A DNA stretch of 56,204 nt, from contig CACPJC010000006.1 in the NCBI GenBank assembly GCA_902634185.1, positions 1 through 56,204 on the forward strand, in the 5' to 3' direction. A program made the translations under genes and the position numbers. The notes under the pieces are model-generated. The model saw nothing but the letters and a program-made list of their open reading frames with translations, had not been told where the DNA came from and did no database searches. Numbering within the stretch: position 1 is the first letter of the stretch; the number at the start of each line of letters is the position of its first letter. Shown in pieces: positions 1-56,204 of the stretch. Source of the stretch: an uncultured Candidatus Actinomarina sp. Its GTDB lineage: Bacteria > Actinomycetota > Acidimicrobiia > Actinomarinales > Actinomarinaceae.

Positions 1-3000
1 ATTTAAGTACTCAAGACCAAGTGCTCTAAAGACATAATCAACAATTGAGTTACTCATTTTTATGTTCTCATGGCCCTCTACCATACCTCTTGGTTCAAAT
101 GTTTGAAAAGTGAAAGTATCCACAAACTCTTCAAGAGGAACACCATATTGAAGACCTTTAGAGACAGCAATGGCAAAGCATCCAAGAACTCCCTTAAGCG
201 TTGCACCTTCTTTTGCGATATCTATGAAAACTTCGCCAAGTGTTCCATCAGGATATTCTCCAGTTCTAAGATATACTTTATGACCAGCAATTTTTGCTTC
301 TTGAGTCCATCCTTCTCTTCTTTCAGGCAACAGGAACCTTGGTCTTGTTGTTCCAGCGTAAGCTTTTGTTGGGCTTGTTCCAGCAGGATAATTTCCATGT
401 ATTAACATTGATTCGCTTTCAATTATTTCAGAGACTTGCGGATCAGCTTCTTCAGATTCACCATCATCTGATGATGCAGATAATGGTTGTGATGCTTTAG
501 ACCCATCTCTATAAATTGCTATTGCCTTAATCCCAAGACCTGCAGATTCAAAATAACAATTTTCAATATCTTCTATGGTTGCTTCATTAGGCATGTTTAC
601 AGTTTTAGAAATAGCACCAGAAATAAAAGGTTGTGCTGCAGCCATCATTCTTACATGACCCATGTAGTGAATGAATCTTTCACCATCTTTTCCACATTTG
701 TTGGCACAATCAAAGACACTAAGATCAGCATCTTTTAGATGCGGAGCTCCCTCGATCGTTTGAGTTCCACAAATGTATTTGTTTGCTTCTGCTATTTCAG
801 TCTTTATAAATCCAAGCTTCTCTAATAGATTGAAATCAAAGGACGTATATTCTTCTTCTTGGATACCTAGTCTTTGCATTGTTTCTTCCCCAATAACAAA
901 AACATTGAATGCATGTTGTATTTCAAAAGCACCCGGTAAAGAATTTTCAATACTTTCAATATCTTCATCATTCAAACCTTTTTCTTTAAGTGTTTCTTTA
1001 TTTACAAATGGAGCACCATCAAGGGACATTGAACCAATGACATATTGAATTATTTCTTCAGTTTGTTGACTGGTATAACCTAGTGCATTCAATGCTGGGC
1101 CAATTGATTGGTTCGCTATCTTCATATAGCCACCACCAGCTAGTTTCTTAAATTTCATTAATGCAAAGTCTGGTTCTACACCTGTTGTATCACAATCCAT
1201 AAGCAAACCAATGGTTCCAGTTGGAGCTAGTACAGTAGCTTGTGCATTTCTATACCCATATTTTTCACCCAGTTCAAGCGCACCATCCCATGACTCTTGT
1301 GCACCTTTTAGTAAATCAGCAGGGCATAAATCTTGATCTATTGGTAGTAAGTCATGGCTGATTCCAACATAATCACCAGAGTCATAAGCTGCTTTTCTAT
1401 GGTTACCCATAACACGAAGCATATTGTCTTTGTTTTTTGAAAATTTTGGAAATGGTCCTACTATGCTTGCCATCTCTGCTGAGGCTTTATAAGCTTCACC
1501 AGTCAACATTGCTGTTAAAGCACCTGCAATAGCTCTACCTAATTCTGAGTCATACGCAATACCTTTTCTCATTAAAAGGGATCCAAGGTTTGCATATCCC
1601 AAACCAAGTGTTCTGTAGTCATATGATCCTTGAGCGATTTCTTTTGAAGGAAACTGAGCCATCTCAACTGATATTTCAAGTACTACAGTCCAGATTCTTA
1701 GTGCATGCTTATATGATGTGACATCAAAAACCTGGTTATCATCATCATAAAACTTAACTAAGTTTAAACTTGCCAAGTTACAGGCAGTATTGTCTAAAAA
1801 TAAGTATTCAGAGCATGGATTTGAGGCTCTAATTTGTCCACCTGCTGGGGAAGTGTGCCACTCATTTATGGTTGTGTTGAATTGAACACCAGGGTCTGCA
1901 CATCTCCAAGCAGCATCTGCTATTTTATTCCATAACACTCTTGCTTTTACAGTTTTCATTGTTGAACCATCAGTTCTTGCTGTAAGTTCCCAATCTCCAT
2001 CTGTCTCGAGTGCTTTTATAAATTCATTTGGTACTCTTACAGAGTTATTTGAGTTTTGACCAGACACAGTAGCATATGCTTCGCCGTTATAGTCTGATGG
2101 ATACCCAGCATTGATTAGTGCTCTTGCCTTATCTTCTTCAATAGCTTTCCACTCAATAAAATCTTCAATATCTGGATGGTCAAGATCAAGAATAACCATT
2201 TTTGCAGCTCTTCTTGTTGTTCCACCCGATTTGATTGCACCTGCAGCTCTATCGCCAATTTTTAGAAATGACATAACACCTGAGGAAACACCTCCACCGG
2301 AAAGTTTTTCCCCCTCACCTCTTAAGTTTGAAAAGTTTGTACCTGTTCCAGATCCAAACTTGAATAATCTTGCCTCTTTTACCCAAAGGTCCATAATTCC
2401 ACCTTCATTAACAAGATCATCATCAATTGATTGAATGAAACATGCATGTGGTTGAGGTCTTGAGTAAGAGTCTTCACCCGGAGTGAGTTCACCTGTGCTT
2501 GGATCAACATACCAAAAACCTTGCGCTTTACCCGTTAAATCATATTTGTAATTAAGACCTGTGTTAAACCACTGAGGACTGTTTGGAGCTGCCATCTGTG
2601 TTGCAAGCATATACTTTAATTCATCTTCAAAGGCCTGGGCATCATCTGTTGATGCAAAATATCCAGTCTTTTCACCCCAGTGTCTCCATGTCTCTGCAAG
2701 TCGGTTGAATACCTGCTTGGACGATGTTTCAGGACCTAGAACAACTTCATCATTATCATCTTTAAGTTCGTTTCCATTTTCATCTGTTTGAGGAACACCA
2801 GCTTTTCTAAAATATTTTGAAACCATTATGTCAGTTGCTACTTGAGACCATGTTGAAGGGATCTCAACATCATTCATTTCGAAAACCACTGAACCATCTG
2901 GGTTAGTAATCTTTGAACTTCTCTTTTCCCAAACTATGTCTTTGTAAGGATCACCAGGTGAGGTATATTTCCTATTTATCTTGAGCCCTGTATTTTTTGC

Positions 3001-3003
3001 CAC
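1..3003 (-). CDS. nrdJ: Class II (adenosylcobalamin-dependent) ribonucleotide reductase, 3' end runs off the window
   Basis: Not in the ORF track because it is truncated. Hand translation from GTG 3003 (RBS AAGGAGA): MAKNTGLKINRKYT...WSQVATDIMVSKYFRKAG, APNSPQWFNTG, PQPHACFIQS, ASNPCSEY, APTGTIG; still in frame at position 1. Confidence 0.95.
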   Translation of the reverse strand, partial: MAKNTGLKINRKYTSPGDPYKDIVWEKRSSKITNPDGSVVFEMNDVEIPSTWSQVATDIMVSKYFRKAGVPQTDENGNELKDDNDEVVLGPETSSKQVFNRLAETWRHWGEKTGYFASTDDAQAFEDELKYMLATQMAAPNSPQWFNTGLNYKYDLTGKAQGFWYVDPSTGELTPGEDSYSRPQPHACFIQSIDDDLVNEGGIMDLWVKEARLFKFGSGTGTNFSNLRGEGEKLSGGGVSSGVMSFLKIGDRAAGAIKSGGTTRRAAKMVILDLDHPDIEDFIEWKAIEEDKARALINAGYPSDYNGEAYATVSGQNSNNSVRVPNEFIKALETDGDWELTARTDGSTMKTVKARVLWNKIADAAWRCADPGVQFNTTINEWHTSPAGGQIRASNPCSEYLFLDNTACNLASLNLVKFYDDDNQVFDVTSYKHALRIWTVVLEISVEMAQFPSKEIAQGSYDYRTLGLGYANLGSLLMRKGIAYDSELGRAIAGALTAMLTGEAYKASAEMASIVGPFPKFSKNKDNMLRVMGNHRKAAYDSGDYVGISHDLLPIDQDLCPADLLKGAQESWDGALELGEKYGYRNAQATVLAPTGTIGLLMDCDTTGVEPDFALMKFKKLAGGGYMKIANQSIGPALNALGYTSQQTEEIIQYVIGSMSLDGAPFVNKETLKEKGLNDEDIESIENSLPGAFEIQHAFNVFVIGEETMQRLGIQEEEYTSFDFNLLEKLGFIKTEIAEANKYICGTQTIEGAPHLKDADLSVFDCANKCGKDGERFIHYMGHVRMMAAAQPFISGAISKTVNMPNEATIEDIENCYFESAGLGIKAIAIYRDGSKASQPLSASSDDGESEEADPQVSEIIESESMLIHGNYPAGTSPTKAYAGTTRPRFLLPERREGWTQEAKIAGHKVYLRTGEYPDGTLGEVFIDIAKEGATLKGVLGCFAIAVSKGLQYGVPLEEFVDTFTFQTFEPRGMVEGHENIKMSNSIVDYVFRALGLEYLN

Positions 3004-3018
3004 AATATCTCCTTTTTA

Positions 3019-3065
3019 TAACTAAATGTAGTATATGCCACTGTTTTTGACACTAAATATAGTGT
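3019..3065 (-). promoter_or_regulatory. Tandem NrdR boxes
   Basis: ACACTATATTTAGTGT (3050-3065) and ATACTACATTTAGTTA (3019-3034) on the minus strand match the acaCwAtATaTwGtgt consensus; 31 bp apart and directly upstream of nrdJ. Confidence 0.88.
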
Positions 3066-3071
3066 TTTTTA

Positions 3072-3099
3072 ATTATATACAAATCACTTTAGTTTTCAA
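3072..3099 (-). promoter_or_regulatory. Sigma70-type promoter of nrdJ
   Basis: TTGAAA (3094-3099), 16-nt spacer, TATAAT (3072-3077); the predicted start site falls at the edge of the distal NrdR box. Confidence 0.7.
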
Positions 3100-3129
3100 G
3101 CATATCTAGGTAAAATTTTCGCGAGGATA

Positions 3130-3873
3130 ATGTTACAAACCCAACTTAGATACATCCAGACAGTTCTTACTTTTGGAATTTTTATAACAATTTTTTTAAA
3201 CAATGAAAATCTAATTATCTCTTGTTTTGTTGGATTAATTCTAGCTTGGCAACTAGAGCTACTTGCATGTGAGTTACGTACAACGAATAATGAATATATA
3301 CTAATTTTTCTACTACTCATAACCTCTTTTTCCCCTGTCGCGACAATATTTTTTGAAATTAGCGAAATAAAGAATATGATCTTTTTGATTTCGATCCTGA
3401 TAGGTATTTTTTATCTTACTTTTAAAGATATAAGTATTTCTACATTCGGAAATGCTTATTTAGTGACATTTATTTCTTTTTTTCTAGTTTCTTTTTTTGT
3501 TTCAAAACCGTTTAGTGAAAATTTAGATTTTCTAACTTTTTTGTTTCTAATACTTTTTTTTATAAAAACTTTGGCAACTTTTTTCAATATACAATTTAGC
3601 AATTATCAATATTTCTTTAATTTTTTTGCATCGTTTTTTGTTGTTTCAACAGTTAGTTTGTTCTCTGGCTTCACCATACAATATGTTTTGATTGCAGCAG
3701 GATTAATATCAATTTTTACAGTGATAATGAATTTTCTCTTTCAGAGAAACAGAAGAGAATATAAATATTTTTCAACACTCACGACCCAAATCTATCTTTA
3801 TGATTATTTAGTTTCTTTTTTATTTGCTTTGTATTTTGTAGATGTATTAAATCTCATTAATGGATTATTCTAG
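3130..3873 (+). CDS. Polytopic membrane protein, possibly a highly diverged CdsA/CTP_transf_1-like protein
   Basis: 247 aa, hydrophobic throughout; C-terminal YLYDYLVSFLFA loosely recalls the CdsA GxLDRxDSLLFA motif. Confidence 0.55.
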   Translation: MLQTQLRYIQTVLTFGIFITIFLNNENLIISCFVGLILAWQLELLACELRTTNNEYILIFLLLITSFSPVATIFFEISEIKNMIFLISILIGIFYLTFKDISISTFGNAYLVTFISFFLVSFFVSKPFSENLDFLTFLFLILFFIKTLATFFNIQFSNYQYFFNFFASFFVVSTVSLFSGFTIQYVLIAAGLISIFTVIMNFLFQRNRREYKYFSTLTTQIYLYDYLVSFLFALYFVDVLNLINGLF

Positions 3874-3878
3874 AATTT

Positions 3879-4700
3879 GTGGTTAAAGACTTAGTAGCAA
3901 ACTCTCCATTTATTGATATCGGGTTCACACAATCTGGTGCAAAATTAAACAATTCAAAATCAGAAGCTATTTTTGATTACTACAAGTTAGAGTCAAACAC
4001 TCTTGAATTTCAAATTGATAGGGATTTTACTGACTATCGAATTACACCCTATTTTTCTGAGGACCAAATCAAGGACTTGAAAATAGAGTATTTTCAATTT
4101 GATTCGCTTAGTTACTTTCAGATTTCTCAATTCTTAAACCAAAACACTTTTAATTCTATTGAAATTGTCAAAAGTGATATATCTGTATACCTTGAGCTTC
4201 CTGAAAGTTATGAAATATACCTAAGTGCTCTATCTAAAAAAAATAGACATGAGCTAAAGAGAAAGAAAAGAATATTTAATGATAAATTTGGAGATATCTC
4301 TTTTCAAAAAAGTAAAAATAGTGATATTTTTGATGAATTTGTAAGATTACACAAGAAGTCCACAGGTGCAAAAGGGAAGTACATGACTGAAACAGTTGAG
4401 AGTTTCTATAGATCACTAATTGAACAGGAAAATTGGTACATTTATTATATTAATTACAACGATTCTATGATTTCCTCAGCTTTTGTATACGAGTCAGAAA
4501 TCGTAGATTATCTTTATAACTCATGCAGAGATCATTCTTTAGAAGAATTTAATACGGGGACTTATTTGAATGATCAGTTGTTGCAAAACAGTATCAATAA
4601 TAAGAAAAGATATTTTGATTATTTAAAGGGTGATGAAAAATATAAATTTAATTTTGGTGGTCAAGTACATCAATTATATGATCTAAAAATTAAAGTATGA
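3879..4700 (+). CDS. GNAT-fold protein (Acetyltransf_6/CelD-BcsL-like)
   Basis: LPESYEIYLSALSKKNRHELKRKKR and FDYLKGDEKYKFNFG motifs. Confidence 0.8.
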   Translation: MVKDLVANSPFIDIGFTQSGAKLNNSKSEAIFDYYKLESNTLEFQIDRDFTDYRITPYFSEDQIKDLKIEYFQFDSLSYFQISQFLNQNTFNSIEIVKSDISVYLELPESYEIYLSALSKKNRHELKRKKRIFNDKFGDISFQKSKNSDIFDEFVRLHKKSTGAKGKYMTETVESFYRSLIEQENWYIYYINYNDSMISSAFVYESEIVDYLYNSCRDHSLEEFNTGTYLNDQLLQNSINNKKRYFDYLKGDEKYKFNFGGQVHQLYDLKIKV

Positions 4701-5836
4701 ATATTCTTCAGCTTGCATTTCACACCTCTCCTTTTAATGAAGTAGGAAAGAATGATGGGGGAGGTATGAGTATTTATGTTCAACAAATTTCAAGACATTT
4801 ATCAGACAATCACAATGTAACTGTTGTAACAGGTGAAAAAGCAGAAAGCTTTAAAGATAACAATCTTGAATTTATTTCGCTGAACATTTTTGAATCCAAT
4901 CTTAATGTCGAAGATAAAGAAGTTTTCTTACAAGAATTTAAAAATAAGCTTGAAGAATCTTTAGACCTAAAAAGTTTTGACGTAATTCATGCACACTATT
5001 GGTTGTCAGGTCTTGTTGCAAAAGAGATATCAAATGAATTCGACATACCATTTGTTTTTACATCTCATAGTTTGGGGGTTTTTCTAGATGGTTATAACAA
5101 AGAAAGAGTTGATTGTGAAAAAATTGTAATGACCTCATCTGATCTAGTTACTGCTTCTTCAGAATTTGAAAATATGTTGATTGCTGACACATACAAAGTT
5201 GACGAAAATAAAATTAAAAAAATTATTCCTGGAGTTGATAGAGAAATATTTTCACCAGATTTGTCTATTAAAAGAGAAAATATTTTTTTATCGATTGGCA
5301 GAATACAGGAACAAAAAGGACAGCTTCAAACATTAAAATTTTTACATAATTTTAGAAAAATTGTAAATGATTTCAGATGTATTTTTATCGGAGGTCCTAG
5401 TGGTAAATACGGAGATGAATATTTACTGGAACTAGAACAAACTGTAAAAGATTTTAATTTGGAAACACATGTTGAGTTCTTGGATAACCTTGAACAAACG
5501 AAAATTATTGAACTCCTTAATAAAGCAAAACTATTGATTCATACTTCACGATTTGAAACCTTTGGACTTGTTGCGATTGAAGCTAATACGATGGGAGTAC
5601 CAGTATTAACTATAAATAATGGATCATTGATGGAAATTATTGAAAACAATAAGAATGGTTATTTATCTGAGAATTTAATTGATATAGAGGTCAATAATTT
5701 TGTTAAAAACTTAGTCAATGAAAATAAAAAATTTGAGGAAATTTCTTTATCATGTATCGAAAAATCAAAAAAATATGATTGGGTAAAAACCTCCTCGAAT
5801 ATTGAAAAAGAGTACGAATTACTACTTTTCAAGTGA
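4697..5836 (+). CDS. mshA: GT4 glycosyltransferase, D-inositol-3-phosphate glycosyltransferase (mycothiol biosynthesis)
   Basis: HTSP...GGMSIYV, DVIHAHYWLSG, GRIQEQKG and ETFGLVAIEA motifs typical of MshA. Confidence 0.8.
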   Translation: MNILQLAFHTSPFNEVGKNDGGGMSIYVQQISRHLSDNHNVTVVTGEKAESFKDNNLEFISLNIFESNLNVEDKEVFLQEFKNKLEESLDLKSFDVIHAHYWLSGLVAKEISNEFDIPFVFTSHSLGVFLDGYNKERVDCEKIVMTSSDLVTASSEFENMLIADTYKVDENKIKKIIPGVDREIFSPDLSIKRENIFLSIGRIQEQKGQLQTLKFLHNFRKIVNDFRCIFIGGPSGKYGDEYLLELEQTVKDFNLETHVEFLDNLEQTKIIELLNKAKLLIHTSRFETFGLVAIEANTMGVPVLTINNGSLMEIIENNKNGYLSENLIDIEVNNFVKNLVNENKKFEEISLSCIEKSKKYDWVKTSSNIEKEYELLLFK

Positions 5837-7042
5837 AGTTAGAAAATTACTAACAGTTCTAATATATAATTCTGGATCAGCATTCCAAGCTTGCACATGT
5901 CCAACATTTTCATATCTCATATATGTAAGATTTTTATCTCTTTTTGATGCTATGAAATCTGACAAAGATACTGGTATCCACTCATCGTCATCGCCATGAA
6001 AAAGTAGCATTGGAACAGTAGAATCAATCACAGCCTCTCTGTAGTCCATACTATCAAAGTCGATACCAAATCGTACTTCAGATAGCCATGTGTAATAATC
6101 AAAAAGGCTCTCTGGAAGCCAAGGAAATCTTGCTTGTCCATTTACTTCAACACTTTCAATAAAATTGAATGTTGGAGCTTCCAAAATCACCCCATCTACT
6201 AAAGATTTATCACTTGAGTTTTGAAGCCAAGAAGCAACTGGGCCTCCACCTCCACTTACACCCCATAAAACTACACTTTTTGCTCCATTTTGCCTTGCGT
6301 ATTTAATTGCTCCATCAACATCTTCCCACTCTGTAGCTCCGTATTGATACATTCCTGATGGATCTTGCTTCATGCCAGCATCATTTCTATACGCAATTAT
6401 CATTGACTTCCATCCAATTTCTTCAATTTCTTGAGCTCTAAGCAATGCAAAAACTTCCCTTTGGTAATTTCCTCGAAAACCATGTATAAATATTACCCAA
6501 CCATCCTCACCTTTATTTGTTAAGAAAGCTGGATATTCACTAAATGTTGATGTGTAGGTTACTTCTTCATAATCTAGTTTTGAGACTGACATTGGAGTGT
6601 ATATTCCTTCAGTTGCTTGTCCAGACCAACCAGATGCTCCAACGGGTATATAGTTTCCTTCAGAATTTTCAACTAAAGAGAGGCTATAAGATACTCTTTC
6701 ACCCACAACTAAGTTTCCCTCTTGATAATCTATTTTTCTTTCAACAATTCCATCTTTTTCTTCAATAATGTCACTAACAACCATGAAGCCATTTTGTCCT
6801 AATACACCATATATTCCATTTTCTAGGAGTGGGCCCCAAAGCTCATCCTTGACGTCTAATAAAACTGTATTTTCATTTATTTGTTCTACTACAATATTGT
6901 CTTCGGCAGTACCTGCATCAAGGTTGTCTTGATTGTTAATATTAAATCCAATTTCGTAAATTAATCCAGAAAAATACCAACCTGAACCAACAAGAATAAC
7001 TGTTAATAATATACCTATTCCAATAAATATTTTTTTTATCAA
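5822..7042 (-). CDS. Membrane-anchored alpha/beta hydrolase
   Basis: N-terminal TM helix, IFIHG, nucleophile elbow GVSGG, HGDDDEWIP, GHVQAWN. Confidence 0.88.
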   Translation of the reverse strand: MIKKIFIGIGILLTVILVGSGWYFSGLIYEIGFNINNQDNLDAGTAEDNIVVEQINENTVLLDVKDELWGPLLENGIYGVLGQNGFMVVSDIIEEKDGIVERKIDYQEGNLVVGERVSYSLSLVENSEGNYIPVGASGWSGQATEGIYTPMSVSKLDYEEVTYTSTFSEYPAFLTNKGEDGWVIFIHGFRGNYQREVFALLRAQEIEEIGWKSMIIAYRNDAGMKQDPSGMYQYGATEWEDVDGAIKYARQNGAKSVVLWGVSGGGGPVASWLQNSSDKSLVDGVILEAPTFNFIESVEVNGQARFPWLPESLFDYYTWLSEVRFGIDFDSMDYREAVIDSTVPMLLFHGDDDEWIPVSLSDFIASKRDKNLTYMRYENVGHVQAWNADPELYIRTVSNFLTSLEK

Positions 7043-7980
7043 TTCAATCTCTCTCTAAAAAATGGGACTATTTTACTCAAAAACTCATCTGGATACACAA
7101 ACATAATTTCTGTATGAGAGAGTTCAGGGTATCTATTAATTAACATTTCAACATTGTATTGGTTTCCTGCATTAATTAAATCATCAGTGTGGTGTGATAG
7201 TACTCTATCGCTCTTTATTCCATTAAAAATAATCATTGGATTTTTTCCTTTGGAAACACCATCTTCAGGACTTACTTCAGTTATATCTATTCCCTCAAAA
7301 AGCAATGCATAATGATTTACTGGTTCATATAGAAATGGAGGAAAACCTTGGTAAATTAATTCTTCTCTAACAAGAGTTGCAAAATCGAATGGGGTGTCAA
7401 CAATTGAAAGAGCACTTATATCATCGCTTGCATATTGAGCCATCAAAGCAACCATCGCACCAAATGATGAACCGTGTATACCAATTTTGTTAGACGGTAT
7501 ATTTTTTTCATTTACTAGCCAATCAATTGCTGCCTTTACGTCGTAGATTTCTTTTTGACCTGCGGAATGAACACCATCTTCACAGGTACTTTCACCATGA
7601 TCTCTGAAGTCAAATGTTAAATAGTTGAATCCTTCACTAACAAGCATGCCTCCTACTAATAAAACATCAGGTGAATGCTTACCACTTGTGACACCATGCA
7701 AACCTATTACTGTTGGAGCGTTTTTATCTGTTTCCATCCACCATCCACTTAAAACAACATCATCATTTGTATTAATTAAGACAGTCTCATAATCTTGAAC
7801 AAAATATTTTGATGGGTCCCAATCTGCTTTTTCTCCAAGCGAGAAGTTATCAGGTCTATTATCCTTTTCAGATTCTACAATCGAACAGGGTACAGCTACT
7901 GATTCTCCATAAACATAAAAACCAATTCCAAAATATGCAATAACTACAAAAAATAAAACTCCGATTATTATTTTTCTCAT
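7039..7980 (-). CDS. Membrane-anchored alpha/beta hydrolase
   Basis: N-terminal TM helix, GLHG, FDFRDHGES, GSSFG, C-terminal Asp and His of the triad. Confidence 0.88.
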   Translation of the reverse strand: MRKIIIGVLFFVVIAYFGIGFYVYGESVAVPCSIVESEKDNRPDNFSLGEKADWDPSKYFVQDYETVLINTNDDVVLSGWWMETDKNAPTVIGLHGVTSGKHSPDVLLVGGMLVSEGFNYLTFDFRDHGESTCEDGVHSAGQKEIYDVKAAIDWLVNEKNIPSNKIGIHGSSFGAMVALMAQYASDDISALSIVDTPFDFATLVREELIYQGFPPFLYEPVNHYALLFEGIDITEVSPEDGVSKGKNPMIIFNGIKSDRVLSHHTDDLINAGNQYNVEMLINRYPELSHTEIMFVYPDEFLSKIVPFFRERLN

Positions 7981-8031
7981 CTTGTCCCTTTTTATTTAAT
8001 TAAGATTTCAAGTACTTTTATACTTAGTCTA

Positions 8032-8835
8032 ATGAAAAAGATAATATCATTTGCATCAGATTTTGGAATTTCAGACGGTTCAGTTGGCATTGTTAAAGGT
8101 GTAATTAGTAGAATCGACCCCAATATCAAAGTCAATGATATTTCTCATGGGATTCCACCACAAAATATCAAATATGGAAGTCTCTTACTCATGAGGGCTA
8201 TTCAATATATTCCACAAGGCGTTCTCTTAGCAGTTGTTGATCCAGGTGTAGGGACAGAAAGAAAACCTGTTGCTATAGAGACTGATTGGGGGGTGATGAT
8301 TGGACCTGATAATGGATTATTAAATCTTGCATGTGCAACTGTAGGTGGAGCTAAAAAAGCATATCTTCTTGAAAATGAAAATTGGATTATCCCTAGTGAT
8401 GGAAATACTTTTCATGCTAGAGATATATTCTCTCCTTTTGCTGCAGGTTTAGCGTCAGGTCAGCTTGATATCAAAGATTGTGGAGAGGAAGTTGATTTGA
8501 TGAATCTTCAACAATATTTGATTCCCTTAACAGAAAAAAAAGAAGATGAGGTAAAGGGCGAAATCTTGTGGATAGATCATTACGGTAATTGTCAAACCAA
8601 CATTTCACCCGATGAACTTAATGATCTCGGAAAAAATATTGGAGATGTTTTAAGCGTAAATATACAAAATCAGGAAATTAAAATGACATGGTCCCAAACC
8701 TATCAAAATGATGGAGTAAACCAAGTTGGTTTGATTACTGACTCGTGGGGTATGATTTCAATCTTTGCTAAAAACAACAATGCTTCAGAAATAATAGGTG
8801 TAGTTGATGGTGAGAAAATAGATATTAAGAAATAA
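8032..8835 (+). CDS. SAM hydroxide adenosyltransferase (DUF62, chlorinase/fluorinase superfamily)
   Basis: SDFG, VVDPGVGTER, GPDNG, TFHARDIF, IDHYGN. Confidence 0.92.
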   Translation: MKKIISFASDFGISDGSVGIVKGVISRIDPNIKVNDISHGIPPQNIKYGSLLLMRAIQYIPQGVLLAVVDPGVGTERKPVAIETDWGVMIGPDNGLLNLACATVGGAKKAYLLENENWIIPSDGNTFHARDIFSPFAAGLASGQLDIKDCGEEVDLMNLQQYLIPLTEKKEDEVKGEILWIDHYGNCQTNISPDELNDLGKNIGDVLSVNIQNQEIKMTWSQTYQNDGVNQVGLITDSWGMISIFAKNNNASEIIGVVDGEKIDIKK

Positions 8836-8911
8836 TATTTAAAACAATCGCACCTGAAACAAAAATAATTACAGCTAATAAAACGATAAATATTAAAGTC
8901 CAAGGTCTCAT
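8825..8911 (-). CDS. Putative 28-aa single-helix membrane micro-protein MRPWTLIFIVLLAVIIFVSGAIVLNIIS
   Basis: Hand-translated ATG..TAA ORF filling the gap between flanking genes; clean TM helix; -10 TAATAT 6 nt upstream of the ATG. Confidence 0.6.
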   Translation of the reverse strand: MRPWTLIFIVLLAVIIFVSGAIVLNIIS

Positions 8912-8928
8912 TTGACTATATTAGAGAT
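8912..8928. promoter_or_regulatory. Bidirectional leaderless promoter with overlapping -10 elements
   Basis: TATATT (+, 8917-8922) lies 6 nt before ATG 8929 and TAATAT (-, 8918-8923) lies 6 nt before ATG 8911. Confidence 0.55.
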
Positions 8929-9186
8929 ATGCCTACTTTACGTATTGTCGTAACCGAAAATTGTGAATTATGTGATAAAGGTTTAAAAAGCTTAGGCTAT
9001 TTAAACAATCTTTTTAATATTGAAAAAGTTGATATTCAAGATGGTTATGAAGAATTTTTATTGAGAGTGCCTGTTGTTTTATATGGTAAAAAAGTTTTAG
9101 ATGAGGGAATCTTAAGTCAATTTAATATTGTGAAAAATTTTCTAAAATACAATATTCTTAAGATCCTGTTACATATCGATATTTAA
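8929..9186 (+). CDS. Glutaredoxin-like protein (DUF836-like)
   Basis: 85 aa, CELC motif and RVPV cis-Pro motif. Confidence 0.8.
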   Translation: MPTLRIVVTENCELCDKGLKSLGYLNNLFNIEKVDIQDGYEEFLLRVPVVLYGKKVLDEGILSQFNIVKNFLKYNILKILLHIDI

Positions 9187-9190
9187 AAGA

Positions 9191-10093
9191 CTATATATCT
9201 ATTGGCTTTGATTTGTCTGTATTTTCTACTTTATCTTCTAAAAATGTAATAATTTCATCTGCAACATCAATATCTGATGCAGTTTCGATTCCTTCTAATC
9301 CGGGAGAGGAATTTACTTCAAGTACCAAAGGACCTCTGTTTGATTGAATTAGATCAACTCCTGCAACATCCAATTTAAGAATCTTTGCTGCTTTAACTGC
9401 ACTCTCTTCCTCTTCAGGAGATATATCATAATTTTCAACTCTTCCTCCTAAGTGTACATTTGATCTAAATTCTCCAGGTTTTGCAATTCTTTTCATTGAG
9501 GCAACTACTTTATCTCCCACAACGATTGCTCTTATATCTTCACCTTTAGACTCACTGATAAACTCTTGAACAAGAATGTTTGCATCAATTTTTTTCATTG
9601 TCTCAATTACACTTATTGCAGCATCCATTGTTTCAGTTAAGACTACACCTCTTCCCTGAGTTCCCTCAAGTAATTTAATAACAAATGGTGGTTCACCTAC
9701 ACTTTTTAAAACAGATTCAACGTCTCTAGAAAAATGAACATAACCGGTTATGGGCATCTCTACACCTGTATTTCCAATAAGCTGTAAAGCTCTCAATTTA
9801 TCTCTAGATCTACTAATTCCAGCTGATGAATTTGCTGAAACAGAACCCATTAATTCAAATTGTCTTACAACGGCCGCACCATAAAATGTCCATGTTGCAG
9901 CAATTCTTGGTATTACAGAATCATAATTTAATTCACGACCAGCAGAGAATATTCTTGGTTTTGCTTTTGCAATATTCATGTAACACCTTAAATAACTTAC
10001 AACCTCAGTATCATGACCTCTTTTAATTGCCGTATCGTAAAGGCGTTTTGTTGAATATAGCCTTATGTCTTGTGATAATATTCCTATCTTCAT
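9191..10093 (-). CDS. rimK: RimK alpha-L-glutamate ligase (ATP-grasp)
   Basis: [45 protein letters not shown]. Confidence 0.95.
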
Positions 10094-10536
10094 TTTTTAT
10101 TTCCCTTGGGTTTTGTCATGAAGCTAATTGAGGGATTTACAATCCATCTTCTTCCCAAAGCTTTTCGTCCAATTAACATTGTGTAATCCATGGGGCCTCT
10201 GTCTGTAAGAGTCAATTCAATATTTTTGGTAATTCCATCCATTAAGATATCAGTTTTTATATAAGGCCTTCTTTCTACATCTCCATTGGAGCTTCTTATT
10301 CTTTTAAATCCTGCAAGTGGAGCGGAAGTTTTTCTAACAGTGTTGTTTCTTTTTTTAACTGTAAATTTTATGTATTTCACATCTTTTCTTGTAACAAACT
10401 TAATATCATCAGCGTCTATAGTTGCAAGATTTGCACCTGTATCAATTTTTGCAATTACGCTTTTTATTTTTAAATCTGGGAGTGCGACCTGTTCTTTCCA
10501 GCCAACAACTTTTTTTTCTCGTTTCTTTTTGACCAT
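10090..10536 (-). CDS. RimK-associated retropepsin-like protease (RimB/PF05618-like)
   Basis: VGWKE, AKIDTGA, RSSNG...[19 protein letters not shown]; overlaps the rimK start by 4 nt. Confidence 0.9.
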
Positions 10537-10539
10537 AAT

Positions 10540-10611
10540 TTATAAAACAACGTAAAAGAGAACAATGCTAAAAGCGATTAAAAATATATGAATGTATATT
10601 GCAGGTAACAT
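10540..10611 (-). CDS. Putative 23-aa membrane micro-protein MLPAIYIHIFLIAFSIVLFYVVL
   Basis: Hand-translated ORF; almost wholly hydrophobic; -10 TATTAT 6 nt upstream; stop codon 3 nt before the next ATG. Confidence 0.55.
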   Translation of the reverse strand: MLPAIYIHIFLIAFSIVLFYVVL

Positions 10612-10664
10612 AAAAAAATAATAGTTTGAATCTTACAACAATCAACTTGATTTTTTGTGATTAT

Positions 10665-11615
10665 TTAGCCAGTTGGTTCAACTGCTTCAGTAGTGATTTC
10701 TTCATCTGTTTCTAAAAGTCCACAGTCTTCGAGTACCTCGTCAGTGTTTCCACCACCAAATACTACTCTTTCAAAAACCACAACTGCATAAATCTCATCT
10801 TCAGTAAGTTTTCCTGTAAATCCCGGCATTCCACCGATTGATACTTTATTCTCTGCTCCATACGCGGGTCCAACTTCAGCCTGCCAACCTGCAGATCCTA
10901 ATTCAATCCACAATGCATGATCACTACAAGTTGGAAAAGTAGTATAAAGTTCTCCACCAGTAAATGCAGGACCTACCCCTCCACCACCATTTACTCCATG
11001 GCAACCAGCACATGCTGCAGCACCTGAATAAACTTGTTGTCCAAGTGCAATGTAGTTTATTGAGCTTGCAGACCCAACACCTTTTCCTTCAAATGCGGAT
11101 CCATCACAGTTAACGGTTAATTGAGTTTTTCGATCAACATCTAAAATTCCATTTTCCCCACATTCTTGTGTTGATGATGTATTGACTATCCCAATAACAA
11201 TAAAGAGAGGAATAAGTACAAAACTAAAATTTAGCCATCTGGGCAAAGATGTTTCAGTATTTACCTTTATATTCAATGTTTTATTTGCAAAGGAAACTTT
11301 GTGAATAACTTTTTTAACATTTTCTTTAGAGGATATTTCAGGAACATTTTGAGTATCCTCTTTTACAATTTCTGCAGTATCTTCTTTAGGCTGCTCTAAC
11401 TCTACTTTTTCTTCTACTGGTGGGGTTGGCTCTTCTGCTGATGGTGCTTCTTCAGCAGGTTTTTCTACAGAAGCTACACTTTCTCCTCCAGCCCATGATT
11501 GTAAAACTTCATCCACAGTTCTTCCAGAAGCTTCAGCTCTAGCTTCAGCAGATCGTTGCACCAACGACTCTGGTGCATTTAATAATTCAGCAACTTTACT
11601 TAAGAGTTCACTCAT
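10665..11615 (-). CDS. Membrane-anchored monoheme cytochrome c (CcoP position) with N-terminal shared module
   Basis: CAGCH heme motif, GPAF, GMPGF distal Met, one TM helix, N-terminal repeat module. Confidence 0.88.
   Translation of the reverse strand: MSELLSKVAELLNAPESLVQRSAEARAEASGRTVDEVLQSWAGGESVASVEKPAEEAPSAEEPTPPVEEKVELEQPKEDTAEIVKEDTQNVPEISSKENVKKVIHKVSFANKTLNIKVNTETSLPRWLNFSFVLIPLFIVIGIVNTSSTQECGENGILDVDRKTQLTVNCDGSAFEGKGVGSASSINYIALGQQVYSGAAACAGCHGVNGGGGVGPAFTGGELYTTFPTCSDHALWIELGSAGWQAEVGPAYGAENKVSIGGMPGFTGKLTEDEIYAVVVFERVVFGGGNTDEVLEDCGLLETDEEITTEAVEPTG
11442..11615. repeat. 174-bp perfect direct repeat, copy 1
   Basis: Identical base by base to 12247-12420; encodes the first 58 aa. 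Confidence 0.95.
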
Positions 11616-12420
11616 TTGTACTACCTAAAGATAATAAATAAGTTATTAAATAATCTAAATCTTGATCACTTAGGAAATTTATTGATGGATGAGGTATATC
11701 CTCTTTTACAGATGATGGTTCTAATAAATAATCTTTGAGCCATTCACTATCATTTGTAGGTTCTCGTGTTCCAAGCGTTGACAAATCTGGAGCTAACCTC
11801 AATAAGCCGGTATTTTGAATTAAATTTTTATTAGCAAATTTGTTTTTAAGTATTTTTCCATTTTGCGAATCAGGTATGAGTATTCTTACATTTTGCGTAT
11901 GACATGACTGGCAATTTAATTGATTATAAATAATTGCTCCTTCTAATACTTCTTCACTCACTCGAACAGAATTATTTAAAGATTGCAGAACTATATCTTC
12001 ACTTTGTTGCCTTGGTATTGAAAAAGCAAACATGTATGTGAATACAACTACACCGATCACACCAACAATAAAACTAAGAGAACTTTCTTTCTTTAATTCA
12101 ACATTTTCTTCCTCTATTTCAAGTTGGACAATTTCCTCATCATCATTTTCCTGAACAGAGATTGCATTTTCCTCATCTTGGTCCACAACAGTAGGAGGCT
12201 CTTCAACTGGTACAGTTTCTTCTGTAGGCGGTGCTTCTTGAATAGGTGGTGCTTCTTCAGCAGGTTTTTCTACAGAAGCTACACTTTCTCCTCCAGCCCA
12301 TGATTGTAAAACTTCATCCACAGTTCTTCCAGAAGCTTCAGCTCTAGCTTCAGCAGATCGTTGCACCAACGACTCTGGTGCATTTAATAATTCAGCAACT
12401 TTACTTAAGAGTTCACTCAT
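11608..12420 (-). CDS. CcoO/FixO-like monoheme cytochrome c with N-terminal shared module
   Basis: GAIIYNQLNCQSCHTQNVR resembles CcoO GRDIYIREGCYxCHSQMIR; GLLRLAPDLSTLG resembles GSKRTGPDLARVG. Confidence 0.8.
   Translation of the reverse strand: MSELLSKVAELLNAPESLVQRSAEARAEASGRTVDEVLQSWAGGESVASVEKPAEEAPPIQEAPPTEETVPVEEPPTVVDQDEENAISVQENDDEEIVQLEIEEENVELKKESSLSFIVGVIGVVVFTYMFAFSIPRQQSEDIVLQSLNNSVRVSEEVLEGAIIYNQLNCQSCHTQNVRILIPDSQNGKILKNKFANKNLIQNTGLLRLAPDLSTLGTREPTNDSEWLKDYLLEPSSVKEDIPHPSINFLSDQDLDYLITYLLSLGSTNE
12247..12420. repeat. 174-bp perfect direct repeat, copy 2
   Basis: Identical to 11442-11615. Confidence 0.95.
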
Positions 12421-13820
12421 ACTGGAAGCTCCTCTTCAGTAAGTTCAATTGTTTCTGCTTCTGTAATTTCTCCATTTACCACTGCCTTGACGACTGAAAT
12501 GAAAAACAACAGAAATGGAAGAAGTAATGTCAAAGATAAAAACATATTTAGCGTTAAAGGAGTACTGATCAGTGACCACAATAAACCGAACCCTTCACCA
12601 TAGATTGTTGGGTTTCCTGCATTGGCACCAGCATTCCATGAGTAACCAGAAATAACTCCAATTAAAGCATTAGAAAATAATGTTAAAGACACCACAAGTT
12701 TTAATAGAAAACTAGTTAAAGACTCAAGCCTTGAAAATTTGACTTCTCTTCCAAAGATTTTAGGAATCAGATAATAAACAAACGAGATTGTAATTAATAA
12801 TGCACTGAAAACATATCCATATCTGATTGCTATAGCAAAATTTGTAAGACTCAATATAGGAATGATATTTGAGAGCGAGGACACAATTTGAAAGATATTT
12901 GTAATAACAAATATTCCAAACGAGAAACTTATAAGACTATAAATTACTTTATTTTCGTCAACTCTTGTCGAGACCGTTCTGAAGAAATTTACAGCTATAG
13001 CAAGCAATGGGAGAGACAAACTTACAGACAAGTAAAGGGATATATTTTCAATCCAATTTGGTAATACAGAACCAAAATAAAATTTAAAATTTGACCAAGG
13101 AAGGAGAAATAAGAATCCCCAAAAACCTATAGATCCCAATGTTTTACTGTACAACGTAGCATTTATACCTTTTGTAATCATGAAATGAAGTAATGATAGA
13201 AATACGAACGAATATCCGACATATATATGTGTTGAAACATACATTGAATTAATGAAAAAATTATCACTAAATACAACAAAATCAGCTCCATAAATTAGAA
13301 GTGATATCAAATAAAAAATACTTGCACCAAAAAGATACTGACTACTTACAAACAGAGAAGCTTCTTTTTTGGCCAATAAATTTAATATAATGAGTCCAAC
13401 AAATGCAAAAAATATTAAGATTTTAAAAATTAATGTATAACTAGTATTCCCAAAGAACAAAAAACTATTAGGAAATAATATTCCTAATAATAGATCGAGT
13501 GACTCCAATCCAATAACTCCCAATGAAGTTAGAAAAAAAATTGGGAATATTATTAATTTTCTTCCAAGTGTTTTTGGTAATAAGTAAACAGTCAAAAACA
13601 CAATTAAAAATGAAAGCATCAAATTGTAAGTTATATGGTTATTTAGTTTTTCTAAATATCCGCTATTGAGAAAACTATTTTGTGGGAGTATGGCTGCGAA
13701 AATGAAATAAGCTTCTTTTGTTAATGCAATAGTTCCTAAAAGAAGCAAAAAAAGTGGAGTTAAAACAATAAAAAATTTTGAAAACGCTTGTTCATTTTTT
13801 GGAAAAATTTTTATTCTCAT
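12417..13820 (-). CDS. Degenerate CcoN-like (cbb3 heme-copper oxidase subunit I) membrane protein lacking canonical His ligands
   Basis: 467 aa, about 12 TM segments; FLNSGYLEKL, LYSKTLGSIGFW, LPNWIE and YYLIPKIFGRE align by eye to CcoN; only three His in the whole protein; precedes a ccoO-like gene. Confidence 0.72.
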   Translation of the reverse strand: MRIKIFPKNEQAFSKFFIVLTPLFLLLLGTIALTKEAYFIFAAILPQNSFLNSGYLEKLNNHITYNLMLSFLIVFLTVYLLPKTLGRKLIIFPIFFLTSLGVIGLESLDLLLGILFPNSFLFFGNTSYTLIFKILIFFAFVGLIILNLLAKKEASLFVSSQYLFGASIFYLISLLIYGADFVVFSDNFFINSMYVSTHIYVGYSFVFLSLLHFMITKGINATLYSKTLGSIGFWGFLFLLPWSNFKFYFGSVLPNWIENISLYLSVSLSLPLLAIAVNFFRTVSTRVDENKVIYSLISFSFGIFVITNIFQIVSSLSNIIPILSLTNFAIAIRYGYVFSALLITISFVYYLIPKIFGREVKFSRLESLTSFLLKLVVSLTLFSNALIGVISGYSWNAGANAGNPTIYGEGFGLLWSLISTPLTLNMFLSLTLLLPFLLFFISVVKAVVNGEITEAETIELTEEELPV

Positions 13821-13989
13821 TAATTTAAAAAGTAAGTACTCAATTTGACTTTACTATTAAACCATAGAAATTACTCCAATAAAATTAGTAATTTTTTGAA
13901 AAAGTTGGGTTATAAAATTTATAATATCTAGGTAATCCTTGATAGAATAGATATTGAAGGTTTTGAGTAAATAACGTGTTGAGGGAAAC

Positions 13990-14583
13990 TTGTTAAATTT
14001 TATATTTATTAACCGATACAAAATCGGAGTTGCTTTAATTTTTGCCGGAGTAGGTGGCATAACAATTGGAGTAATTATTGCACATTTCGCCGGATTTCCT
14101 GAAGGCGAAGTGATCGATTATTTTAATTGGATGCCTAGGGGCTGGCTAATGCAAACTATCGGGCAACTCATTGCTTTTGGTGCAGGACAATTCCTATTGA
14201 TTGGAATGGCTATGCTTGCATGGCAAGATTCTGAATTAACTTGGGCTAGAGCAACATATCTGGCATTTCTCAGTTGGATACAATTTGCACTTATATTTGG
14301 TGTATTGCCTTCTGAGTGGTTAAACCTTTCTCAAGGACCTCTTGAATGGACAAACCAAAGAGAGTTTATTAACTTTCCTCCAATTTTATTTTTAGGTAAC
14401 GAAATAGGAATGAGCCTCGGAGCTCTGAAAGACATTATTCAACTTGGTATATCAGGTGGAGCATTAGTGACAGCTTTTGTAGTAGGGTATCTAATTCAAG
14501 ATATCAACGAAGCAAAAGAAAGAGGCAAAACTAGAGTTTCTGATTATGGAAAACAAGTCGTGAAGGTAGGTGCTGATGGCTAA
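13990..14583 (+). CDS. Membrane protein of unknown function, first gene of the bc-complex operon
   Basis: 197 aa, about 4 TM segments, TTG start with GAGGG RBS, overlaps the ferredoxin gene. Confidence 0.75.
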   Translation: MLNFIFINRYKIGVALIFAGVGGITIGVIIAHFAGFPEGEVIDYFNWMPRGWLMQTIGQLIAFGAGQFLLIGMAMLAWQDSELTWARATYLAFLSWIQFALIFGVLPSEWLNLSQGPLEWTNQREFINFPPILFLGNEIGMSLGALKDIIQLGISGGALVTAFVVGYLIQDINEAKERGKTRVSDYGKQVVKVGADG

Positions 14584-15025
14584 ATCAGAAGTACTTATTG
14601 AAATGCCTGAATTTGAAAAAAAATACAATTTAGCTATGGTCGAAGCCGAAAAGGTTTCATCAAGGGTTAGGCCAAAACAGTTTTTACATATTGATGAGGC
14701 AGAGTGCATTTTATGTGAAGGATGTGTAGATATCTGTCCATGGAAATGCATACATTATTTATCAACAGACGCTATAGAAGACTCTATAAACGTGGAAGCT
14801 CCTAACATGGAAGATAACGAAACGGGATTTTTTGTTGTCGATGAAGAAGCTTGTACAAGATGTGCATTATGTGTTGATAGGTGCCCAACAGGGGTTATAT
14901 CGCTCGGTAAGTTTGCTGGATCTTTAGCGGATGCAGCAATAAAGAACGGTGTTTATGAATCTCCATGGGATGAAGACTCAGGAGAGAGAAGTGACCGTCA
15001 TGGCTATATATATGGAAGACTTTAA
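14576..15025 (+). CDS. 2x[4Fe-4S] ferredoxin-like protein
   Basis: CILCEGCVDICP and CTRCALCVDRCP; ATG 14576 preferred over GTG 14570. Confidence 0.92.
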   Translation: MAKSEVLIEMPEFEKKYNLAMVEAEKVSSRVRPKQFLHIDEAECILCEGCVDICPWKCIHYLSTDAIEDSINVEAPNMEDNETGFFVVDEEACTRCALCVDRCPTGVISLGKFAGSLADAAIKNGVYESPWDEDSGERSDRHGYIYGRL

Positions 15026-15804
15026 TGAAGAACGAAAAAATTAAATTTAGAGATCGATTAAAAGATATTAGTTCGGGACTGGGAGAGTCTTTAAAAGAAA
15101 GTACGCTTTGGGGAAGTATTTTTAGACCAGGATCTCCATTTAGAAAAGGTTATTCAGATAGTCCAAGAAATAGATCATATGTTGTTATGAACAATGTTTT
15201 GTATCACCTCCATCCAGTAAAAGTAAAAAGACATGGTGTTAGGTTGTCATATACACTTTGCTTAGGAGGATTAAGCTTCTTCACATTTATTGTTTTGACC
15301 ATAACTGGTATTTGGTTGATGTTTTATTTTAGACCTACAGAAATGGCATATGTTGATATCCAATCTTTACAGACAAGTATTGCGTTTGGATCTCTAGTTA
15401 GAAATATGCACAGGTGGGCGGCTCATATAATGGTGTTAGTAGTGTTTCTTCACATGTCTCGAGTTTTTTATCATGGGGCGTACAAAGCACCTAGAGAGTT
15501 TAACTGGGTGATTGGAGTTATATTATTACTTTTAACACTTCTACTTTCATTTACTGGCTATCTACTTCCATGGGACCAGTTGGCGATTTGGGCTGTGACT
15601 GTGGGTGGAAACATGGCAGGCTATACTCCCGTTTTTGGTGCCCAAGTTAAGTTTGCATTATTTGCAGGACTAGAAGCTACTGAAGCAACACTTCTTAGAT
15701 TCTATGTTTTACATGTTCTATTTTTTCCTTTCATCATTGTAATTTTTATGGCAATTCATTTCTGGCGAGTAAGAAAGGATGGAGGAATCTCAGGTCCTCT
15801 ATAA
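15025..15804 (+). CDS. petB: Cytochrome b6-like subunit (split cytochrome b, N-terminal part) of a Rieske/cytochrome b complex
   Basis: LCLGG, RNMHRWAAH, FLHMSRV, PREFNW, FTGYLLPWDQ, RFYVLH, AIHF; 4-helix length. Confidence 0.92.
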   Translation: MKNEKIKFRDRLKDISSGLGESLKESTLWGSIFRPGSPFRKGYSDSPRNRSYVVMNNVLYHLHPVKVKRHGVRLSYTLCLGGLSFFTFIVLTITGIWLMFYFRPTEMAYVDIQSLQTSIAFGSLVRNMHRWAAHIMVLVVFLHMSRVFYHGAYKAPREFNWVIGVILLLLTLLLSFTGYLLPWDQLAIWAVTVGGNMAGYTPVFGAQVKFALFAGLEATEATLLRFYVLHVLFFPFIIVIFMAIHFWRVRKDGGISGPL

Positions 15805-15810
15805 ATATAT

Positions 15811-16665
15811 ATGGTTGATATTCCAGAACATTTATTATTAAAAACTGCTGAAGCAAGAGCTAAGGCCTTAGGTATTTCAGTTGAACAAGCATTGGCTGAA
15901 ATGAGAGGTGAAGCTGAGCCTACCAAAATTGAGAAAGAGCCAGATGTTATTGAAGTTACTCCAATTGAAGTAGAAGCCAAAGAAACACCAGCACCAGCAG
16001 CTGAAGTGAAAGAAACACCAGCACCAGCAGCTGAAGTCAAAGAAACACCAGCACCAGCAGCTGCAGTAAAAGAAGCACCGGCTCCTACACCTGAAAAATC
16101 AAACGGACAAGTACCTACTGAAGTAGATTTTGCACCTGAGACAAAAGTAACACAAAGGTTGCTTACGGTCGTCAAAGCAAAGCCAATACAAAAACCAACT
16201 TCTGAACCAGTTGATAAAGTAAACACATGGCCTCATTTAATGTTGCCAGAGTTTATTTCATTAATGGCAATGACAGCGTTTTTGATTTTTATAAGTGCAA
16301 TTTTGCAAGCTCCTTTATTAGAAGAAGCAAATCCAAACATTACACCAAACCCTGCAAAAGCACCATGGTACTTTTTAGGACTACAAGAATTACTCTCCTA
16401 TTGGGATCCACAGATCGCAGGGGTGATGATACCTCTTCTAATTGGTGTTGCAGCATTTATGGCAATTCCATATATTGATCGAAATAAAGAAAATAAGCCT
16501 TCAAAAAGAAAATATGCAATAATGTTGTGGACATTTTTTCTGGCAGGTGCTGGAACATTAAGTCTTATAGGTATTTTATTTAGAGGCCCAGGTTGGAACT
16601 GGACGTATCCATGGATTGATGGTGTATGGTTCGATGACTTACTTGACTGGGTCCATTTCGAATGA
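15811..16665 (+). CDS. petD: Subunit IV-like protein (cytochrome b C-terminal part) with N-terminal shared module and PA-rich linker
   Basis: WPHL, ANPNITPNPAKAPWYFLGLQELL, IPYIDR, 3 TM segments. Confidence 0.88.
   Translation: MVDIPEHLLLKTAEARAKALGISVEQALAEMRGEAEPTKIEKEPDVIEVTPIEVEAKETPAPAAEVKETPAPAAEVKETPAPAAAVKEAPAPTPEKSNGQVPTEVDFAPETKVTQRLLTVVKAKPIQKPTSEPVDKVNTWPHLMLPEFISLMAMTAFLIFISAILQAPLLEEANPNITPNPAKAPWYFLGLQELLSYWDPQIAGVMIPLLIGVAAFMAIPYIDRNKENKPSKRKYAIMLWTFFLAGAGTLSLIGILFRGPGWNWTYPWIDGVWFDDLLDWVHFE
15979..16079 (+). repeat. 30-bp tandem repeat, three copies plus a partial, encoding (KETPAPAAEV)n
   Basis: aaagaaacaccagcaccagcagctgaagt(g/c) units at 15979, 16009 and 16039 (third copy has one further change), degenerate at 16069. 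Confidence 0.92.
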
Positions 16666-17540
16666 CTCTTGTTGAGCTTTCATTTATTGCAATTGCATTT
16701 ATTGGAGTTTTTGGTGTAATTGGAATTGCAGCTGTAGTAACTGGAAGAACCCCAAAAGCTGTAACAAAAAGATTAAATTGGAAAAAGAATTTAGACAAAA
16801 AAGCTTTAAAAGTTGATAAATCTCAAACAAATTTTTTAGCTCCAGATGAACCAGATTTTGAAGAAGAAAACGTATCTGAAGATAGCGAACAAGAGGAAGA
16901 AGAAATTCAAACCGATGGATCCATTGCAATAAAAGAAGAAATAATTTATGAAGAAATTTCAGAAGAAGAAGCTGGAATGACTCGTAGACAATTTTTGGGT
17001 AAAGCCCTTGGAATCACGTTTGGAGCATTTGCTGGTATACAATTAATTTCTTGGCTTGGATTCTTCTATCCAAAAGTTTCTGGAGGTTTTGGATCTAAAA
17101 TAGATGCTGGTAGAGTTGATGATCTTAAAGACCAAATTTTCCAGTCAGATGGTTCAGTTATTCCTGCATTCATCCCGGAAGCAAGAGCTTATGTCTTACC
17201 ATTTGATGACAATGGCAACTCTCAGTTTTCTGATAGTGGAACTATTGCAGACGGTTTAGTTGCAGTTTATCAACGATGTGTTCATTTAGGTTGCCGTGTT
17301 CCATGGTGTAATACTTCACAAGGATTTGAATGTCCATGTCATGGTTCAAAATACAATATGGTTGGTGAGTATTACGCAGGTCCTGCTCCAAGAAACTTAG
17401 ATAGATTTATTGTAAGTGTTTCAGGAGGAAAATTAATTATTGACACAGGATCAGTCATTGAGTCACCTCGAGCTGATGGTATGTCTGTGAAATATCCACA
17501 AGGACTTTCATGTATCACAATCGCAGAGACTGAGGAATAA
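16662..17540 (+). CDS. Rieske [2Fe-2S] subunit of the bc complex
   Basis: CVHLGC and CPCHGSKY boxes, GPAPRNL, internal TRRQFL Tat motif followed by a TM helix. Confidence 0.95.
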   Translation: MTLVELSFIAIAFIGVFGVIGIAAVVTGRTPKAVTKRLNWKKNLDKKALKVDKSQTNFLAPDEPDFEEENVSEDSEQEEEEIQTDGSIAIKEEIIYEEISEEEAGMTRRQFLGKALGITFGAFAGIQLISWLGFFYPKVSGGFGSKIDAGRVDDLKDQIFQSDGSVIPAFIPEARAYVLPFDDNGNSQFSDSGTIADGLVAVYQRCVHLGCRVPWCNTSQGFECPCHGSKYNMVGEYYAGPAPRNLDRFIVSVSGGKLIIDTGSVIESPRADGMSVKYPQGLSCITIAETEE

Positions 17541-17541
17541 A

Positions 17542-18966
17542 ATGAATAGCTCGTTTTTCATAACATTAATCGCATTAGCAGTGGTTGGTGCAATAGCTTA
17601 TTTTTCTGCAGTTGGTTTTCGTGGAGCAGGAAAAATCAAAAAAGTACCAAGAAATTTACAAAAATATCTTCCGGATGATGAATTAGAGACTACTCACCTT
17701 GATAAAACATTATCAATAGCAGTTGTGCTAGCTTCTTTACTTACAATTATGATTCCACTTTATTATCTCGGTGAACCAGCGAGACAAGAAAGTTTTGTAG
17801 AGGAGTTTGACGACGTTTCAGTTGAAAGAGGGCATCATCTTTACGAAGAGTTTGGGTGTGGAAACTGCCATGGAGTAGATGGAAGTGGTGGAGCAGCTTC
17901 ATATGTTGAAAAAAGAAGTGGTGTAAGTGTTACATGGGTAGCCCCTGCAATAAACAATGTGTTTTATAGATATGATGATGAAGAAGTAAGATATTGGCTT
18001 ATATACGGTAGAGCAAACTCACCTATGCCAGCTTGGGGTCTAAAAGGCGGAGGTCCAATGAATGATGGACAGCTTGACGACTTAATAGAGTATTTGCATT
18101 ATTTTCAAATTCCACAAAGTGAAGAACTTCAACAAATTGAACAAAATATAAACTCATCTTTGCTTCGAATTGAAAATTCCGATTTACAAGTTGAAAGTGA
18201 GATTAATAAACAACATGAACTTATCGACAACATTAAGGCAGCTCCGGAAAGACTACCTGTTGCAATTGAAGCTGTTGAAATTGTCTCTGCCATCCTAGCA
18301 AGGCAGAACGGAATCGATACCGATGAAGATGGGCTTTTTGATTCGGTAGAAACAGATATATCAGTTTATAGTGAAAGTGTTGCAGATGTTTTGGGTACTA
18401 CAATTTTAAATCTAAATCCAGATGAAGAAGAATCAACACCAGGAAGAAAAGATGCATCAGTCGTTAGGGGGTACCTTTCTGATCTCGAAACGAGTGTTAT
18501 TAATCTTGGAATACTTACTGATGGTTATGACAAATTTATGGAGGAAGCAGAAAAAGGTTTAGCATTTCTTGAAAATGCCTACGAACAAAAATTATGGCTT
18601 ATTGATTTCCAAGATATTGCAGATTCAACTTTTGATGGAGATTATGACAAAGCAACAAGAGCAGTAGGAATATTTAATGCATATTGTGCGAGATGTCACA
18701 CTGCTGGTTATTCTGCAGGAGCTGCATATACAAAAACAATTGGTTCTGGAGGGTTAGGTCCTGCATTAAAAGGTGGACGAGTAAATATTCAGTTTAAAGA
18801 GAGAGATGACTTCATCGATTTTATTATCAACGGTTCCGTCAACGGCAAAGGTTATGGAGTCAATGGAGTTGGTGGTGGAAAAATGCCAGGATTTGGTGCG
18901 GTACTTCCACAGTCAGATATAGAATTGGTTATAGATTATTTGAGAGGAATGACACCTGATGCGTGA
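17542..18966 (+). CDS. Membrane-anchored diheme cytochrome c
   Basis: CGNCH with MPAW, CARCH with MPGF, two N-terminal TM segments. Confidence 0.9.
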   Translation: MNSSFFITLIALAVVGAIAYFSAVGFRGAGKIKKVPRNLQKYLPDDELETTHLDKTLSIAVVLASLLTIMIPLYYLGEPARQESFVEEFDDVSVERGHHLYEEFGCGNCHGVDGSGGAASYVEKRSGVSVTWVAPAINNVFYRYDDEEVRYWLIYGRANSPMPAWGLKGGGPMNDGQLDDLIEYLHYFQIPQSEELQQIEQNINSSLLRIENSDLQVESEINKQHELIDNIKAAPERLPVAIEAVEIVSAILARQNGIDTDEDGLFDSVETDISVYSESVADVLGTTILNLNPDEEESTPGRKDASVVRGYLSDLETSVINLGILTDGYDKFMEEAEKGLAFLENAYEQKLWLIDFQDIADSTFDGDYDKATRAVGIFNAYCARCHTAGYSAGAAYTKTIGSGGLGPALKGGRVNIQFKERDDFIDFIINGSVNGKGYGVNGVGGGKMPGFGAVLPQSDIELVIDYLRGMTPDA

Positions 18967-19327
18967 GATAATGAGAACCCTGTTGTCATCTAATTTGACA
19001 TTTACTGGAATTTTCCTTTTTGTTCTTTTTGTTCTCTCATTTTTTGGATCAACTTTTATTTTGAACGCAACAAACTTAGGTAGAAGACTTGGTTTCCTTG
19101 TTGTTGGAGCTGCAACTTTTGGATGGCTAGTTATTAATTCATTTCTGTTTATACTTTATGCTCCTAGGGGCCCAGCCCCATCATCGATAGATGGTCTAAA
19201 CGCTCTAGAAATTAGAATTATTCCAATTACTTATTTTGCTGGATCTTTAATACTTTTTATTATGTTTATGCTTGCTTTAAATAGATACGAACAAGAAGAA
19301 AAAGATACAGAAGAAACAAATAGTTAA
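18959..19327 (+). CDS. Small membrane protein, last gene of the bc operon
   Basis: 122 aa, 3 TM segments, overlaps the cytochrome c stop. Confidence 0.75.
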   Translation: MREIMRTLLSSNLTFTGIFLFVLFVLSFFGSTFILNATNLGRRLGFLVVGAATFGWLVINSFLFILYAPRGPAPSSIDGLNALEIRIIPITYFAGSLILFIMFMLALNRYEQEEKDTEETNS

Positions 19328-19368
19328 TCTCGATTAGCGTATATCCCTTTCATGAATAGAATTATTAT

Positions 19369-20316
19369 ATGGAATTTATAGTTTCAATTGTAAGAAGCGT
19401 CATATTATTTGGTCTTCTAATATTTATTGCGTTTAGAATATTCAGAATCTTAAGACCATTCGAAAAAGGATTGGTTGAAAGATTTGGTAAGTATAATCGT
19501 GAAGCAACCGCAGGACTAAACATTGTAATTCCGGGGATTGAAAAATTAATCATCGTAGACATGAGGGAACAAGTTATCGATGTTCCACCACAAGAAGTTA
19601 TTACAAAAGACAACGTCACAATTACTGTTGATGCAGTCATTTATTATGAACCAACTGATCCTAAAAAACTTGTATATAACGTCGGAGATTTTATCACTGC
19701 AGCAACAAAATTAGCACAAACCAACCTAAGAAACGTGGTTGGTGATCTTGAGTTAGATGCTGCTTTAACTTCAAGAGAGACTATTAATACATCTTTAAAA
19801 TTGATACTTGACGAAGCAACAGATAAATGGGGTACAAGAGTTGTACGTGTTGAAATTCAAAGAATTGATCCTCCTCAAGATGTTCAAGATGCAATGAACA
19901 AAGTTATGAAGGCTGAGAGGGATAGAAGAGCTGCTGTTACCGAAGCTGAAGGTGAAAAAAGAGCTGCAATTTTGACAGCAGAAGGTGAAAGAGAGTCACA
20001 AATTTTAAGTGCTCAAGGTGAAGCTGAAGCATTGAAACAAGTTGCCGATGCTGAAAAGTATGAAAGAGTAGTTACAGCAGAAGGTGAAGCTGAAGCTATA
20101 TTGAAAGTTTTCAATGCAATTCATGAAGGTGATCCTTCAAACGATTTGATAGCAATAAAATATCTAGAATCTCTTGAAAAAGTTGCTGATGGAAATGCTA
20201 CAAAAATATTTTTGCCAGCAGATTTATCTGCAACTTTGGGCAGTATTGGAGCAATTTCAGAATTGTTCAAGGATGAAAACAAAGATTCCACTGAATCTGA
20301 AGATAAAGAAGAGTAA
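19369..20316 (+). CDS. SPFH/band 7 (stomatin/QmcA-like) protein
   Basis: VERFGKY, PQEVITKDNV, QTNLRNVVG, KAERDRRA. Confidence 0.95.
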   Translation: MEFIVSIVRSVILFGLLIFIAFRIFRILRPFEKGLVERFGKYNREATAGLNIVIPGIEKLIIVDMREQVIDVPPQEVITKDNVTITVDAVIYYEPTDPKKLVYNVGDFITAATKLAQTNLRNVVGDLELDAALTSRETINTSLKLILDEATDKWGTRVVRVEIQRIDPPQDVQDAMNKVMKAERDRRAAVTEAEGEKRAAILTAEGERESQILSAQGEAEALKQVADAEKYERVVTAEGEAEAILKVFNAIHEGDPSNDLIAIKYLESLEKVADGNATKIFLPADLSATLGSIGAISELFKDENKDSTESEDKEE

Positions 20317-20320
20317 CAGA

Positions 20321-21307
20321 CTAGACTAAGCTGCTTTTTAATAATTCAAAAAACTTATCAGGATTACACCTTTGTACAATTCTTGTCTTATGTGTTTCAG
20401 GCTCAATGTTCATGTAGTCTATAACACATCCTCCTCTGGTCATTCCATCACGAACATCAACTCTTACATTTGCTTCTACTGACTGGCTGATTATCGTTTC
20501 ATCTAAAAATACAGACATCGCTAATGGATCAGGAAGATCATATGCATCTTGATTAAGCAATTCTTTCATCATTTCTCTTAAAACAACTTGGATATCATTT
20601 GTAAATTTAGAAAATTTTGTATTTAAAGATTCAATTTCATTTATCTTATTTATGTCAATCATTGCATCGTATAAAGAAGGATCCCAGCCAATCATTGTTG
20701 TAGGTATTCCCGCATTGAGAACTATATCTGCTGCTTCTGGATCAACCCAAAAGTTGTATTCTGCAAATTTTGTTACATTACCCAATGCATTTGAACTTCC
20801 ACCCATTATGTAAATATGTTTTATTGAATCAAGACTTTCTTTATTTTTTTCAATCATATTTGCAATATTTGTTAATGGACCTAAAGTTACTATTTCTAAA
20901 TCAGTTTCGTTTTCCAAAACCTCTTTATAAAATTCATCCGCAGTTTTGGCTTCTACTTCCTTATTTATAGGAGATAACCCAATATCACCCAGACCATCAA
21001 TACCATGCACGTGCTGAGCTGAGGTTGACTCGTTTGTATAACTTAGAGCAATGTTTGTTGCAGTCTCCGAATCAAAAACCTCTTCATATTCTCTATTTAA
21101 TGGCTTGTTTGCACCTTTATAAATAGGTATGTCGACTTCACATAATTCGTTGACATAAATGGTATTTAAAACAGCCTGATCAAGAGGGACGTTTCCTGAG
21201 ACGAGTGTAACTCCTAATATATTCTCTTTTGCTAAGTTTCTGTAAGCCATTAATAAGGCAACAGCATCATCTGATCCAGTATCAGCATCGATAATAACTT
21301 TTTTCAT
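20321..21307 (-). CDS. Nucleoside hydrolase (IU-NH family)
   Basis: DADTGSDDAVA, HGIDGLG, LGPLTN, AEYNFWVDPEAA. Confidence 0.95.
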   Translation of the reverse strand: MKKVIIDADTGSDDAVALLMAYRNLAKENILGVTLVSGNVPLDQAVLNTIYVNELCEVDIPIYKGANKPLNREYEEVFDSETATNIALSYTNESTSAQHVHGIDGLGDIGLSPINKEVEAKTADEFYKEVLENETDLEIVTLGPLTNIANMIEKNKESLDSIKHIYIMGGSSNALGNVTKFAEYNFWVDPEAADIVLNAGIPTTMIGWDPSLYDAMIDINKINEIESLNTKFSKFTNDIQVVLREMMKELLNQDAYDLPDPLAMSVFLDETIISQSVEANVRVDVRDGMTRGGCVIDYMNIEPETHKTRIVQRCNPDKFFELLKSSLV

Positions 21308-21585
21308 TAATCTTTTACCTTAGTAATTTCTGGGACACCTTGTCTCCAAATAACTTCACAATCTTTATACTCTTTTGAAATTTGATCACTTATGATCATT
21401 AACATTTCTAATGCATCTTCTTTTTTTCCTTTCGCAGAACCAAAAGTATTTGGAGCGCTAGAGTAAATCTTTTTTACCATTTCAAAAATCTCAAGAGCCT
21501 CTTTTTTATTTAAGTTAGTTTCTATAGTCTTTCCAGATATTGTTTCAAAACTTTTTCTTTGTCTACGAGGTAATTTAAATTTCAT
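21307..21585 (-). CDS. Hypothetical protein
   Basis: 92-aa ORF whose stop overlaps the nucleoside hydrolase start (TAATG). Confidence 0.7.
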   Translation of the reverse strand: MKFKLPRRQRKSFETISGKTIETNLNKKEALEIFEMVKKIYSSAPNTFGSAKGKKEDALEMLMIISDQISKEYKDCEVIWRQGVPEITKVKD

Positions 21586-21605
21586 TAATATTTATATCTT
21601 AATAC

Positions 21606-22121
21606 TTAAAGAATTCTCTTTTGTAATGAAACTTCATAATCATCGGAGTACTTTTTTGTATCTATCTCAACGAAATCAAATTTTTCATGAAAATGAAAAG
21701 ATACTTCATTTCTTGAAGGAAGTATATTTATTTCTGCGGTCAGATTTTCGATATTTAACTCTAAACAAAACTCAAGAAGTTTTTCATACATTAATGATGC
21801 TATTCCAAGTTTTCTAAATTCAGTATCAACTGCAACTCGATCGATATACATAAAATTTTTTAAACGATTTCTAAATTCATTAAAATTTTTATGTTTTAGG
21901 TTATACATGAAAGATTTTGTTTTTGATGAATCCTGAAAACAAATAATAAATCCAATAACTTTGTTTTCATGAATGATACATCTATGAAAGTCAGAGTTTT
22001 CTACCAATGCTTTAAACTCTTCAAAAGTTGTTGTACCTACATTAGGAACATTATCTTCGTTTAAAGCATGGCAGTTCTCAACATTTGAATTATCAATAGG
22101 CAAAAGCTTGATGTTATCCAT
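21606..22121 (-). CDS. GNAT family N-acetyltransferase
   Basis: YIDRVAVDTEFRKLGIASLMY, NEVSFHFHEKFDF. Confidence 0.9.
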   Translation of the reverse strand: MDNIKLLPIDNSNVENCHALNEDNVPNVGTTTFEEFKALVENSDFHRCIIHENKVIGFIICFQDSSKTKSFMYNLKHKNFNEFRNRLKNFMYIDRVAVDTEFRKLGIASLMYEKLLEFCLELNIENLTAEINILPSRNEVSFHFHEKFDFVEIDTKKYSDDYEVSLQKRIL

Positions 22122-22165
22122 GTATGAAAATATACATTTAATGTATAAAATTGTAAACTGTTTAC

Positions 22166-22966
22166 ATGCAAAATAGCACTGTATTAATGAGTTCCCCAGA
22201 GTATTTTAGAATAGAGTACTCAATTAACCCATGGATGGTTGAAGGTGTTGAGGTCAATTTGGAGCTAGCAAAAGACCAGTGGAGTGGACTAAAGTCAACT
22301 ATTGAAAAATGCGGAGCTGAAGTTAAAGTTATTCCTGGTAATACTGTTTATCCAGACTTAGTGTTTACCGCAAACTCCGGCATTATAAAAGACAAATCAG
22401 TTCTTATATCAAACTTTAAATTCCAAGAAAGACAAGGAGAAGAAATCATTTATGAAAACTGGTTCAAAAAAAATGGTTATGATGTTGCTCGTATTCCTTC
22501 AGAACATAAATTTGAAGGGCGAGGGGATGCTTTTGTTTACGGTGAGTATTTAATTGGATCATACGGTGTAAGAAGTGATAAAGAGGCTTTAATTTATATA
22601 GCAGAACAATTTGAACTGAAACCAAAAATTGTAAAGTTAGTTGATGAAAAATTTTATCATCTTGATACTTGTTTTCAGAACCTTCCAACAAATAATAACG
22701 ACGCAATTTTTTATCCGGAAGCATTTGAGGACTCTTCATTAAAAGAATTTTCTGATTTATTCAACTTAATTCCTGTGAGTGAAAATGATGCAAACAAACT
22801 TGCCTGCAACAGTGTTGTAATAAATGAATCTGTAATTTTTCCATCTGATGATATAGACATTATTGAAACAGTTGCTGATTTAGGATGCAATATTGAGATA
22901 TCAGATGTTTCAGAATTTCTTAAATCTGGTGGTGCGTGTCAGTGTCTTGTAATTACATTACAATAA
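22166..22966 (+). CDS. Amidinotransferase/dimethylarginine dimethylaminohydrolase family protein
   Basis: YSINPWM, PDLVFTAN, FEGRGD, YHLDT, KSGGACQC. Confidence 0.92.
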   Translation: MQNSTVLMSSPEYFRIEYSINPWMVEGVEVNLELAKDQWSGLKSTIEKCGAEVKVIPGNTVYPDLVFTANSGIIKDKSVLISNFKFQERQGEEIIYENWFKKNGYDVARIPSEHKFEGRGDAFVYGEYLIGSYGVRSDKEALIYIAEQFELKPKIVKLVDEKFYHLDTCFQNLPTNNNDAIFYPEAFEDSSLKEFSDLFNLIPVSENDANKLACNSVVINESVIFPSDDIDIIETVADLGCNIEISDVSEFLKSGGACQCLVITLQ

Positions 22967-22970
22967 ATTT

Positions 22971-23408
22971 GTGAGGATAATCAAAGCAATTCTTTGGCCA
23001 ATTAGAAAAGTAATTTTTTTTCCAATTAAAATATTTTTCTACACTTTGATATTATTTATCGTCATAGTTTTATTTTTTCAATACAGGACAGACTATGGTA
23101 TTGATGTTAGCCCTCTTTCTGTCAACGAATATGAAAACTGCATCAATGTAATTGAAGACTATGAAGTAACAGTATCACTACTTTCTGAATACGTTGAAAA
23201 ATTAGATAGTGAACAAAAATCTTTTTTAGAGAGAAATTTACCAAATCCATTGAATGTTTTGACAACTCCTCAAGAGATTACAAATGATGATTTTAGAAAT
23301 GTTAGAACTTTTTTAAAATATTATTTACAGGCTGGTAGATTTCCTGGTTTGAATGGTAAAGCTTTCTCCCCTCAAGCAGCAAGTTTATGTAGAGACGGAT
23401 TGAGTTAG
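22971..23408 (+). CDS. Hypothetical membrane-anchored protein
   Basis: 145 aa, N-terminal TM helix, two Cys in the soluble part. Confidence 0.7.
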   Translation: MRIIKAILWPIRKVIFFPIKIFFYTLILFIVIVLFFQYRTDYGIDVSPLSVNEYENCINVIEDYEVTVSLLSEYVEKLDSEQKSFLERNLPNPLNVLTTPQEITNDDFRNVRTFLKYYLQAGRFPGLNGKAFSPQAASLCRDGLS

Positions 23409-23876
23409 GTCTGCAACCTCTCCATCAGTTAAACCTTTTAAATCAGAAGGCTTTAGAAAAAATTTACTTATCCTATTACCACCACCGATAAAAACTTTAT
23501 TTCTCAACATTACATTCTCATCAATATATACCCTTATTTCCTCCGGTAAGCCTAGAGGACTTATACCTCCATAAATTTGATTAGTAATTATCTCAGCTTC
23601 TTCTCTTGAAGCAAAACTTACTTTTTTTGCACCTAATAGGCTTTTAGCTTTATGATTGACATCCAATCTGTCTGATCCTAAAACACAAAATAATGCAAAA
23701 AATTCCTCTGGTTTTTTTGATTTAAGTAAAATTGCATTACAAGAATCTTCTATTTTAAATCCATAATGGTCACAAAAACTTTGTGTATCAGAAAATTCAT
23801 CTTTACATTCGAAAGCCTCTAGTTTGTCCTTATTGCTTTCAAATATTTTTTCAACTGTCTGATGTATTTCAACCAT
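23385..23876 (-). CDS. YbaK/EbsC (aminoacyl-tRNA editing) family protein
   Basis: KKVSFAS, GGISPLGLP, FIGGG. Confidence 0.88.
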   Translation of the reverse strand: MVEIHQTVEKIFESNKDKLEAFECKDEFSDTQSFCDHYGFKIEDSCNAILLKSKKPEEFFALFCVLGSDRLDVNHKAKSLLGAKKVSFASREEAEIITNQIYGGISPLGLPEEIRVYIDENVMLRNKVFIGGGNRISKFFLKPSDLKGLTDGEVADLTQSVST

Positions 23877-23918
23877 AAAGATAATGATATCGTTATTAAA
23901 GTCAGTTACAATCTCTGT

Positions 23919-25298
23919 ATGAAGTTCAAGACAATAATTGAACCGTTTAAAATTAAATCCGTTGAATCTCTCCCCATAACTACTCCCAAGGAAAGAAAAA
24001 GCTTTTTAGAAAGAGAACATTGGAATGTATTTGGCTTGAAGTCTCAAGAGGTAACTGTTGATTTATTAACAGACTCAGGAACAGGTTCAATGTCTTCCGA
24101 ACAATGGGCAGCGATTATGCGTGGTGATGAGGCATATGCAGGCTCTCACTCTTGGCAAAGATTTCATGATGTTGTATCAGATCTTACAGGTTACAAACAT
24201 ATAATTCCTACGCATCAAGGTAGGGCCAGTGAGAAAATATTGGCAACAGTGACCGTAAAAGAGGGAGATATAATACCCAGTAATAGCCACTTTGATACAA
24301 CAAGAGCTAACTTTGAATTTGTAAAAGCTGAGCCTATAGATTTACTTTGTAAAGAAGGATTAGATTTATTGTCACCTGCACCTTTTAAAGGGAACATCGA
24401 TCTTGAAAAGCTTGAGGATATTTTAAGTAAAAAAGGTGAAAAAATTCCATTTGTTCTGATGACAATTACAAATAATACAGGTGGTGGTCAACCAGTATCA
24501 ATGGAGAATCTAAAAAGTACTAAAAAGCTTTGTGAAAAATACAACAAAATGCTTTTACTTGATGCATGCAGGTTTGCTGAAAATGCTTGGTTTGTTTCAC
24601 AGAGAGAAGAGGATTATAAGGGTGTAGAAATTAGAGATATAACAAAAGAAGCATTTAGGCTTGCTGATGGTTGCACAATTAGTTTGAAAAAGGATGGTTT
24701 TGGCAATATTGGAGGAATCTTGGCGTTTAATGATGATCAGCTTGCCGAAGCTTCAAGGAACCTTTTAATTTTGACCGAAGGCTTTCCAACTTATGGCGGC
24801 CTTGCCGGACGAGATCTAGATGCACTTGCTCAAGGCCTCAAAGAGATTACAGATAAAAATTATCTTGAATACAGAGCAAGGTCAATCTCATATTTGGGTG
24901 AAAAAGCTTTGAGTTACGGCATTCCAATTGTTCAGCCTGCAGGTGGCCATGCCCTCTACATAGATGCAAAAACTTTTGTTCCACACATACCTCCTCATCA
25001 ATATCCTGGTCATTCAGTTGCGTGTGAGATATATTTAATTGGTGGAGTTAGAGCTGTTGAATTAGGTACTTTGGCATTTGGGGTTGCAGGTGCAAATGGT
25101 GAGCCTGACAAACCAGCAACTCATGAATTAGTAAGACTCGCTGCTCCAAGAAGAACTTATACACAAAGTCATTTTGATTATGTAGCGGAAGTTCTTGAAA
25201 AACTAGCTGAAAGTAAAGATAAACTTAAAGGCTATGAAATTATTGAGCAACCAGAACAGTTAAGACACTTTACTGCTAAGTTAAGACCATTGACATGA
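23919..25298 (+). CDS. tnaA: Tryptophanase (PLP beta-eliminating lyase)
   Basis: DLLTDSGT, HQGRASE, SLKKD (PLP Lys); HFDTT, RAVELG and RHFTA are the tryptophanase rather than tyrosine phenol-lyase variants; start moved to ATG 23919. Confidence 0.88.
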   Translation: MKFKTIIEPFKIKSVESLPITTPKERKSFLEREHWNVFGLKSQEVTVDLLTDSGTGSMSSEQWAAIMRGDEAYAGSHSWQRFHDVVSDLTGYKHIIPTHQGRASEKILATVTVKEGDIIPSNSHFDTTRANFEFVKAEPIDLLCKEGLDLLSPAPFKGNIDLEKLEDILSKKGEKIPFVLMTITNNTGGGQPVSMENLKSTKKLCEKYNKMLLLDACRFAENAWFVSQREEDYKGVEIRDITKEAFRLADGCTISLKKDGFGNIGGILAFNDDQLAEASRNLLILTEGFPTYGGLAGRDLDALAQGLKEITDKNYLEYRARSISYLGEKALSYGIPIVQPAGGHALYIDAKTFVPHIPPHQYPGHSVACEIYLIGGVRAVELGTLAFGVAGANGEPDKPATHELVRLAAPRRTYTQSHFDYVAEVLEKLAESKDKLKGYEIIEQPEQLRHFTAKLRPLT

Positions 25299-26266
25299 TG
25301 CTTTTTAAAAAAATATCAATTTTATTTTTAATCTTTTTTATAGCTTGTGGAGCAGGTGAAGGAGATGTTGAAGTTACAGAAAATATAAGTAGTAACTCAG
25401 ATGAACCAACAACAACTACTGAACAACAAAAAGAAAATGATGATTCTACAACAACAACAATTGAAGAAGTTAATGAAGAGAGTGAAGATTACAGTTCTGA
25501 AAATGTAATTTCAATTGGTGAAATAGTAACTGACACATCATTTAGGGATTATCAAAAATATGTTGATGTCGCGGGATTAAAAATTTTTGCTCTTCCTGAA
25601 GTTTCCGATGAATATATGTATAAAGTTGCAGAAACATATTTTCAAATGTTGCAACAAGGAGAAAATATAGACAACGGCCTTAGGTCAAAATATTTAAATT
25701 CTGTTGATAATGAAAAGGTTTTTCAGAGAGTTGGTTTTGAAGGCCCAGAATATTATAATTTTGATTCGCCAAATCCATCTGTAGACTGCTGTCCAGGTAA
25801 TGGTTATGAAGATAACCACACAGATTTTATTTGGGAATATAAAGATGCAAATACAATTGGTACTGTTGGAGAAGTTGTCGAGCATTTACTACATACAATT
25901 ACAGGTGCAGGATTGCTCCTAGAGTTTCCTGAATGGAGCTGGGAAGATACAAATTCTAAGATTCATAAGGCAATGAATGAAGCCGTTGAAAAAAATATCT
26001 ATGATATTTCTAGTTATGAGGAAATAAAAAACAATGGAGACATAGAGGGATATAACAGAGTTACTGTTCAAGAATTTTCTTTTTGGGTAATAGTTACATC
26101 TTGGGGTTATGGTGATATATTTGATTTACCTCATGGTGAATTTGAAATCAGCACAATAAAAGAAGTTAGATCAGAACTACCCTTAGCTTTTGAATTGTAT
26201 GTTGACACTATTGAAAAAATCTTTACAATTCCTGACAAAGAATTGCTTAAATCTTTATTCTCTTAA
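25295..26266 (+). CDS. Acidic putative lipoprotein, possibly metal-binding
   Basis: Lipobox-like FIAC, Thr/Glu-rich linker, EVVEHLLHT motif. Confidence 0.7.
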   Translation: MMLFKKISILFLIFFIACGAGEGDVEVTENISSNSDEPTTTTEQQKENDDSTTTTIEEVNEESEDYSSENVISIGEIVTDTSFRDYQKYVDVAGLKIFALPEVSDEYMYKVAETYFQMLQQGENIDNGLRSKYLNSVDNEKVFQRVGFEGPEYYNFDSPNPSVDCCPGNGYEDNHTDFIWEYKDANTIGTVGEVVEHLLHTITGAGLLLEFPEWSWEDTNSKIHKAMNEAVEKNIYDISSYEEIKNNGDIEGYNRVTVQEFSFWVIVTSWGYGDIFDLPHGEFEISTIKEVRSELPLAFELYVDTIEKIFTIPDKELLKSLFS

Positions 26267-26288
26267 ATAATTATTTTATAATTGCCAA

Positions 26289-27998
26289 ATGAAAAAGTAT
26301 TCAATATTGTTGATACTCTTTTTTACTTTTTGTTCTCAAACTTCAAGTAATGAAACGGTAGAAGAAGTAATTACCCCGACAACAGAGCTAATCATTGAAG
26401 AAACAAAAGACACTCCAGAGCTTTATGTGATGTTACTGTGGCATCAGCATCAGCCCTATTATCCTAAAGACACTGATGGAAATTTTTCAAAGCCATGGGT
26501 CCGACTTCACGCAACAAAAGATTATCTTGATATGGTTGAAATGGTACAAGATTTTGATGGACTTCGGGTTACGTTTAATTTGACACCAACATTAATGAAT
26601 CAATTAAATGAGCTTTCAAATGGTTCTAGAGATATCTATTGGGTTCATACAGAGGTTGAAGCTGACAAGCTTACAAATGAACAAAAAGATTTTCTAAGAG
26701 ACAGATTTTTTGATATTAACTCAAGAATCATTAATACATATCCTCGCTTTGTTGAACTCAGAAACCTTAGACAACATCCTCAAGACTGGACCACACAGGA
26801 CTATATTGATCTTCAAGTTCTATTTAATCTTGGATGGACTGATCCAAAATATCTATCATTAGACCCATTGAATAAAATTGTAGAAAAAGGTAGTAATTTT
26901 TCTGAAGCAGATAAAAAAATAATTCTTGAAATTCACAATGAGCTCATTGATAAAGTTATACCTGAACATCTTTATGCATATAAAAATAATCACATAGAGC
27001 TGATTACGACACCATTTGCACATCCTATTTTACCCTTAATACATAACTCAGATTTGGGAAAAAGAGGAGATACAGTATCAGATTTTCCAAATAATACTTT
27101 TAACTTTGAAGATGATGCGAAAGCCCATGTTAAGAAGGGAAAAGAAATCTTCTTTGAAAATTTTGGATTTTATCCTAATGGCATGTGGCCAGCTGAAGGT
27201 GCAGTTGCGCAGGAAGTCCTTCAATATTTCAACGATGAAGATATTTCTTGGATAGCAACTGGTCAAAATCCTTTAGAGAAATCACTAGATGTAAAAATTC
27301 AAAGATGGGTTGGGGGAGTAGCTTCTAAGCCAGAATTATTGTATAGACCCTGGAACACAGTGCTTTCTAATGGTGAAAAAATACCAATATTTTTTAGAGA
27401 TAATTATCTATCTGACAAAATGTTTGATTACTCAGAAAAAAGGTCAGACCTCTCTGTTAAAGAATTTGAAAATACGATTTTAAAATTACGTGAAAAAACT
27501 TCTGAGTTAGATTTTGTTCCAGTTGTTTCAATAATTGCTGATGGTGAAAATTTTTGGGAGAACTATCCAAATGATGGCATCGACTTTTTAAATGGAATGT
27601 ATACAGTCCTTACAAAATATAATTGGTTAGAGACTATAACTCCTAGTGATTATTTGAAAACGTATGGTGATAGTCTTGATACGATCGATGAACTTTATCC
27701 TTCATCTTGGTTTCAACCAAATTTTGCAACCTGGATTGGTGAGACTGATGAAAATCAGGCTTGGGATCTTCTTTATCAAACCAGAATAGATTTTGAAGAA
27801 GCAAAAAAATCAGGAGATTACTCTGATGAACAAATAAACCAAGCGTACGAATACATGTTGTTAGCCGAAGGCTCAGACTGGTTTTGGTGGTATGGATTAG
27901 ACCAAGACTCTACAGTTGATTATTATTTTGACCAAGCATTTAAAGATTTGTTAAGGATGGTCTACCTAAGTCTTGGTTTGGATGAACCAGGTTTCTAA
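26289..27998 (+). CDS. GH57 family glycoside hydrolase (amylopullulanase-like), probably exported or lipoprotein
   Basis: [22 protein letters not shown] (nucleophile), DGENFWE (acid/base), AEGSDWFWW; N-terminal signal ending FC. Confidence 0.92.
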
Positions 27999-28243
27999 TC
28001 CTGTAATTTCTGTTTTTTTAAAGGACTTGTTCCAGTCTCAACTTTTTCTTTATATGCTTTATCAAATGCCTTACGTTGCCACCCATCCATTCTGTTACGA
28101 CTTATTTCAATAACTTGTAATTGTTCTTCATCGTTGTATTTTGACCATTCTTTAATTTCTTTTGATGTTCTTGAACACCCGTAGCACAAATTAGTATCTG
28201 GATCAGTCACACAAACATTTATACAGGGAGAGGTAATAGCCAT
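27995..28243 (-). CDS. DUF1289 family Cys-rich small protein
   Basis: SPCINVC...CYGCSRT..EI..W. Confidence 0.88.
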
Positions 28244-28244
28244 C

Positions 28245-29285
28245 CTATTTACCTATCTTTTTAGCCAATATATATGCCGAATCTCTCAATGCTTTTTTTG
28301 AATTTTTCATACCTTTATTACCTAATTCAAATATATCTGTAAAGATATTCTCATCATTGTAGTCAAACTTGCCACCTAAAAAATAAGTCTTCCCCGTATG
28401 AAGTTTTAAAATCTCTCCAAGTACTTTTCCATTCATAGATGAAAAATCAAATTTTCCTTCACATAAGATCGCAATTTCAAAATCATTTATTTTGTTTAAT
28501 AGTTTTGTCTCATTTAAAAAGAATTGAGGACCTGAGATTATTTCACATCCAAGAACCTCACCCAATGCAAAACTTAAACCACCAGAGGCACCAGTTCCTT
28601 CTTTAAATGGATCCAATGAACTATCCATTTCATTAGAAAGTAAATTCAAAATTCTCTCAACATTTTTTCCCAAAAATTTAATTTCACTATTTGCCAACCC
28701 TTTTTGAGGTCCAAATACTTTAAAAGCATTGTTGTCACCAAGTAGTGGAATATTTGTATCGATTAAAACTTTTTTATTAACTTTTTTAAAACTCTCATTA
28801 ATTTTTATATTGTTTATCAATTTGAAATCTTTTGGTTTTGGATCCTCTATTACCTCTTCATTATTTAGAAAATCAATTCCCATTTTGCTAAGTAAACCTA
28901 TTCCAGCGTCATTTGTTCTAGAGCCTCCCATTGACAAAATATCTACATCCTCAATAATTTTTGATAGGCATGATGTATTTAGATCTAAAGATAAATCATT
29001 AGTGTTTTTTATACCTATGAGCTGAGAGGTTTCAATGTATATATTTTTATTTACTTTTAAAGTTTCGACAGGCAACCATTTGCCAGAAAAATCTTGTTTC
29101 ATAGACATCTTTTGTGTTTCAAAACCATATTCTTTAAATATCTCTGTTGAGTTCTCACCACCATCTGTAACTGGAAAGAATGATGATTTAATATTGTTAT
29201 ATTTAAATATCTTTTTTATCTCACCAATAACTTCATCGGATGTAAGTGTTCCAGAAAATTTATCAGCAAAAACAGCAATTCTCAT
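28245..29285 (-). CDS. glxK: Glycerate kinase (GlxK/GarK family)
   Basis: DKFSGTL, DGGE, GGSRTNDAG, FGPQKG, GASGG, EGKFD. Confidence 0.9.
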   Translation of the reverse strand: MRIAVFADKFSGTLTSDEVIGEIKKIFKYNNIKSSFFPVTDGGENSTEIFKEYGFETQKMSMKQDFSGKWLPVETLKVNKNIYIETSQLIGIKNTNDLSLDLNTSCLSKIIEDVDILSMGGSRTNDAGIGLLSKMGIDFLNNEEVIEDPKPKDFKLINNIKINESFKKVNKKVLIDTNIPLLGDNNAFKVFGPQKGLANSEIKFLGKNVERILNLLSNEMDSSLDPFKEGTGASGGLSFALGEVLGCEIISGPQFFLNETKLLNKINDFEIAILCEGKFDFSSMNGKVLGEILKLHTGKTYFLGGKFDYNDENIFTDIFELGNKGMKNSKKALRDSAYILAKKIGK

Positions 29286-29333
29286 CTTTTAAGTTTATTT
29301 ATATATAACTCTTAATAGGAATAAAATAAAATA

Positions 29334-30347
29334 ATGAATATTGGGTTTTTAACAGATGTTGATGGATACAGGGCTCCAATACACCCTGAATCTTTTGAGA
29401 AATATTCTATGGACCTGCATTTAGAAAAAAATATATTTGATTACCTTAATTATCCAGATTCTAAACAAGAAAATGTAAAGACTATTTCTAAATTAAGTGA
29501 TTTGGATGTTATCGCCTGTGTAGAAAATATTGAAAATAAAACAATTAAGGGTTTAAAGGAAGGAGCAGTCCTTATTGGCATATTTGATTTCGAAAAGATC
29601 GAAGAAATTAAAAAATTAAGACCTGATATCAAGATATTGAGTTTCTTCAAACTACCTAGAATTTCAAGAGCTCAAAATTTAGATGCTCTTTCTTCTCAAG
29701 CTAACTTGCTTGGATACGCATCAGTTTTAAGAGCTGCAAAAGAGACATCTGATGTAGTACCAATGATGACAACTGCTGCAGGAAATATTCAACCTTCCAA
29801 GGTCCTGATTTTAGGAGTTGGGGTTGCAGGCCTTCAAGCAATTGCAACTGCAAAAAGACTTGGTGCTAGAGTTTGGGCTTTCGATATTAGAAAAGAAGCC
29901 AAGGATCAAGTGGAATCTCTGGGTGCTAAATTTGTAGAAGCCAGCACTGAAGCACAAGACAGTGTTTATGCGCAAGAGGTCTCTGAAGAAGAAAATCAGA
30001 AAATTCAAGAAGCATTAAAGAAACAAGTAATTGATAGTGATATTGTTTTAACATTTGCTCAAATACCAGGAAAAAAAGCACCTGTCTTAATCGAAAAGTC
30101 AACCATTGAAAAGATGAAAAAGAATTCTGTGATTATCGATTTAGCAGCCGGTACAGGTGGAAACTGTGAAGGTACAGTGGTGAATAAAGTTGTTGAATTA
30201 AATGGTGTAAAAATAGTTGGTGAAACAGACATTCTAAATTCCGTAAAACATGCAGCTACAAAGCTTTATTCGGAGAATGTTAGAAATTTAATCGAACTAT
30301 ACATAGAGAACAGTGATGATGAGATTTTTACAGAGATGAGTTCATAA
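29334..30347 (+). CDS. pntAA: NAD(P) transhydrogenase alpha subunit part 1 (domain I)
   Basis: PRISRAQNLDALSSQ, MMTTAAG, GVGVAGLQAIATAKRLGA, GGNCE. Confidence 0.93.
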   Translation: MNIGFLTDVDGYRAPIHPESFEKYSMDLHLEKNIFDYLNYPDSKQENVKTISKLSDLDVIACVENIENKTIKGLKEGAVLIGIFDFEKIEEIKKLRPDIKILSFFKLPRISRAQNLDALSSQANLLGYASVLRAAKETSDVVPMMTTAAGNIQPSKVLILGVGVAGLQAIATAKRLGARVWAFDIRKEAKDQVESLGAKFVEASTEAQDSVYAQEVSEEENQKIQEALKKQVIDSDIVLTFAQIPGKKAPVLIEKSTIEKMKKNSVIIDLAAGTGGNCEGTVVNKVVELNGVKIVGETDILNSVKHAATKLYSENVRNLIELYIENSDDEIFTEMSS

Positions 30348-30634
30348 TGGAAGCAACTTTCTTACTTACATTGTTAATAACTTTTTTAGCAAGCTTTATT
30401 GGATACGAACTCATATCTAAAATTCCTCAGACACTACACACACCACTTATGTCTGGTTCAAATGCTATTTCTGGAATTACACTAATTGCAGCAATTCTGA
30501 TATACCCAGAAGTAAGAGAATCTCAGATACTTCAAATTATCGTTTTAATTGCAATATCATTTGCAACCCTCAATATTGTTGGAGGGTTTTCAGTAACTGG
30601 CCGAATACTAGAAATGTTTAAGAAAAATGATTGA
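30347..30634 (+). CDS. pntAB: NAD(P) transhydrogenase alpha subunit part 2
   Basis: LHTPLMSGSNAISG, NIVGGFSVTGRILEMF. Confidence 0.95.
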   Translation: MEATFLLTLLITFLASFIGYELISKIPQTLHTPLMSGSNAISGITLIAAILIYPEVRESQILQIIVLIAISFATLNIVGGFSVTGRILEMFKKND

Positions 30635-31958
30635 AATAATATTATTGATCTCTGCTGTATTGTTTATATTCGCCTTAAAGCTTTTTGGAAGACCATCAAC
30701 GGCACATAGAGCAAATTTATTTGCAATGCTAGCTATGGCATTAGCTGTATTTAGTGCCTTTAACTTTGATTTTTCAAAATATGATTCTGCTTTTTACATC
30801 ACAATTGTTATTTCAGGACTTCTTGGAGTTTTAATATCAAAACGAGTTCAAATGACACAAATGCCTGAACTTGTTGGTTTGTTTAATGGTTTTGGCGGAG
30901 GCGCTTCTGGTGCAATCGCATATGTTGAGTTATCTAATAGCTCTTTACCTTTTAATGATTATTTTGTAGCAATATTTTCAATGGTTATTGGAATGTTTAC
31001 TTTTTCAGGAAGTCTTGTTGCAGTTATGAAACTCCGTGGAAAATTAAATAACTTTAGTTCAAAATTTGCCAATATATTTTCAGTATTTCTACCTGTCATT
31101 ATCTTTATTCCAGCAGTTTTGGAAATGGACAATTTTGTAATTGAATTTATTATCCTAGTTGCACTAATTACTGGAATTATTCGAGTTGCTGTAATTGGTG
31201 GTGCAGACATGCCTGTAGTAATTGCTTTTCTCAACTCACTTTCTGGAATAGCAGCCATGTCAGCAGGATTTATAGTAAATAGTATTATCTTGATCGTAGC
31301 TGGTGCTTTGGTAGGTGCATCTGGAATAATTCTTACACTCCTCATGTGTGCTGCAATGAATCGTACACTTTTAGATGTTCTTAAAGGTGGTTTTGGTAAT
31401 ACAACGATAAATAATGAATATGAAAAAGATCCAATTAGCACCTCTCCAGAAGATGTTGCAATTCAATTAAGCTATGCAGAATCTGTAGTTATTGTTCCTG
31501 GATACGGAATGGCAGTTGCACAAGCTCAAGCAGCTGTTAAAGAATTAACAAATACTTTGAAAGATAAAAATATTGAAGTTAAGTTCGCTATACATCCAGT
31601 AGCCGGAAGAATGCCTGGGCATATGAATGTTCTTTTAGCCGAGGTAGACATTGATTATGAAGATATGTTTACTTTAGAAGATATAAATTCTGATTTTTCA
31701 TCAACGGATGTTGTGCTAGTTTTGGGAGCAAACGATGTTGTTAATCCATTGGCTAGAACTGATGAAGATTCTCCAATCTATGGAATGCCAATACTGGATG
31801 TAGACCTTGCAAGACAAGTAATTGTTATAAAAAGATCTATGTCACCTGGTTACGCAGGTATTGCAAATCCACTATTTATTAATGATAATGCAAAGATGCT
31901 CTTTACCGATGCAAAAGAAGGTTTAGAAAATATAATCAAATCTTTTGAGCTAGTGTAA
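30627..31958 (+). CDS. pntB: NAD(P) transhydrogenase beta subunit
   Basis: MTQMPEL, IGGADMPVV, HPVAGRMPGHMNVLLAE, GANDVVNP. Confidence 0.96.
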   Translation: MIEIILLISAVLFIFALKLFGRPSTAHRANLFAMLAMALAVFSAFNFDFSKYDSAFYITIVISGLLGVLISKRVQMTQMPELVGLFNGFGGGASGAIAYVELSNSSLPFNDYFVAIFSMVIGMFTFSGSLVAVMKLRGKLNNFSSKFANIFSVFLPVIIFIPAVLEMDNFVIEFIILVALITGIIRVAVIGGADMPVVIAFLNSLSGIAAMSAGFIVNSIILIVAGALVGASGIILTLLMCAAMNRTLLDVLKGGFGNTTINNEYEKDPISTSPEDVAIQLSYAESVVIVPGYGMAVAQAQAAVKELTNTLKDKNIEVKFAIHPVAGRMPGHMNVLLAEVDIDYEDMFTLEDINSDFSSTDVVLVLGANDVVNPLARTDEDSPIYGMPILDVDLARQVIVIKRSMSPGYAGIANPLFINDNAKMLFTDAKEGLENIIKSFELV

Positions 31959-31979
31959 TAAATTATAATAAATGAGATT

Positions 31980-32546
31980 GTGAAAACCCATACCAAAACA
32001 TCTAAGTTTATACACTGGACATTTTCTTTGTTATATGCCTATGGAATATTTAAACAAGTAGAAGAATTAGATCAATTGAATAATCCGTCAATACTCATGG
32101 TTGAAATTGTCTTTGCTGGAATATTTTTGGGGATTGTTTTTATTAGATATTTCTATATGAAAGATGTTGATACTTTGTTAGGTGCCAAAGTTGAAATACC
32201 AAAAGGACATTTATTCATTGCTAAAACAATCCATAGGCTTGTTTATTTAACTTTAATTTTATTGCCAACTACAGGTTTGATTATTGCTGCTTTATTTGCA
32301 TACAGTCTTCCTGGCATTAACTTTGCGGTTGCAACTCATGAATTTTCAGCATTCCTTAGTTATGCATTGATCGGCATACATATAGTTGCTTCCATTTATT
32401 CACGATTGAAAGGCGAGGGGGTATGGGACGCTATGGTTCCAATATGGAAAGAGAAAGAAAAAATAGATTCTGAAATTTTATCTAATTTAGAAACGATTGA
32501 AAATAAAGTTTATAAAAAAACAGAAGAAATCTTCAAGATAAAATAA
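31980..32546 (+). CDS. Cytochrome b561-like membrane protein
   Basis: Four TM segments with His at IHW, IHR, THE and IHI. Confidence 0.8.
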   Translation: MKTHTKTSKFIHWTFSLLYAYGIFKQVEELDQLNNPSILMVEIVFAGIFLGIVFIRYFYMKDVDTLLGAKVEIPKGHLFIAKTIHRLVYLTLILLPTTGLIIAALFAYSLPGINFAVATHEFSAFLSYALIGIHIVASIYSRLKGEGVWDAMVPIWKEKEKIDSEILSNLETIENKVYKKTEEIFKIK

Positions 32547-32547
32547 T

Positions 32548-33063
32548 TTACTTTAAAGATTTAGCAAGATTTAGTACTTCATGCATAGTATTTACAATTT
32601 CTTCTGGTTTGTAATATTTTATAAATAATATTTTCCTGGAATTTACAACAGTATCAGAAACTCTTAATCTTCTTAGAATTTTTTGTGCCTCTTCAATTTT
32701 TGAATCATTTCTTTCTATAAATAATTCTGTGAGATGCTCGTCATCACCGTCAATTTCACCTTTCCAATTTATTTTGATACCCATATCTAAGCTTTGAGGA
32801 AAAAATGCATAGAAAGAAACATACGTTGTTGAGGAACGACCATGACTTCTTGTAAAAACTTCTATTTCACATCTATATCCGTCTATCTCTCCAAATATTT
32901 TTTTCTTTCTAAAGATATTTCCTGGAATATCAATCTGGAAATTCAAAACTTCTGATGCTTTTTCCAATGCTTTATTTATTTTTTTATTTAACGTAACAAT
33001 CAACCATATAATTGGCGCTAATACAACTGTGATAACAGTTATTAGTGTGAGGGTTTCTTCCAT
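32548..33063 (-). CDS. Hypothetical membrane-anchored protein
   Basis: 171 aa, single N-terminal TM helix. Confidence 0.7.
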   Translation of the reverse strand: MEETLTLITVITVVLAPIIWLIVTLNKKINKALEKASEVLNFQIDIPGNIFRKKKIFGEIDGYRCEIEVFTRSHGRSSTTYVSFYAFFPQSLDMGIKINWKGEIDGDDEHLTELFIERNDSKIEEAQKILRRLRVSDTVVNSRKILFIKYYKPEEIVNTMHEVLNLAKSLK

Positions 33064-33068
33064 GAAAA

Positions 33069-34112
33069 TTAAATGTTTTTGAATATGTATTTATCGAATA
33101 CATTCATTTTATCTATCCAGCTATCCTTATAAAAATAATTTACTGATGCTGCAACAGAGGATAATAATGCGTTTCCATCTTGGGGAGTAAAACAATACCC
33201 TGTTAAATTGTTATTTTTTACATGTAGAGATTCCTTTGCAATAATTCCATGTGATAAAAGTCTTCCATGATAACCATGATCTCTACCAAATGAAAAAACT
33301 TTATTTGAGGAAAGTTTTTCAGTGGACATTAAAAATTCACTATTTTTTAAGTCATCTGAAATATTTTCTAGATCAATATTTTCTTCAAATGATAAATTAA
33401 ACCATAAAGTGTGCATGTATTGAGTTGGTAACTTGATTGCTGAAGAAAATAGATTTAAATCTTTTCCTTCTTGTTGAAATAATTCAAAAACATCTCTTGC
33501 ATGATGAGTTCCAAATTCCTGATTGTCATGTTTTGTAATTGTTGGAGAAGGTGAAAATGAATCATTTTGGGAAACATCATTAGCTCTTCTTAAACAGACA
33601 AAACGTCCTTCGCTAAGATTTCTCTCCTTATCTAAGGAAAATGTTTTTACTATTGATGCAATATTGTGAGTATTACAAGATGCTATTAGATATTTATTCT
33701 GTTCTTGATTCAAAGAATCATTATTTATGCCCCATGCAAAGAAAGGACCAAATCCATGTTCCGATCCCTGTGCCAAATATCGTTTATCTTTGTCTAAATT
33801 TGAATAAATTTCATCCCAGTTTTTATTGCCAGATGGAGTACAGTCAATAATTACTTGGTTTTCTTCATAACTCTTCTCTAATTGTTCAACACTGAAGCCC
33901 ATTGATACAAAATCATTTTTTGCTTCCGAAGTGGCAACAAGTTTTGCACCTTTTCTAATTAAAGCTTCTACTTTCCCTTTTTCATCTGATAGTGGAGTTC
34001 TTTTGAAAAATGAGACATTATCGATTCCTAGTTCTTTCTTATGTTGCGCAAGAAGACCAATTAGCGGCTCACCAATTGTTCCTGTACCGACGATTAATAT
34101 ATTTTTCATCAC
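33069..34112 (-). CDS. Archaeal-type (class II) glyceraldehyde-3-phosphate dehydrogenase homologue
   Basis: GTGTIG, DCTPSG, AQGSE, ASCNTH, RRAND, THHARDV, LPTQYMH correspond to class II GYGTIG, DCTP, QGGE, VSCNTT, RRxxD, SHHGPDV, VPTTLMH. Confidence 0.78.
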   Translation of the reverse strand: MMKNILIVGTGTIGEPLIGLLAQHKKELGIDNVSFFKRTPLSDEKGKVEALIRKGAKLVATSEAKNDFVSMGFSVEQLEKSYEENQVIIDCTPSGNKNWDEIYSNLDKDKRYLAQGSEHGFGPFFAWGINNDSLNQEQNKYLIASCNTHNIASIVKTFSLDKERNLSEGRFVCLRRANDVSQNDSFSPSPTITKHDNQEFGTHHARDVFELFQQEGKDLNLFSSAIKLPTQYMHTLWFNLSFEENIDLENISDDLKNSEFLMSTEKLSSNKVFSFGRDHGYHGRLLSHGIIAKESLHVKNNNLTGYCFTPQDGNALLSSVAASVNYFYKDSWIDKMNVFDKYIFKNI

Positions 34113-34139
34113 TATATTAAGATAAGAATATCAAACCTC

Positions 34140-36785
34140 ATGAATAAAAAACTCATTTACCAATTTTCTTCCACCAAAACTGAAGGTGACAAATCCATGC
34201 TGGATTTACTTGGAGGTAAAGGAGCAAATTTAGCAGAGATGTCAACCCTAGGAATTAATGTCCCGCCTGGGTTTACAGTAACAACAGAGGTTTGTAATTA
34301 TTTTATAGAGAACAAGTCTTTTCCAGATAAATTTGATAGTGAATTAGAAAAAGCATTAGCTAACTTAGAAAAAATAACAAAAAAGAAATTTAATGATGAT
34401 AAAAAGCCTCTCTTATTATCTGTTAGATCGGGAGGAAAAGTATCAATGCCAGGAATGATGGATTCTATTTTAAATATTGGAATTAATGACAAAAATGTAG
34501 ATGCTTTGGCATCTAATTTTAATGATGAAAGATTTGCGCTTGATTCATATCGTCGCTTAATTCAAATGTATGCAAATGTTGTTCTAGAAATTGATATGGA
34601 TAGGTTTGAAGCCATTATTGATAATAAAAAAAGGATCGATGGAATTGAAAAAGATAATGATTTTGATTCCGAACAATTGAGTTGGATTATTGATGCTTTT
34701 AAAACCACTGTTGAAAGATTTGCTGGAAATCCTTTTCCACAAGACCCTGTCATTCAACTCAAAGGGGCAATTGAGGCGGTATTTAAAAGCTGGCTAAACA
34801 AACGAGCTGTTGCTTATCGAAAAATTAATAATATACCCAACAATTGGGGCACTGGGACAACTATTCAATCTATGGTTTTTGGAAATTTAAATGAATCCTC
34901 AGGAACGGGTGTTGCTTTTACGAGGTTTCCGTCTACAGGAAAAAACAAATTGTACGGGGAGTATTTAATGAATGCTCAAGGAGAAGATGTTGTTGCAGGA
35001 ACAAGAACACCTTATCCTATAGGAAAACATGAAAAGAACACTCAACCCTCCCTTGAAGAAGAAAACCCAGCTCTATTTAATGAAATAAAATCTATTGGAG
35101 ATAAATTAGAAACTCACTATAAAGATGCACAAGATATTGAGTTTACAATTGAAGATGGAGAATTATTTATTCTTCAAACTAGAAATGCAAAAAGAACAGC
35201 CCAAGCAAGTGTAAAAATTGCAGTTGATATGCATAATGAAAAAATACTAAGTAAACAAGAAGCAATCAATATGATTGATGCAGATCAGATTACCTCAGTT
35301 CTCCACCCCCAGTTTGTAGACTCAGCTAGTAAAAAATTGTTTGAAAAAGGTTTAAATGCCTCACCCGGAGCTGCTGTAGGTGAAATAGTTTTTGATCCAG
35401 AAAAAGCGGAGATTGAAGCTGCAAGGGGAAAAAAAGTCATTTTAGTTAGAGATGAAACAAGTCCAGAGGATATAAGTGGAATGTTTGCATCAGTAGGAAT
35501 ATTGACAACAAAAGGTGGTATGACAAGCCATGCAGCCGTTGTTGCGAGAGGAATGGGCAAACCATGCATAGTTGGAGCAGAAAATCTGAAAATTGACAAA
35601 GTTGAAAGAAAAATATCAAATGATCAAATAACTATCGAAGAAGGTGATTTAATTTCATTAGACGGATCTACTGGTGAGATTTTTCTTGGGGAAGTTGAGT
35701 TAGAGTCTCCTAAATTAACGGACGAATTCAATATTTTGATGGCATGGTGTGATGATTTTAAAAAACTTTCAATTAGAGCAAATGCAGAAACAATAAATGA
35801 CACAACCAAGTCTTTAGAGTTTGGTGCTGATGGAATTGGTTTATGCAGAACAGAACATATGTTTTTTGAGGGTGGAAGAATACTACCTATGAGAGAGATG
35901 ATTATGGCAAACAATAAGCAAGGTAGAAAGAGAGCATTAAATAAAATTATTGATTTTCAAATAAATGATTTTGTTGAAATATTTAAGCTTTTAAAAGATA
36001 AACCTATAACTGTTCGGCTACTTGATCCACCAATGCATGAATTTTTACCAAAAAGTGATATTGAAATTTCTGAGTTAGCTAATTCTTTGAGAGTTTCACC
36101 AGCATATGTTTCAGAAGTTTTATCGAGGATTAGTGAAAGTAACCCAATGTTGGGTCATCGAGGTGTACGTTTAGGTTTAAGCTATCCAGAAATCTATAAG
36201 ATGCAAGTTGAGGCAATTTTTAAAGCTAGTTATGAAATTCATCAAAAAGAAAAGATCACAATCAAACCTGAAATAATGATTCCTTTAATAATGAATGCAA
36301 GTGAATTTACAAAAATGAAAAAAATTATAACCAAAAAAATTGAAAGCTTGAAGAAAGAATTAGACTTCAATTTTGAATATTTCATAGGAACTATGATTGA
36401 GTTACCAAGTGCTGCCCTGAATTCATCAGAAATTGGAGAACACGCAGATTTTTTTTCATATGGAACAAATGATTTAACTCAAACAACTCTCGGTTTATCA
36501 AGGGATGACGCATCTAAATTTTTAAACGAATATGTAGAAAAAAATATTTTTGACGTTGATCCTTTTATTACAATTGATGAAAATACTGTGGGAAATTTAG
36601 TCGCTTCATCTGTAGTAGCTGGAAAAAAAGTAAATAAAGATATCAAAATAGGTGTTTGTGGTGAACATGCGGGAGATCCAAAATCAATCAAATTTCTCAA
36701 TACATTGGATATTGATTATATTTCTTGTTCACCTTTTAGAATTCCAACTGCAAGATTAGCTGCTGCACAAGCAGAAATATCTTAA
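34140..36785 (+). CDS. ppdK: Pyruvate, phosphate dikinase
   Basis: LGGKGANLAEM, SMPGMMD, NAQGEDVVAG, GGMTSHAAVVARG, GLCRTEHMF, CGEH. Confidence 0.97.
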   Translation: MNKKLIYQFSSTKTEGDKSMLDLLGGKGANLAEMSTLGINVPPGFTVTTEVCNYFIENKSFPDKFDSELEKALANLEKITKKKFNDDKKPLLLSVRSGGKVSMPGMMDSILNIGINDKNVDALASNFNDERFALDSYRRLIQMYANVVLEIDMDRFEAIIDNKKRIDGIEKDNDFDSEQLSWIIDAFKTTVERFAGNPFPQDPVIQLKGAIEAVFKSWLNKRAVAYRKINNIPNNWGTGTTIQSMVFGNLNESSGTGVAFTRFPSTGKNKLYGEYLMNAQGEDVVAGTRTPYPIGKHEKNTQPSLEEENPALFNEIKSIGDKLETHYKDAQDIEFTIEDGELFILQTRNAKRTAQASVKIAVDMHNEKILSKQEAINMIDADQITSVLHPQFVDSASKKLFEKGLNASPGAAVGEIVFDPEKAEIEAARGKKVILVRDETSPEDISGMFASVGILTTKGGMTSHAAVVARGMGKPCIVGAENLKIDKVERKISNDQITIEEGDLISLDGSTGEIFLGEVELESPKLTDEFNILMAWCDDFKKLSIRANAETINDTTKSLEFGADGIGLCRTEHMFFEGGRILPMREMIMANNKQGRKRALNKIIDFQINDFVEIFKLLKDKPITVRLLDPPMHEFLPKSDIEISELANSLRVSPAYVSEVLSRISESNPMLGHRGVRLGLSYPEIYKMQVEAIFKASYEIHQKEKITIKPEIMIPLIMNASEFTKMKKIITKKIESLKKELDFNFEYFIGTMIELPSAALNSSEIGEHADFFSYGTNDLTQTTLGLSRDDASKFLNEYVEKNIFDVDPFITIDENTVGNLVASSVVAGKKVNKDIKIGVCGEHAGDPKSIKFLNTLDIDYISCSPFRIPTARLAAAQAEIS

Positions 36786-36831
36786 ACTTAATTGATTACA
36801 AAGATGATTATCTTTAGATATAATTGCATTT

Positions 36832-37227
36832 ATGAGTTATAAAATTATAAATAGAGTTGATCCAACTCTTTATTTGATACTATCTATTGTTGGATTTGTT
36901 ATTCCGGAGCAAATTTATAAATTGTTTCTTTTGAATCCTGATGCAGTTTTATCATCTACTGAGGCAACTATTGTCCGAGCCAATGGTGTTGGAGTTATAT
37001 TTGCAGCACTTTTAATTTTTTTGCTTGGTGGGGAAGAGGAAAATGCAAAACAAATTAATAGCGTTCGTTATGTTGGAGGGTTACTTTTGATAGGATTTGC
37101 TGTGTTTACAAACTTTAATGGATTTTTAATTTTTGGTGTTACAGAAATTGCGCTTGCTCTGTACACAGGAAGACAATTAAGACCATCGTCTGGCAGTGAG
37201 AGTTACACCCCAAACGTCGAAGATTAA
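36832..37227 (+). CDS. Hypothetical membrane protein
   Basis: 131 aa, 3-4 TM segments, TATAAT 7 nt upstream. Confidence 0.75.
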   Translation: MSYKIINRVDPTLYLILSIVGFVIPEQIYKLFLLNPDAVLSSTEATIVRANGVGVIFAALLIFLLGGEEENAKQINSVRYVGGLLLIGFAVFTNFNGFLIFGVTEIALALYTGRQLRPSSGSESYTPNVED

Positions 37228-37269
37228 AAAATTTATTTCAAGTAATTTAGCAATCATTAACATTAACTT

Positions 37270-38049
37270 ATGATTTTAAAAGATAAAACCTTTGTAATTA
37301 CTGGCATATTGACTGATAAGAGCATAGCTTTTGCTGCTGCAAAAATTGCAATTGATAATGGTGCAAAAATTATTGCCACAGGTTTTGGAGACGGACTTCG
37401 CATAACAAAACGTGCTGTAAAAAGACTTGATGCTGAAATTGATGTATTAGAGATGGATATTGAAAATACTGTTCAAGTACAAGAAGTAGTAAATCAAATT
37501 AAAGATAAACACGAAAGCATAGATGGTGCTCTTCATGCAATTGCATTTTCTCCAACTGAGGCAATGGGTGGGAATTTTTTAAATACAAATGTTGAAGATG
37601 CAATTAAATCATTTGAAGTTTCAGCTTTTTCACTAAAAACTTTAACCAATGAATTTTTACCAATATTGAAAGAAGGGGCATCGATAGTAGCAGTCGATTT
37701 TGACAACTCTCAGGCATGGCCGGGTTATGACTGGCAGGGTGTTGCAAAGTCATCGTTACAATCGATTGTTAGATATCTTGCATTTTATGTTGGTAAAAAT
37801 AAGGTTAGGGTAAATGCAGTTGCCTCTGGTCCTCTTTCCACAACCGCAGCAAAAAATATTCCTGGATTTTCAGCAATGAATGATGAATGGAATGAAAGAG
37901 CACCTCTAGGGTGGGATACAAAAAATGCTGAACCAGTAGCTAAAGTCATTAATTTTTTATTATCAGATTACTCCGAAGCCATTACTGGTGAGATAATCCA
38001 TGTTGATGGTGGAGCTCATGCTATTGGTGGCTCTATGTTGCCTGATTAA
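37270..38049 (+). CDS. fabI: Enoyl-ACP reductase (FabI/InhA type)
   Basis: GILTDKSIAF, HAIAF, WPGYDWQGVAK, GEIIHVDGG. Confidence 0.93.
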   Translation: MILKDKTFVITGILTDKSIAFAAAKIAIDNGAKIIATGFGDGLRITKRAVKRLDAEIDVLEMDIENTVQVQEVVNQIKDKHESIDGALHAIAFSPTEAMGGNFLNTNVEDAIKSFEVSAFSLKTLTNEFLPILKEGASIVAVDFDNSQAWPGYDWQGVAKSSLQSIVRYLAFYVGKNKVRVNAVASGPLSTTAAKNIPGFSAMNDEWNERAPLGWDTKNAEPVAKVINFLLSDYSEAITGEIIHVDGGAHAIGGSMLPD

Positions 38050-38052
38050 TTT

Positions 38053-39291
38053 TTATTGTTTACTGAATATTAAAACAGCATTATGACCACCAAAACCAAA
38101 TGAATTAGACATTGCATGGTCTATATTTTTTTCTATTGAATGATTAGCTGTGTAATTTAAATCACAATCCTCATCTGAATCATTTAGATTTATTGTTGGA
38201 GGAATGAGACTATTCTTCATTGATAATAATGATGCCATTGCCTCAAAAGCTCCGCCTCCTCCAAGTAAGTGTCCTGTCATTGATTTGGTCGAAGAGATAT
38301 TAACTTCATATGCGTAGTCGTTCATAAGTGATTTAATCGCAAGTGTTTCATTTAAATCATTAGCTGGCGTTGATGTTCCGTGTGCGTTGATATAATCAAT
38401 CTTTTCCTTGCTAATATCAGCGTTTGAGATTGCCTGTTCCATTGCTCTTAAAGCACCAACTCCACCCTCTGACGGAGCAGTTATATGGTACGCATCTGTT
38501 GAGGATCCATATCCAGAGATATATCCGTAAATTTTTGCATCCCTATCTTTTGCTGAACTTTCACTTTCGAGTATTAAAACTGTAGATCCTTCTGCCATAA
38601 CAAATCCATCTCTATTTTTATCAAAAGGTTTACATGCTTTTTGAGGCTCATCATTCTGTTTGGAAAGTGCTTTTATTTGTGCAAAAGCTCCTATTGTCAT
38701 TGAAGTTGTACCAGATTCTGTTCCTCCAACAAGAACTTTGTCAACAATGTTTTGTTCAATCATCCTCTTAGCTTCTCCAATTGCATTTGCAGAAGCTGCG
38801 CAAGCAGTTGTAATCGTTAACGAAGGACCTTGTATTCCGTATTTAATTGCAACTTGACCTGTACTTGAATTGGGCATTAATTGTGTAATTGCTAGGGGGC
38901 TTATTCTTGTTGATCCTCTTTCATCGTAAACTCTAACGGCATCTTCCGTTGCTCCTATTCCACCAATGCCAGTCCCAAATACAATACCAAAATCTTCACC
39001 AAGCGGTTTACTTAAATCAAATCCAGCATCTTGAATTGCCTCTTCTGCAGCAAAAATAGATAAATGGCCAGACCGATCCAGCTTTCTTGCATTTTGTTTT
39101 CCCATATATTCATTTGCATCAAAGTTTTTAACTTCTCCTGCAAACGTCACAGGTAAATCAGAAGCATCAAATAAAGTAATGTGATCTATTCCAGAAACTC
39201 CACTAGTTAAGTTATTCCACGTATCAATTACATTGTTTCCAAGTGGATTAATTGTTCCAAGACCTGTTACAACCACTCGTTGTTTTGTCAT
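38053..39291 (-). CDS. fabF: Beta-ketoacyl-ACP synthase II
   Basis: TACAAS, NAHGTST, KSMTGHLLG, SNSFGFGGHN. Confidence 0.96.
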   Translation of the reverse strand: MTKQRVVVTGLGTINPLGNNVIDTWNNLTSGVSGIDHITLFDASDLPVTFAGEVKNFDANEYMGKQNARKLDRSGHLSIFAAEEAIQDAGFDLSKPLGEDFGIVFGTGIGGIGATEDAVRVYDERGSTRISPLAITQLMPNSSTGQVAIKYGIQGPSLTITTACAASANAIGEAKRMIEQNIVDKVLVGGTESGTTSMTIGAFAQIKALSKQNDEPQKACKPFDKNRDGFVMAEGSTVLILESESSAKDRDAKIYGYISGYGSSTDAYHITAPSEGGVGALRAMEQAISNADISKEKIDYINAHGTSTPANDLNETLAIKSLMNDYAYEVNISSTKSMTGHLLGGGGAFEAMASLLSMKNSLIPPTINLNDSDEDCDLNYTANHSIEKNIDHAMSNSFGFGGHNAVLIFSKQ

Positions 39292-39294
39292 GGT

Positions 39295-39534
39295 TTAAAG
39301 TTTTGAGTGCAACAAGTTTACTGCTTGACCAACAGTCCCAACATCTGTGAGCTCTTCGTCGTCAATTTCAATCTCAAACTCATCTTCAAATGCCATTACA
39401 ACTTCAACGATGCCTAGTGAGTCAATTTCTAGATCCTCTTCTAATTTTGCATCCATATTGATTTTTTCAGAATCGATACCTAATTCTTCTTCAAAAAGGG
39501 TTTTTACCTTCTCAAAAACTTCATTTACTTCCAT
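39295..39534 (-). CDS. acpP: Acyl carrier protein
   Basis: DLEIDSL phosphopantetheine motif; ATG 39534 follows a GGGAG RBS. Confidence 0.95.
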   Translation of the reverse strand: MEVNEVFEKVKTLFEEELGIDSEKINMDAKLEEDLEIDSLGIVEVVMAFEDEFEIEIDDEELTDVGTVGQAVNLLHSKL

Positions 39535-39545
39535 ATTTACTCCCA

Positions 39546-40274
39546 CTAAGTTGTAAGTCCACCATCTATAGGTATTACTTGCCCTGTTATATATTCTGAC
39601 TCATCTTTGCATAAAAAAGATACCATGTTTGCAATATCTTCTGGCATACCCATGCGTTTTATTGAAAGTTGTTCTATAATATTTTCTTTCTTTTCATCAT
39701 TAATAAATGATGTCATGTCTGTTTCTATATATCCTGGGGCTACAACATTAGACGTAATATTTCTGCTACCTACTTCTTTACTAATTGATTTTGATAACCC
39801 AATCAAACCTGCCTTTGACGCAGCATAATTTGCTTGGCCTTGATTACCAGATATCCCCACAACAGAAGATATAAAAATTAACCTTCCCCATTTGTTTTTA
39901 ATCATTTTTTTTATGGCTCTTTGAGATGTATAGAAATTGCCAGTTAGGTTAGTTTGAATAACATCATTCCACTCATCATCCTTCATTCTTGGTAATATAT
40001 TGTCTTTTGTAATTCCTGCATTATTTACCAAAATATCAACATTTTTATATGTTTTTTCTATTAAGTTAAACGCCTCATCAACTGAATTTCTATCTGCAAT
40101 ATTTAATTGAACAGCAAGACTTTCACCACCTAATTTTTTTATTTCTTCTACGACTTCTTCAGCCTTATCTTTAGAATTTCCGAATCCTACAATAACTTGA
40201 TAATCTTTTCCAAGCTCCAAAGCTATAGATTTTCCAATACCTCTTGAAGCACCTGTTACAAAAACTGTTTTCAT
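39546..40274 (-). CDS. fabG: 3-oxoacyl-ACP reductase
   Basis: TGASRGIG, NNAGIT, YAASKAG, PGYIETDM. Confidence 0.95.
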   Translation of the reverse strand: MKTVFVTGASRGIGKSIALELGKDYQVIVGFGNSKDKAEEVVEEIKKLGGESLAVQLNIADRNSVDEAFNLIEKTYKNVDILVNNAGITKDNILPRMKDDEWNDVIQTNLTGNFYTSQRAIKKMIKNKWGRLIFISSVVGISGNQGQANYAASKAGLIGLSKSISKEVGSRNITSNVVAPGYIETDMTSFINDEKKENIIEQLSIKRMGMPEDIANMVSFLCKDESEYITGQVIPIDGGLTT

Positions 40275-41365
40275 ATTTTGTCTAATTTATCTGGAACTTG
40301 ATACTCAATTGCTCTTTTAATTGTGTCGGTTGCAGTTCCATCAAAATCTGGAAGTTTTGCATCTGATTTGTTTATTGGAGTTACACGATCTCCTAATCGA
40401 ACCGCACAAGCTCCCCAGGCAAGACCAGCTCCGACGGCCGTAAAGACTGCAATTTCTCCACCTTTTATCTCACCCTCTTCAAGAGCATCTACAAATGCTG
40501 TTGGTATAGAGGCTGCCGAGGTATTTCCGTATCGATGAACTTTTTTGATAGTAGTTGCATTAGGAAGTCCAAGTTTTTTCTCAAGTGCTTCAACTATCCT
40601 AATATTTGCTTGATGTGGAATAAAAATGTCTACGTCTTCTTTTGACAATCCTGATTTTTCAATAGCTTCTGCTGATGCTTGTGCCATTGCTCTAACACCA
40701 GATTTAAATATTTCCTGTCCATCGAAAGTCCAACGCACTCTGGCTGCTTCGTCAGGATTAAACCTATCCATTGCTGAACCAAAATTAGGAATTTCTAAGA
40801 TTTCTAAATTGTCCGAACTTAAGCCATTTGAGAAAGAATATATTTCACCATCTGATTTATTTTTACTTTCTTCAATAACCACTGCTCCTGCACCATCACC
40901 AAAAAGCACTGCGGTATTTCTATCAGACCAATCAAGCAACCAAGTAATATGCTCTGCCCCTATTACCAAAGCTCTTTTATAAAGACTACTTTCAACGAAT
41001 GCTTTTCCTTGCTCAAGTGCATATAGAAAACCTGCACAAGCAGCATTTACGTCATAAACAGAAGCATTTACAGCACCAAGTTTTTTTTGAACATGAGCTG
41101 CTGCAGAGGGAACAATGCTATCTGGAGTACATGTAGCCAAGATTACGACATCAATATCTTCTGGATTTAAACCTGCACAGGCTATTGCATGTTTACCAGC
41201 AATTTCAGCCATATCTGATGTGTTTACATGGCTAAATCTTCGTTCTTTTACACCTGTTCTTTGTTGAATCCACTCATCAGAAGTATCAACAAATTTTGAT
41301 AAATCATCGTTAGTCATAATGTTATCGGGCGTGCATTTACCCCAACCTGTTATTGCTGAATTCAA
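40271..41365 (-). CDS. fabH: Beta-ketoacyl-ACP synthase III
   Basis: AACAGF, FGDGAGA, PHQAN, GNTSAAS. Confidence 0.96.
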   Translation of the reverse strand: MNSAITGWGKCTPDNIMTNDDLSKFVDTSDEWIQQRTGVKERRFSHVNTSDMAEIAGKHAIACAGLNPEDIDVVILATCTPDSIVPSAAAHVQKKLGAVNASVYDVNAACAGFLYALEQGKAFVESSLYKRALVIGAEHITWLLDWSDRNTAVLFGDGAGAVVIEESKNKSDGEIYSFSNGLSSDNLEILEIPNFGSAMDRFNPDEAARVRWTFDGQEIFKSGVRAMAQASAEAIEKSGLSKEDVDIFIPHQANIRIVEALEKKLGLPNATTIKKVHRYGNTSAASIPTAFVDALEEGEIKGGEIAVFTAVGAGLAWGACAVRLGDRVTPINKSDAKLPDFDGTATDTIKRAIEYQVPDKLDKI

Positions 41366-41374
41366 AATTTCCCC

Positions 41375-42280
41375 TTACTTTGATGATTCTAAAGAGTTTA
41401 TTACCTTTAAATCCTTATATGATATAGACTTTCGGACCATTCCAGCAGTTACATTACCAGGGCCGATATGACACCATAAATCTGGATCTATATCATTGTT
41501 AACAAACTCAATTTGTTGGTTAAATAAAACTGAATTATCTATTTGATTCACAAGATTTTCTTTCAAAGTTGATACTTCAACTTTTTTTGCATCAACGTTC
41601 ATATATACAGGAATCTTTCCTTCAGAGATATCAATTGAATTTAATGTATCCTCAAGTGGTTTTTTTGCAGAGCTTACAATTTCAGTATGAAATGCTCCTG
41701 CTACTTCGAGTGGAATTACTCTTTTTGCGCCGAGTGCTTTTGGGTTAGACTTTAAGTAGTTCATGTCATCAATGTATGAACTAATAACTATTTGTGAAGG
41801 ATCATTGAAGTTTGATATCCATATTTGAATTCCTTGATTATTTAATTTTTCTATTTCTTCAATTGTTGCTTCCAAATCACCTGTTAAAACAGCTGCCATA
41901 GTTGTATTGGAATTTTCTACAGCTTTATGCATCTCCTCGCCTCTTACTGCTATTACTTTTAATGCATCTTTATAATCTAAATATCCTGATAGACATAAAG
42001 CTGTATATTCCCCTAAAGAATGTCCGATAAGCGCAGCAGGATTGCCTAAATTATTAATTGCTTCAATTCCGTAACAATAAGAGACTGAGAATATATAAGG
42101 TTGAGCAATATTTGTTTTTTTAATTATCTCAGGATCTTCTGAATTTATAATATCTTTTAGGCTCCATCCTAAAGTTTCTTCGAAAGTATTTATTAATAGA
42201 TCGTCATACGTTTCAAGCAGCTCACTACCCATTCCTATTTCTTGAGAGCCTTGACCTGGAAACATTCCGACCCACTGCAT
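41375..42280 (-). CDS. fabD: Malonyl-CoA:ACP transacylase
   Basis: FPGQGSQ, GHSLGE, GAFH. Confidence 0.95.
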   Translation of the reverse strand: MQWVGMFPGQGSQEIGMGSELLETYDDLLINTFEETLGWSLKDIINSEDPEIIKKTNIAQPYIFSVSYCYGIEAINNLGNPAALIGHSLGEYTALCLSGYLDYKDALKVIAVRGEEMHKAVENSNTTMAAVLTGDLEATIEEIEKLNNQGIQIWISNFNDPSQIVISSYIDDMNYLKSNPKALGAKRVIPLEVAGAFHTEIVSSAKKPLEDTLNSIDISEGKIPVYMNVDAKKVEVSTLKENLVNQIDNSVLFNQQIEFVNNDIDPDLWCHIGPGNVTAGMVRKSISYKDLKVINSLESSK

Positions 42281-42282
42281 GA

Positions 42283-42660
42283 CTAATTATCCTTTTCTGA
42301 GATAGCAAATGCTATTGCATTTTCATTCTCATGTGAAAGTGATATATGAATATTTGTAATATTTTTTTCTTTTACAGTAGCTGATGCTCTACCAAAGGTG
42401 TTAATTGTTGGCTTACCTCCACCCGTAACTTCTATTTCTTTCCAACTTATTTCTCTCCATCCTTTTCCTAAAGATTTCATAACAGCTTCTTTTGCTGCAA
42501 ACCTTGCCCCTAGTCTTTTTGATGGATCTGAAAATCTTTTTGCATATTTAATTTCTTGTTCAGTAAAACATCTTTTCAAGAATTTATCTTCAGATTTATT
42601 CAATAATCTTTTTACTCTTTTGAGATCAACTTGGTCTACTCCAATGCCATAAATACTCAT
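42283..42660 (-). CDS. acpS: Holo-ACP synthase
   Basis: GIGVD, RFAAKEAVMKSLG, ISLSH. Confidence 0.96.
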   Translation of the reverse strand: MSIYGIGVDQVDLKRVKRLLNKSEDKFLKRCFTEQEIKYAKRFSDPSKRLGARFAAKEAVMKSLGKGWREISWKEIEVTGGGKPTINTFGRASATVKEKNITNIHISLSHENENAIAFAISEKDN

Positions 42661-42662
42661 AC

Positions 42663-44351
42663 CTATCCTATTTCAACCAATATATCGCCCTTATTTACAG
42701 GCTGTCCTTTTTTTATATTAAATTCTTTAATAACTCCACCAATTGGTGCAGTAACAACATTTTCCATTTTCATAGCTTCTAAAACAAACAAGGAATCTCC
42801 TTTTTTTACTTTTTTCCCTTTCTTTGTCATCGTATCCATAATTGTTCCTTGCATATCTGCTTTGATAATCCCAGGATTACTTATATTGCCGGTTAGATCC
42901 ATACCAATTTTTTTAGGTCTCTGGGGTGCCAGTGATTGACTTTCATTATCGTCAAGAGAAATATTAACCTTACTTGGTCTATCACTAATTGTTTCTTCTT
43001 CAGAAATATCTTTGATTTTAAAATTTTCTTCCAAGAATTTTACATGTATCTGACTTTCTTTAAATTCTTTTGTAGATATCACTTGTGAAAGTAAAGAAAT
43101 TGTCGTTGGTATCCCACCAATTATGTATTCATCTAAGCATCTTTTTCCTTTAGAGATAGCTTCTTCTCTAGACACTCCCCAAACAACTAATTTAGAAATT
43201 AGATTGTCATAAAAATGTGATATTGACGTACCGGTTTTTACCCACCCATCAACCCTTACACCATTCCCCATTGGTTCTCTGTATTCGGTAATTGTTCCAG
43301 GTGTAGGTAAAAAGTTATTGGCAGGATCTTCTGCGTTTATTCTAAACTCTATGCTGTGTCCTCTTGCTTCTGTTTCAAAATCTTCTAAAGAATTACCAAG
43401 CGCTATTTTTATTTGTTCTTTAACTAGGTCAATTCCATATCTCATTTCTGTTACCGTATGCTCAACTTGCAATCTTGTATTCATTTCTAAAAAATAAAAG
43501 TTTTCGTCATTATCAGCTAAAAATTCTACTGTACCTGCATTAACGTAATTTGAAGACTTAGCAATCATGAGTGTTGCTTTTTTTAACTCTTCTTTTCCAA
43601 ATTCAGACAACCATACAGGAGGACTTTCTTCTATTAGTTTTTGGTTCCTTCTTTGCAATGAACAATCTCTTTCACCGAGATAAACATGATTTCCATATTT
43701 ATCACTTAATATTTGAGTTTCCACATGTCTTGCCGGTTTTATAAATTTTTCAACATAAATTTGATCTGATCCAAAATATGCTTCGCTTTCACGTTTTACA
43801 ATCTCATAATTTTGATCTAATTCTTCCTCATTATTTACAATTCTTAAACCTTTTCCTCCACCTCCATGAGCTGCTTTTAGCGCAACTGGGTAGCCAAAGT
43901 TATTGGCATCTTTCATTGCTTCTCTTTTTGTTCTGGATGGTTTCAATTGACCAGGGACAGGCATTAAGCCAGCTTTAGAAATTAATTTTCTTGATTCAAT
44001 TTTGTCTCCCATAGATTTGATTGTTTCTGGATTTGGACCAATCCAAATCACATCTTTCTTTTGAACTGCTTTTGCAAAATCAGCATTTTCGGCCAAAAAA
44101 CCATACCCTGGATGAACCATGTCTGCTTTTGTCTCAATTACAGCTTTCATTAAATTTTTTAAGTTTCTATAGCTATCAGCAGGAAGTGAACCTCCTAAGT
44201 AAAATGATTCATCAGCACGTTTTACATGCAAAGAATCAGCATCAACATCTGAATAAACAGCAATTGCGTGCATGTCCATTTCTTTAACCGATCTGATTAT
44301 TCTTAATGCAATCTCACCACGATTTGCAATTAGTACTCTTTTTTTAGTCAT
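42663..44351 (-). CDS. Acyl-CoA carboxylase alpha chain (biotin carboxylase fused to BCCP)
   Basis: ANRGEIA, HPGYGFLAEN, EMNTRLQVEH, C-terminal EAMKM. Confidence 0.95.
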   Translation of the reverse strand: MTKKRVLIANRGEIALRIIRSVKEMDMHAIAVYSDVDADSLHVKRADESFYLGGSLPADSYRNLKNLMKAVIETKADMVHPGYGFLAENADFAKAVQKKDVIWIGPNPETIKSMGDKIESRKLISKAGLMPVPGQLKPSRTKREAMKDANNFGYPVALKAAHGGGGKGLRIVNNEEELDQNYEIVKRESEAYFGSDQIYVEKFIKPARHVETQILSDKYGNHVYLGERDCSLQRRNQKLIEESPPVWLSEFGKEELKKATLMIAKSSNYVNAGTVEFLADNDENFYFLEMNTRLQVEHTVTEMRYGIDLVKEQIKIALGNSLEDFETEARGHSIEFRINAEDPANNFLPTPGTITEYREPMGNGVRVDGWVKTGTSISHFYDNLISKLVVWGVSREEAISKGKRCLDEYIIGGIPTTISLLSQVISTKEFKESQIHVKFLEENFKIKDISEEETISDRPSKVNISLDDNESQSLAPQRPKKIGMDLTGNISNPGIIKADMQGTIMDTMTKKGKKVKKGDSLFVLEAMKMENVVTAPIGGVIKEFNIKKGQPVNKGDILVEIG

Positions 44352-44357
44352 AAAAAT

Positions 44358-44897
44358 TTATTTTAACTTTTGAGCAATTCCAATTGCTAAACTTGCTTTA
44401 ATTAAATCTCCAAAAATAAATGGAACAACACCAATACCGATAGCTTCAACTACGGAAATGTTTAATGTAATCATCAAACCCAGAACTCCACATATATAAA
44501 TTGCTAGAGTTCCAGTAGCTATACCCACTGTTGGTTTTTGTGACATATTTCCTATTATTTGTGCAGCAATAAAAAAACCAATTATATAACCAATTGTTGG
44601 ACTTCTTAATATAGCTAAGCCAGCAACACTTCCTGAGAAAAAAGGAAAACCTGCTAGACCTGTAAATAAATATAAAATCATACTGAACGAACCAAACCTA
44701 CTTCCAAGAAGTAAGCCTGATAAAATAACGACAAAAGTCTGCGCAGTTATAGGTACAGGAGTAAATGGTAGTTCAAATCTTATCTGTGCACTAAGTGCAG
44801 TTAAAATCGCAAAACCAAAAGATAAAAATAAATTTCTTGTCAATGAGCCTTTTTCAACCCAAGCTATTGATATATTTTTAGAGGGGAATGTTTCCAT
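44358..44897 (-). CDS. bioY: Biotin transporter BioY
   Basis: PFTPVPITAQT, PTIGYIIGF, PFIFGDLIK. Confidence 0.94.
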   Translation of the reverse strand: METFPSKNISIAWVEKGSLTRNLFLSFGFAILTALSAQIRFELPFTPVPITAQTFVVILSGLLLGSRFGSFSMILYLFTGLAGFPFFSGSVAGLAILRSPTIGYIIGFFIAAQIIGNMSQKPTVGIATGTLAIYICGVLGLMITLNISVVEAIGIGVVPFIFGDLIKASLAIGIAQKLK

Positions 44898-46365
44898 GTT
44901 TGTCTCCTACATTTGTTTTATTTACAAGCTCTTTAAATGCTTCAGTAACAACTTTTCTAGTTTCACTTGGTTTTATTATTTTATCTACTAATCCAAGTTT
45001 TGCCGCAATGTCAGGATTACTGAACTTTTCATTGTATTCATCTACAAATTTTTGTTTTAGTTCTTCAGGATTATCACTATCTTTTAATTCTTTTCGATTA
45101 ATTACATCTACTGCACCCTCTGCACCCATTACTGCAATTTCTGCAGAAGGCCATGCAAAAAGTTTGTCTGCTCCTAAACCCATTGAATCCATAACTATAT
45201 AAGCCCCACCATATGCCTTACGTATTACTACACAGACTCTTGGAACAGTAGCTTCTGAGTATGCATATAAAAGTTTTGCCCCACTCCTAATAATTCCTCC
45301 ATGTTCTTGCTCTACACCTGGCAAAAATCCAGGCACATCAACAAGAGTTAGGAGAGGGATATTAAATGCATCACAAAATCTTACAAATCTTGATGCTTTA
45401 ATTGAGGAATTTATATCTAAAACTCCAGCAAGTTCCATTGGTTGATTTGCAACTACTCCAATTGTATTTCCGTTTATTCTTACAAATGAAGTAATGATAT
45501 TTAAAGCATAGTTTGCATGAATTGGATACTGCTCTCCATCATCGACAATATTGTTTATTACTTCATTCATATCATATGGTTGATTTCTATGTTCTGGTAT
45601 TAAGGATTCCAAGGAATCTACATTTCTTGACGGATCATCTTCAGTGATAAAATTTGGAGGCTTCTGATCTGATGATTGAGGAAAAAAACTAAGAAGGTAT
45701 CTTACCTCTTCAAAAGCTTGTTCCTCAGTTTCACAAACTTGATGACTCACTCCTGATTGAGTTCCATGAGCCTCAACACCGCCTAGTTCTTCATAAGTAA
45801 CTTCTTCACCGGTAACTGTTTTTACTACATTAGGGCCGGTCACATAAAGTTGTCCTATATCTTTTACTTGAAAAATAAAATCAGTTAATGCTGGACTGTA
45901 AACTGCCCCACCAGCTGATGGACCTACAATTACAGATATTTGTGGAATTTTTCCTGATGCTTCGACATTTTTTTTAAATATTTGTGCATATCCATATAAA
46001 GAAGAAATCCCTTCTTGAATTCTTGCCCCACCCGAATCTTTAATACCAACTACCGGAGCTTTTGCTTCCAAAGCGAGATCCATTATTCGTAAAATTTTCT
46101 TTGCAACTATTTCTCCAAGACTCCCGCCCATGACGGAAAAATCTTCGGAGAAAACAAAAACAGGCCTTCCATGAATTGTGCCAGATCCTGTAACTACTGC
46201 TTCACCTTCAGGATTTTCTTCTGAAACTACATTTTCATCTATTTCAGAAAACGAACCTTCGTCTAAAAGTAAATGAATCCTTTCATATGCGGTTAATTTT
46301 CCTTTTGGATGCTGAATTTTTTTTGCTTTTTCATTACGTACATCAGCTAAATTTTCTTCCGACAT
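44878..46365 (-). CDS. Acyl-CoA carboxylase beta chain (carboxyltransferase, AccD/PccB-like)
   Basis: GKLTAYERI, DSGGARIQEG, GGAVYSP, DVPGFLPG, KHGNIPL; start moved to ATG 46365 to avoid overlap with the divergent gene. Confidence 0.94.
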   Translation of the reverse strand: MSEENLADVRNEKAKKIQHPKGKLTAYERIHLLLDEGSFSEIDENVVSEENPEGEAVVTGSGTIHGRPVFVFSEDFSVMGGSLGEIVAKKILRIMDLALEAKAPVVGIKDSGGARIQEGISSLYGYAQIFKKNVEASGKIPQISVIVGPSAGGAVYSPALTDFIFQVKDIGQLYVTGPNVVKTVTGEEVTYEELGGVEAHGTQSGVSHQVCETEEQAFEEVRYLLSFFPQSSDQKPPNFITEDDPSRNVDSLESLIPEHRNQPYDMNEVINNIVDDGEQYPIHANYALNIITSFVRINGNTIGVVANQPMELAGVLDINSSIKASRFVRFCDAFNIPLLTLVDVPGFLPGVEQEHGGIIRSGAKLLYAYSEATVPRVCVVIRKAYGGAYIVMDSMGLGADKLFAWPSAEIAVMGAEGAVDVINRKELKDSDNPEELKQKFVDEYNEKFSNPDIAAKLGLVDKIIKPSETRKVVTEAFKELVNKTNVGDKHGNIPL

Positions 46366-46429
46366 GCCCAACTTTCTTATTATTATTAATCTATATATTT
46401 GACCTATATATATGTAAAGAAGTAACACT

Positions 46430-47086
46430 ATGAAATCTATTTTTTTTGATGAAGTTGATAACACTCAAGACTTTGCTATGAATGAATTTAAAGAAGATCC
46501 ACTCTTGATAGTGAGTAAAGCACAAACTTTTGGTCGTGGTACTAACCAAAATAAGTGGCAAAATGCTGATCAAAGTCTGGCTACTTCATTAGTGTTTAAT
46601 AAAAAAATTGTTAACTTTACTAAAACACTTATTCCACTTTTGGCTGGATACTCATATGTTTCTTTAATTAAAAATCAAAAACTCAAATTAAAATGGCCTA
46701 ACGACATAATTTTTAATGATGACAAAGTTGGTGGAGTCCTTGTAGAAGAAAGTAATGATCTTATTTGCATTGGTTTAGGAATAAATTATTTTTGGAAAAA
46801 TCCAAATTTACCTGGAGCTGGGGCAATATATGAAGAAAAACAAGATGATCGAAAAATTTTTCAAGATGCTGAGGAATGGGGAAGAACAATTCTAAACTAT
46901 ATCGAAAATGAAGATTTCAGTCTGGAAAACTATATGTCGAAACTCACTACCTTAGGGAAGCTCGTTGAATATCCTGAAGGGAGAGGGTGGGCTAAAGACA
47001 TAAATGATGATGGATCATTAATGATAGAAACACCATCAGGTGAACTATTAAATTTAACCTCTCCCTTAATAAGTGAAATAATATAG
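46430..47086 (+). CDS. birA: Biotin protein ligase (no DNA-binding domain)
   Basis: NTQD, QTFGRG, KWPND, KVGGVL. Confidence 0.88.
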   Translation: MKSIFFDEVDNTQDFAMNEFKEDPLLIVSKAQTFGRGTNQNKWQNADQSLATSLVFNKKIVNFTKTLIPLLAGYSYVSLIKNQKLKLKWPNDIIFNDDKVGGVLVEESNDLICIGLGINYFWKNPNLPGAGAIYEEKQDDRKIFQDAEEWGRTILNYIENEDFSLENYMSKLTTLGKLVEYPEGRGWAKDINDDGSLMIETPSGELLNLTSPLISEII

Positions 47087-47111
47087 TTATCATTAATTCT
47101 TGAGAGGTTAA

Positions 47112-49205
47112 ATGAAGCAATTAGTTGTTGAAAAAAATAATCCTGAACCAATCTTATGGGAGACCCCAATTCCAAAGCCAGGACCAGGAGAGATACTAAT
47201 TAAAAATCATTACTCAGTTGTATCAACTGGAACTGAAACGGCAGCAATTGAATCTGCAAATAAGTCTGTAACTGATAAATTACAAAATTCATCAAACATT
47301 GAAAAGGGTCTTGAACTTCTTGAAAAAGAAGGAGTGAGGGCTGTTTGGAATGCTGTATTTCCAAAAAATATATTACCTATACAGCTTGGTTATAGCTCAT
47401 GTGGAAAAGTTATTGAAATTGGTGAAAACGTAAAAAGCTTTCATGTTGGTGACATGGTTGTCTCTAATGGTAATCACGCAGAATATGTTGTAGTAAATCA
47501 AAACTTATGTTCTAGAATCCCTGAAAACACAAATGAAAAAGAAGCAGCTTATACAGTCTTGGGAAGTATAGCTTTACATGGTCTACGTTTATCAGAAACT
47601 TCACTGGGCTCAAGAATTGTAGTTGTAGGTTTGGGCATAGTGGGTCAACTAGTATGTAGGTTAGGAGAGGCACAAGGCTCAGAAGTTTTTGGTATTGATC
47701 CTGATGAAACAAGAAGGGGAGATAGTAAAAACTTTTTTTCCTCAATTAATGATTTACCTGTAGAGGAAGTAGATTCGATAATTATCACAGCAGCTTCTGA
47801 TAGTAATGAACCAATTGAAGCTGCAACAAAAATTGCAAGGAATAAAGCAAAAATTGTTGTTGTTGGAGATATTCCTTTGAATATTTCAAGAAATGAGTTT
47901 TACTATAAAGAACTTGAGTTAGTTGTTTCAAAATCTTATGGACCTGGAAGATATGATAAGCAATATGAAGTACTAGGAAATGATTATCCAATTGAATACG
48001 TTAGATGGACCGAAAATAGAAATTTTGAAGCTTTTTTAAAACTTTTATCTCAGGGCCAGATCACCATTCAAGATTTAATTACTGAGGAAGTTGATTTTGC
48101 TGAATCTTCTGAGATATATAATTCCTTTAATTCCGATAAAAAACCTTTGTCAGTCTTGCTTAGATATGATTTAAAAAATGAGCCTAAAATTCAATTTGAA
48201 AAAAATGATATTACCCCTGAAAAAAATCAAAAAATTAAAGTTGGAGTTATTGGAGCAGGCAATTTTGCTTCAACAACAATTATTCCTGTACTAAAGGAAC
48301 TTAGAAGATCTTGTCAGGTATTAGGAGTTTCATCCTCAGGAGGATTAAGTTCCGAGGCTCTTGCTAAAAATTTTAAAATCAAGAATAAATACTCAACAGA
48401 AGACGAAATATTTGAATCAGATGAAATAGATGCTGTATTTATCCTTACTCAACATTTCAATCACGCTGATTTAGTAATTAAAGGAATAAACTCGGGTAAG
48501 GCTGTTTATGTAGAGAAACCATTGGCAATTGAAGTAGATTCAATAACAAAAATTGAAGAGGCTATGTACAACGCGGAAGATCCAAAAATTTTTCTAGGTT
48601 TTAATAGAAGATTTAGTGAAGCATCAAAGTTTATAAAGGAAAAATTAAACACTTCACCAGCCAATGCTTTAAATTTTAGGTTTAGTGTTCCAAAATTGGA
48701 AAAAGATCACTGGACCAATATTAAGGAAATAGGTGGAGGGAGGATAGTAGGTGAAGCTATCCATGCAATAGACTTAGGAACTTATTTCTTTGATTCACTA
48801 CCACAAAGCATATCTTCTCATAGTCCGATAAATAAAGAATCTGATAAAGTTTATGACAATCAAGTCTTTATAAATATAAATTATGCAAACGGTGCGCATG
48901 CTGCAATTCAATATTTTTCAGATACAAATAACAAATTATCTAAAGAAAGACTAGAGATTCATGGAAGTGAAAATTCATTTATTGTTGAAGATTTCCAGCT
49001 AATGAGATATTTAATCGAATCAGATGATAAGAGTAAGGTGTTTTCCGACGGTAAAGGTCACAAACAAGCTATCGAAACTTTTTTGAGTTATGTTAAAAAT
49101 GAAATACCAAATCCTTTTACTTGGTTAGAAATTAAATCCGTTTCACTAGCTGGTATATATGCTCAAAATTATTTAAATTCTGGATCCCAAAAAAGTATTT
49201 TCTAA
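47112..49205 (+). CDS. Bi-domain oxidoreductase (MDR alcohol dehydrogenase-like plus Gfo/Idh/MocA)
   Basis: STGTE, LGYSSCG, GLGIVG, SYGPGRYD, IGAGNFA, VEKP, GFNRRF. Confidence 0.9.
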   Translation: MKQLVVEKNNPEPILWETPIPKPGPGEILIKNHYSVVSTGTETAAIESANKSVTDKLQNSSNIEKGLELLEKEGVRAVWNAVFPKNILPIQLGYSSCGKVIEIGENVKSFHVGDMVVSNGNHAEYVVVNQNLCSRIPENTNEKEAAYTVLGSIALHGLRLSETSLGSRIVVVGLGIVGQLVCRLGEAQGSEVFGIDPDETRRGDSKNFFSSINDLPVEEVDSIIITAASDSNEPIEAATKIARNKAKIVVVGDIPLNISRNEFYYKELELVVSKSYGPGRYDKQYEVLGNDYPIEYVRWTENRNFEAFLKLLSQGQITIQDLITEEVDFAESSEIYNSFNSDKKPLSVLLRYDLKNEPKIQFEKNDITPEKNQKIKVGVIGAGNFASTTIIPVLKELRRSCQVLGVSSSGGLSSEALAKNFKIKNKYSTEDEIFESDEIDAVFILTQHFNHADLVIKGINSGKAVYVEKPLAIEVDSITKIEEAMYNAEDPKIFLGFNRRFSEASKFIKEKLNTSPANALNFRFSVPKLEKDHWTNIKEIGGGRIVGEAIHAIDLGTYFFDSLPQSISSHSPINKESDKVYDNQVFININYANGAHAAIQYFSDTNNKLSKERLEIHGSENSFIVEDFQLMRYLIESDDKSKVFSDGKGHKQAIETFLSYVKNEIPNPFTWLEIKSVSLAGIYAQNYLNSGSQKSIF

Positions 49206-49273
49206 AATTAGCAAACTAAAAAATTAATCACGTTACTGTTACTTTGTCGTAAAGATATTACAAAAGGAAATAC

Positions 49274-49471
49274 ATGCCAAAAGGTAAAGTTAAATGGTTC
49301 AACAAAACTAAAGGTTATGGCTTTATTGAACCTGAAGAAGGCGATAAAGACGTCTTTGTTCATATTTCTGCAGTTAAAAATTCTGGAATGGAAGACCTTG
49401 AAGAAGGTCAAGAGCTTGAATTTGAAATTGTAGAAAATAACGGTAAAACTTCTGCAGAAAATTTAAAGTAG
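49274..49471 (+). CDS. Cold-shock protein (CspA family)
   Basis: [21 protein letters not shown]. Confidence 0.96.
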
Positions 49472-49479
49472 CATTCTAG

Positions 49480-49552
49480 CGGCCACGGCAGGATTCGAAC
49501 CTGCGACACCAGGTTTAGGAAACCTGTGCTCTATCCCCTGAGCTACGCGGCC
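49480..49552 (-). tRNA. tRNA-Arg(CCT)
   Basis: GGCCGCGTAGCTCAGGGGATAGAGCACAGGTTTCCTAAACCTGGTGTCGCAGGTTCGAATCCTGCCGTGGCCG forms a cloverleaf with a CCT anticodon and TTCGAAT T-loop; CCA is not encoded. Confidence 0.96.
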
Positions 49553-49604
49553 ATAAAAAATAGATTAAACTATTATTTCATAAATACTTTTCTATGAAAG
49601 GATA

Positions 49605-50567
49605 ATGTTGCTAGCTGTTGAAGCAAAAAATTTAAAAAAAACTTTCAAAACAAAACAGGGGAATGTTGAAGCTGTTCGAGACGTTAGTTTCAAAGTTAAT
49701 AAAGGTGAGATATTCGGAATATTAGGTCCGAATGGTGCCGGCAAAAGCACCACAATTTTAATGCTTACTACATTGCTGAGAATTACTTCAGGTACTGCAA
49801 AAATAAATGACTTAGATGTCGTAAAAAATGACTCAAAGGTTAGAAACAAAATTGGAATTGCCTTACAAGACACTGGTATTGATAATCTCTTAACAGCAAG
49901 AGAACTTTTTTATACAACTGCCAGGCTTTGGGGACTTTCAAAATCTAAATCTAAAGATAGAACCGAGGAAATGCTTAATTTAGTTGGCCTGACTGAGGCG
50001 GCAGACAGGAGAGTTAAAACATATTCAGGTGGTATGAAAAGAAGATTAGATTTAGGGCTAAGTCTTGTTCATAAGCCGGAAGTTTTATTTCTTGATGAAC
50101 CAACTACTGGACTAGATCCAGGATCAAGACGTGTTTTATGGGATGAAATAAAAAAACTAAGAGATGAAGGCGTAACAATTATATTAACTACACAGTATCT
50201 GGAAGAAGCTGACGAATTAGCAAATAGAATATCAATAATTGACGAGGGACTTGTTGTTGCTGAGGGCACTCCCGATGAATTAAAATCATCAATCGGTGGA
50301 GATGTAATAACATTAACTTTTAGAACAGATGATGATGCGATTAAAGCTCAAACAATTATTGAAAATTCTGATATTGAAGATAACCAAATTAGAGTAACTG
50401 TAGAAAATGGCGCTGAAAAAATTCCAAATTTACTTAATCAACTTGTTTCGAAAGATATAAATGTACAGTCGGTTTCAGCAAATAAACCATCTCTAGACGA
50501 TGTATTTTTAAAGGTTACAGGTTACAGATTAGAAGGTGAAAAAACTTTGATAGAAGAAAGTAAATAA
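49605..50567 (+). CDS. ABC exporter ATP-binding protein (DrrA-like)
   Basis: GPNGAGKS, YSGGM, FLDEPTTGLD, TTQYLEEA. Confidence 0.95.
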   Translation: MLLAVEAKNLKKTFKTKQGNVEAVRDVSFKVNKGEIFGILGPNGAGKSTTILMLTTLLRITSGTAKINDLDVVKNDSKVRNKIGIALQDTGIDNLLTARELFYTTARLWGLSKSKSKDRTEEMLNLVGLTEAADRRVKTYSGGMKRRLDLGLSLVHKPEVLFLDEPTTGLDPGSRRVLWDEIKKLRDEGVTIILTTQYLEEADELANRISIIDEGLVVAEGTPDELKSSIGGDVITLTFRTDDDAIKAQTIIENSDIEDNQIRVTVENGAEKIPNLLNQLVSKDINVQSVSANKPSLDDVFLKVTGYRLEGEKTLIEESK

Positions 50568-50568
50568 T

Positions 50569-51369
50569 ATGAACTATTCAAAATCTTCTTTTTTCACACA
50601 ACTTGGAATTTTGACTAAACGACTTTTATTAAGACTAGCTAGAAGACCACTTGCGGAACTTCCAAATATTTTTATTTCTGCATTTTTTTTACTAGTTTAC
50701 GATGGGGCATTGGGTGGTGTGTTTGGAGGTAATGCTGCCGGGACACCATTTGATTTTGCCAATGGAAACTTCCTAAATTTTATACTTCCAGTTTCTATTG
50801 TCTCTGCTTCTGTAAGCGGTGGCGCCTCAGGAATTTATCTAGTTGAAGATATAGAATCTGGAGTATTTAAAAGATATCAAGGAATGCCAATCTCAAAATG
50901 GGCAATTATTCTTGCTCCAATCGTTGTTGGTGCTGTAAGAGTACTACTTCAAGCAACCTTAATCATGACCCTGGGAAGTATTATTGGTGCTGATCCTGCA
51001 ACTGGATTTATCGGATATTTTGCAGTCTTAGGAATGGCATTTTTCTGGGGAATGGGATTTGCTGGGTATTCAGTAGCAGCAGGTGTAAGATCAGGTTCTT
51101 CTCAAGGCGCACAAGCAGCTACATTTTTATTTTTTCCTGCATTATTTTTAGCACCTACTTTTACTCCAAGATATGCCTTAAAGGGATGGTTAGAAACTGC
51201 GGCAGCTTTTAATCCAACAACTTATGTTTTGGAGGGGATGAGAGCGATAATGATTGAGGGCTGGGTTTCAGACTTAATATTAAAAGGATTTTTAGTTGCA
51301 GGTGGGTTCGCATTTATTACGCTAAGTTTTGCTGTAATTTCAGCTAAAACAGCCACAGAAAAATCCTAA
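50569..51369 (+). CDS. ABC-2 type permease
   Basis: Six TM segments, NPTTYVLEGMR, follows the ATPase gene. Confidence 0.92.
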   Translation: MNYSKSSFFTQLGILTKRLLLRLARRPLAELPNIFISAFFLLVYDGALGGVFGGNAAGTPFDFANGNFLNFILPVSIVSASVSGGASGIYLVEDIESGVFKRYQGMPISKWAIILAPIVVGAVRVLLQATLIMTLGSIIGADPATGFIGYFAVLGMAFFWGMGFAGYSVAAGVRSGSSQGAQAATFLFFPALFLAPTFTPRYALKGWLETAAAFNPTTYVLEGMRAIMIEGWVSDLILKGFLVAGGFAFITLSFAVISAKTATEKS

Positions 51370-51425
51370 TTTAAGTTTTAATTACAAGATAAAATTAATT
51401 AATCTATATAATTCTTAAGGAAATT

Positions 51426-52118
51426 ATGGAAGTTACATTAGAAGCAACTAGTAGAGAAAAAACAGGTTCATCAGAATCCAGAAGAGTTCGTTCATCAGGA
51501 TTAATACCTGCTGTTATGTATGGATTAGGTGCAGAACCTCAGTCTTTATTGATTAACGCTAGAGAGTTTACAACTGCCTTAAAAACTGAAGCGGGATCAA
51601 ACGTAATTTTAAATGTAAATATTGGTAAGGATAATATTCCTGCACTTGCAAGAGAAATTCAAAGACATGCATATAAAAATGAAATTGTTCATGTTGATCT
51701 AGTTAGGATTGACCTTTCACAAACTGTTGAAGCAGATGTTCAAGTTAATTTAATGGGTACACCACTTGGAGTGAAAGAAGAAGGAGGTGTTGTTCAAACA
51801 GTCAATAACACCATATCTATTTCAGCCCTTCCAACAAATATTCCGTCATCAATTGATGTTGACATATCTGAATTAAATGTTGGAGATAATGTTACTGTTG
51901 CAGATATTGATTTACCTGAGGGGGTTACCCTTGCATCTGAAGATGACGAATCTATTCTTGTGACAATTACAATCCCAAGAGCTGCAGTAGAAGAAGACGA
52001 AGTCTCCGACGAAGAACTTGAAGGTGAAGAGGGTGATGAAGAGGCTGGTGAAGGCGAAGAAGATTCTGGAGAGGGTGCTTCTGAGGAACCTGAGGCAGCA
52101 GAGGAAAGTGGAGAATAA
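51426..52118 (+). CDS. rplY: 50S ribosomal protein L25/Ctc
   Basis: IPAVMYG, HVDL, GVKEEGGVV, acidic tail. Confidence 0.95.
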   Translation: MEVTLEATSREKTGSSESRRVRSSGLIPAVMYGLGAEPQSLLINAREFTTALKTEAGSNVILNVNIGKDNIPALAREIQRHAYKNEIVHVDLVRIDLSQTVEADVQVNLMGTPLGVKEEGGVVQTVNNTISISALPTNIPSSIDVDISELNVGDNVTVADIDLPEGVTLASEDDESILVTITIPRAAVEEDEVSDEELEGEEGDEEAGEGEEDSGEGASEEPEAAEESGE

Positions 52119-52704
52119 ATCTAAGATTATTTTAGTTGGTCTTTGGAATCCACAGCTAAAGTACATTAACACTCGTCACAATATTGGTGCTGACATATTG
52201 TTTTCTTATTGTCAGAAAAATAATCAAAATTTAACTTTGGATGATTCTGGAAAATACCAATCATGTAAATTTGATGTTGAGGGAAAGCAAATAATGGTTG
52301 TTATTCCTATGACATCAATGAATAATTCTGGACAGGGCCTAAAAACATTTTTGTTAGAGAATGAATTAAAAGATTATGAACTCTTTGTTGTACACGACGA
52401 TATTGACCTAGGATTTGGTAGATTTAGAATCAAGAAAAGTAGTTCAGATGGTGGGCACAATGGAATCAAATCTATAGATTTAGCTATTGGTAACAACGAT
52501 TACTGGAGATTTAAAGTTGGTGTTGGAAGACCACCATCAACTAAGGATCCCGCAGAATACGTACTCTCAAAATTTAATAGTGACGAGACTGAGGAAGTCG
52601 AGTTTATAATTGAAGATAGTATGGAAATCATTGATTTATTTCTAAAAGATGTTGAATCAGCAATAAAAACAGCCTCGGAGAGAAGAATAATTGATGTGGT
52701 CTAA
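52108..52704 (+). CDS. pth: Peptidyl-tRNA hydrolase
   Basis: VGLWNP, TRHNIG, MNNSG, HDDID, GGHNG; start moved to GTG 52108. Confidence 0.93.
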   Translation: MENKSKIILVGLWNPQLKYINTRHNIGADILFSYCQKNNQNLTLDDSGKYQSCKFDVEGKQIMVVIPMTSMNNSGQGLKTFLLENELKDYELFVVHDDIDLGFGRFRIKKSSSDGGHNGIKSIDLAIGNNDYWRFKVGVGRPPSTKDPAEYVLSKFNSDETEEVEFIIEDSMEIIDLFLKDVESAIKTASERRIIDVV

Positions 52705-53252
52705 TGAAAAATAAATTACCCGACTTACTCGCATGGTTTAGACTTCTATCTTCTCCCGTTTTATTATTCCTGATTCTTCAAGATGGTTCAGAGCAAGGCT
52801 TAATGTTATTCCCAGCAATTCTTGCATTTATTGCTGCATGGACCGATTACTTTGATGGATTTTTGGCTAGAAAATGGAATATAAGTACAAAGCTTGGAGC
52901 ATTTCTAGATACTATTGCAGACAAAATTTTTATTACATTTATTTTTGTTGGATTTTCAATGATAGGAAGAGTGAGTATTTGGATCACAGCTCTTTTGATA
53001 ACGCGAGAATTTATGATTATGGGCCTCAGAGGACTAGCAGGCAATGAAGGAAAGATTATCCCTCCAAGTAAAACCGGTAAATTAAAAGCGAGCTTACAAT
53101 TTTGGGCAATAGGATTTGTTATGATTGACCTTCCAATAGAGATAATTAATGTCAATTTAGATACAGTCGTTGTTTTCTTAGCTTTAATATTTTCCTATAT
53201 TTCTGGATACCAATATGTTGTATCCTATTTTCAATCAAAGAATGAAATATAA
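52704..53252 (+). CDS. pgsA: CDP-alcohol phosphatidyltransferase (PgsA-like)
   Basis: TDYFDGFLARK...GAFLDTIADK, RE, GKLKA. Confidence 0.88.
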   Translation: MKNKLPDLLAWFRLLSSPVLLFLILQDGSEQGLMLFPAILAFIAAWTDYFDGFLARKWNISTKLGAFLDTIADKIFITFIFVGFSMIGRVSIWITALLITREFMIMGLRGLAGNEGKIIPPSKTGKLKASLQFWAIGFVMIDLPIEIINVNLDTVVVFLALIFSYISGYQYVVSYFQSKNEI

Positions 53253-54237
53253 AAATATTTTTTTGACTGGCTCTACTGGTGTTGTGGGAAAGCCTTTACT
53301 AAAGAAACTCATAAACGAAGGTCACAATGTTTATGCATTGTCAAGAAATAAGATAAATGATAAATTTTTGATATCAAATAATACTGAAATTATTCGAGGA
53401 GATTTATTCGATGATGATATCTACTCACAACTTCAGAAAAAATCAATTAATGCAATATTTCATGTAGCTGGGGCAAACCAAAAATGTCAGAAAGATCCAT
53501 CAAGCATGTTTAGAACGAATATTAAAGGAACTAAACAGATGCTAGAACTTGGGAACAAATTAAATATCGAAAAATTTATTTATACATCTTCTGCTGTAAC
53601 TCTTGGAGAAAAAAAGGGTAGTATCGGAAACGAAGACTCCATACATAGAGGTACATTTCTTTCTGATTATGAAGAGTCAAAATATCTGGCAGAAGAAAAA
53701 GCTTTTTCTTTCAATAAAGAGTTTGAATTTGTATCGATTAATCCCTCATCTGTTCAAGGACCTGGAAGAATATCTGGAACTGCAAAGCTTTTGATATCAA
53801 CGCTAAATAAAAAATTTCCACCATTAATTAAAAGTTCTGTATCAGCAGTTGATATTGATGATTGTACAGAGGGCCATTACCTTGGATTAACTAAGGGGAA
53901 GAATAATGAAAGATATGTTCTTAACAGTTTTAGATTGAATATCGAAACACTTATTGAGAATCTAAAGACAATTACAAACTGGAATGGTTCTCCAATATAT
54001 ATCTCAAAACAACTTCTTGTTGGTTTAGGTCCACTCTTTGATATTTTTGGAAAATTTACTTCATTAAGGGAAGTTATATGTGGAGAAACAATAAGAGTCC
54101 TCACTCATGGCCATTTATATGATGGTCAGAAAGCAGAAAAAGAGCTTGGATTGAATTACACATCAGTTGATGATTTTATATCTAAAACCATAACTTGGTT
54201 AAACAGTGAAAAATTAACAAAAGTAGATATCAATTGA
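53242..54237 (+). CDS. NAD-dependent epimerase/dehydratase (extended SDR)
   Basis: TGSTGVVG, YTSS, YEESK; start moved to ATG 53242. Confidence 0.88.
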   Translation: MKYKNIFLTGSTGVVGKPLLKKLINEGHNVYALSRNKINDKFLISNNTEIIRGDLFDDDIYSQLQKKSINAIFHVAGANQKCQKDPSSMFRTNIKGTKQMLELGNKLNIEKFIYTSSAVTLGEKKGSIGNEDSIHRGTFLSDYEESKYLAEEKAFSFNKEFEFVSINPSSVQGPGRISGTAKLLISTLNKKFPPLIKSSVSAVDIDDCTEGHYLGLTKGKNNERYVLNSFRLNIETLIENLKTITNWNGSPIYISKQLLVGLGPLFDIFGKFTSLREVICGETIRVLTHGHLYDGQKAEKELGLNYTSVDDFISKTITWLNSEKLTKVDIN

Positions 54238-54238
54238 C

Positions 54239-54979
54239 ATGAACGATTTCAATAATCTACTTGATATAGTTTCACAATTAAGAAAAGAATGCCCGTGGGA
54301 CAAAGAACAAACACACGAAAGCCTGGCAAAGCATCTGATTGAGGAATCATACGAATTATTAGATACTTTATCAAATTTAAATGACTCACCAGAATCCTTT
54401 AATGACTTTAAAGAAGAGTTAGGAGATCTTTTACTCCAAATACTATTACATTCAGAAATTGCTTCTGAAAAGAATTATTTTTCGATAATTGAAGTGATAA
54501 ATTCTTTACAAAAAAAATTAATAAAACGCCACCCACATGTTTTCGACAAAAAAAACTTGAATTCATCGGAGGAAGTTGAAAAACAATGGGAAGAAATTAA
54601 AAAGGAAGGCAATAAATCTATATTTGATGACATCAACACGAAACTTCCTCCAGTAAATACAGCATTCAAAGTACAACGAAAAGCAAAGACGCTTAATTTA
54701 AGCTATAAAAATTACGATGAGGCTTTGGATGATTTAATTTCTGAAATAAATGAACTTAAAGAAGCGACCACTTTAGAAGATAGAAAGTCAGAACTTGGAG
54801 ATGTATATTTTTCACTAATTAATGTTTCTAGATACTTAGAGGCTGATCCTGAAATTGAGTTAAAAAAATCTATTCAAACCTTTATAAATCGTGCAAAATA
54901 CGTTGAAAAACATATAAATAAAGAAACAGATATTAATGTTCTTTGGCAGGAAGCTAAGAAAAATCAAATAGATTCGTAA
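54239..54979 (+). CDS. mazG: Nucleoside triphosphate pyrophosphohydrolase MazG
   Basis: CPWDKEQT, EESYE, EELGDLL, RHPHVF; lies upstream of eno. Confidence 0.94.
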   Translation: MNDFNNLLDIVSQLRKECPWDKEQTHESLAKHLIEESYELLDTLSNLNDSPESFNDFKEELGDLLLQILLHSEIASEKNYFSIIEVINSLQKKLIKRHPHVFDKKNLNSSEEVEKQWEEIKKEGNKSIFDDINTKLPPVNTAFKVQRKAKTLNLSYKNYDEALDDLISEINELKEATTLEDRKSELGDVYFSLINVSRYLEADPEIELKKSIQTFINRAKYVEKHINKETDINVLWQEAKKNQIDS

Positions 54980-55016
54980 AGATTATTTTTTCTGTTAGAT
55001 TTTAATTAACAGGGTT

Positions 55017-56204
55017 ATGAATAAAAAAATTAAAAGCATTAGTGCTCGTCATATATTAGATTCAAGAGCAAATCCAACAATTGAAGTTGAAGTTACTACG
55101 AGTGATAATATCAAAGGTCGTGCCGCAGTTCCATCTGGAGCCTCAACTGGAGCCCTTGAAGCCCATGAACTTAGAGATAATGATCCATCCTTTAATGGGA
55201 TGGGAGTAAACAAAGCGATAGAAAACGTTAAAACAATAATTTCAGACACTTTAATAGGTGTGGATGTAACTGATCAAAGCAATATTGACAACAAGTTAAT
55301 CGAATTAGATGGAACTGATAACAAAAATAATCTTGGAGCAAATGCAATCTTAGCAGTGTCTATGGCCTCAATGAGAGCAAGTGCAAATCAACAAAACAAA
55401 CAACTTTTTGAACTCTTCCCAAATATTTACGGACCACCTTCTCTACCTGTTCCTTTTATGAATATTCTCAATGGAGGTGCACACGCTGATAACTCTGTTG
55501 ATATTCAAGAATTTATGATTGTACCATTTGGTTTCGAAACTTTTGATACCTCTTTAAGAGCAGGTGTTGAGATTTATCATGTACTAAAGAAAAGACTTAA
55601 ATCAAATAAGCTTTCAACCAATGTTGGTGATGAAGGAGGGTTTGCTCCAAACTTTAATACTTCAACAGAGATCCTTGACGAAATTATGCAATCCATTTCT
55701 GAAGCTGGTTACGAACCAGGTAGAAATGTCTCTTTAGCTTTAGATGTCGCAGCTTCAGAATTCTTTACAGATGATTTTTATAGGATTGAGGGAAACGAAC
55801 TTAACAGCCACGAAATGTCAGATTATTTAATAAATCTATCGTCGAATTATCCGATCATATCAATTGAGGATGGATTAGCTGAGGACGACTGGAATGGATG
55901 GAAATATCTGACAGAAAAAATAGGAGACACAATACAACTTGTTGGAGATGACCTATTTGTTACGCAAGAAAAAATCTTAGAAAAAGGAGTTGCTGATAGT
56001 TGTGCAAACTCAATCTTAGTTAAAGTTAATCAAGTTGGAAGTGTGAGTGAAACAATTAATACGATGACACTAGCCAAAGAAAGCAACTATTCATCTATTG
56101 TTTCGCATAGATCGGGTGAGACAGAAGATACATTTATAAGTCATTTATGTGTCGGCACCTCAAGTGGACAAATAAAAACAGGTGCACCTGCGAGATCAGA
56201 AAGA
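55017..56204 (+). CDS. eno: Enolase, 3' end runs off the window
   Basis: Hand translation: ILDSRANPTIEVEV, VPSGASTG, LGANAIL, VGDEGGFAP, SIEDG, VGDDLFVT, SHRSGETED, GQIKTG. Confidence 0.97.
   Translation, partial: MNKKIKSISARHILDSRANPTIEVEVTTSDNIKGRAAVPSGASTGALEAHELRDNDPSFNGMGVNKAIENVKTIISDTLIGVDVTDQSNIDNKLIELDGTDNKNNLGANAILAVSMASMRASANQQNKQLFELFPNIYGPPSLPVPFMNILNGGAHADNSVDIQEFMIVPFGFETFDTSLRAGVEIYHVLKKRLKSNKLSTNVGDEGGFAPNFNTSTEILDEIMQSISEAGYEPGRNVSLALDVAASEFFTDDFYRIEGNELNSHEMSDYLINLSSNYPIISIEDGLAEDDWNGWKYLTEKIGDTIQLVGDDLFVTQEKILEKGVADSCANSILVKVNQVGSVSETINTMTLAKESNYSSIVSHRSGETEDTFISHLCVGTSSGQIKTGAPARSER

Follow-up and report, generated by a model that had tools for sequence, protein, structure and literature searches.

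In Candidatus Actinomarina, a homologue of CcoN, the subunit I of cbb3 oxidases, is encoded next to a b6-type cytochrome bc complex; it has lost the histidine ligands of its cofactors, and its gene is kept under purifying selection. We call this protein the relic. On balance, we favor the view that it serves as a non-catalytic membrane platform that would hold c-type haems beside the b6-type complex (b6c). The locus lies at positions 10665–19327 of the window, by which we mean the whole analyzed stretch of 56,204 nucleotides (assembly GCA_902634185.1, contig CACPJC010000006.1). Using a list of open reading frames of at least 70 aa, we found two translationally coupled operons that diverge from a 169-bp spacer (13821–13989), just where the original prediction had placed them. 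Neighboring genes within the operons overlap by 1–14 nt or are 1–6 nt apart. The left operon, on the minus strand, encodes the CcoN-like protein, a CcoO-like protein and a cytochrome c. The right operon, on the plus strand, encodes a membrane protein, a 2×[4Fe-4S] ferredoxin, cytochrome b6, subunit IV, a Rieske protein, a dihaem cytochrome c and a second membrane protein. The papers searched contain no description of such a relic beside a b6-type complex.

The CcoN-like protein and its cytochrome partners

The CcoN-like protein (467 aa, 12 helices; 12417–13820, minus strand) matches Pfam COX1 with 39 bits at a cut-off of 34.8, and a search of the PDB with its profile gave CcoN at 1.6e-15. To the AlphaFold2 model (pLDDT 90.1, pTM 0.92; canonical CcoN rows were present in the alignment used), Foldseek returned CcoN chains as the top seven matches, with a TM-score of 0.84–0.86. 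The PDB search and this model identify it as a genuine subunit I homologue of the C family, with the complete 12-helix cbb3 fold. We also considered a cNOR (NorBC) identity, which would call for the NorB histidines together with glutamates for FeB, and rejected it: the histidine columns are empty, and NorB is the weaker structural match (TM-score 0.77–0.78).

It turned out that the seven columns occupied by histidine in all three canonical CcoN sequences of the MAFFT alignment hold N, S, K, K, F, I and Y in the window protein. The ligand columns were assigned by the numbering of the P. stutzeri enzyme together with the invariance in the three canonical sequences. None of the six metal-ligand histidines is left by the MAFFT columns, and at most one by HMMER, whose alignment to 3mk7_A pairs H198 with the first CuB histidine. 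Fourteen Actinomarina-type sequences all share H198, but the sister genus and the other families do not retain it. Among 14 relatives in the class, 13 have none of the six histidines and one has a single one. The replacements vary between lineages, and no conserved candidate ligand was found across the relic family: the helices contain no conserved Met, Lys, Tyr, Cys, Glu or Asp, and the residues in the nearly invariant columns are P, R, G, L, F, W and T. The cross-linked active-site tyrosine of cbb3 is presumably the Tyr just before the conserved helix-7 Trp in 3mk7_A; at this position the CcoN-like protein has Leu. The absence of catalytic ligands, foreseen by the original prediction, is confirmed by these alignments. 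As far as can be judged from them, the protein should bind neither haem b, haem b3 nor CuB and would therefore be unable to reduce O2 or NO.

The gene is nevertheless not free to drift. Its dN/dS is 0.09–0.10 at dS 0.14–0.19, which indicates purifying selection, compared with 0–0.02 for its neighbors. Across 47 Actinomarinales loci the relic evolves faster than its neighbors (identity 44–98% versus 87–100% for b6). The length of the protein stays within 459–467 aa while identity declines from 97% to 52%, and none of the 47 loci or 121 genomes showed a stop or frameshift. The gene is retained in streamlined genomes of 1 Mb and across class-level divergence. Such a pattern supports an ancient loss of the ligands in a gene maintained under selection. 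The best-conserved loops of the relic probably lie on the outer side of the membrane.

The CcoO-like protein (270 aa; 11608–12420, minus strand) scores 29.6 bits with Pfam FixO, exactly at the cut-off, and five of its six PDB matches are CcoO, each weak (E 0.005–0.09). It consists of a cytoplasmic N-terminal module, an acidic linker, one membrane helix and a domain with a single CxxCH. All 15 sequences compared keep the CxxCH, GPDL and C-terminal motifs. In the window lineage (7 of the 15 sequences), His takes the place of the axial Met. From the general chemistry of cytochromes, a Met-to-His change of an axial ligand should lower the potential of a haem, and such a haem would be ill suited to relay electrons from a high-potential dihaem c to caa3. 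Six of 14 class loci encode the CcoO-like protein and the relic as a single fused protein. In four assemblies among the 47 Actinomarinales loci the body of the CcoO-like protein is missing; if these deletions are real, the subunit would be dispensable, which would speak against a platform.

The third gene, at the ccoP position (316 aa; 10665–11615, minus strand), encodes a membrane-anchored monohaem cytochrome c with the Pfam families Cytochrom_C and Cytochrome_CBB3. Its best PDB matches are generic c-type cytochromes (E 7e-4); it had no specific match to CcoP in the PDB, and it carries one CxxCH where CcoP is dihaem. An orthologue with a short N-terminal motif is also present in families without the relic. 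The left operon thus resembles the cbb3 oxidase CcoN-CcoO-CcoP (PDB 3mk7) in gene order (subunit I, monohaem c, further cytochrome c), in the 12-helix subunit I (TM-score 0.86) and in the CcoO-type haem c subunit with its motifs. It differs in the lost ligands of haem b, haem b3 and CuB, in the Leu at the tyrosine position, in the monohaem and not specifically CcoP-like third product and in the added cytoplasmic modules, and its product should not be able to act as an oxidase.

The b6-type complex and the terminal oxidase

The right operon starts with a polytopic membrane protein of 197 aa (TM197; 13990–14583), annotated as hypothetical in Actinomycetota, and ends with a membrane protein of 122 aa (18959–19327) that is conserved across the class; for neither was a Pfam family found. 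The ferredoxin subunit (14570–15025) has two Pfam Fer4 domains and is devoid of a membrane helix. Both its CxxCxxCxxxCP motifs are invariant in 14 sequences, a subset of which have a 14-aa C-terminal insertion. Cytochrome b6 (259 aa; 15025–15804) scores 145.6 bits with Pfam Cytochrome_B, and in the PDB it is far nearer to cyanobacterial b6 (7.9e-45) than to mycobacterial QcrB (~2e-24). Its four haem histidines are present. The haem-cn cysteine of b6f is present as well, aligned with the Cys in 'YCLGG' of 1vf5_A, and is predicted to attach this haem. Unlike QcrB, the cytochrome b is split, with a separate subunit IV (15811–16665; Pfam Cytochrom_B_C) that has an N-terminal extension of 135 aa; its residues 138–242 match b6f subunit IV at 2.8e-5. 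The Rieske protein (16662–17540) is recognized by Pfam and contains the CxH...CxxH cluster motifs. Cytochrome f is absent from the operon, and its place is taken by a membrane-anchored dihaem class I cytochrome c (17542–18966) with two Pfam cytochrome c domains, whose CxxCH motifs are about 185 residues apart. The dihaem protein had no PDB match at E≤0.01.

The b6f-like character of the right operon, as originally predicted, is thereby upheld, but it is not peculiar to this locus: a split b6-type complex with ferredoxin is found in 286 of 298 genomes of the class, also where the relic was not found. The same b6c complex occurs in families without the relic, and therefore the relic is not needed for its core function.

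We also looked for an intact terminal oxidase elsewhere in the genome, as the original prediction had proposed. Canonical COX1 (521 bits) and COX2 genes indicate an intact A-type oxidase, caa3, with a cytochrome c fused to subunit II. Cytochrome bd was not found in the genome, nor was any other terminal oxidase.

Compared with b6f (PetB/PetD/PetC) and the b6c complex of Firmicutes, the right operon shares the split cytochrome b, nearest to the cyanobacterial one, a subunit IV nearest to PetD, the haem-cn cysteine and the Rieske protein. It differs in the dihaem c instead of cytochrome f, the ferredoxin, the two membrane proteins without a family and the module-bearing extension of subunit IV. 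With the bcc-aa3 supercomplex (QcrABC with CtaCDEF; 6hwh, 7q21) it shares the phylum, a dihaem c subunit and an A-type oxidase, and the idea of an obligate association of complexes III and IV, without soluble cytochrome c, may carry over. However, QcrB is unsplit (535–573 aa), the dihaem c of the window has no PDB match, and the oxidase here carries its cytochrome c on subunit II. To our knowledge, no relic, ferredoxin or module belongs to the actinobacterial bcc-aa3. In the bc1-cbb3 supercomplexes 6xkw and 8smr, cbb3 sits on complex III, an arrangement like the one that the genes suggest here.

Linkage of the two operons and the shared module

Within the Actinomarinales the relic and bc genes are divergent neighbors in 46 of 47 loci; in the remaining one the contig ends inside the gene. 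All 14 loci from about ten other families of Acidimicrobiia carry both gene sets, with immediate divergent adjacency in 12 and an insert of 3.6–4.4 kb in two. The arrangement is therefore an old one. Separation of the operons in relatives had been set beforehand as the outcome that would count against the prediction, and the linkage was preserved. In other classes of the phylum, six-histidine relatives exist, and bc genes were found within 9 kb of none of three. Near the ligand-less relatives of these classes, the ferredoxin, b6 and subunit IV genes lie 5–7 kb away (3 of 3).

Forms of the right-operon proteins vary with the relic. The long form of TM197 and the full module occur in relic-bearing families; a class search with TM197 gave at least 195 bits in relic families and at most 84 bits elsewhere. 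The ferredoxin insertion is present in seven aligned relic families with long TM197 and absent in L091 and L092. This co-variation by family may go back to a single event within one clade; the backbone of the tree is poorly resolved.

The spacer contains conserved blocks in an alignment of 11 Actinomarina sequences. A promoter-like site at 13896–13925 on the plus strand matches 11 of 12 hexamer positions and is weak, since two such sites were found against 1.6 expected. In marine RNA libraries, which can yield contigs from DNA, contigs cover parts of both operons in 4 of 4 cases, and one bridges the spacer. The contig depth of the left operon is lower in 3 of 4 runs, a measure that cannot rank genes. 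Divergent genes can share regulation without contact of their products, and this speaks against a platform.

The first 174 nt (58 aa) of the CcoO-like gene (12247–12420) and of the cytochrome c gene (11442–11615), both on the minus strand, are identical at 174 of 174 positions; beyond them, identity falls to 31 of 66. The N-terminus of subunit IV (15811–15939) is a diverged third copy of this module (37% identity, E 0.0019 with the single 58-aa query), followed by 30-nt tandem repeats at 15943–16092. The original prediction had counted three carriers, the number recovered here, and the same placement of the module recurs across the class. The module extends beyond the two operons: a membrane protein encoded by the terminal gene in the caa3 operon carries it too, as does, in some genomes, a 2-oxoacid:ferredoxin oxidoreductase. 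Almost all module copies in five genomes fall within these clusters. The cytoplasmic module probably docks its carriers to a common partner or to each other.

Possible role of the relic

The right operon would provide the menaquinol:cytochrome c oxidoreductase of the cell, a b6-type Rieske/cytochrome b complex with a haem-cn cysteine. In this complex a dihaem c would stand in for cytochrome f, and a bound ferredoxin and two small membrane proteins would be further subunits. We read the left operon as a degenerate ccoNO(P)-like one, in which the two partners of subunit I still carry haem c on one-helix anchors. We propose that the relic keeps c-type haems next to b6c and either hands electrons on or stabilizes a contact toward caa3, the only terminal oxidase found. 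The modules, on flexible linkers, would dock subunit IV, both relic cytochromes and the membrane protein of the caa3 operon. Of the predicted conversion of a cbb3 oxidase into a scaffold and relay, the C-family homology, the ligand loss and the retention under selection stand; the tether and the relay are proposals of this model.

An independent non-respiratory unit that is merely co-regulated with the bc genes is unlikely, though it carries real weight; it could be a transporter or channel, handle haem, metals or periplasmic redox reactions, or sense through the CcoO haem. The loosening of linkage outside the Acidimicrobiia and the bc complexes without a relic agree with it, and the His/His-type haem of the window lineage would serve sensing or low-potential chemistry more readily than a relay. 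It does not account for the immediate adjacency that 46 of 47 and 12 of 14 loci preserve, for a module common to the relic cytochromes, subunit IV and the caa3-operon protein, or for the changed forms of TM197 and ferredoxin where the relic is present. A channel is further opposed by the lack of polar or charged in-helix residues conserved across the relic family. We give rather less credit to a chaperone-like, non-stoichiometric factor for the assembly or stabilization of b6c, caa3 or their c-type cytochromes. A cofactor-less membrane protein encoded beside its presumed clients would suit this role, as would the lower RNA contig depth of the left operon, with the reservation given above. However, the relic keeps two haem c subunits of its own with conserved motifs, and its fusion to one of them, seen in 6 of 14 loci, points to a redox-active holo-complex.

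It is quite improbable that the relic is still a reductase of O2, NO or another substrate with non-histidine ligands. The full-length fold, the strongly conserved, presumably outer loops and the retained electron-input subunit would fit an enzyme, and a preprint describes a His/Met low-spin haem in nNOR, His/Lys in some eNORs and one replaced active-site histidine in gNOR (10.1101/2021.10.15.464467). In the relic, by contrast, not one of the six positions is retained, the residues that replace the histidines change between lineages, and the helices lack any conserved Met, Lys, Tyr, Cys, Glu or Asp. The least credible option, already disfavored, is a functionless remnant in decay. Its faster evolution (also in dN/dS, 0.1 versus 0–0.02) and the missing CcoO-like body in four assemblies would fit; the low dN/dS itself, the intact reading frames and the retention in streamlined genomes and across the class do not.

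The platform reading can be extended to a single module-tethered respirasome of b6c, the relic as a structural hub, caa3 and, in a subclade, the 2-oxoacid:ferredoxin oxidoreductase, with the operon ferredoxin feeding low-potential electrons to the haem-cn/quinone-reduction side. We consider this extension doubtful. If true, bacteria would have a hard-wired equivalent of the debated ferredoxin-dependent cyclic route of chloroplast b6f.

In surface ocean waters, Actinomarina is among the most abundant groups of bacteria. Databases label the relic proteins 'cbb3-type cytochrome c oxidase subunit I', and therefore metabolic reconstructions that deduce a high-affinity oxidase from this gene, in Actinomarina or in other Acidimicrobiia, are probably wrong. 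New here are the distribution over the class and phylum, the fused forms, the Met-to-His change of the CcoO-like protein, the six-histidine relatives, the link to the caa3 operon, the long TM197 form, the ferredoxin insertion and the 2-oxoacid oxidoreductase as a module carrier. Two uncharacterized elements come to the fore, the proposed ferredoxin bound to a b6-type complex and the proposed, repeated cytoplasmic docking module. According to the preprint cited above (10.1101/2021.10.15.464467), active-site histidines are completely conserved in all families but one. In the relic, the haem-copper superfamily offers a clear example of a catalytic core that was long retained after losing every cofactor ligand, and the six-histidine relatives in the same phylum offer a comparison for enzyme evolution. 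As a model, it suggests that associations of complexes III and IV may outlive the activity of one partner.

Gene content of the two divergent operons

In the window (G+C of about 33%; contig 6 of a genome of 974 kb and 83% completeness), positions 10665–19327 hold ten genes in two divergent sets separated by a spacer of 169 bp. Neighbouring genes of a set share 1–14 nt or leave gaps of 1–6 nt. The minus-strand set encodes the CcoN-like protein (12417–13820), which reaches 39 bits with the Pfam model COX1, barely above the cut-off, a CcoO-like protein, whose 29.6 bits with FixO/CcoO equal the cut-off, and a class I cytochrome c, also assigned by Pfam. The plus-strand set encodes TM197, a 197-aa membrane protein without a Pfam family (13990–14583), a two-cluster ferredoxin, the N-terminal half of cytochrome b (145.6 bits), its C-terminal part (subunit IV), a Rieske protein, a dihaem protein with two cytochrome c domains, all assigned by Pfam, and a second membrane protein without a Pfam family. 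Using open reading frames and Pfam, we found every element of the arrangement where the original prediction had placed it. A promoter scan of the spacer returned 2 sites against 1.6 expected from shuffled sequences, which is no better than chance. The flanks (9191–10536, minus strand, and 19369–21307) carry a RimK-type ATP-grasp ligase with a zinc-protease partner, a Band 7/SPFH protein and a nucleoside hydrolase, and are syntenic across most Actinomarina loci. When window positions 10665–15025 were compared with L011, a locus of a relative, the left operon was nearly identical (dS 0.03–0.14) and the membrane protein and ferredoxin genes had a dS of 1.0–2.3. Such mosaic divergence points to recombination with a breakpoint in the spacer or close to it.

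The cytochrome b6 of the right operon matches cyanobacterial and chloroplast b6 with an E-value of 7.9e-45 over the whole core through the C-terminal residues, whereas mycobacterial and corynebacterial QcrB (535–573 aa) are matched at only ~2e-24. In the alignment, the four haem histidines are present, plus a cysteine matching the haem cn cysteine of b6f. The best match of subunit IV is PetD (2.8e-5); the protein has an N-terminal extension of 135 residues, and its linker contains a decapeptide rich in Lys, Glu, Pro and Ala, repeated through four tandem units of 30 nt (15943–16092). The ferredoxin has two CxxCxxCxxxCP motifs, each conserved without exception in 14 sequences. No relative of the dihaem cytochrome c was found in the PDB at E ≤ 0.01. 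Because b6 and subunit IV match b6f proteins best, the predicted name "b6f-like" is justified for the b6/subunit IV/Rieske core; the dihaem cytochrome c takes the place of cytochrome f, and the ferredoxin is an addition.

The cbb3-derived unit

Using a profile of 14 CcoN-like members, we obtained PDB matches to CcoN chains of cbb3 oxidases only (five sequences, best E = 1.6e-15). AlphaFold2 on an alignment of 78 rows gave a confident 12-helix model (pLDDT 90.1, pTM 0.92); a run with 14 close sequences had given a pLDDT of 45 and was left unused, and the 78 rows cured this low confidence. In Foldseek, the seven top matches of the model were CcoN chains over their full length (TM 0.84–0.86), a fold match to be read with the caveat that the 78 rows included canonical CcoN sequences. 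Next below came NorB (0.77–0.78) and the A/B-family subunits I (~0.7–0.76).

To evaluate the ligands, we used the seven positions with His in all three canonical relatives obtained by exhaustive search. In these columns, the window protein carries N, S, K, K, F, I and Y. When HMMER aligns the protein to 3mk7_A, H198 pairs with the first CuB histidine. Because the two alignments differ, the number of ligand histidines is 0 or 1 of 6, so that the predicted loss of the catalytic ligands holds with at most one histidine present. H198 is the sole invariant histidine in 14 Actinomarina-type sequences and is lost in the sister genus and in other families. The near-invariant residues in 20 diverse members are P, R, G, L, F, W and T, none of which could plausibly stand in for a lost ligand. 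The best-conserved stretches, residues 253–259 and 391–411, form the loops joining helices 7–8 and 11–12 in the AlphaFold2 model. In the usual topology, these loops lie on the outer side and are the docking site for CcoO; the two stretches of the CcoN-like protein probably face the outer side.

The PDB matches of the CcoO-like protein (270 aa) were CcoO chains in five cases out of six, each of them weak (E 0.005–0.09). The CxxCH, GPDL and C-terminal CcoO motifs are present in all 15 class sequences. Where CcoO has its axial methionine, 8 of the 15 align a Met and 7, the window protein among them, a His, which by general chemistry should lower the haem potential in the His lineages. The CcoN-like and CcoO-like proteins are fused into one polypeptide of 631–693 aa in 6/14 class-level loci. 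The third gene encodes a protein with a single CxxCH and a single membrane helix; in the PDB search it did not specifically resemble CcoP, so only its position makes it CcoP-like.

The CcoN-like gene is intact in 47/47 loci of public genomes and in the 121 class genomes that carry it, and the length of its product stays at 459–467 aa as identity drops from 97% to 52%. In comparison with close relatives (dS 0.14–0.19), its dN/dS is 0.09–0.10, against 0.00–0.02 for cytochrome b6 and 0.02–0.05 for the RimK and Band 7 genes. The gene is clearly under purifying selection, though this selection is relaxed relative to the neighbouring genes. A pseudogene is ruled out by the intact frames, the steady length and the dN/dS. 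Saving haem in a cell that is streamlined or auxotrophic for it (cf. 10.1101/2021.01.11.426183) was also considered as the cause of the ligand loss and was rejected, because relatives with genomes of 2–4 Mb show the same loss.

The N-terminal module

The first 58 codons of the CcoO-like and cytochrome c genes (12247–12420 and 11442–11615, respectively) are identical at 174 of 174 nucleotides, with a sharp edge: directly after this tract identity drops to 31/66. Among 26 relatives with both genes, the copies within a genome are identical in 10 and match at 166 or more of 174 positions in 19. Copies of more distant genomes match those of the window at 111–145/174 only, and in most of the 26 relatives the paralogues within a genome are closer than the orthologues between genomes. 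Thus, the copies are under concerted evolution and form a gene-conversion tract. In four relatives (L016, L019, L032 and L038), the cytochrome c gene directly follows the CcoN-like gene and the body of the CcoO-like gene is absent, which reflects either loss of the DNA between the two repeats or a collapse in assembly. Six further assemblies have a locus that terminates inside the module repeat, in two of them at the contig's end.

The module has a core of ~35 residues followed by Pro/Glu/Ala-rich linkers. It should be cytoplasmic, because it lies upstream of a single membrane helix and the haem domain is necessarily outside the cell. Its carriers across the class are subunit IV (1–3 copies), the unfused CcoO-like protein and cytochrome c (1–4 copies), three proteins, the number given in the original prediction. 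The module matched no Pfam family at E ≤ 10, and the best PDB match of its profile (E = 0.02) was not a credible relative. A complex prediction for the ferredoxin subunit and the module scored 0.00, which counts neither for nor against a contact. In loci L119–L124, from families without the CcoN-like gene, subunit IV and the divergent cytochrome c start with a motif of ~10 residues similar to EIPEHLLKRS, which recurs once in subunit IV past a Gly/Ala-rich stretch. This motif looks like a minimal form of the module.

Whole-genome searches of five genomes placed every module copy inside this cluster except one per genome, which is on a polytopic protein without a family. In Actinomarina, the gene of this protein is the last of a caa3 oxidase operon, after the genes for subunit II (to which a cytochrome c is fused), for subunits I, III and IV, and for CtaG. 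An atlas look-up of this module protein returned unnamed actinobacterial clusters only. The genome of the window has a canonical COX1 (521 bits) and COX2 on a short contig, which confirmed that an intact terminal oxidase exists elsewhere; cytochrome bd was not found in this genome (83% complete). The module is also present on both termini of the alpha subunit of a 2-oxoacid:ferredoxin oxidoreductase on another contig of the genome (G000:C3:36644–39337, plus strand). This protein has POR and POR_N domains, and its modules are of the subunit IV type, on acidic Pro/Glu/Val linkers. Module-bearing frames of 665–920 aa occur in 9/38 genomes of the genus, with the Pfam identity taken from the frame of the window's genome only.

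Distribution, origin and possible role

The linkage of the two operons, which the original prediction proposed to survey, was found in relatives within the class. In Actinomarinales, the membrane protein/ferredoxin/b6 set divergently adjoins the CcoN-like gene in 46/47 loci; in the remaining one the contig starts inside this gene. We took 14 further loci from about ten families of the class that carry the gene. Both sets were present in all 14, immediately divergent in 12 and 3.6–4.4 kb apart in 2; thirteen had 0/6 ligand histidines and one had a single histidine. Contigs of four marine RNA libraries from four studies cover parts of both operons (27, 30, 29 and 22 of 30 bins with depth, one library, X7, leaving 8/30 uncovered); as this evidence consists of contigs only, DNA carry-over is possible and depth cannot rank the genes.

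At E ≤ 1e-10, the CcoN-like family was detected in 121 of 298 sampled Acidimicrobiia genomes (unpublished G251 included). It was consistently present in families f1 (53/61), f2 (34/35), f12 (13/16), f15 (7/7) and f10 (6/9), and gave no match in f3, f5, f7, f8, f11 and f16, among others. Split b6 was found in 286/298 genomes (a sample with unpublished G209 and G251), a few families having distant matches only. Six loci from families without the CcoN-like gene encode the ferredoxin, b6, subunit IV, Rieske protein, dihaem cytochrome c and a membrane protein, and four of these six the divergent cytochrome c. Since split b6 is nearly universal and the CcoN-like gene is confined to a subset, the complex with ferredoxin is the class-wide core, and the cbb3-derived unit is an accessory of a large subset. 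TM197 is not exclusive to this subset: in the other families, a profile search revealed a short form with a weak score next to the bc operon. Only the long form tracks the CcoN-like gene (at least 195 bits in the subset, at most 84 bits for the short form elsewhere; class sample including unpublished G209, G251 and G271). An atlas look-up of TM197 gave unnamed actinobacterial clusters only. A 14-residue insertion in the ferredoxin is present in seven aligned sequences from CcoN-like-positive families with long TM197. It is missing in L091 and L092, loci with the CcoN-like gene and no TM197 homologue, and in five aligned sequences from families without the gene. The full-length module likewise belongs to the subset, other families having the short motif only. 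Because the genomes are related, the co-tracking of the TM197 form, insertion and module may reflect one evolutionary event.

Among 251 genomes sampled from the phylum (unpublished G374 included), 30 match the CcoN-like profile at E ≤ 1e-25, 23 of them outside the class; we examined seven out-of-class loci. All six histidines are present in three of them, whose partner carries 2–5 CxxCH motifs and which have no bc genes within ~9 kb. Three others lack the ligands, keeping at most one; ferredoxin and b6 lie 5–7 kb away in all three, with subunit IV in two, and the third stops at its contig's end. The locus L132 (G300:C5, another class) keeps only the two low-spin haem b ligand positions. This protein could represent a "haem b only" intermediate, with an uncertain position on a long branch. 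We built an unrooted maximum-likelihood tree from 26 sequences. All six-histidine rows group in a single clade (support 94/93), the ligand-less backbone is poorly supported, and Actinomarina has a long branch of deviant composition. A single ancient loss of the ligands would be compatible with this tree, which cannot choose between one loss and several.

The original prediction knew of no description of the arrangement, and full-text searches, with subscription journals and supplements outside their scope, found no paper on a ligand-less CcoN family, on its linkage to a b6-type complex or on the module. The data show that a cbb3-derived unit, unable to bind the catalytic metals, has kept its haem c subunits and is under selection. 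They also show that this unit has been head-to-head with the b6-type complex since before the Acidimicrobiia families diverged, and that a cytoplasmic tag is common to the unit, subunit IV and the protein of the caa3 operon. A role as a platform for cytochromes has its weak points in the His-type haem of the window's lineage and in relatives that manage without the unit. With these points weighed, we incline slightly to a non-catalytic membrane platform as the most economical function, which would carry c-type cytochromes within an association of complexes III and IV.

Follow-up and report, generated by a model that had tools for sequence, protein, structure and literature searches.

A small helical module on proline-rich tethers at the cytoplasmic ends of Acidimicrobiia electron-transfer proteins, a putative docking handle

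Introduction

Small terminal modules on linkers set which large enzymes assemble in the docking domains of polyketide synthases and in cohesin-dockerin pairs, that is, in secondary metabolism or outside the cell. In the E2 component of the 2-oxoacid dehydrogenases, the peripheral-subunit-binding domain (PSBD), a helical mini-domain of ~35-45 residues with Ala/Pro-rich flexible linkers at its flanks, is a docking site on a swinging tether. Tri-helical bundles of the helix-turn-helix (HTH) or ANTAR kind sit on regulators. Candidatus Actinomarina ranks with the most abundant bacteria of the surface ocean and with the most streamlined. The window analysed here is a stretch of 56,204 nts from an uncultured member of this group (contig CACPJC010000006.1), in which a helical module had been noticed at the N-termini of a membrane-anchored cytochrome c, a CcoO-like protein and a cytochrome b subunit IV. 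The C-terminal bodies of these three proteins match canonical CcoO/FixO, CcoP and the b6f subunit IV (PetD), whereas the module and its linker lie outside all these family models.

Results

Host proteins at the locus

The features of the locus are given in Table 1. The cytochrome c is recognised by PF00034 (E 1.2e-7) and PF13442 (E 1.4e-6) over residues 189-281. Judged by its profile scores, the neighbouring host is CcoO-like and divergent: PF02433 scores 29.6 bits, exactly the cut-off (E 6.1e-7, residues 116-257), TIGR00781 (ccoO) reaches 20.7 bits against a cut-off of 200.65, and the NCBIfam models of cbb3 subunit II stay far below theirs. Subunit IV matches the Cytochrom_B_C profile over residues 172-254 (PF00032, E 5e-7, 30.3 bits where the cut-off is 20.7). 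Since the Pfam and NCBIfam matches begin only at residue 116 (FixO) or 139-172 (PetD), the module and linker regions are N-terminal extensions, in agreement with the original prediction that canonical CcoO and PetD have none. A long flexible linker followed by the first transmembrane (TM) helix is present in all three proteins, as had been described.

Table 1. Features of the module-bearing locus, in positions of the window
Feature	Position	Strand	Evidence or remark
Cytochrome c gene	10665..11615	-	
Trp-type (W) module, membrane-anchored cytochrome c residues 1-45	11481..11615	-	translation, HMM matches
Cytochrome c linker, ~77 residues, Glu/Val/Lys/Pro-rich, up to first TM helix	11250..11480	-	net charge -7
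TM anchor and class I cytochrome c domain (host)	10665..11249	-	PF00034, PF13442
CcoO-like protein gene	11608..12420	-	
W-type module, CcoO-like protein residues 1-45	12286..12420	-	same sequence as cytochrome c copy
CcoO-like protein linker, ~66 residues	12088..12285	-	net charge -19
TM anchor and FixO/CcoO-like mono-heme domain (host)	11608..12087	-	PF02433
174-nt identical stretches	11442..11615 and 12247..12420	-	100% DNA identity
2x[4Fe-4S] ferredoxin-like protein, 151 residues, just upstream of cytochrome b6	14570..15025	+	Pfam Fer4 families
Subunit IV gene	15811..16665	+	
Met-type (M) module, cytochrome b subunit IV residues 1-35	15811..15915	+	translation; PEHLL begins at 15823
Subunit IV linker, ~106 residues, Pro/Glu/Ala/Val-rich	15916..16233	+	net charge -6
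30-nt tandem repeat inside subunit IV linker	15979..16079	+	
PetD-like three-TM body of subunit IV (host)	16234..16665	+	PF00032
Small membrane protein, final bc operon gene, without module here	18959..19327	+	BLASTP

Similarity of the module copies

A recount by eye on the translations reproduced the 13 of 29 ungapped identities claimed between the N-termini of the cytochrome c and CcoO-like protein and that of subunit IV; shifting the comparison by two residues gives 12/29 with a BLOSUM62 score of 56. None of 100,000 composition-preserving shuffles attained either of these two values. Single-sequence pairwise matches against the same genome are borderline (E 0.0106 and 0.0075). A Trp-type HMM made only of copies from other genomes found the subunit IV copy at E 8.8e-7, and a Met-type HMM made in the same way found the copy of the cytochrome c at 1.8e-8 and that of the CcoO-like protein at 1.5e-8, both among 12,446 six-frame ORFs in which unrelated frames start at E 1.1 or higher. 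At the level of sequence, the link between the W and M forms is settled by these profiles, both built without the genome under study.

The similarity of the three respiratory subunits thus stands, but not its limitation to three, since six copies are spread over five proteins of the genome. The further hosts are KorA, with a copy at both ends, and a 354-residue membrane protein. Nor are the three copies of the window separate instances: the first 174 nts of the cytochrome c and CcoO-like genes are identical, and these two copies are therefore counted as one sequence.

Other hosts and taxonomic range

KorA (PF01558, PF01855, PF02776 and PF17147) is assigned by its sequence to the soluble enzymes of the ferredoxin-reducing 2-oxoacid oxidoreductase family. 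The gene of the 354-residue membrane protein directly follows the COX3, COX4_pro and Caa3_CtaG genes of the aa3 oxidase operon. In another genome (G014) the module is found on NuoI, which is 91% identical to the NuoI of the present genome, itself encoded in a cluster, nuoA-B-C-D-H-I-J, that lacks E, F and G. For such a truncated complex I, the Actinomarinales genome paper proposes another donor, coenzyme F420 (PMC7771536). The small membrane protein encoded at the end of the bc operon is 46% identical to two proteins, P0015 and P0004 (BLASTP, E 8e-30 and 1e-28), and in other Acidimicrobiia its homologues bear between 3 and 7 modules in tandem. Tandem arrays reach up to 7 copies, with Pro/Ala linkers between them. 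One host lies outside electron transfer, a formate-tetrahydrofolate ligase (P0167) known from one contig, which may be a chimera.

The module was found in none of 279 genomes of the phylum outside a single class, the Acidimicrobiia (class as named in the record titles). Some lineages of this class keep only one basic helix (IPEHLLKR...) in place of the full module, hence what is essential may not be a folded domain but a short linear motif.

Conservation, subtypes and concerted evolution

Across different families of the class, identity to the cytochrome c copy of the window is 28-54%, with an invariant Pro and Gly and a near-invariant A-x-A-R-A and Leu throughout the class. The linkers are Pro/Ala-rich in other families of the class and Pro/Glu/Val-rich here, and the length of subunit IV changes in steps of 10 residues (274 aa in 21, 284 aa in 40 and 294 aa in 14 of the 113 full-length proteins among 120 listed), steps that are accounted for by the 30-nt repeat in the linker. 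To judge from these comparisons, constraint is strong on the module and absent on the tether.

The subtype tracks the host, with the Trp-type on oxidase-side proteins and the Met-type on bc, KorA and NuoI. Among distinct module sequences, Trp occupies the diagnostic position in 108/110 copies on heme-c hosts and 10/10 on the aa3-operon protein, as against 4/39 on subunit IV, 1/9 on the bc small protein, 0/2 on KorA and 0/1 on NuoI, numbers that overstate their own support because related genomes are not independent; another 184 modules lie on truncated or unidentified hosts.

The 174-nt identity between the two 5′ ends is consistent with gene conversion, and identity of this type is seen again in related genomes. 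At 23 Actinomarina-group loci with both copies, the cytochrome c and CcoO-like modules agree at 46/46 residues in 12 pairs and at 138/138 nts in 9, and the median identity is 46/46 within a genome versus 36/46 between genomes. In contrast, only 23-37 of the 46 residues are identical at 10 loci of other Acidimicrobiia.

Predicted fold, charge and sidedness

The W-type module of the cytochrome c, modelled by AlphaFold2 with a 26-row alignment (A3), forms helices at residues 2-12, 16-30 and 34-42 with a mean pLDDT of 85, and the M-type module of subunit IV, modelled with a 20-row alignment (A6), forms helices at 6-20 and 24-31 with a mean pLDDT of 84.6. Accordingly, the complete W-type module is predicted to be a three-helix bundle of ~45 residues and the N-terminal M-type form a two-helix hairpin of ~30 residues that lacks the first helix and may be unstable by itself. 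A high AlphaFold confidence proves little about autonomous folding when the peptide is short and helical. The notion of a discrete helical module on a flexible linker held up. The Pro-rich acidic linkers are 31-106 residues long and either follow or precede the module; their net charges in this genome range from -6 to -29, while the 32-column core of the module has a median net charge of -1 (range -4 to +2, 26 sequences).

The cytoplasmic location that had been proposed for the three modules holds for every host. KorA and NuoI are themselves proteins of the cytoplasm, the N-terminus of subunit IV is on the n-side by the established topology of cytochrome b, and the other hosts must have their heme-c domains outside, which places the modules in the cytoplasm.

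Relation to known domains

Searches of Pfam, NCBIfam and PDB sequences gave no match for the module, and fold searches gave no clear one; we take the module for a mini-domain not described before, which is predicted to fold on its own. Of the two resemblances put forward in the original prediction, neither was borne out. The PSBD profile (E3_binding, PF02817) matched none of five single modules at E<=10 and, among 9 scored candidates in the genome, recovered only the true E2 copy (C3:136100-136201); hhalign of the A3 profile against 25 PSBDs of the same class gave probabilities of 0.2% (global) and 3.2% (local), and the hosts are not E2 acyltransferases, in which the PSBD lies between the lipoyl domain and the catalytic one. 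No PSBD chain is listed among 19 Foldseek rows and 50 VIA rows, an absence which does not prove that the folds differ. As for ribbon-helix-helix proteins, the AlphaFold2 models are all-helix and lack the N-terminal beta-strand, and SvtR, Rv0298 and TraM align over 32 residues at Z 2.9-3.0. HTH families (Xre-like, HTH_23 and HTH_31) were also rejected, as no single module matched their profiles at E<=10 and the core is not basic; the only Pfam row for single modules is a winged-helix family at E 0.16.

Discussion

Our best reading is that the module may be a docking handle that co-localises electron-transfer enzymes, with a putative binding activity and a putative partner, and we give it a probability of about 35%. 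The tether and the handle for a soluble partner, two of the roles in the original prediction, fall within the group of explanations that we favour. Hanging on a disordered Pro-rich tether at the cytoplasmic end of Acidimicrobiia electron-transfer enzymes, it would bind like modules or a common cytoplasmic partner and so keep the membrane respiratory complexes, namely the bc complex, the cbb3-like oxidase, the aa3 oxidase and the EFG-less complex I, near each other and near KorA. Tandem copies would add avidity, and the two subtypes would provide two specificities, the W-type for the oxidase side and the M-type for the electron-donor side (bc, KorA and NuoI). What speaks for docking is a portable domain on functionally related hosts, cytoplasmic in each of them, together with its tandem arrays, its constraint in contrast to the free tether, the partition of subtypes by host and the confident helical predictions. 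The single-helix lineages, the P0167 host and the lack of a detectable relative among known docking domains speak against it. Concerted evolution of the cytochrome c and CcoO-like copies fits a need for both to meet the same putative partner, but gene conversion without selection can also yield identical adjacent 5′ ends. A more ambitious version, which we consider improbable, is that the whole Acidimicrobiia electron-transport chain is joined on its cytoplasmic side by a two-specificity ‘Velcro’, in which W modules of the oxidases would pair with M modules on bc, on the complex I lacking its NADH module and on KorAB, the soluble 2-oxoglutarate:ferredoxin oxidoreductase. The resulting respiratory megacomplex, which would include a soluble enzyme linked to the TCA cycle, would be built by flexible tethers and not by rigid contacts in the membrane.

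Other roles have to be weighed against docking. The module, or at least its M-type, could capture a soluble or complex-bound ferredoxin, so that ferredoxin reduced by KorAB is passed to the membrane complexes that bear the module as well (the EFG-less complex I and bc with its ferredoxin-like subunit). All M-type hosts sit at a ferredoxin node, including KorA by its enzyme family and NuoI by its origin in a complex I cluster without NADH module. At 7 of the 8 class loci checked, subunit IV has on its cytochrome b side a gene that encodes two 4Fe-4S motifs. The ferredoxin-like protein of the window is a candidate partner. However, the W-type hosts have their redox domains outside the cell and no evident use for such a handle. 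Bacterial ferredoxins are acidic as a rule, and with module and linkers acidic too, electrostatics would oppose binding; this role is quite unlikely. It is likewise doubtful that the module is an assembly or quality-control tag, accessible on its tether to a factor that handles respiratory subunits (a protease, chaperone, insertase or cofactor-insertion factor). The subunits concerned bear cofactors or form complexes, and most copies stand at their very N-terminus; one host gene adjoins that of the assembly factor CtaG, and the short helix retained in related lineages is like a linear recognition motif. Yet a tag for targeting or degradation would rarely come in arrays of up to 7 copies or, as on KorA, at a C-terminus, neither subunit IV nor KorA alpha is known to bind a cofactor of its own, and no candidate reader protein was found.

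The tethers themselves, long, disordered, highly acidic in this genome and variable in length and, by lineage, in composition, would suit a passive appendage with no specific partner, which on the crowded cytoplasmic membrane face would serve as a spacer, entropic bristle or solubility aid, and no homology of the module to any binding domain was found. A spacer, however, needs neither the residues conserved across the class nor two host-specific subtypes. Moreover, several hundred codons of module and tether on five energy-metabolism proteins of a 1-Mb genome would be a cost unlikely to go without return, and a passive appendage would not be expected to persist in so streamlined a genome, which makes this explanation unlikely. 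Binding of DNA or RNA to the membrane complexes by an HTH-like unit is very improbable. It draws on sub-threshold Pfam HTH matches summed over tandem-array proteins (for Xre-like HTH, 3/55 proteins with a best E of 7e-10, no individual stretch passing), on an A-x-x-L-G-I/V-S pattern that we take to resemble the HTH turn and on the ANTAR RNA-binding domains of NasR, EutV, Rv1626 and AmiR, which rank with the top fold matches to natural proteins (44-47 residues aligned, Z 4.6-4.9) at values that the fold-search tool itself notes as uninformative for helical bundles below 6. In the PDB search, designed helical repeat proteins show the same summing effect, and single modules have no HTH match. The membrane-anchored DNA-binding unit of the original prediction is disfavoured, the acidity of core and linkers making DNA binding unlikely.

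Even without a function, an unannotated domain family is defined. Hundreds of public proteins, named ‘hypothetical protein’ or ‘menaquinol-cytochrome c reductase cytochrome b subunit’ by their sources, owe their ‘extra’ N-terminal regions to it. If docking is its role, the module would represent a new organisation of the respiratory chain, in which soft cytoplasmic tethers also recruit a soluble ferredoxin-linked enzyme, and would contribute natural docking tags in the form of a compact pair.

Compared with known systems, the module shares with the PSBD a superficial S-x-x-A-R-x-x-A-x-x-x-G-I/V likeness but no sequence relationship, and differs in its respiratory membrane subunit and KorA hosts, its tandem arrays and its predicted three-helix bundle. 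The HTH-like and ANTAR-like bundles resemble it in their three short helices of similar lengths and in the weak summed matches of the arrays, whereas the module is acidic and borne by membrane respiratory proteins. The likeness to polyketide synthase docking domains and to cohesin-dockerin would lie in pairing specificity between subtypes, such as the W and M forms might give; here the pairing is putative and the hosts are core respiratory enzymes.

A helical module shared by respiratory proteins

The N-termini of the membrane-anchored cytochrome c, the CcoO-like protein and subunit IV (a PetD-like protein of the bc operon) are as described in the original prediction, which had aligned the first two to the third without gaps. 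The 13 identities in 29 positions claimed for this pair were confirmed by eye in the translations. When the alignment is shifted by two residues 12 of 29 positions are identical, and none of 100,000 shuffles attained this identity or its BLOSUM62 score. Taken alone, the pairwise signal is borderline (E 0.0106 and 0.0075), a doubt that is removed by profile matches across the two subtypes of the module, W-type (Trp-type, about 45 residues) and M-type (Met-type, about 30 residues in its N-terminal form). An HMM built only from W-type copies of other genomes finds the subunit IV copy of the window with E 8.8e-7, while an HMM built from M-type copies of other genomes finds the cytochrome c and CcoO-like copies with E 1.8e-8 and 1.5e-8, respectively, noise starting at E 1.1 or above. 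The cytochrome c and CcoO-like genes share their first 174 nts from the start codon (11442-11615 and 12247-12420), and the identity stops immediately upstream and downstream of this segment. Because these two copies are identical in DNA, they count as one sequence.

A whole-genome search revealed six module copies in five proteins, with no further copy below E 0.5 in this 83% complete genome (974 kb, 16 contigs, the window being contig C6). KorA, on contig C3 (896 residues, with four Pfam domains of the alpha subunit of 2-oxoacid:ferredoxin oxidoreductase), carries one copy at its N-terminus and one near its C-terminus, both parted from the enzyme body by Val/Glu/Pro linkers. The second KorA module is followed by a tail of about 95 highly charged residues with ERV(V/T) repeats (C3:39050-39337), to which no family was assigned. 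On contig C7, a polytopic membrane protein of 354 residues, also without a family, bears an N-terminal module, and its gene comes after the COX3, COX4_pro and Caa3_CtaG genes of an aa3 operon.

The range of hosts is wider in relatives. The cytochrome c and subunit IV proteins carry one to five copies there, and homologues of the 122-residue protein of the window, the last membrane protein of the bc operon, bear 3 and 7 tandem modules in other Acidimicrobiia. In a single genome, G014, a module and linker precede the complex I subunit NuoI (L052:1262-2038), which is 91% identical to the module-free NuoI of the genome studied here. The latter is encoded within a nuoA-B-C-D-H-I-J-K-L cluster (C1:167835-177803) with no E, F or G. 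This genome has another nuo cluster, a complete one, at C1:189323-203585, identified only by the order and size of its genes. Among public proteins, a formate-tetrahydrofolate ligase (P0167, PF01268) starts with an M-type module. This entry has a single member, on one 14-kb contig, and over its first 40 residues it matches the N-termini of subunit IV from related samples without a difference; the fusion may be genuine, or the contig may have been misassembled into a chimera at the repeated cassette. Six short proteins that begin with a module (P0061, P0073, P0087, P0134, P0136 and P0149) have ends such as CLLYTSPSPRD, SYTHLTLPT and LSLIHISEPTRP, which look like translated sequencing-adapter or chimeric read ends, and many short "hosts" are therefore assembly artefacts.

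Fold, linkers and topology

The cytochrome c copy is predicted by AlphaFold2 to form a three-helix bundle (helices 2-12, 16-30 and 34-42; mean pLDDT 85, 26-row alignment), and the subunit IV copy a hairpin (helices 6-20 and 24-31; pLDDT 84.6, 20-row alignment). The N-terminal copy of subunit IV begins at helix 2, and the internal copies of subunit IV arrays do have helix 1. Conserved features are the Pro that opens helix 2, an R/K-S/T-A-E-A-R-A run, the Gly of the turn, and a Val and a Leu in helix 3. What distinguishes the subtypes is a single position of helix 3 (W-A-G-G-E versus M-K-G-E).

In the genome studied here, the linkers span 31-106 residues with a net charge of -6 to -29; sequences from other families of the class have linkers rich in Pro and Ala. 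Within the subunit IV linker, a 30-nt tandem repeat (15979-16079, 3.4 copies, 94% matches) codes for ETPAPAAEVK units. This matches the lengths of subunit IV, which range from 254 to 304 residues in 10-residue steps among 113 full-length proteins of the 120 public proteins listed.

The module is cytoplasmic in all hosts. The N-termini of the heme-c hosts lie inside because their heme c domains are outside a single transmembrane helix, established cytochrome b topology places the N-terminus of subunit IV on the n-side, and KorA and NuoI are cytoplasmic proteins.

Distribution

When 1.84 billion representative proteins were searched with a profile, only 487 clusters matched at E ≤ 0.001, 330 of them at E ≤ 1e-10. 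In a survey of 39 genomes, including the one studied here, matches at E ≤ 0.001 were found in all 22 other genomes of the genus and in 9 of 16 from other families of the class. Within a phylum sample of 301 genomes, eight matched at E ≤ 1e-5, all belonging to the class, and none of the 279 genomes of other classes did so at this threshold. A scan of species-representative genomes with query A2 retained 79 loci, which are titled Actinomarina, Actinomarinales, Acidimicrobiia, Acidimicrobiaceae, Actinomycetota, Actinomycetes or actinobacterium, except L082. This contig, which the public record labels as a Gammaproteobacteria MAG, encodes a module-bearing pair of cytochrome c and CcoO-like proteins of the Actinomarina type (73% identity) and was probably misbinned.

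In two families of the class that lack the full module (f3, 4/4; f7, 8/8), subunit IV bears an N-terminal reduced form, a single basic helix in one or two copies (IPEHLLKRAQAAREKAA ... RIPAHLLERSKAAKAK). Outside the class, the reduced-form query gave weak matches only (E 3.2e-4 to 9.4e-3), several of which hold stop codons. The full module or the reduced form occurs in 19 of the 21 other class genomes of the 301-genome sample, both being absent from G202 and G254 at the thresholds used. An unpublished genome, G177, is counted in this distribution tally and contributes to no other result.

No description of the module was found in those parts of the searched literature that could be consulted. 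The motif strings PEHLLKR, IPEHLL, PEHLLRR and PAHLLER were absent from the literature searched, in which no paper on a respiratory supercomplex of Acidimicrobiia was found either. The words cytochrome, ferredoxin, N-terminal and linker are absent from the accessible portion of the main Actinomarinales genome paper (PMC7771536), supplements aside. Most of the 120 listed public proteins have no source name, and a few are named "hypothetical protein" or "menaquinol-cytochrome c reductase cytochrome b subunit".

Gene neighbourhood

The GC content of the window is 29-38%, counted in 2-kb windows. Its module region consists of two divergently transcribed operons.

Genes of the two divergent operons of the module region
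Feature	Position	Strand	Remark
Membrane-anchored cytochrome c	10665-11615	-	
CcoO-like mono-heme protein	11608-12420	-	
CcoN-like heme-copper oxidase subunit	12417-13820	-	divergent
197-residue membrane protein	13990-14583	+	no family
2x[4Fe-4S] ferredoxin-like protein	14570-15025	+	151 residues; directly upstream of cytochrome b6
Cytochrome b6	15025-15804	+	
Subunit IV	15811-16665	+	
Rieske protein	16662-17540	+	
Di-heme cytochrome c	17542-18966	+	
122-residue membrane protein	18959-19327	+	

The start of the ferredoxin-like gene overlaps the 3′ end of the gene for the 197-residue membrane protein. The arrangement is shared by other members of the class. The Rieske gene follows subunit IV in all 8 loci checked, and 7 of these 8 have, on the side of subunit IV where cytochrome b lies, a gene with two 4Fe-4S motifs; to our knowledge, such a gene is unusual in a Rieske/cytochrome b operon. 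Five of the loci extend far enough to show the gene after Rieske, which encodes the di-heme cytochrome c, and in these 5 the oxidase genes adjoin the bc operon divergently. The catalytic oxidase subunit is itself very divergent (PF00115, E 6.1e-10; TIGR00780 ccoN, 41 bits versus a cut-off of 583). In two loci from two other families (L046 and L047), the place of the oxidase subunit beside cytochrome c is taken by a 672- to 686-residue open reading frame that contains one heme-c motif; this suggests a fusion of the oxidase subunit with the CcoO-like protein.

Subtypes and evolution

The subtypes partition by host. After 184 further modules on truncated or unassigned hosts were set aside, and with the reservation that related genomes are not independent, the W-type accounts for 108 of the 110 distinct module sequences from heme-c hosts and for all 10 from the aa3-operon protein. 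Among donor-side hosts, it accounts for 4 of 39 sequences from subunit IV, 1 of 9 from the small bc protein, 0 of 2 from KorA and 0 of 1 from NuoI.

The cytochrome c and CcoO-like copies of Actinomarina-group loci evolve in concert. The two copies are identical in protein (46 residues) in 12 of 23 pairs and in DNA (138 nts) in 9 of 23, with a median identity of 46/46 residues within a genome versus 36/46 between genomes. Pairs from 10 loci of other Acidimicrobiia have 23-37 of 46 residues in common. That the pairwise 5′-end identity recurs in related genomes while the sequence itself changes from genome to genome indicates repeated gene conversion. Sequence comparison also indicates that the M-type cassette spread recently within the genus to KorA and, in one genome seen, to NuoI. 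With the subunit IV copy, the KorA copies share 67-68% identity; the module and linker of the G014 NuoI match subunit IV with 49% identity over 105 residues.

Possible functions

The hosts span the respiratory chain and a ferredoxin-linked enzyme, which is a clue to function. In the membrane, they belong to the bc complex, the cbb3-like oxidase, the aa3 operon and the EFG-less complex I; the soluble host, KorA, is a member of a ferredoxin-reducing 2-oxoacid oxidoreductase family. The combination of a conserved small fold, a variable flexible tether, tandem copies, portability among functionally linked enzymes and host-specific subtypes suggests that the module is a docking handle and not a component that serves catalysis or structure in a single complex. 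Our leading reading, to which we give a probability of roughly 0.35, is that the module co-localises electron-transfer enzymes, in that modules would contact each other or one common candidate partner and thereby hold these enzymes together. For the single pair modelled, an M-type module (A6) with a W-type module (A5), the predicted complex scored 0.01, the mark being 0.32; the tool returned "no answer" as its verdict, and the result counts neither for nor against contact between modules.

Other roles can be envisaged for such a handle. It could serve as a tag for assembly or quality control, or the module and its linker could be a passive acidic appendage, both of which we consider rather improbable. 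That the handle is meant for ferredoxin appears slightly less probable still. A role as a membrane-anchored DNA-binding unit was part of the original prediction, but the acidity of both module and linkers argues against nucleic-acid binding, which we regard as very unlikely. What is left of the probability is unassigned and covers, among others, binding of the conserved Arg pair to the membrane surface and a short-motif mechanism, the latter being suggested by the reduced one-helix form.

Comparison with known families

Five single modules searched against Pfam at E ≤ 10 matched no family except for one meaningless row (SSO1393-like WHD, E 0.16), and no NCBIfam model covered the module in whole host proteins. 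An NCBIfam match of subunit IV residues 17-137 to PspA was rejected as low complexity of the linker. In the PDB sequence profile search, designed helical repeat proteins were the only matches, and these arose by summing pieces of 11-17 residues. Weak matches to HTH families were likewise confined to multi-copy proteins and consisted of summed sub-threshold pieces, a summing that also yields the designed-repeat-protein matches. Foldseek gave no match in the PDB at E ≤ 0.001, and the named clusters of the ESM Atlas no usable match. In the wide VIA-align search, the best match was a designed toroid (Z 5.9) and the best natural ones were the RPA AROD domain (Z 5.2-5.3) and ANTAR domains (Z 4.6-4.9), all within a range that the tool calls uninformative.

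The original prediction had likened the spacing of conserved residues to ribbon-helix-helix or peripheral-subunit-binding (PSBD) helices. The first likeness fails on the AlphaFold2 models, in which no strand is predicted. The second did not hold at the sequence level: the PSBD model PF02817 finds none of the six modules of this genome, and profile-profile comparison of module and PSBD gives a probability of 0.2-3.2%. PF02817 does detect the true E2 domain of this genome and that of 24 of the 25 other genomes of the class, and where it matches within the class it does so away from the mapped module-bearing frames. The likeness is one of architecture, both being helical mini-domains tethered by a linker, and the module is unrelated to PSBD in sequence. 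We know of nothing of this kind on the present hosts.

Follow-up and report, generated by a model that had tools for sequence, protein, structure and literature searches.

What does the catalytic subunit of a terminal oxidase do once the residues that hold its hemes and copper are gone? The question is raised by a gene of an uncultured Candidatus Actinomarina sp. (GCA_902634185.1, contig CACPJC010000006.1, positions 1-56,204; this whole stretch of 56,204 nt is termed the window), an abundant marine bacterium with a tiny genome. Databases name proteins of this kind 'cbb3-type cytochrome oxidase subunit 1', and a preliminary description had read the product as a CcoN-like protein without its ligands. 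We term it pseudo-CcoN; its most likely role, we propose, is to give c-type cytochromes that connect respiratory complexes a platform in the membrane.

Overall structure of pseudo-CcoN

12417..13820, minus strand: pseudo-CcoN of 467 aa with the fold of heme-copper oxidase subunit I (12 long helices predicted); heme and CuB ligands missing
13227..13229, minus strand: codon of His198, invariant in the genus; a displaced CuB His or, if ungapped, the position of P. stutzeri A209 and bovine E242

Pseudo-CcoN is encoded by a single open frame on the minus strand, and the plus strand is full of stops; as described earlier, the 467-aa frame is intact and contains only three His residues (62, 198 and 212). 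It matches Pfam COX1 with an E-value of 6e-10, all five matches in a PDB sequence search are cbb3 CcoN, and profile-profile comparison against 12 six-His homologues gave a probability of 99.5. Its score against the TIGR00780 ccoN profile is 41.4 bits, below the curated family cut-off of 583.15. The predicted model (pLDDT 89, pTM 0.92, from an alignment that included intact homologues) superimposes onto the cbb3 CcoN structures with TM-scores of 0.83-0.85 and Z-scores of 41-42, reaching a Z-score of 42.2 and an RMSD of 2.5 Å over 444-446 residues for 3MK7 and 8SMR (444 for 3MK7). The match to NorB of cNOR is weaker than that to CcoN (Z 35.6-36.8 versus 42.2), and the six-His set with which nitric oxide reductase NorB holds its hemes and non-heme metal is absent from pseudo-CcoN. 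The homology to CcoN is real, and the structural kinship with heme-copper oxidase subunit I, named in advance as a check, was found. Contigs from RNA libraries of four seawater runs cover parts of pseudo-ccoN in three and the gene edge in the fourth; as such contigs tell nothing of level, strand or true transcription, this coverage was given no evidential weight.

Loss of the heme and copper ligands

Positions of P. stutzeri CcoN were assigned to pseudo-CcoN by the offset in the PDB sequence alignment. In the P. stutzeri protein we take H60 and H347 to bind the low-spin heme b, H345 the high-spin heme b3, and H207, H257 and H258 CuB, with Y251 of helix VII as the cross-linking Tyr. Both low-spin heme b sites of pseudo-CcoN have lost their His (H60 corresponds to N60, H347 to Y334), H345 is replaced by I332, the CuB ligands H257 and H258 by K246 and F247, and Y251 by L240. 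At the H347 site, His occurs in one of 120 close homologues, and Tyr is the commonest residue both there (84/120) and among the class orthologues (18/39). All 120 close homologues have Ile or Val at the H345 site and Leu, Met or Ile at the Y251 site, where Tyr is found in 8/8 intact references. The helix II side of the heme b site is occupied by small residues.

The register of helix VI is ambiguous: MAFFT aligns S196 with the CuB ligand His207 without gaps, and phmmer and hhalign align H198 with it through 2-residue gaps inside the helix, so that five or six of the six ligands are lost. The motif pairings with CcoN that had been drawn by eye hold in these alignments. The accompanying claim that all six His are missing stands for every heme ligand and for K246 and F247, with the possible exception of one CuB His, H198 in the gapped register. 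Judged from its sequence, pseudo-CcoN has lost all heme ligands, at least two of the three CuB His and the cross-linking Tyr, and is unable to build a canonical heme b or heme b3-CuB centre.

H198 is kept in 120/120 close homologues, yet 126 of the 467 columns (27%) are equally invariant; the position is Gln in the sister genus, and its commonest residues among the 39 class orthologues are hydrophobic. A conserved replacement metal site was searched for in these 39 orthologues and not found; no ligand site has a conserved His, Met or Cys column. The K-type proton path, which we assume to consist of Y223, N289, T293, T215, S240 and Y251, gives a mixed picture class-wide: the equivalents of Y223, N289 (as N/D) and T293 are kept in 33, 37 and 25 of the 39 orthologues, and those of T215, S240 and Y251 are lost. 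Among the 120 close homologues, H198, K246, N278 and T282 never vary; E106 is likewise constant in the 119 whose sequence reaches that position. In the ungapped register, H198 corresponds to P. stutzeri A209 and bovine E242 (residue table, PMC12901375).

Selection and distribution

Compared with the four nearest genomes, pseudo-ccoN has a dN/dS of 0.07-0.10. The median is 0.09 over 135 of 741 pairs, from the 39 of 44 loci that yielded a full ORF and with the values of 0.19-0.34 from near-saturated pairs left out. Among the 62 genomes compared within the order, 54 carry the gene, with a frameshift in one copy (G017), and it occurs in 11/11 high-quality genomes of this ~1.1-Mb order; kin among the compared genomes are not independent, and locus and genome counts throughout are not statistics. 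Its product is 461-467 residues long in 118 of the 120 close matches listed, down to 52% identity. One copy is split (L073), and in G013 a flagged stop does not interrupt the 468-aa ORF, which is intact. Pseudo-ccoN is the fastest-evolving gene of the cluster, with 31% identity to the sister genus versus 87% for cytochrome b and 84% for caa3 subunit I. Nevertheless, the check set beforehand, whether orthologues evolve neutrally or are often disrupted, came out in favour of constraint: its orthologues are intact and under purifying selection, although more loosely than a working catalytic subunit would be, and the gene is no decaying relic.

The ligand loss is old, common to several actinomycetal lineages and not a product of streamlining. 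Decay appears stepwise, as two basal copies (L125 and L133) retain only the two low-spin heme b His; beside L133, neither ccoO nor a complex III neighbour was seen. The source genome has an intact separate A1 caa3 oxidase, and 60 of 62 actinomycetal carriers show a match to A-family subunit I. The G071 locus has coxBACD-ctaG between pseudo-ccoN and ccoO. The assembly genes ccoG and ccoS were not found in the source genome (G000, 83% complete).

Verrucomicrobia-type loci contain a ligand-poor CcoN in 14 of 80 cases and an intact one in 66, both kinds occupying the same place behind alternative complex III. A full A1 enzyme accompanies 13 of the 14 ligand-poor copies and an intact cbb3 the 14th, and 4/16 intact-CcoN controls have no second COX1-family gene. 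The ligands were lost separately in these alternative-complex-III operons, always beside another intact oxidase. A common origin of all ligand-poor CcoN was rejected, as starred branches with intact sequences part the two groups in a quick tree of 44 of 152 rows, in which the Actinomarina branch is long.

Partner cytochromes and the Rieske/cytochrome b operon

10665..11615, minus strand: second monoheme cytochrome c of 316 aa, with a membrane anchor, a CAGCH motif, a distal Met (by alignment) and a tag at its N terminus
11442..11615, minus strand: tag of the second cytochrome c, identical copy
11608..12420, minus strand: CcoO-like monoheme cytochrome c of 270 aa, with a tag at its N terminus, an acidic linker, a single hydrophobic segment and a CQSCH motif
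12247..12420, minus strand: tag of the CcoO-like protein, first 174 nt identical to 11442-11615
13821..13989: AT-rich gap of 169 bp between two divergent operons, candidate shared promoter region
13990..14583, plus strand: conserved membrane protein outside known families, opening the Rieske/cytochrome b operon (41/41 loci)
14570..15025, plus strand: 2[4Fe-4S]-type ferredoxin
15025..15804, plus strand: cytochrome b6-like N-terminal half, CLGG (heme ci-type) motif
15811..16665, plus strand: cytochrome b subunit IV, APWY Qo motif, N-terminal tag at 15811-15927
16662..17540, plus strand: Rieske [2Fe-2S] protein
17542..18966, plus strand: diheme cytochrome c
18959..19327, plus strand: small conserved membrane protein, ~150 aa longer in most genomes without pseudo-ccoN/ccoO

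Pseudo-ccoN overlaps the ccoO-like gene by 4 nt, in the order described earlier, and the second cytochrome c gene overlaps ccoO by 8 nt. A CcoO domain accompanies pseudo-CcoN in 41/41 class loci and is fused to it in 13; both are jointly missing in 20/20 loci from families without pseudo-ccoN, 11 of which retain the second cytochrome. The CcoO-like protein (FixO, E 6e-7) has His rather than Met at the distal ligand position. Among 40 CcoO domains inspected by eye, 23 have His at this position, 15 Met and two Gln, and the Met-to-His change is found in the genus Actinomarina and in family f2. A bis-His heme is usually lower in potential, which sits poorly with a plain bridge to caa3. No conserved donor enzyme was found beside the pseudo-ccoN/ccoO genes.

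The same Rieske/cytochrome b operon lies beside pseudo-ccoN in 41/41 class loci, with APWY in 40 and CxGG in all 41. The same complex III is kept in 20 genomes without the pseudo-CcoN module, and cytochrome b in 184 of 199 class genomes, so that the chain can generally do without the module, and many Acidimicrobiia families dispense with it. A cupredoxin in the longer small membrane protein of module-less genomes is unsupported (Pfam matches 0/12). For the APWY clade, the accessible part of Kao and Hunte (2014, PMC4122944) proposes reverse operation, calls the complexes biochemically uncharacterised at that date and reports a split cytochrome b in Ilumatobacter and Rubrobacteridae; that part mentions neither cbb3 (0 occurrences) nor a ligand-less CcoN or the tag.

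A shared N-terminal tag

Both cytochromes, cytochrome b subunit IV and a membrane protein of the caa3 operon share an N-terminal tag of ~40 residues, which in some Actinomarina is also found on 2-oxoacid:ferredoxin oxidoreductase; pseudo-CcoN itself is untagged. The tagged membrane protein is encoded ~2-6 kb from coxA in seven of 10 genomes, directly after ctaG in the source genome, and the tag was not found on it in the other three. Its tag is closest to the cytochrome tags of the same genome in only 4/8 cases. The tag alone is predicted to form three helices (pLDDT 92). Structural similarity search among 48,161 chains gave nothing convincing (best Z 5.7), and sequence searches gave no PDB match below E 0.1, no Pfam family at a useful E-value and no Atlas match. 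The caa3-linked protein likewise has no Pfam family, and Atlas gives only unnamed clusters for it.

A proposed role for pseudo-CcoN

We consider it probable, though by no means certain, that pseudo-CcoN is a cofactor-free scaffold in a putative complex III–caa3 assembly. What bears on a physical association of its subunits is the gene order, the fusion to CcoO, the joint loss and the common tag. The ancestor would have been a cbb3 oxidase partnered with the neighbouring complex III. After O2 reduction had passed to caa3, the cofactor sites in CcoN would have decayed, and the barrel would have been retained because CcoO needs a membrane dock and the pair had already joined the complex III-caa3 assembly. 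In such an assembly, the CcoN-CcoO pair would hold membrane-bound c cytochromes between the Rieske/cytochrome b complex and caa3. Electrons would run from quinol through Rieske and the diheme c to the CcoO-like protein and the second cytochrome c on the scaffold and then to caa3, with none passing through pseudo-CcoN itself. The ~40-residue, presumably cytoplasmic tag, carried on long acidic linkers by CcoO, the second cytochrome, subunit IV and the caa3-operon membrane protein, would gather the parts by mutual binding or through a common hub. The module would form an accessory rather than an obligatory branch, since in many Acidimicrobiia this complex III operates in the absence of the module. 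By analogy, cbb3 is described as forming supercomplexes with complex III in the accessible part of PMC7876108, and that of PMC8361435 states that Actinobacteria have no soluble cytochrome c, in text on Mycobacterium and Corynebacterium. The preliminary description had offered a scaffold, an ion or proton conduit or a sensor as the new role; of these the scaffold is the best supported, and the conduit and the sensor are weaker.

The CcoO heme bears on another arrangement, in which pseudo-CcoN would remain a scaffold but would form, with CcoO and the cytochrome c, a side branch off the caa3 road. Such a branch would act as a low-potential entry point for electrons, as a buffer or as a redox sensor, either trading electrons with a partner on the outer face or sustaining backward flow through the APWY complex. 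We think this unlikely. It would explain the Met-to-His change in Actinomarina and family f2, the dispensability of the module in 20/20 selected genomes and the presence of a ferredoxin and a CLGG motif in the operon, and would suit the reverse working proposed in the accessible part of PMC4122944; however, the genes have no conserved donor enzyme as a neighbour, 15/40 CcoO retain the distal Met, and the operon and tag links point toward caa3. The emptied cofactor cavity or a K-type channel remnant could alternatively conduct H+ or Na+ under the control of the partner cytochromes, with His198 of Actinomarina replacing the gating Glu of A-family oxidases. The retained Y223, N289 and T293 equivalents, the placing of H198 at bovine E242 in the ungapped register (PMC12901375) and the invariance of H198, K246, N278, T282 and E106 are consistent with such a conduit, which is nonetheless decidedly unlikely: the T215, S240 and Y251 equivalents are lost, position 198 is mostly hydrophobic class-wide, 27% of columns are invariant in the genus regardless, and pumping would have no remaining chemistry to drive it.

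A part in the maturation of complex III or caa3, as a membrane chaperone for apo- or holo-cytochrome c or in heme or lipid transfer, is suggested by resB/resC or ccm-type genes directly upstream in seven basal lineages (L062, L066, L117, L120, L122, L129 and L128). Such genes are not adjacent to pseudo-ccoN in Actinomarina or in most class loci, conserved His, Met or Cys for handling heme or copper are absent, and the fusion to CcoO suggests a lasting partnership, which together make an assembly factor very improbable. We give still slighter credence to a non-canonical cofactor or metal site (His198 with Tyr, Lys or Gln, or a Tyr-ligated heme) for new catalysis or sensing. Although H198 falls on the CuB His in the phmmer and hhalign alignments (HxxVG pattern) and the H347 site is most often Tyr, the sister genus has Gln in place of H198, Lys and Phe/Tyr occupy the sites of the other CuB His, small residues of helix II fill the heme b site, and the incomplete source genome yielded no ccoG or ccoS. 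Fast evolution, loss in many families, the frameshift in G017 and the split in L073 might recall a decaying pseudogene or a functionless hitch-hiking relic, a notion that is barely credible, as the dN/dS of about 0.09 contradicts decay and both the uniform length among the close matches listed and the presence in every high-quality genome of the order speak against it.

Beyond the scaffold itself, a wider arrangement is conceivable but doubtful, namely a tag-assembled respiratory hub of Acidimicrobiia. In it, the tag would have been copied onto subunit IV, the two c cytochromes and the caa3-linked protein and homogenised by gene conversion, and a dead oxidase core, arisen more than once, would be the platform. 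Some Actinomarina would have added 2-oxoacid:ferredoxin oxidoreductase, and a protonatable His may have been regained at the gating Glu site of the A family. If so, the tagged oxidoreductase would tie a TCA-cycle step via the operon ferredoxin to complex III and then to caa3.

In the literature searched, where subscription-journal surveys of heme-copper oxidases are mostly missing, we found no description of a ligand-less pseudo-CcoN, and it is absent from the accessible parts of PMC5600118, bioRxiv 10.64898/2026.01.22.701106, PMC9145763 and PMC8475189. As sources name ligand-poor CcoN as an oxidase, the high-affinity oxidase and low-oxygen lifestyle inferred from this gene for Actinomarina, related Acidimicrobiia and some Verrucomicrobia are probably wrong. 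If the scaffold reading is true, the catalytic subunit of a terminal oxidase has turned into a cofactor-free structural protein that is kept in several actinomycetal lineages and re-evolved in Verrucomicrobia-type operons, a natural test of how supercomplexes lock in their parts once catalysis moves elsewhere. The shared tag would be a concrete and cheap handle on the wiring of an APWY-type complex III in an abundant marine heterotroph.

Comparison with known systems

Pseudo-CcoN shares the 12-helix fold of the cbb3 oxidase CcoN-CcoO-CcoP (3MK7/5DJQ of P. stutzeri, 8SMR of P. aeruginosa and 6XKW of R. capsulatus), along with the gene order N-O-cytochrome c, the N-O fusion in some lineages, the heme-binding motif of CcoO and the association with complex III. 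Compared to cbb3, the Actinomarina protein lacks the ligand set for heme b, heme b3 and CuB and the cross-linking Tyr; the third gene encodes a monoheme cytochrome instead of the diheme CcoP, the distal Met of CcoO is often His, ccoG and ccoS were not found in the 83%-complete genome, and the partners carry tags. Cytochrome b is split as in the APWY-clade Rieske/cytochrome b complexes covered in the accessible part of Kao and Hunte (2014, PMC4122944). Like the obligate bcc-aa3 supercomplex of Mycobacterium and Corynebacterium, as given in the accessible part of PMC8361435, Actinomarina would join complexes III and IV by membrane-bound c hemes, with a diheme c in complex III and no soluble cytochrome c, a link that we infer from the genes. 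The two differ in that the Actinomarina cytochrome b is split and of the APWY/CLGG type with a ferredoxin, the oxidase is a caa3, and a cofactor-less CcoN and two more c cytochromes are added. In alternative complex III, ActF and the Mo-free domain of ActB are cofactor-less subunits, in which a catalytic fold is likewise retained as a structural part; in pseudo-CcoN, by contrast, the fold is that of a terminal oxidase's catalytic subunit, and it persists next to another oxidase that is active.

Structure of pseudo-CcoN

The pseudo-ccoN gene (12417-13820, minus strand) is an unbroken reading frame of 467 residues that possesses only three histidines (positions 62, 198 and 212), as the preliminary description had stated. 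PDB sequence search gave five matches, all of them cbb3 CcoN, and Pfam COX1 is matched with an E-value of 6e-10. The model was predicted from an alignment of 74 rows, intact homologues among them; it shows 12 long helices at a pLDDT of 89. Its top structural matches are CcoN from PDB 3MK7, 6XKW, 8SMR, 9G83 and 9G6B (Z 40.7-42.2, TM-score 0.82-0.85), with an RMSD of 2.5-2.7 Å, which bears out the suggested homology to subunit I of heme-copper oxidases. Compared to CcoN, the matches to NorB (Z 35.6-36.8) and to A-family enzymes (Z 34 or less) are lower. Pseudo-CcoN is a descendant of CcoN, yet it scores only 41 bits against the ccoN equivalog, well under the cut-off of 583, and probably acts like a cofactor-free structural subunit.

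Loss of the heme and CuB ligands

Sites were numbered after Pseudomonas stutzeri CcoN by offset from the PDB sequence match; there we take H60, H207, H257, H258, H345, H347 and Y251 to have the known ligand roles. In pseudo-CcoN, H60, H257, H258, H345 and H347 are replaced by N60, K246, F247, I332 and Y334, respectively, and Y251 by L240. Over 120 close homologues, whose source labels are Candidatus Actinomarina or Acidimicrobiia, histidine occurs only once in total at these five histidine sites. The claimed loss of six ligands thus stands for five, and H207 is ambiguous: it corresponds to S196 in an ungapped alignment, or to H198 if two-residue gaps are placed inside helix VI. H198 is invariant in all 120 homologues, as are 126 of the 467 columns; in the sister genus a Gln takes its place, and across the class the position is mostly hydrophobic. 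In the ungapped register H198 aligns with A209, which is paired with the bovine gating Glu E242 in the residue table of PMC12901375. Judged from the alignment, a binuclear centre is impossible under either register.

Among 39 scored class orthologues (two fragments at locus L073 and one A1 subunit being left out), 38 lack histidine at all six sites, and the remaining one keeps a single histidine. Possible intermediates are loci L125 and L133 from outside the class, which keep only the two low-spin heme b histidines, and the homologue P0163, which has lost only the CuB pair. In full-text literature we found no description of pseudo-CcoN; oxidase surveys in subscription journals, or supplements, may note such sequences.

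Selection and the second oxidase

Within the order, 54 of 62 genomes carry pseudo-ccoN, among them all 11 of high quality. A frameshift is flagged in one (G017); the stop flagged in G013 falls outside its pseudo-ccoN frame. The median dN/dS by the Nei-Gojobori method is 0.09 over the 135 of 741 pairs whose dS was usable; against the four nearest genomes it is 0.07-0.10. These values contradict neutral evolution of the orthologues. Pseudo-ccoN is the least conserved gene of the cluster: its identity to the sister genus is 31%, compared to 41% for ccoO, 84% for caa3 subunit I and 87% for cytochrome b. Low identity in a protein under selection is what one would expect of a structural protein that has no catalytic centre.

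The host genome (974 kb, 83% complete) encodes an intact A1 oxidase, in which the motifs GHPEVY, HH and HFH are present, and next to it a subunit II that includes a cytochrome c domain; neither ccoG nor ccoS turned up in this genome. An A-family subunit I is matched in 60 of 62 actinomycetal carriers of pseudo-ccoN.

Gene neighbourhood in Acidimicrobiia

Single-sequence search with pseudo-CcoN gave matches in 95 of 299 class genomes. Of the 63 matches outside the family we examined 39; the sister genus and the window bring the total to 41 loci, a few of which end at a contig edge. A CcoO domain accompanies pseudo-ccoN in all 41 (28 separate, 13 fused), and near it always lies an operon for a membrane protein, a ferredoxin, a split cytochrome b, a Rieske protein, a diheme cytochrome c and a small membrane protein. 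The distal heme ligand position of CcoO (n = 40; window 11608-12420 and L046-L085) is His in 23, Met in 15 and Gln in two; all 13 fused forms keep Met. The second box of the Rieske protein (window 16662-17540) has the form GSxY at 37 of 39 loci, a high-potential signature that is unexpected if the quinone is menaquinone. The cytochrome b carries APWY in 40 and CxGG in all 41 loci; the APWY clade is termed uncharacterised in PMC4122944. At one locus (L066, G071:C13), the run resB, resC, pseudo-ccoN, coxB, coxA, coxC, coxD, ctaG, ccoO, cytochrome c diverges from the Rieske/cytochrome b operon, so that caa3 genes and ctaG sit between pseudo-ccoN and ccoO. A SAM hydroxide adenosyltransferase gene (window 8032-8835) borders the cluster at 36 of the 41 loci; the SPFH/band 7 gene after the operon in the window (19369-20316) is absent from the set of conserved neighbours.

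A search for the same cytochrome b was positive in 184 of 199 class genomes. Twenty genomes were chosen from families without a pseudo-ccoN match (L307-L326); pseudo-ccoN and ccoO are both missing from the locus in all 20, and 11 retain the second cytochrome. A profile search for pseudo-CcoN in these genomes turned up nothing better than E 7e-18, and most of these weak matches were partial; true orthologues score 1e-80 or better. Since the two genes are missing together while the same cytochrome b is kept, they are kept or lost as a pair, and the chain can operate in their absence. In 16 of the 20, the small membrane protein, encoded last in the complex III operon, is ~150 residues longer, the extra domain having no Pfam match; a shorter tag form remains on subunit IV at 16 of the 20 loci.

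A shared N-terminal tag

CcoO, the second cytochrome and subunit IV start with a related tag of ~40 residues followed by an acidic proline-rich linker. Profile search over 3,671 reading frames of the host genome (G000) found five tagged proteins, these three and two encoded elsewhere.

Tag-related features
10665-11615, minus strand: second cytochrome (membrane-anchored, monoheme cytochrome c)
12247-12420 and 11442-11615: identical 174-nt direct repeat, at the starts of ccoO and the second cytochrome gene
15811-16665, plus strand: subunit IV (cytochrome b half)
G000:C7:31799-32863 (L247:6800-7864): multi-pass membrane protein of 354 aa with a tag, encoded immediately behind ctaG in the caa3 operon
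G000:C3:36647-39337 (L246:5648-8338): 2-oxoacid:ferredoxin oxidoreductase alpha subunit, two subunit IV-type tags, one per end

The tag is predicted to fold as three helices, and comparison with structures, PDB sequences and Pfam gave no convincing match. In all 22 loci compared, the tags of CcoO and the second cytochrome are closer to each other than the median between-genome pair, and in four they are identical. The repeat probably breaks assemblies, since many tag matches in relatives fall at the ends of contigs. Where CcoO is fused to pseudo-CcoN and tagless, the second cytochrome often has two or three tandem tags (L072, L077, L078, L065 [family f12], L070, L075). The caa3-linked protein matches no known family and recurs near coxA in seven of ten further genomes; it is a candidate new oxidase-associated subunit. 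The oxidoreductase tags sit on long Glu/Val/Pro linkers and were confirmed in four of five genomes picked for extra tag matches; they are confined to part of the genus.

Separate loss outside the class

Of 20 loci examined outside the class, 13 have copies with 0-2 of the histidines, two of which (L125 and L133) retain just the heme b pair; five others carry intact CcoN, and the last two are NorB-like. With ligand-poor matches from outside the actinomycetal group as seeds, a scan yielded 426 loci, of which the best 80 (L136-L215), nearly all titled Verrucomicrobiota, were kept. Their order is alternative complex III, then ccoN, ccoO and cytochrome c; the six histidines are complete in 66, and 0-2 remain in 14, in the same slot. 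In trees the ligand-poor copies are nested among intact sequences, away from the actinomycetal group, and their loss is, as read from the sequences, independent of the actinomycetal one. A full A1 oxidase is present in 13 of the 14 ligand-poor genomes and an intact cbb3 in the 14th; among 16 controls with intact CcoN, four lack any further COX1-family gene. Where there is room downstream, a copper P-type ATPase comes after the operon at 14 of 46 intact loci and at none of seven ligand-poor ones, too few to weigh. The titles of L137, L174 and L215 (Methylomirabilota, Bifidobacterium, Haliangiales) clash with their Verrucomicrobia-type operons and are possible mislabels.

Proposed role

Several other roles were weighed. 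A low-potential side branch, for which the Met-to-His change in CcoO leaves room, is unlikely. An ion conduit is weaker still, and an assembly factor slightly weaker than that; a new cofactor site is improbable, and decay of a gene under such selection is hardly credible.

Instead, we propose that pseudo-CcoN probably serves as the membrane dock of CcoO, within an accessory assembly that would keep c hemes between complex III and caa3 and would be left over from an ancestral pairing of complex III with cbb3. Soluble cytochrome c is missing in well-studied Actinobacteria (PMC8361435), and supercomplexes of cbb3 with complex III are on record (PMC7876108).
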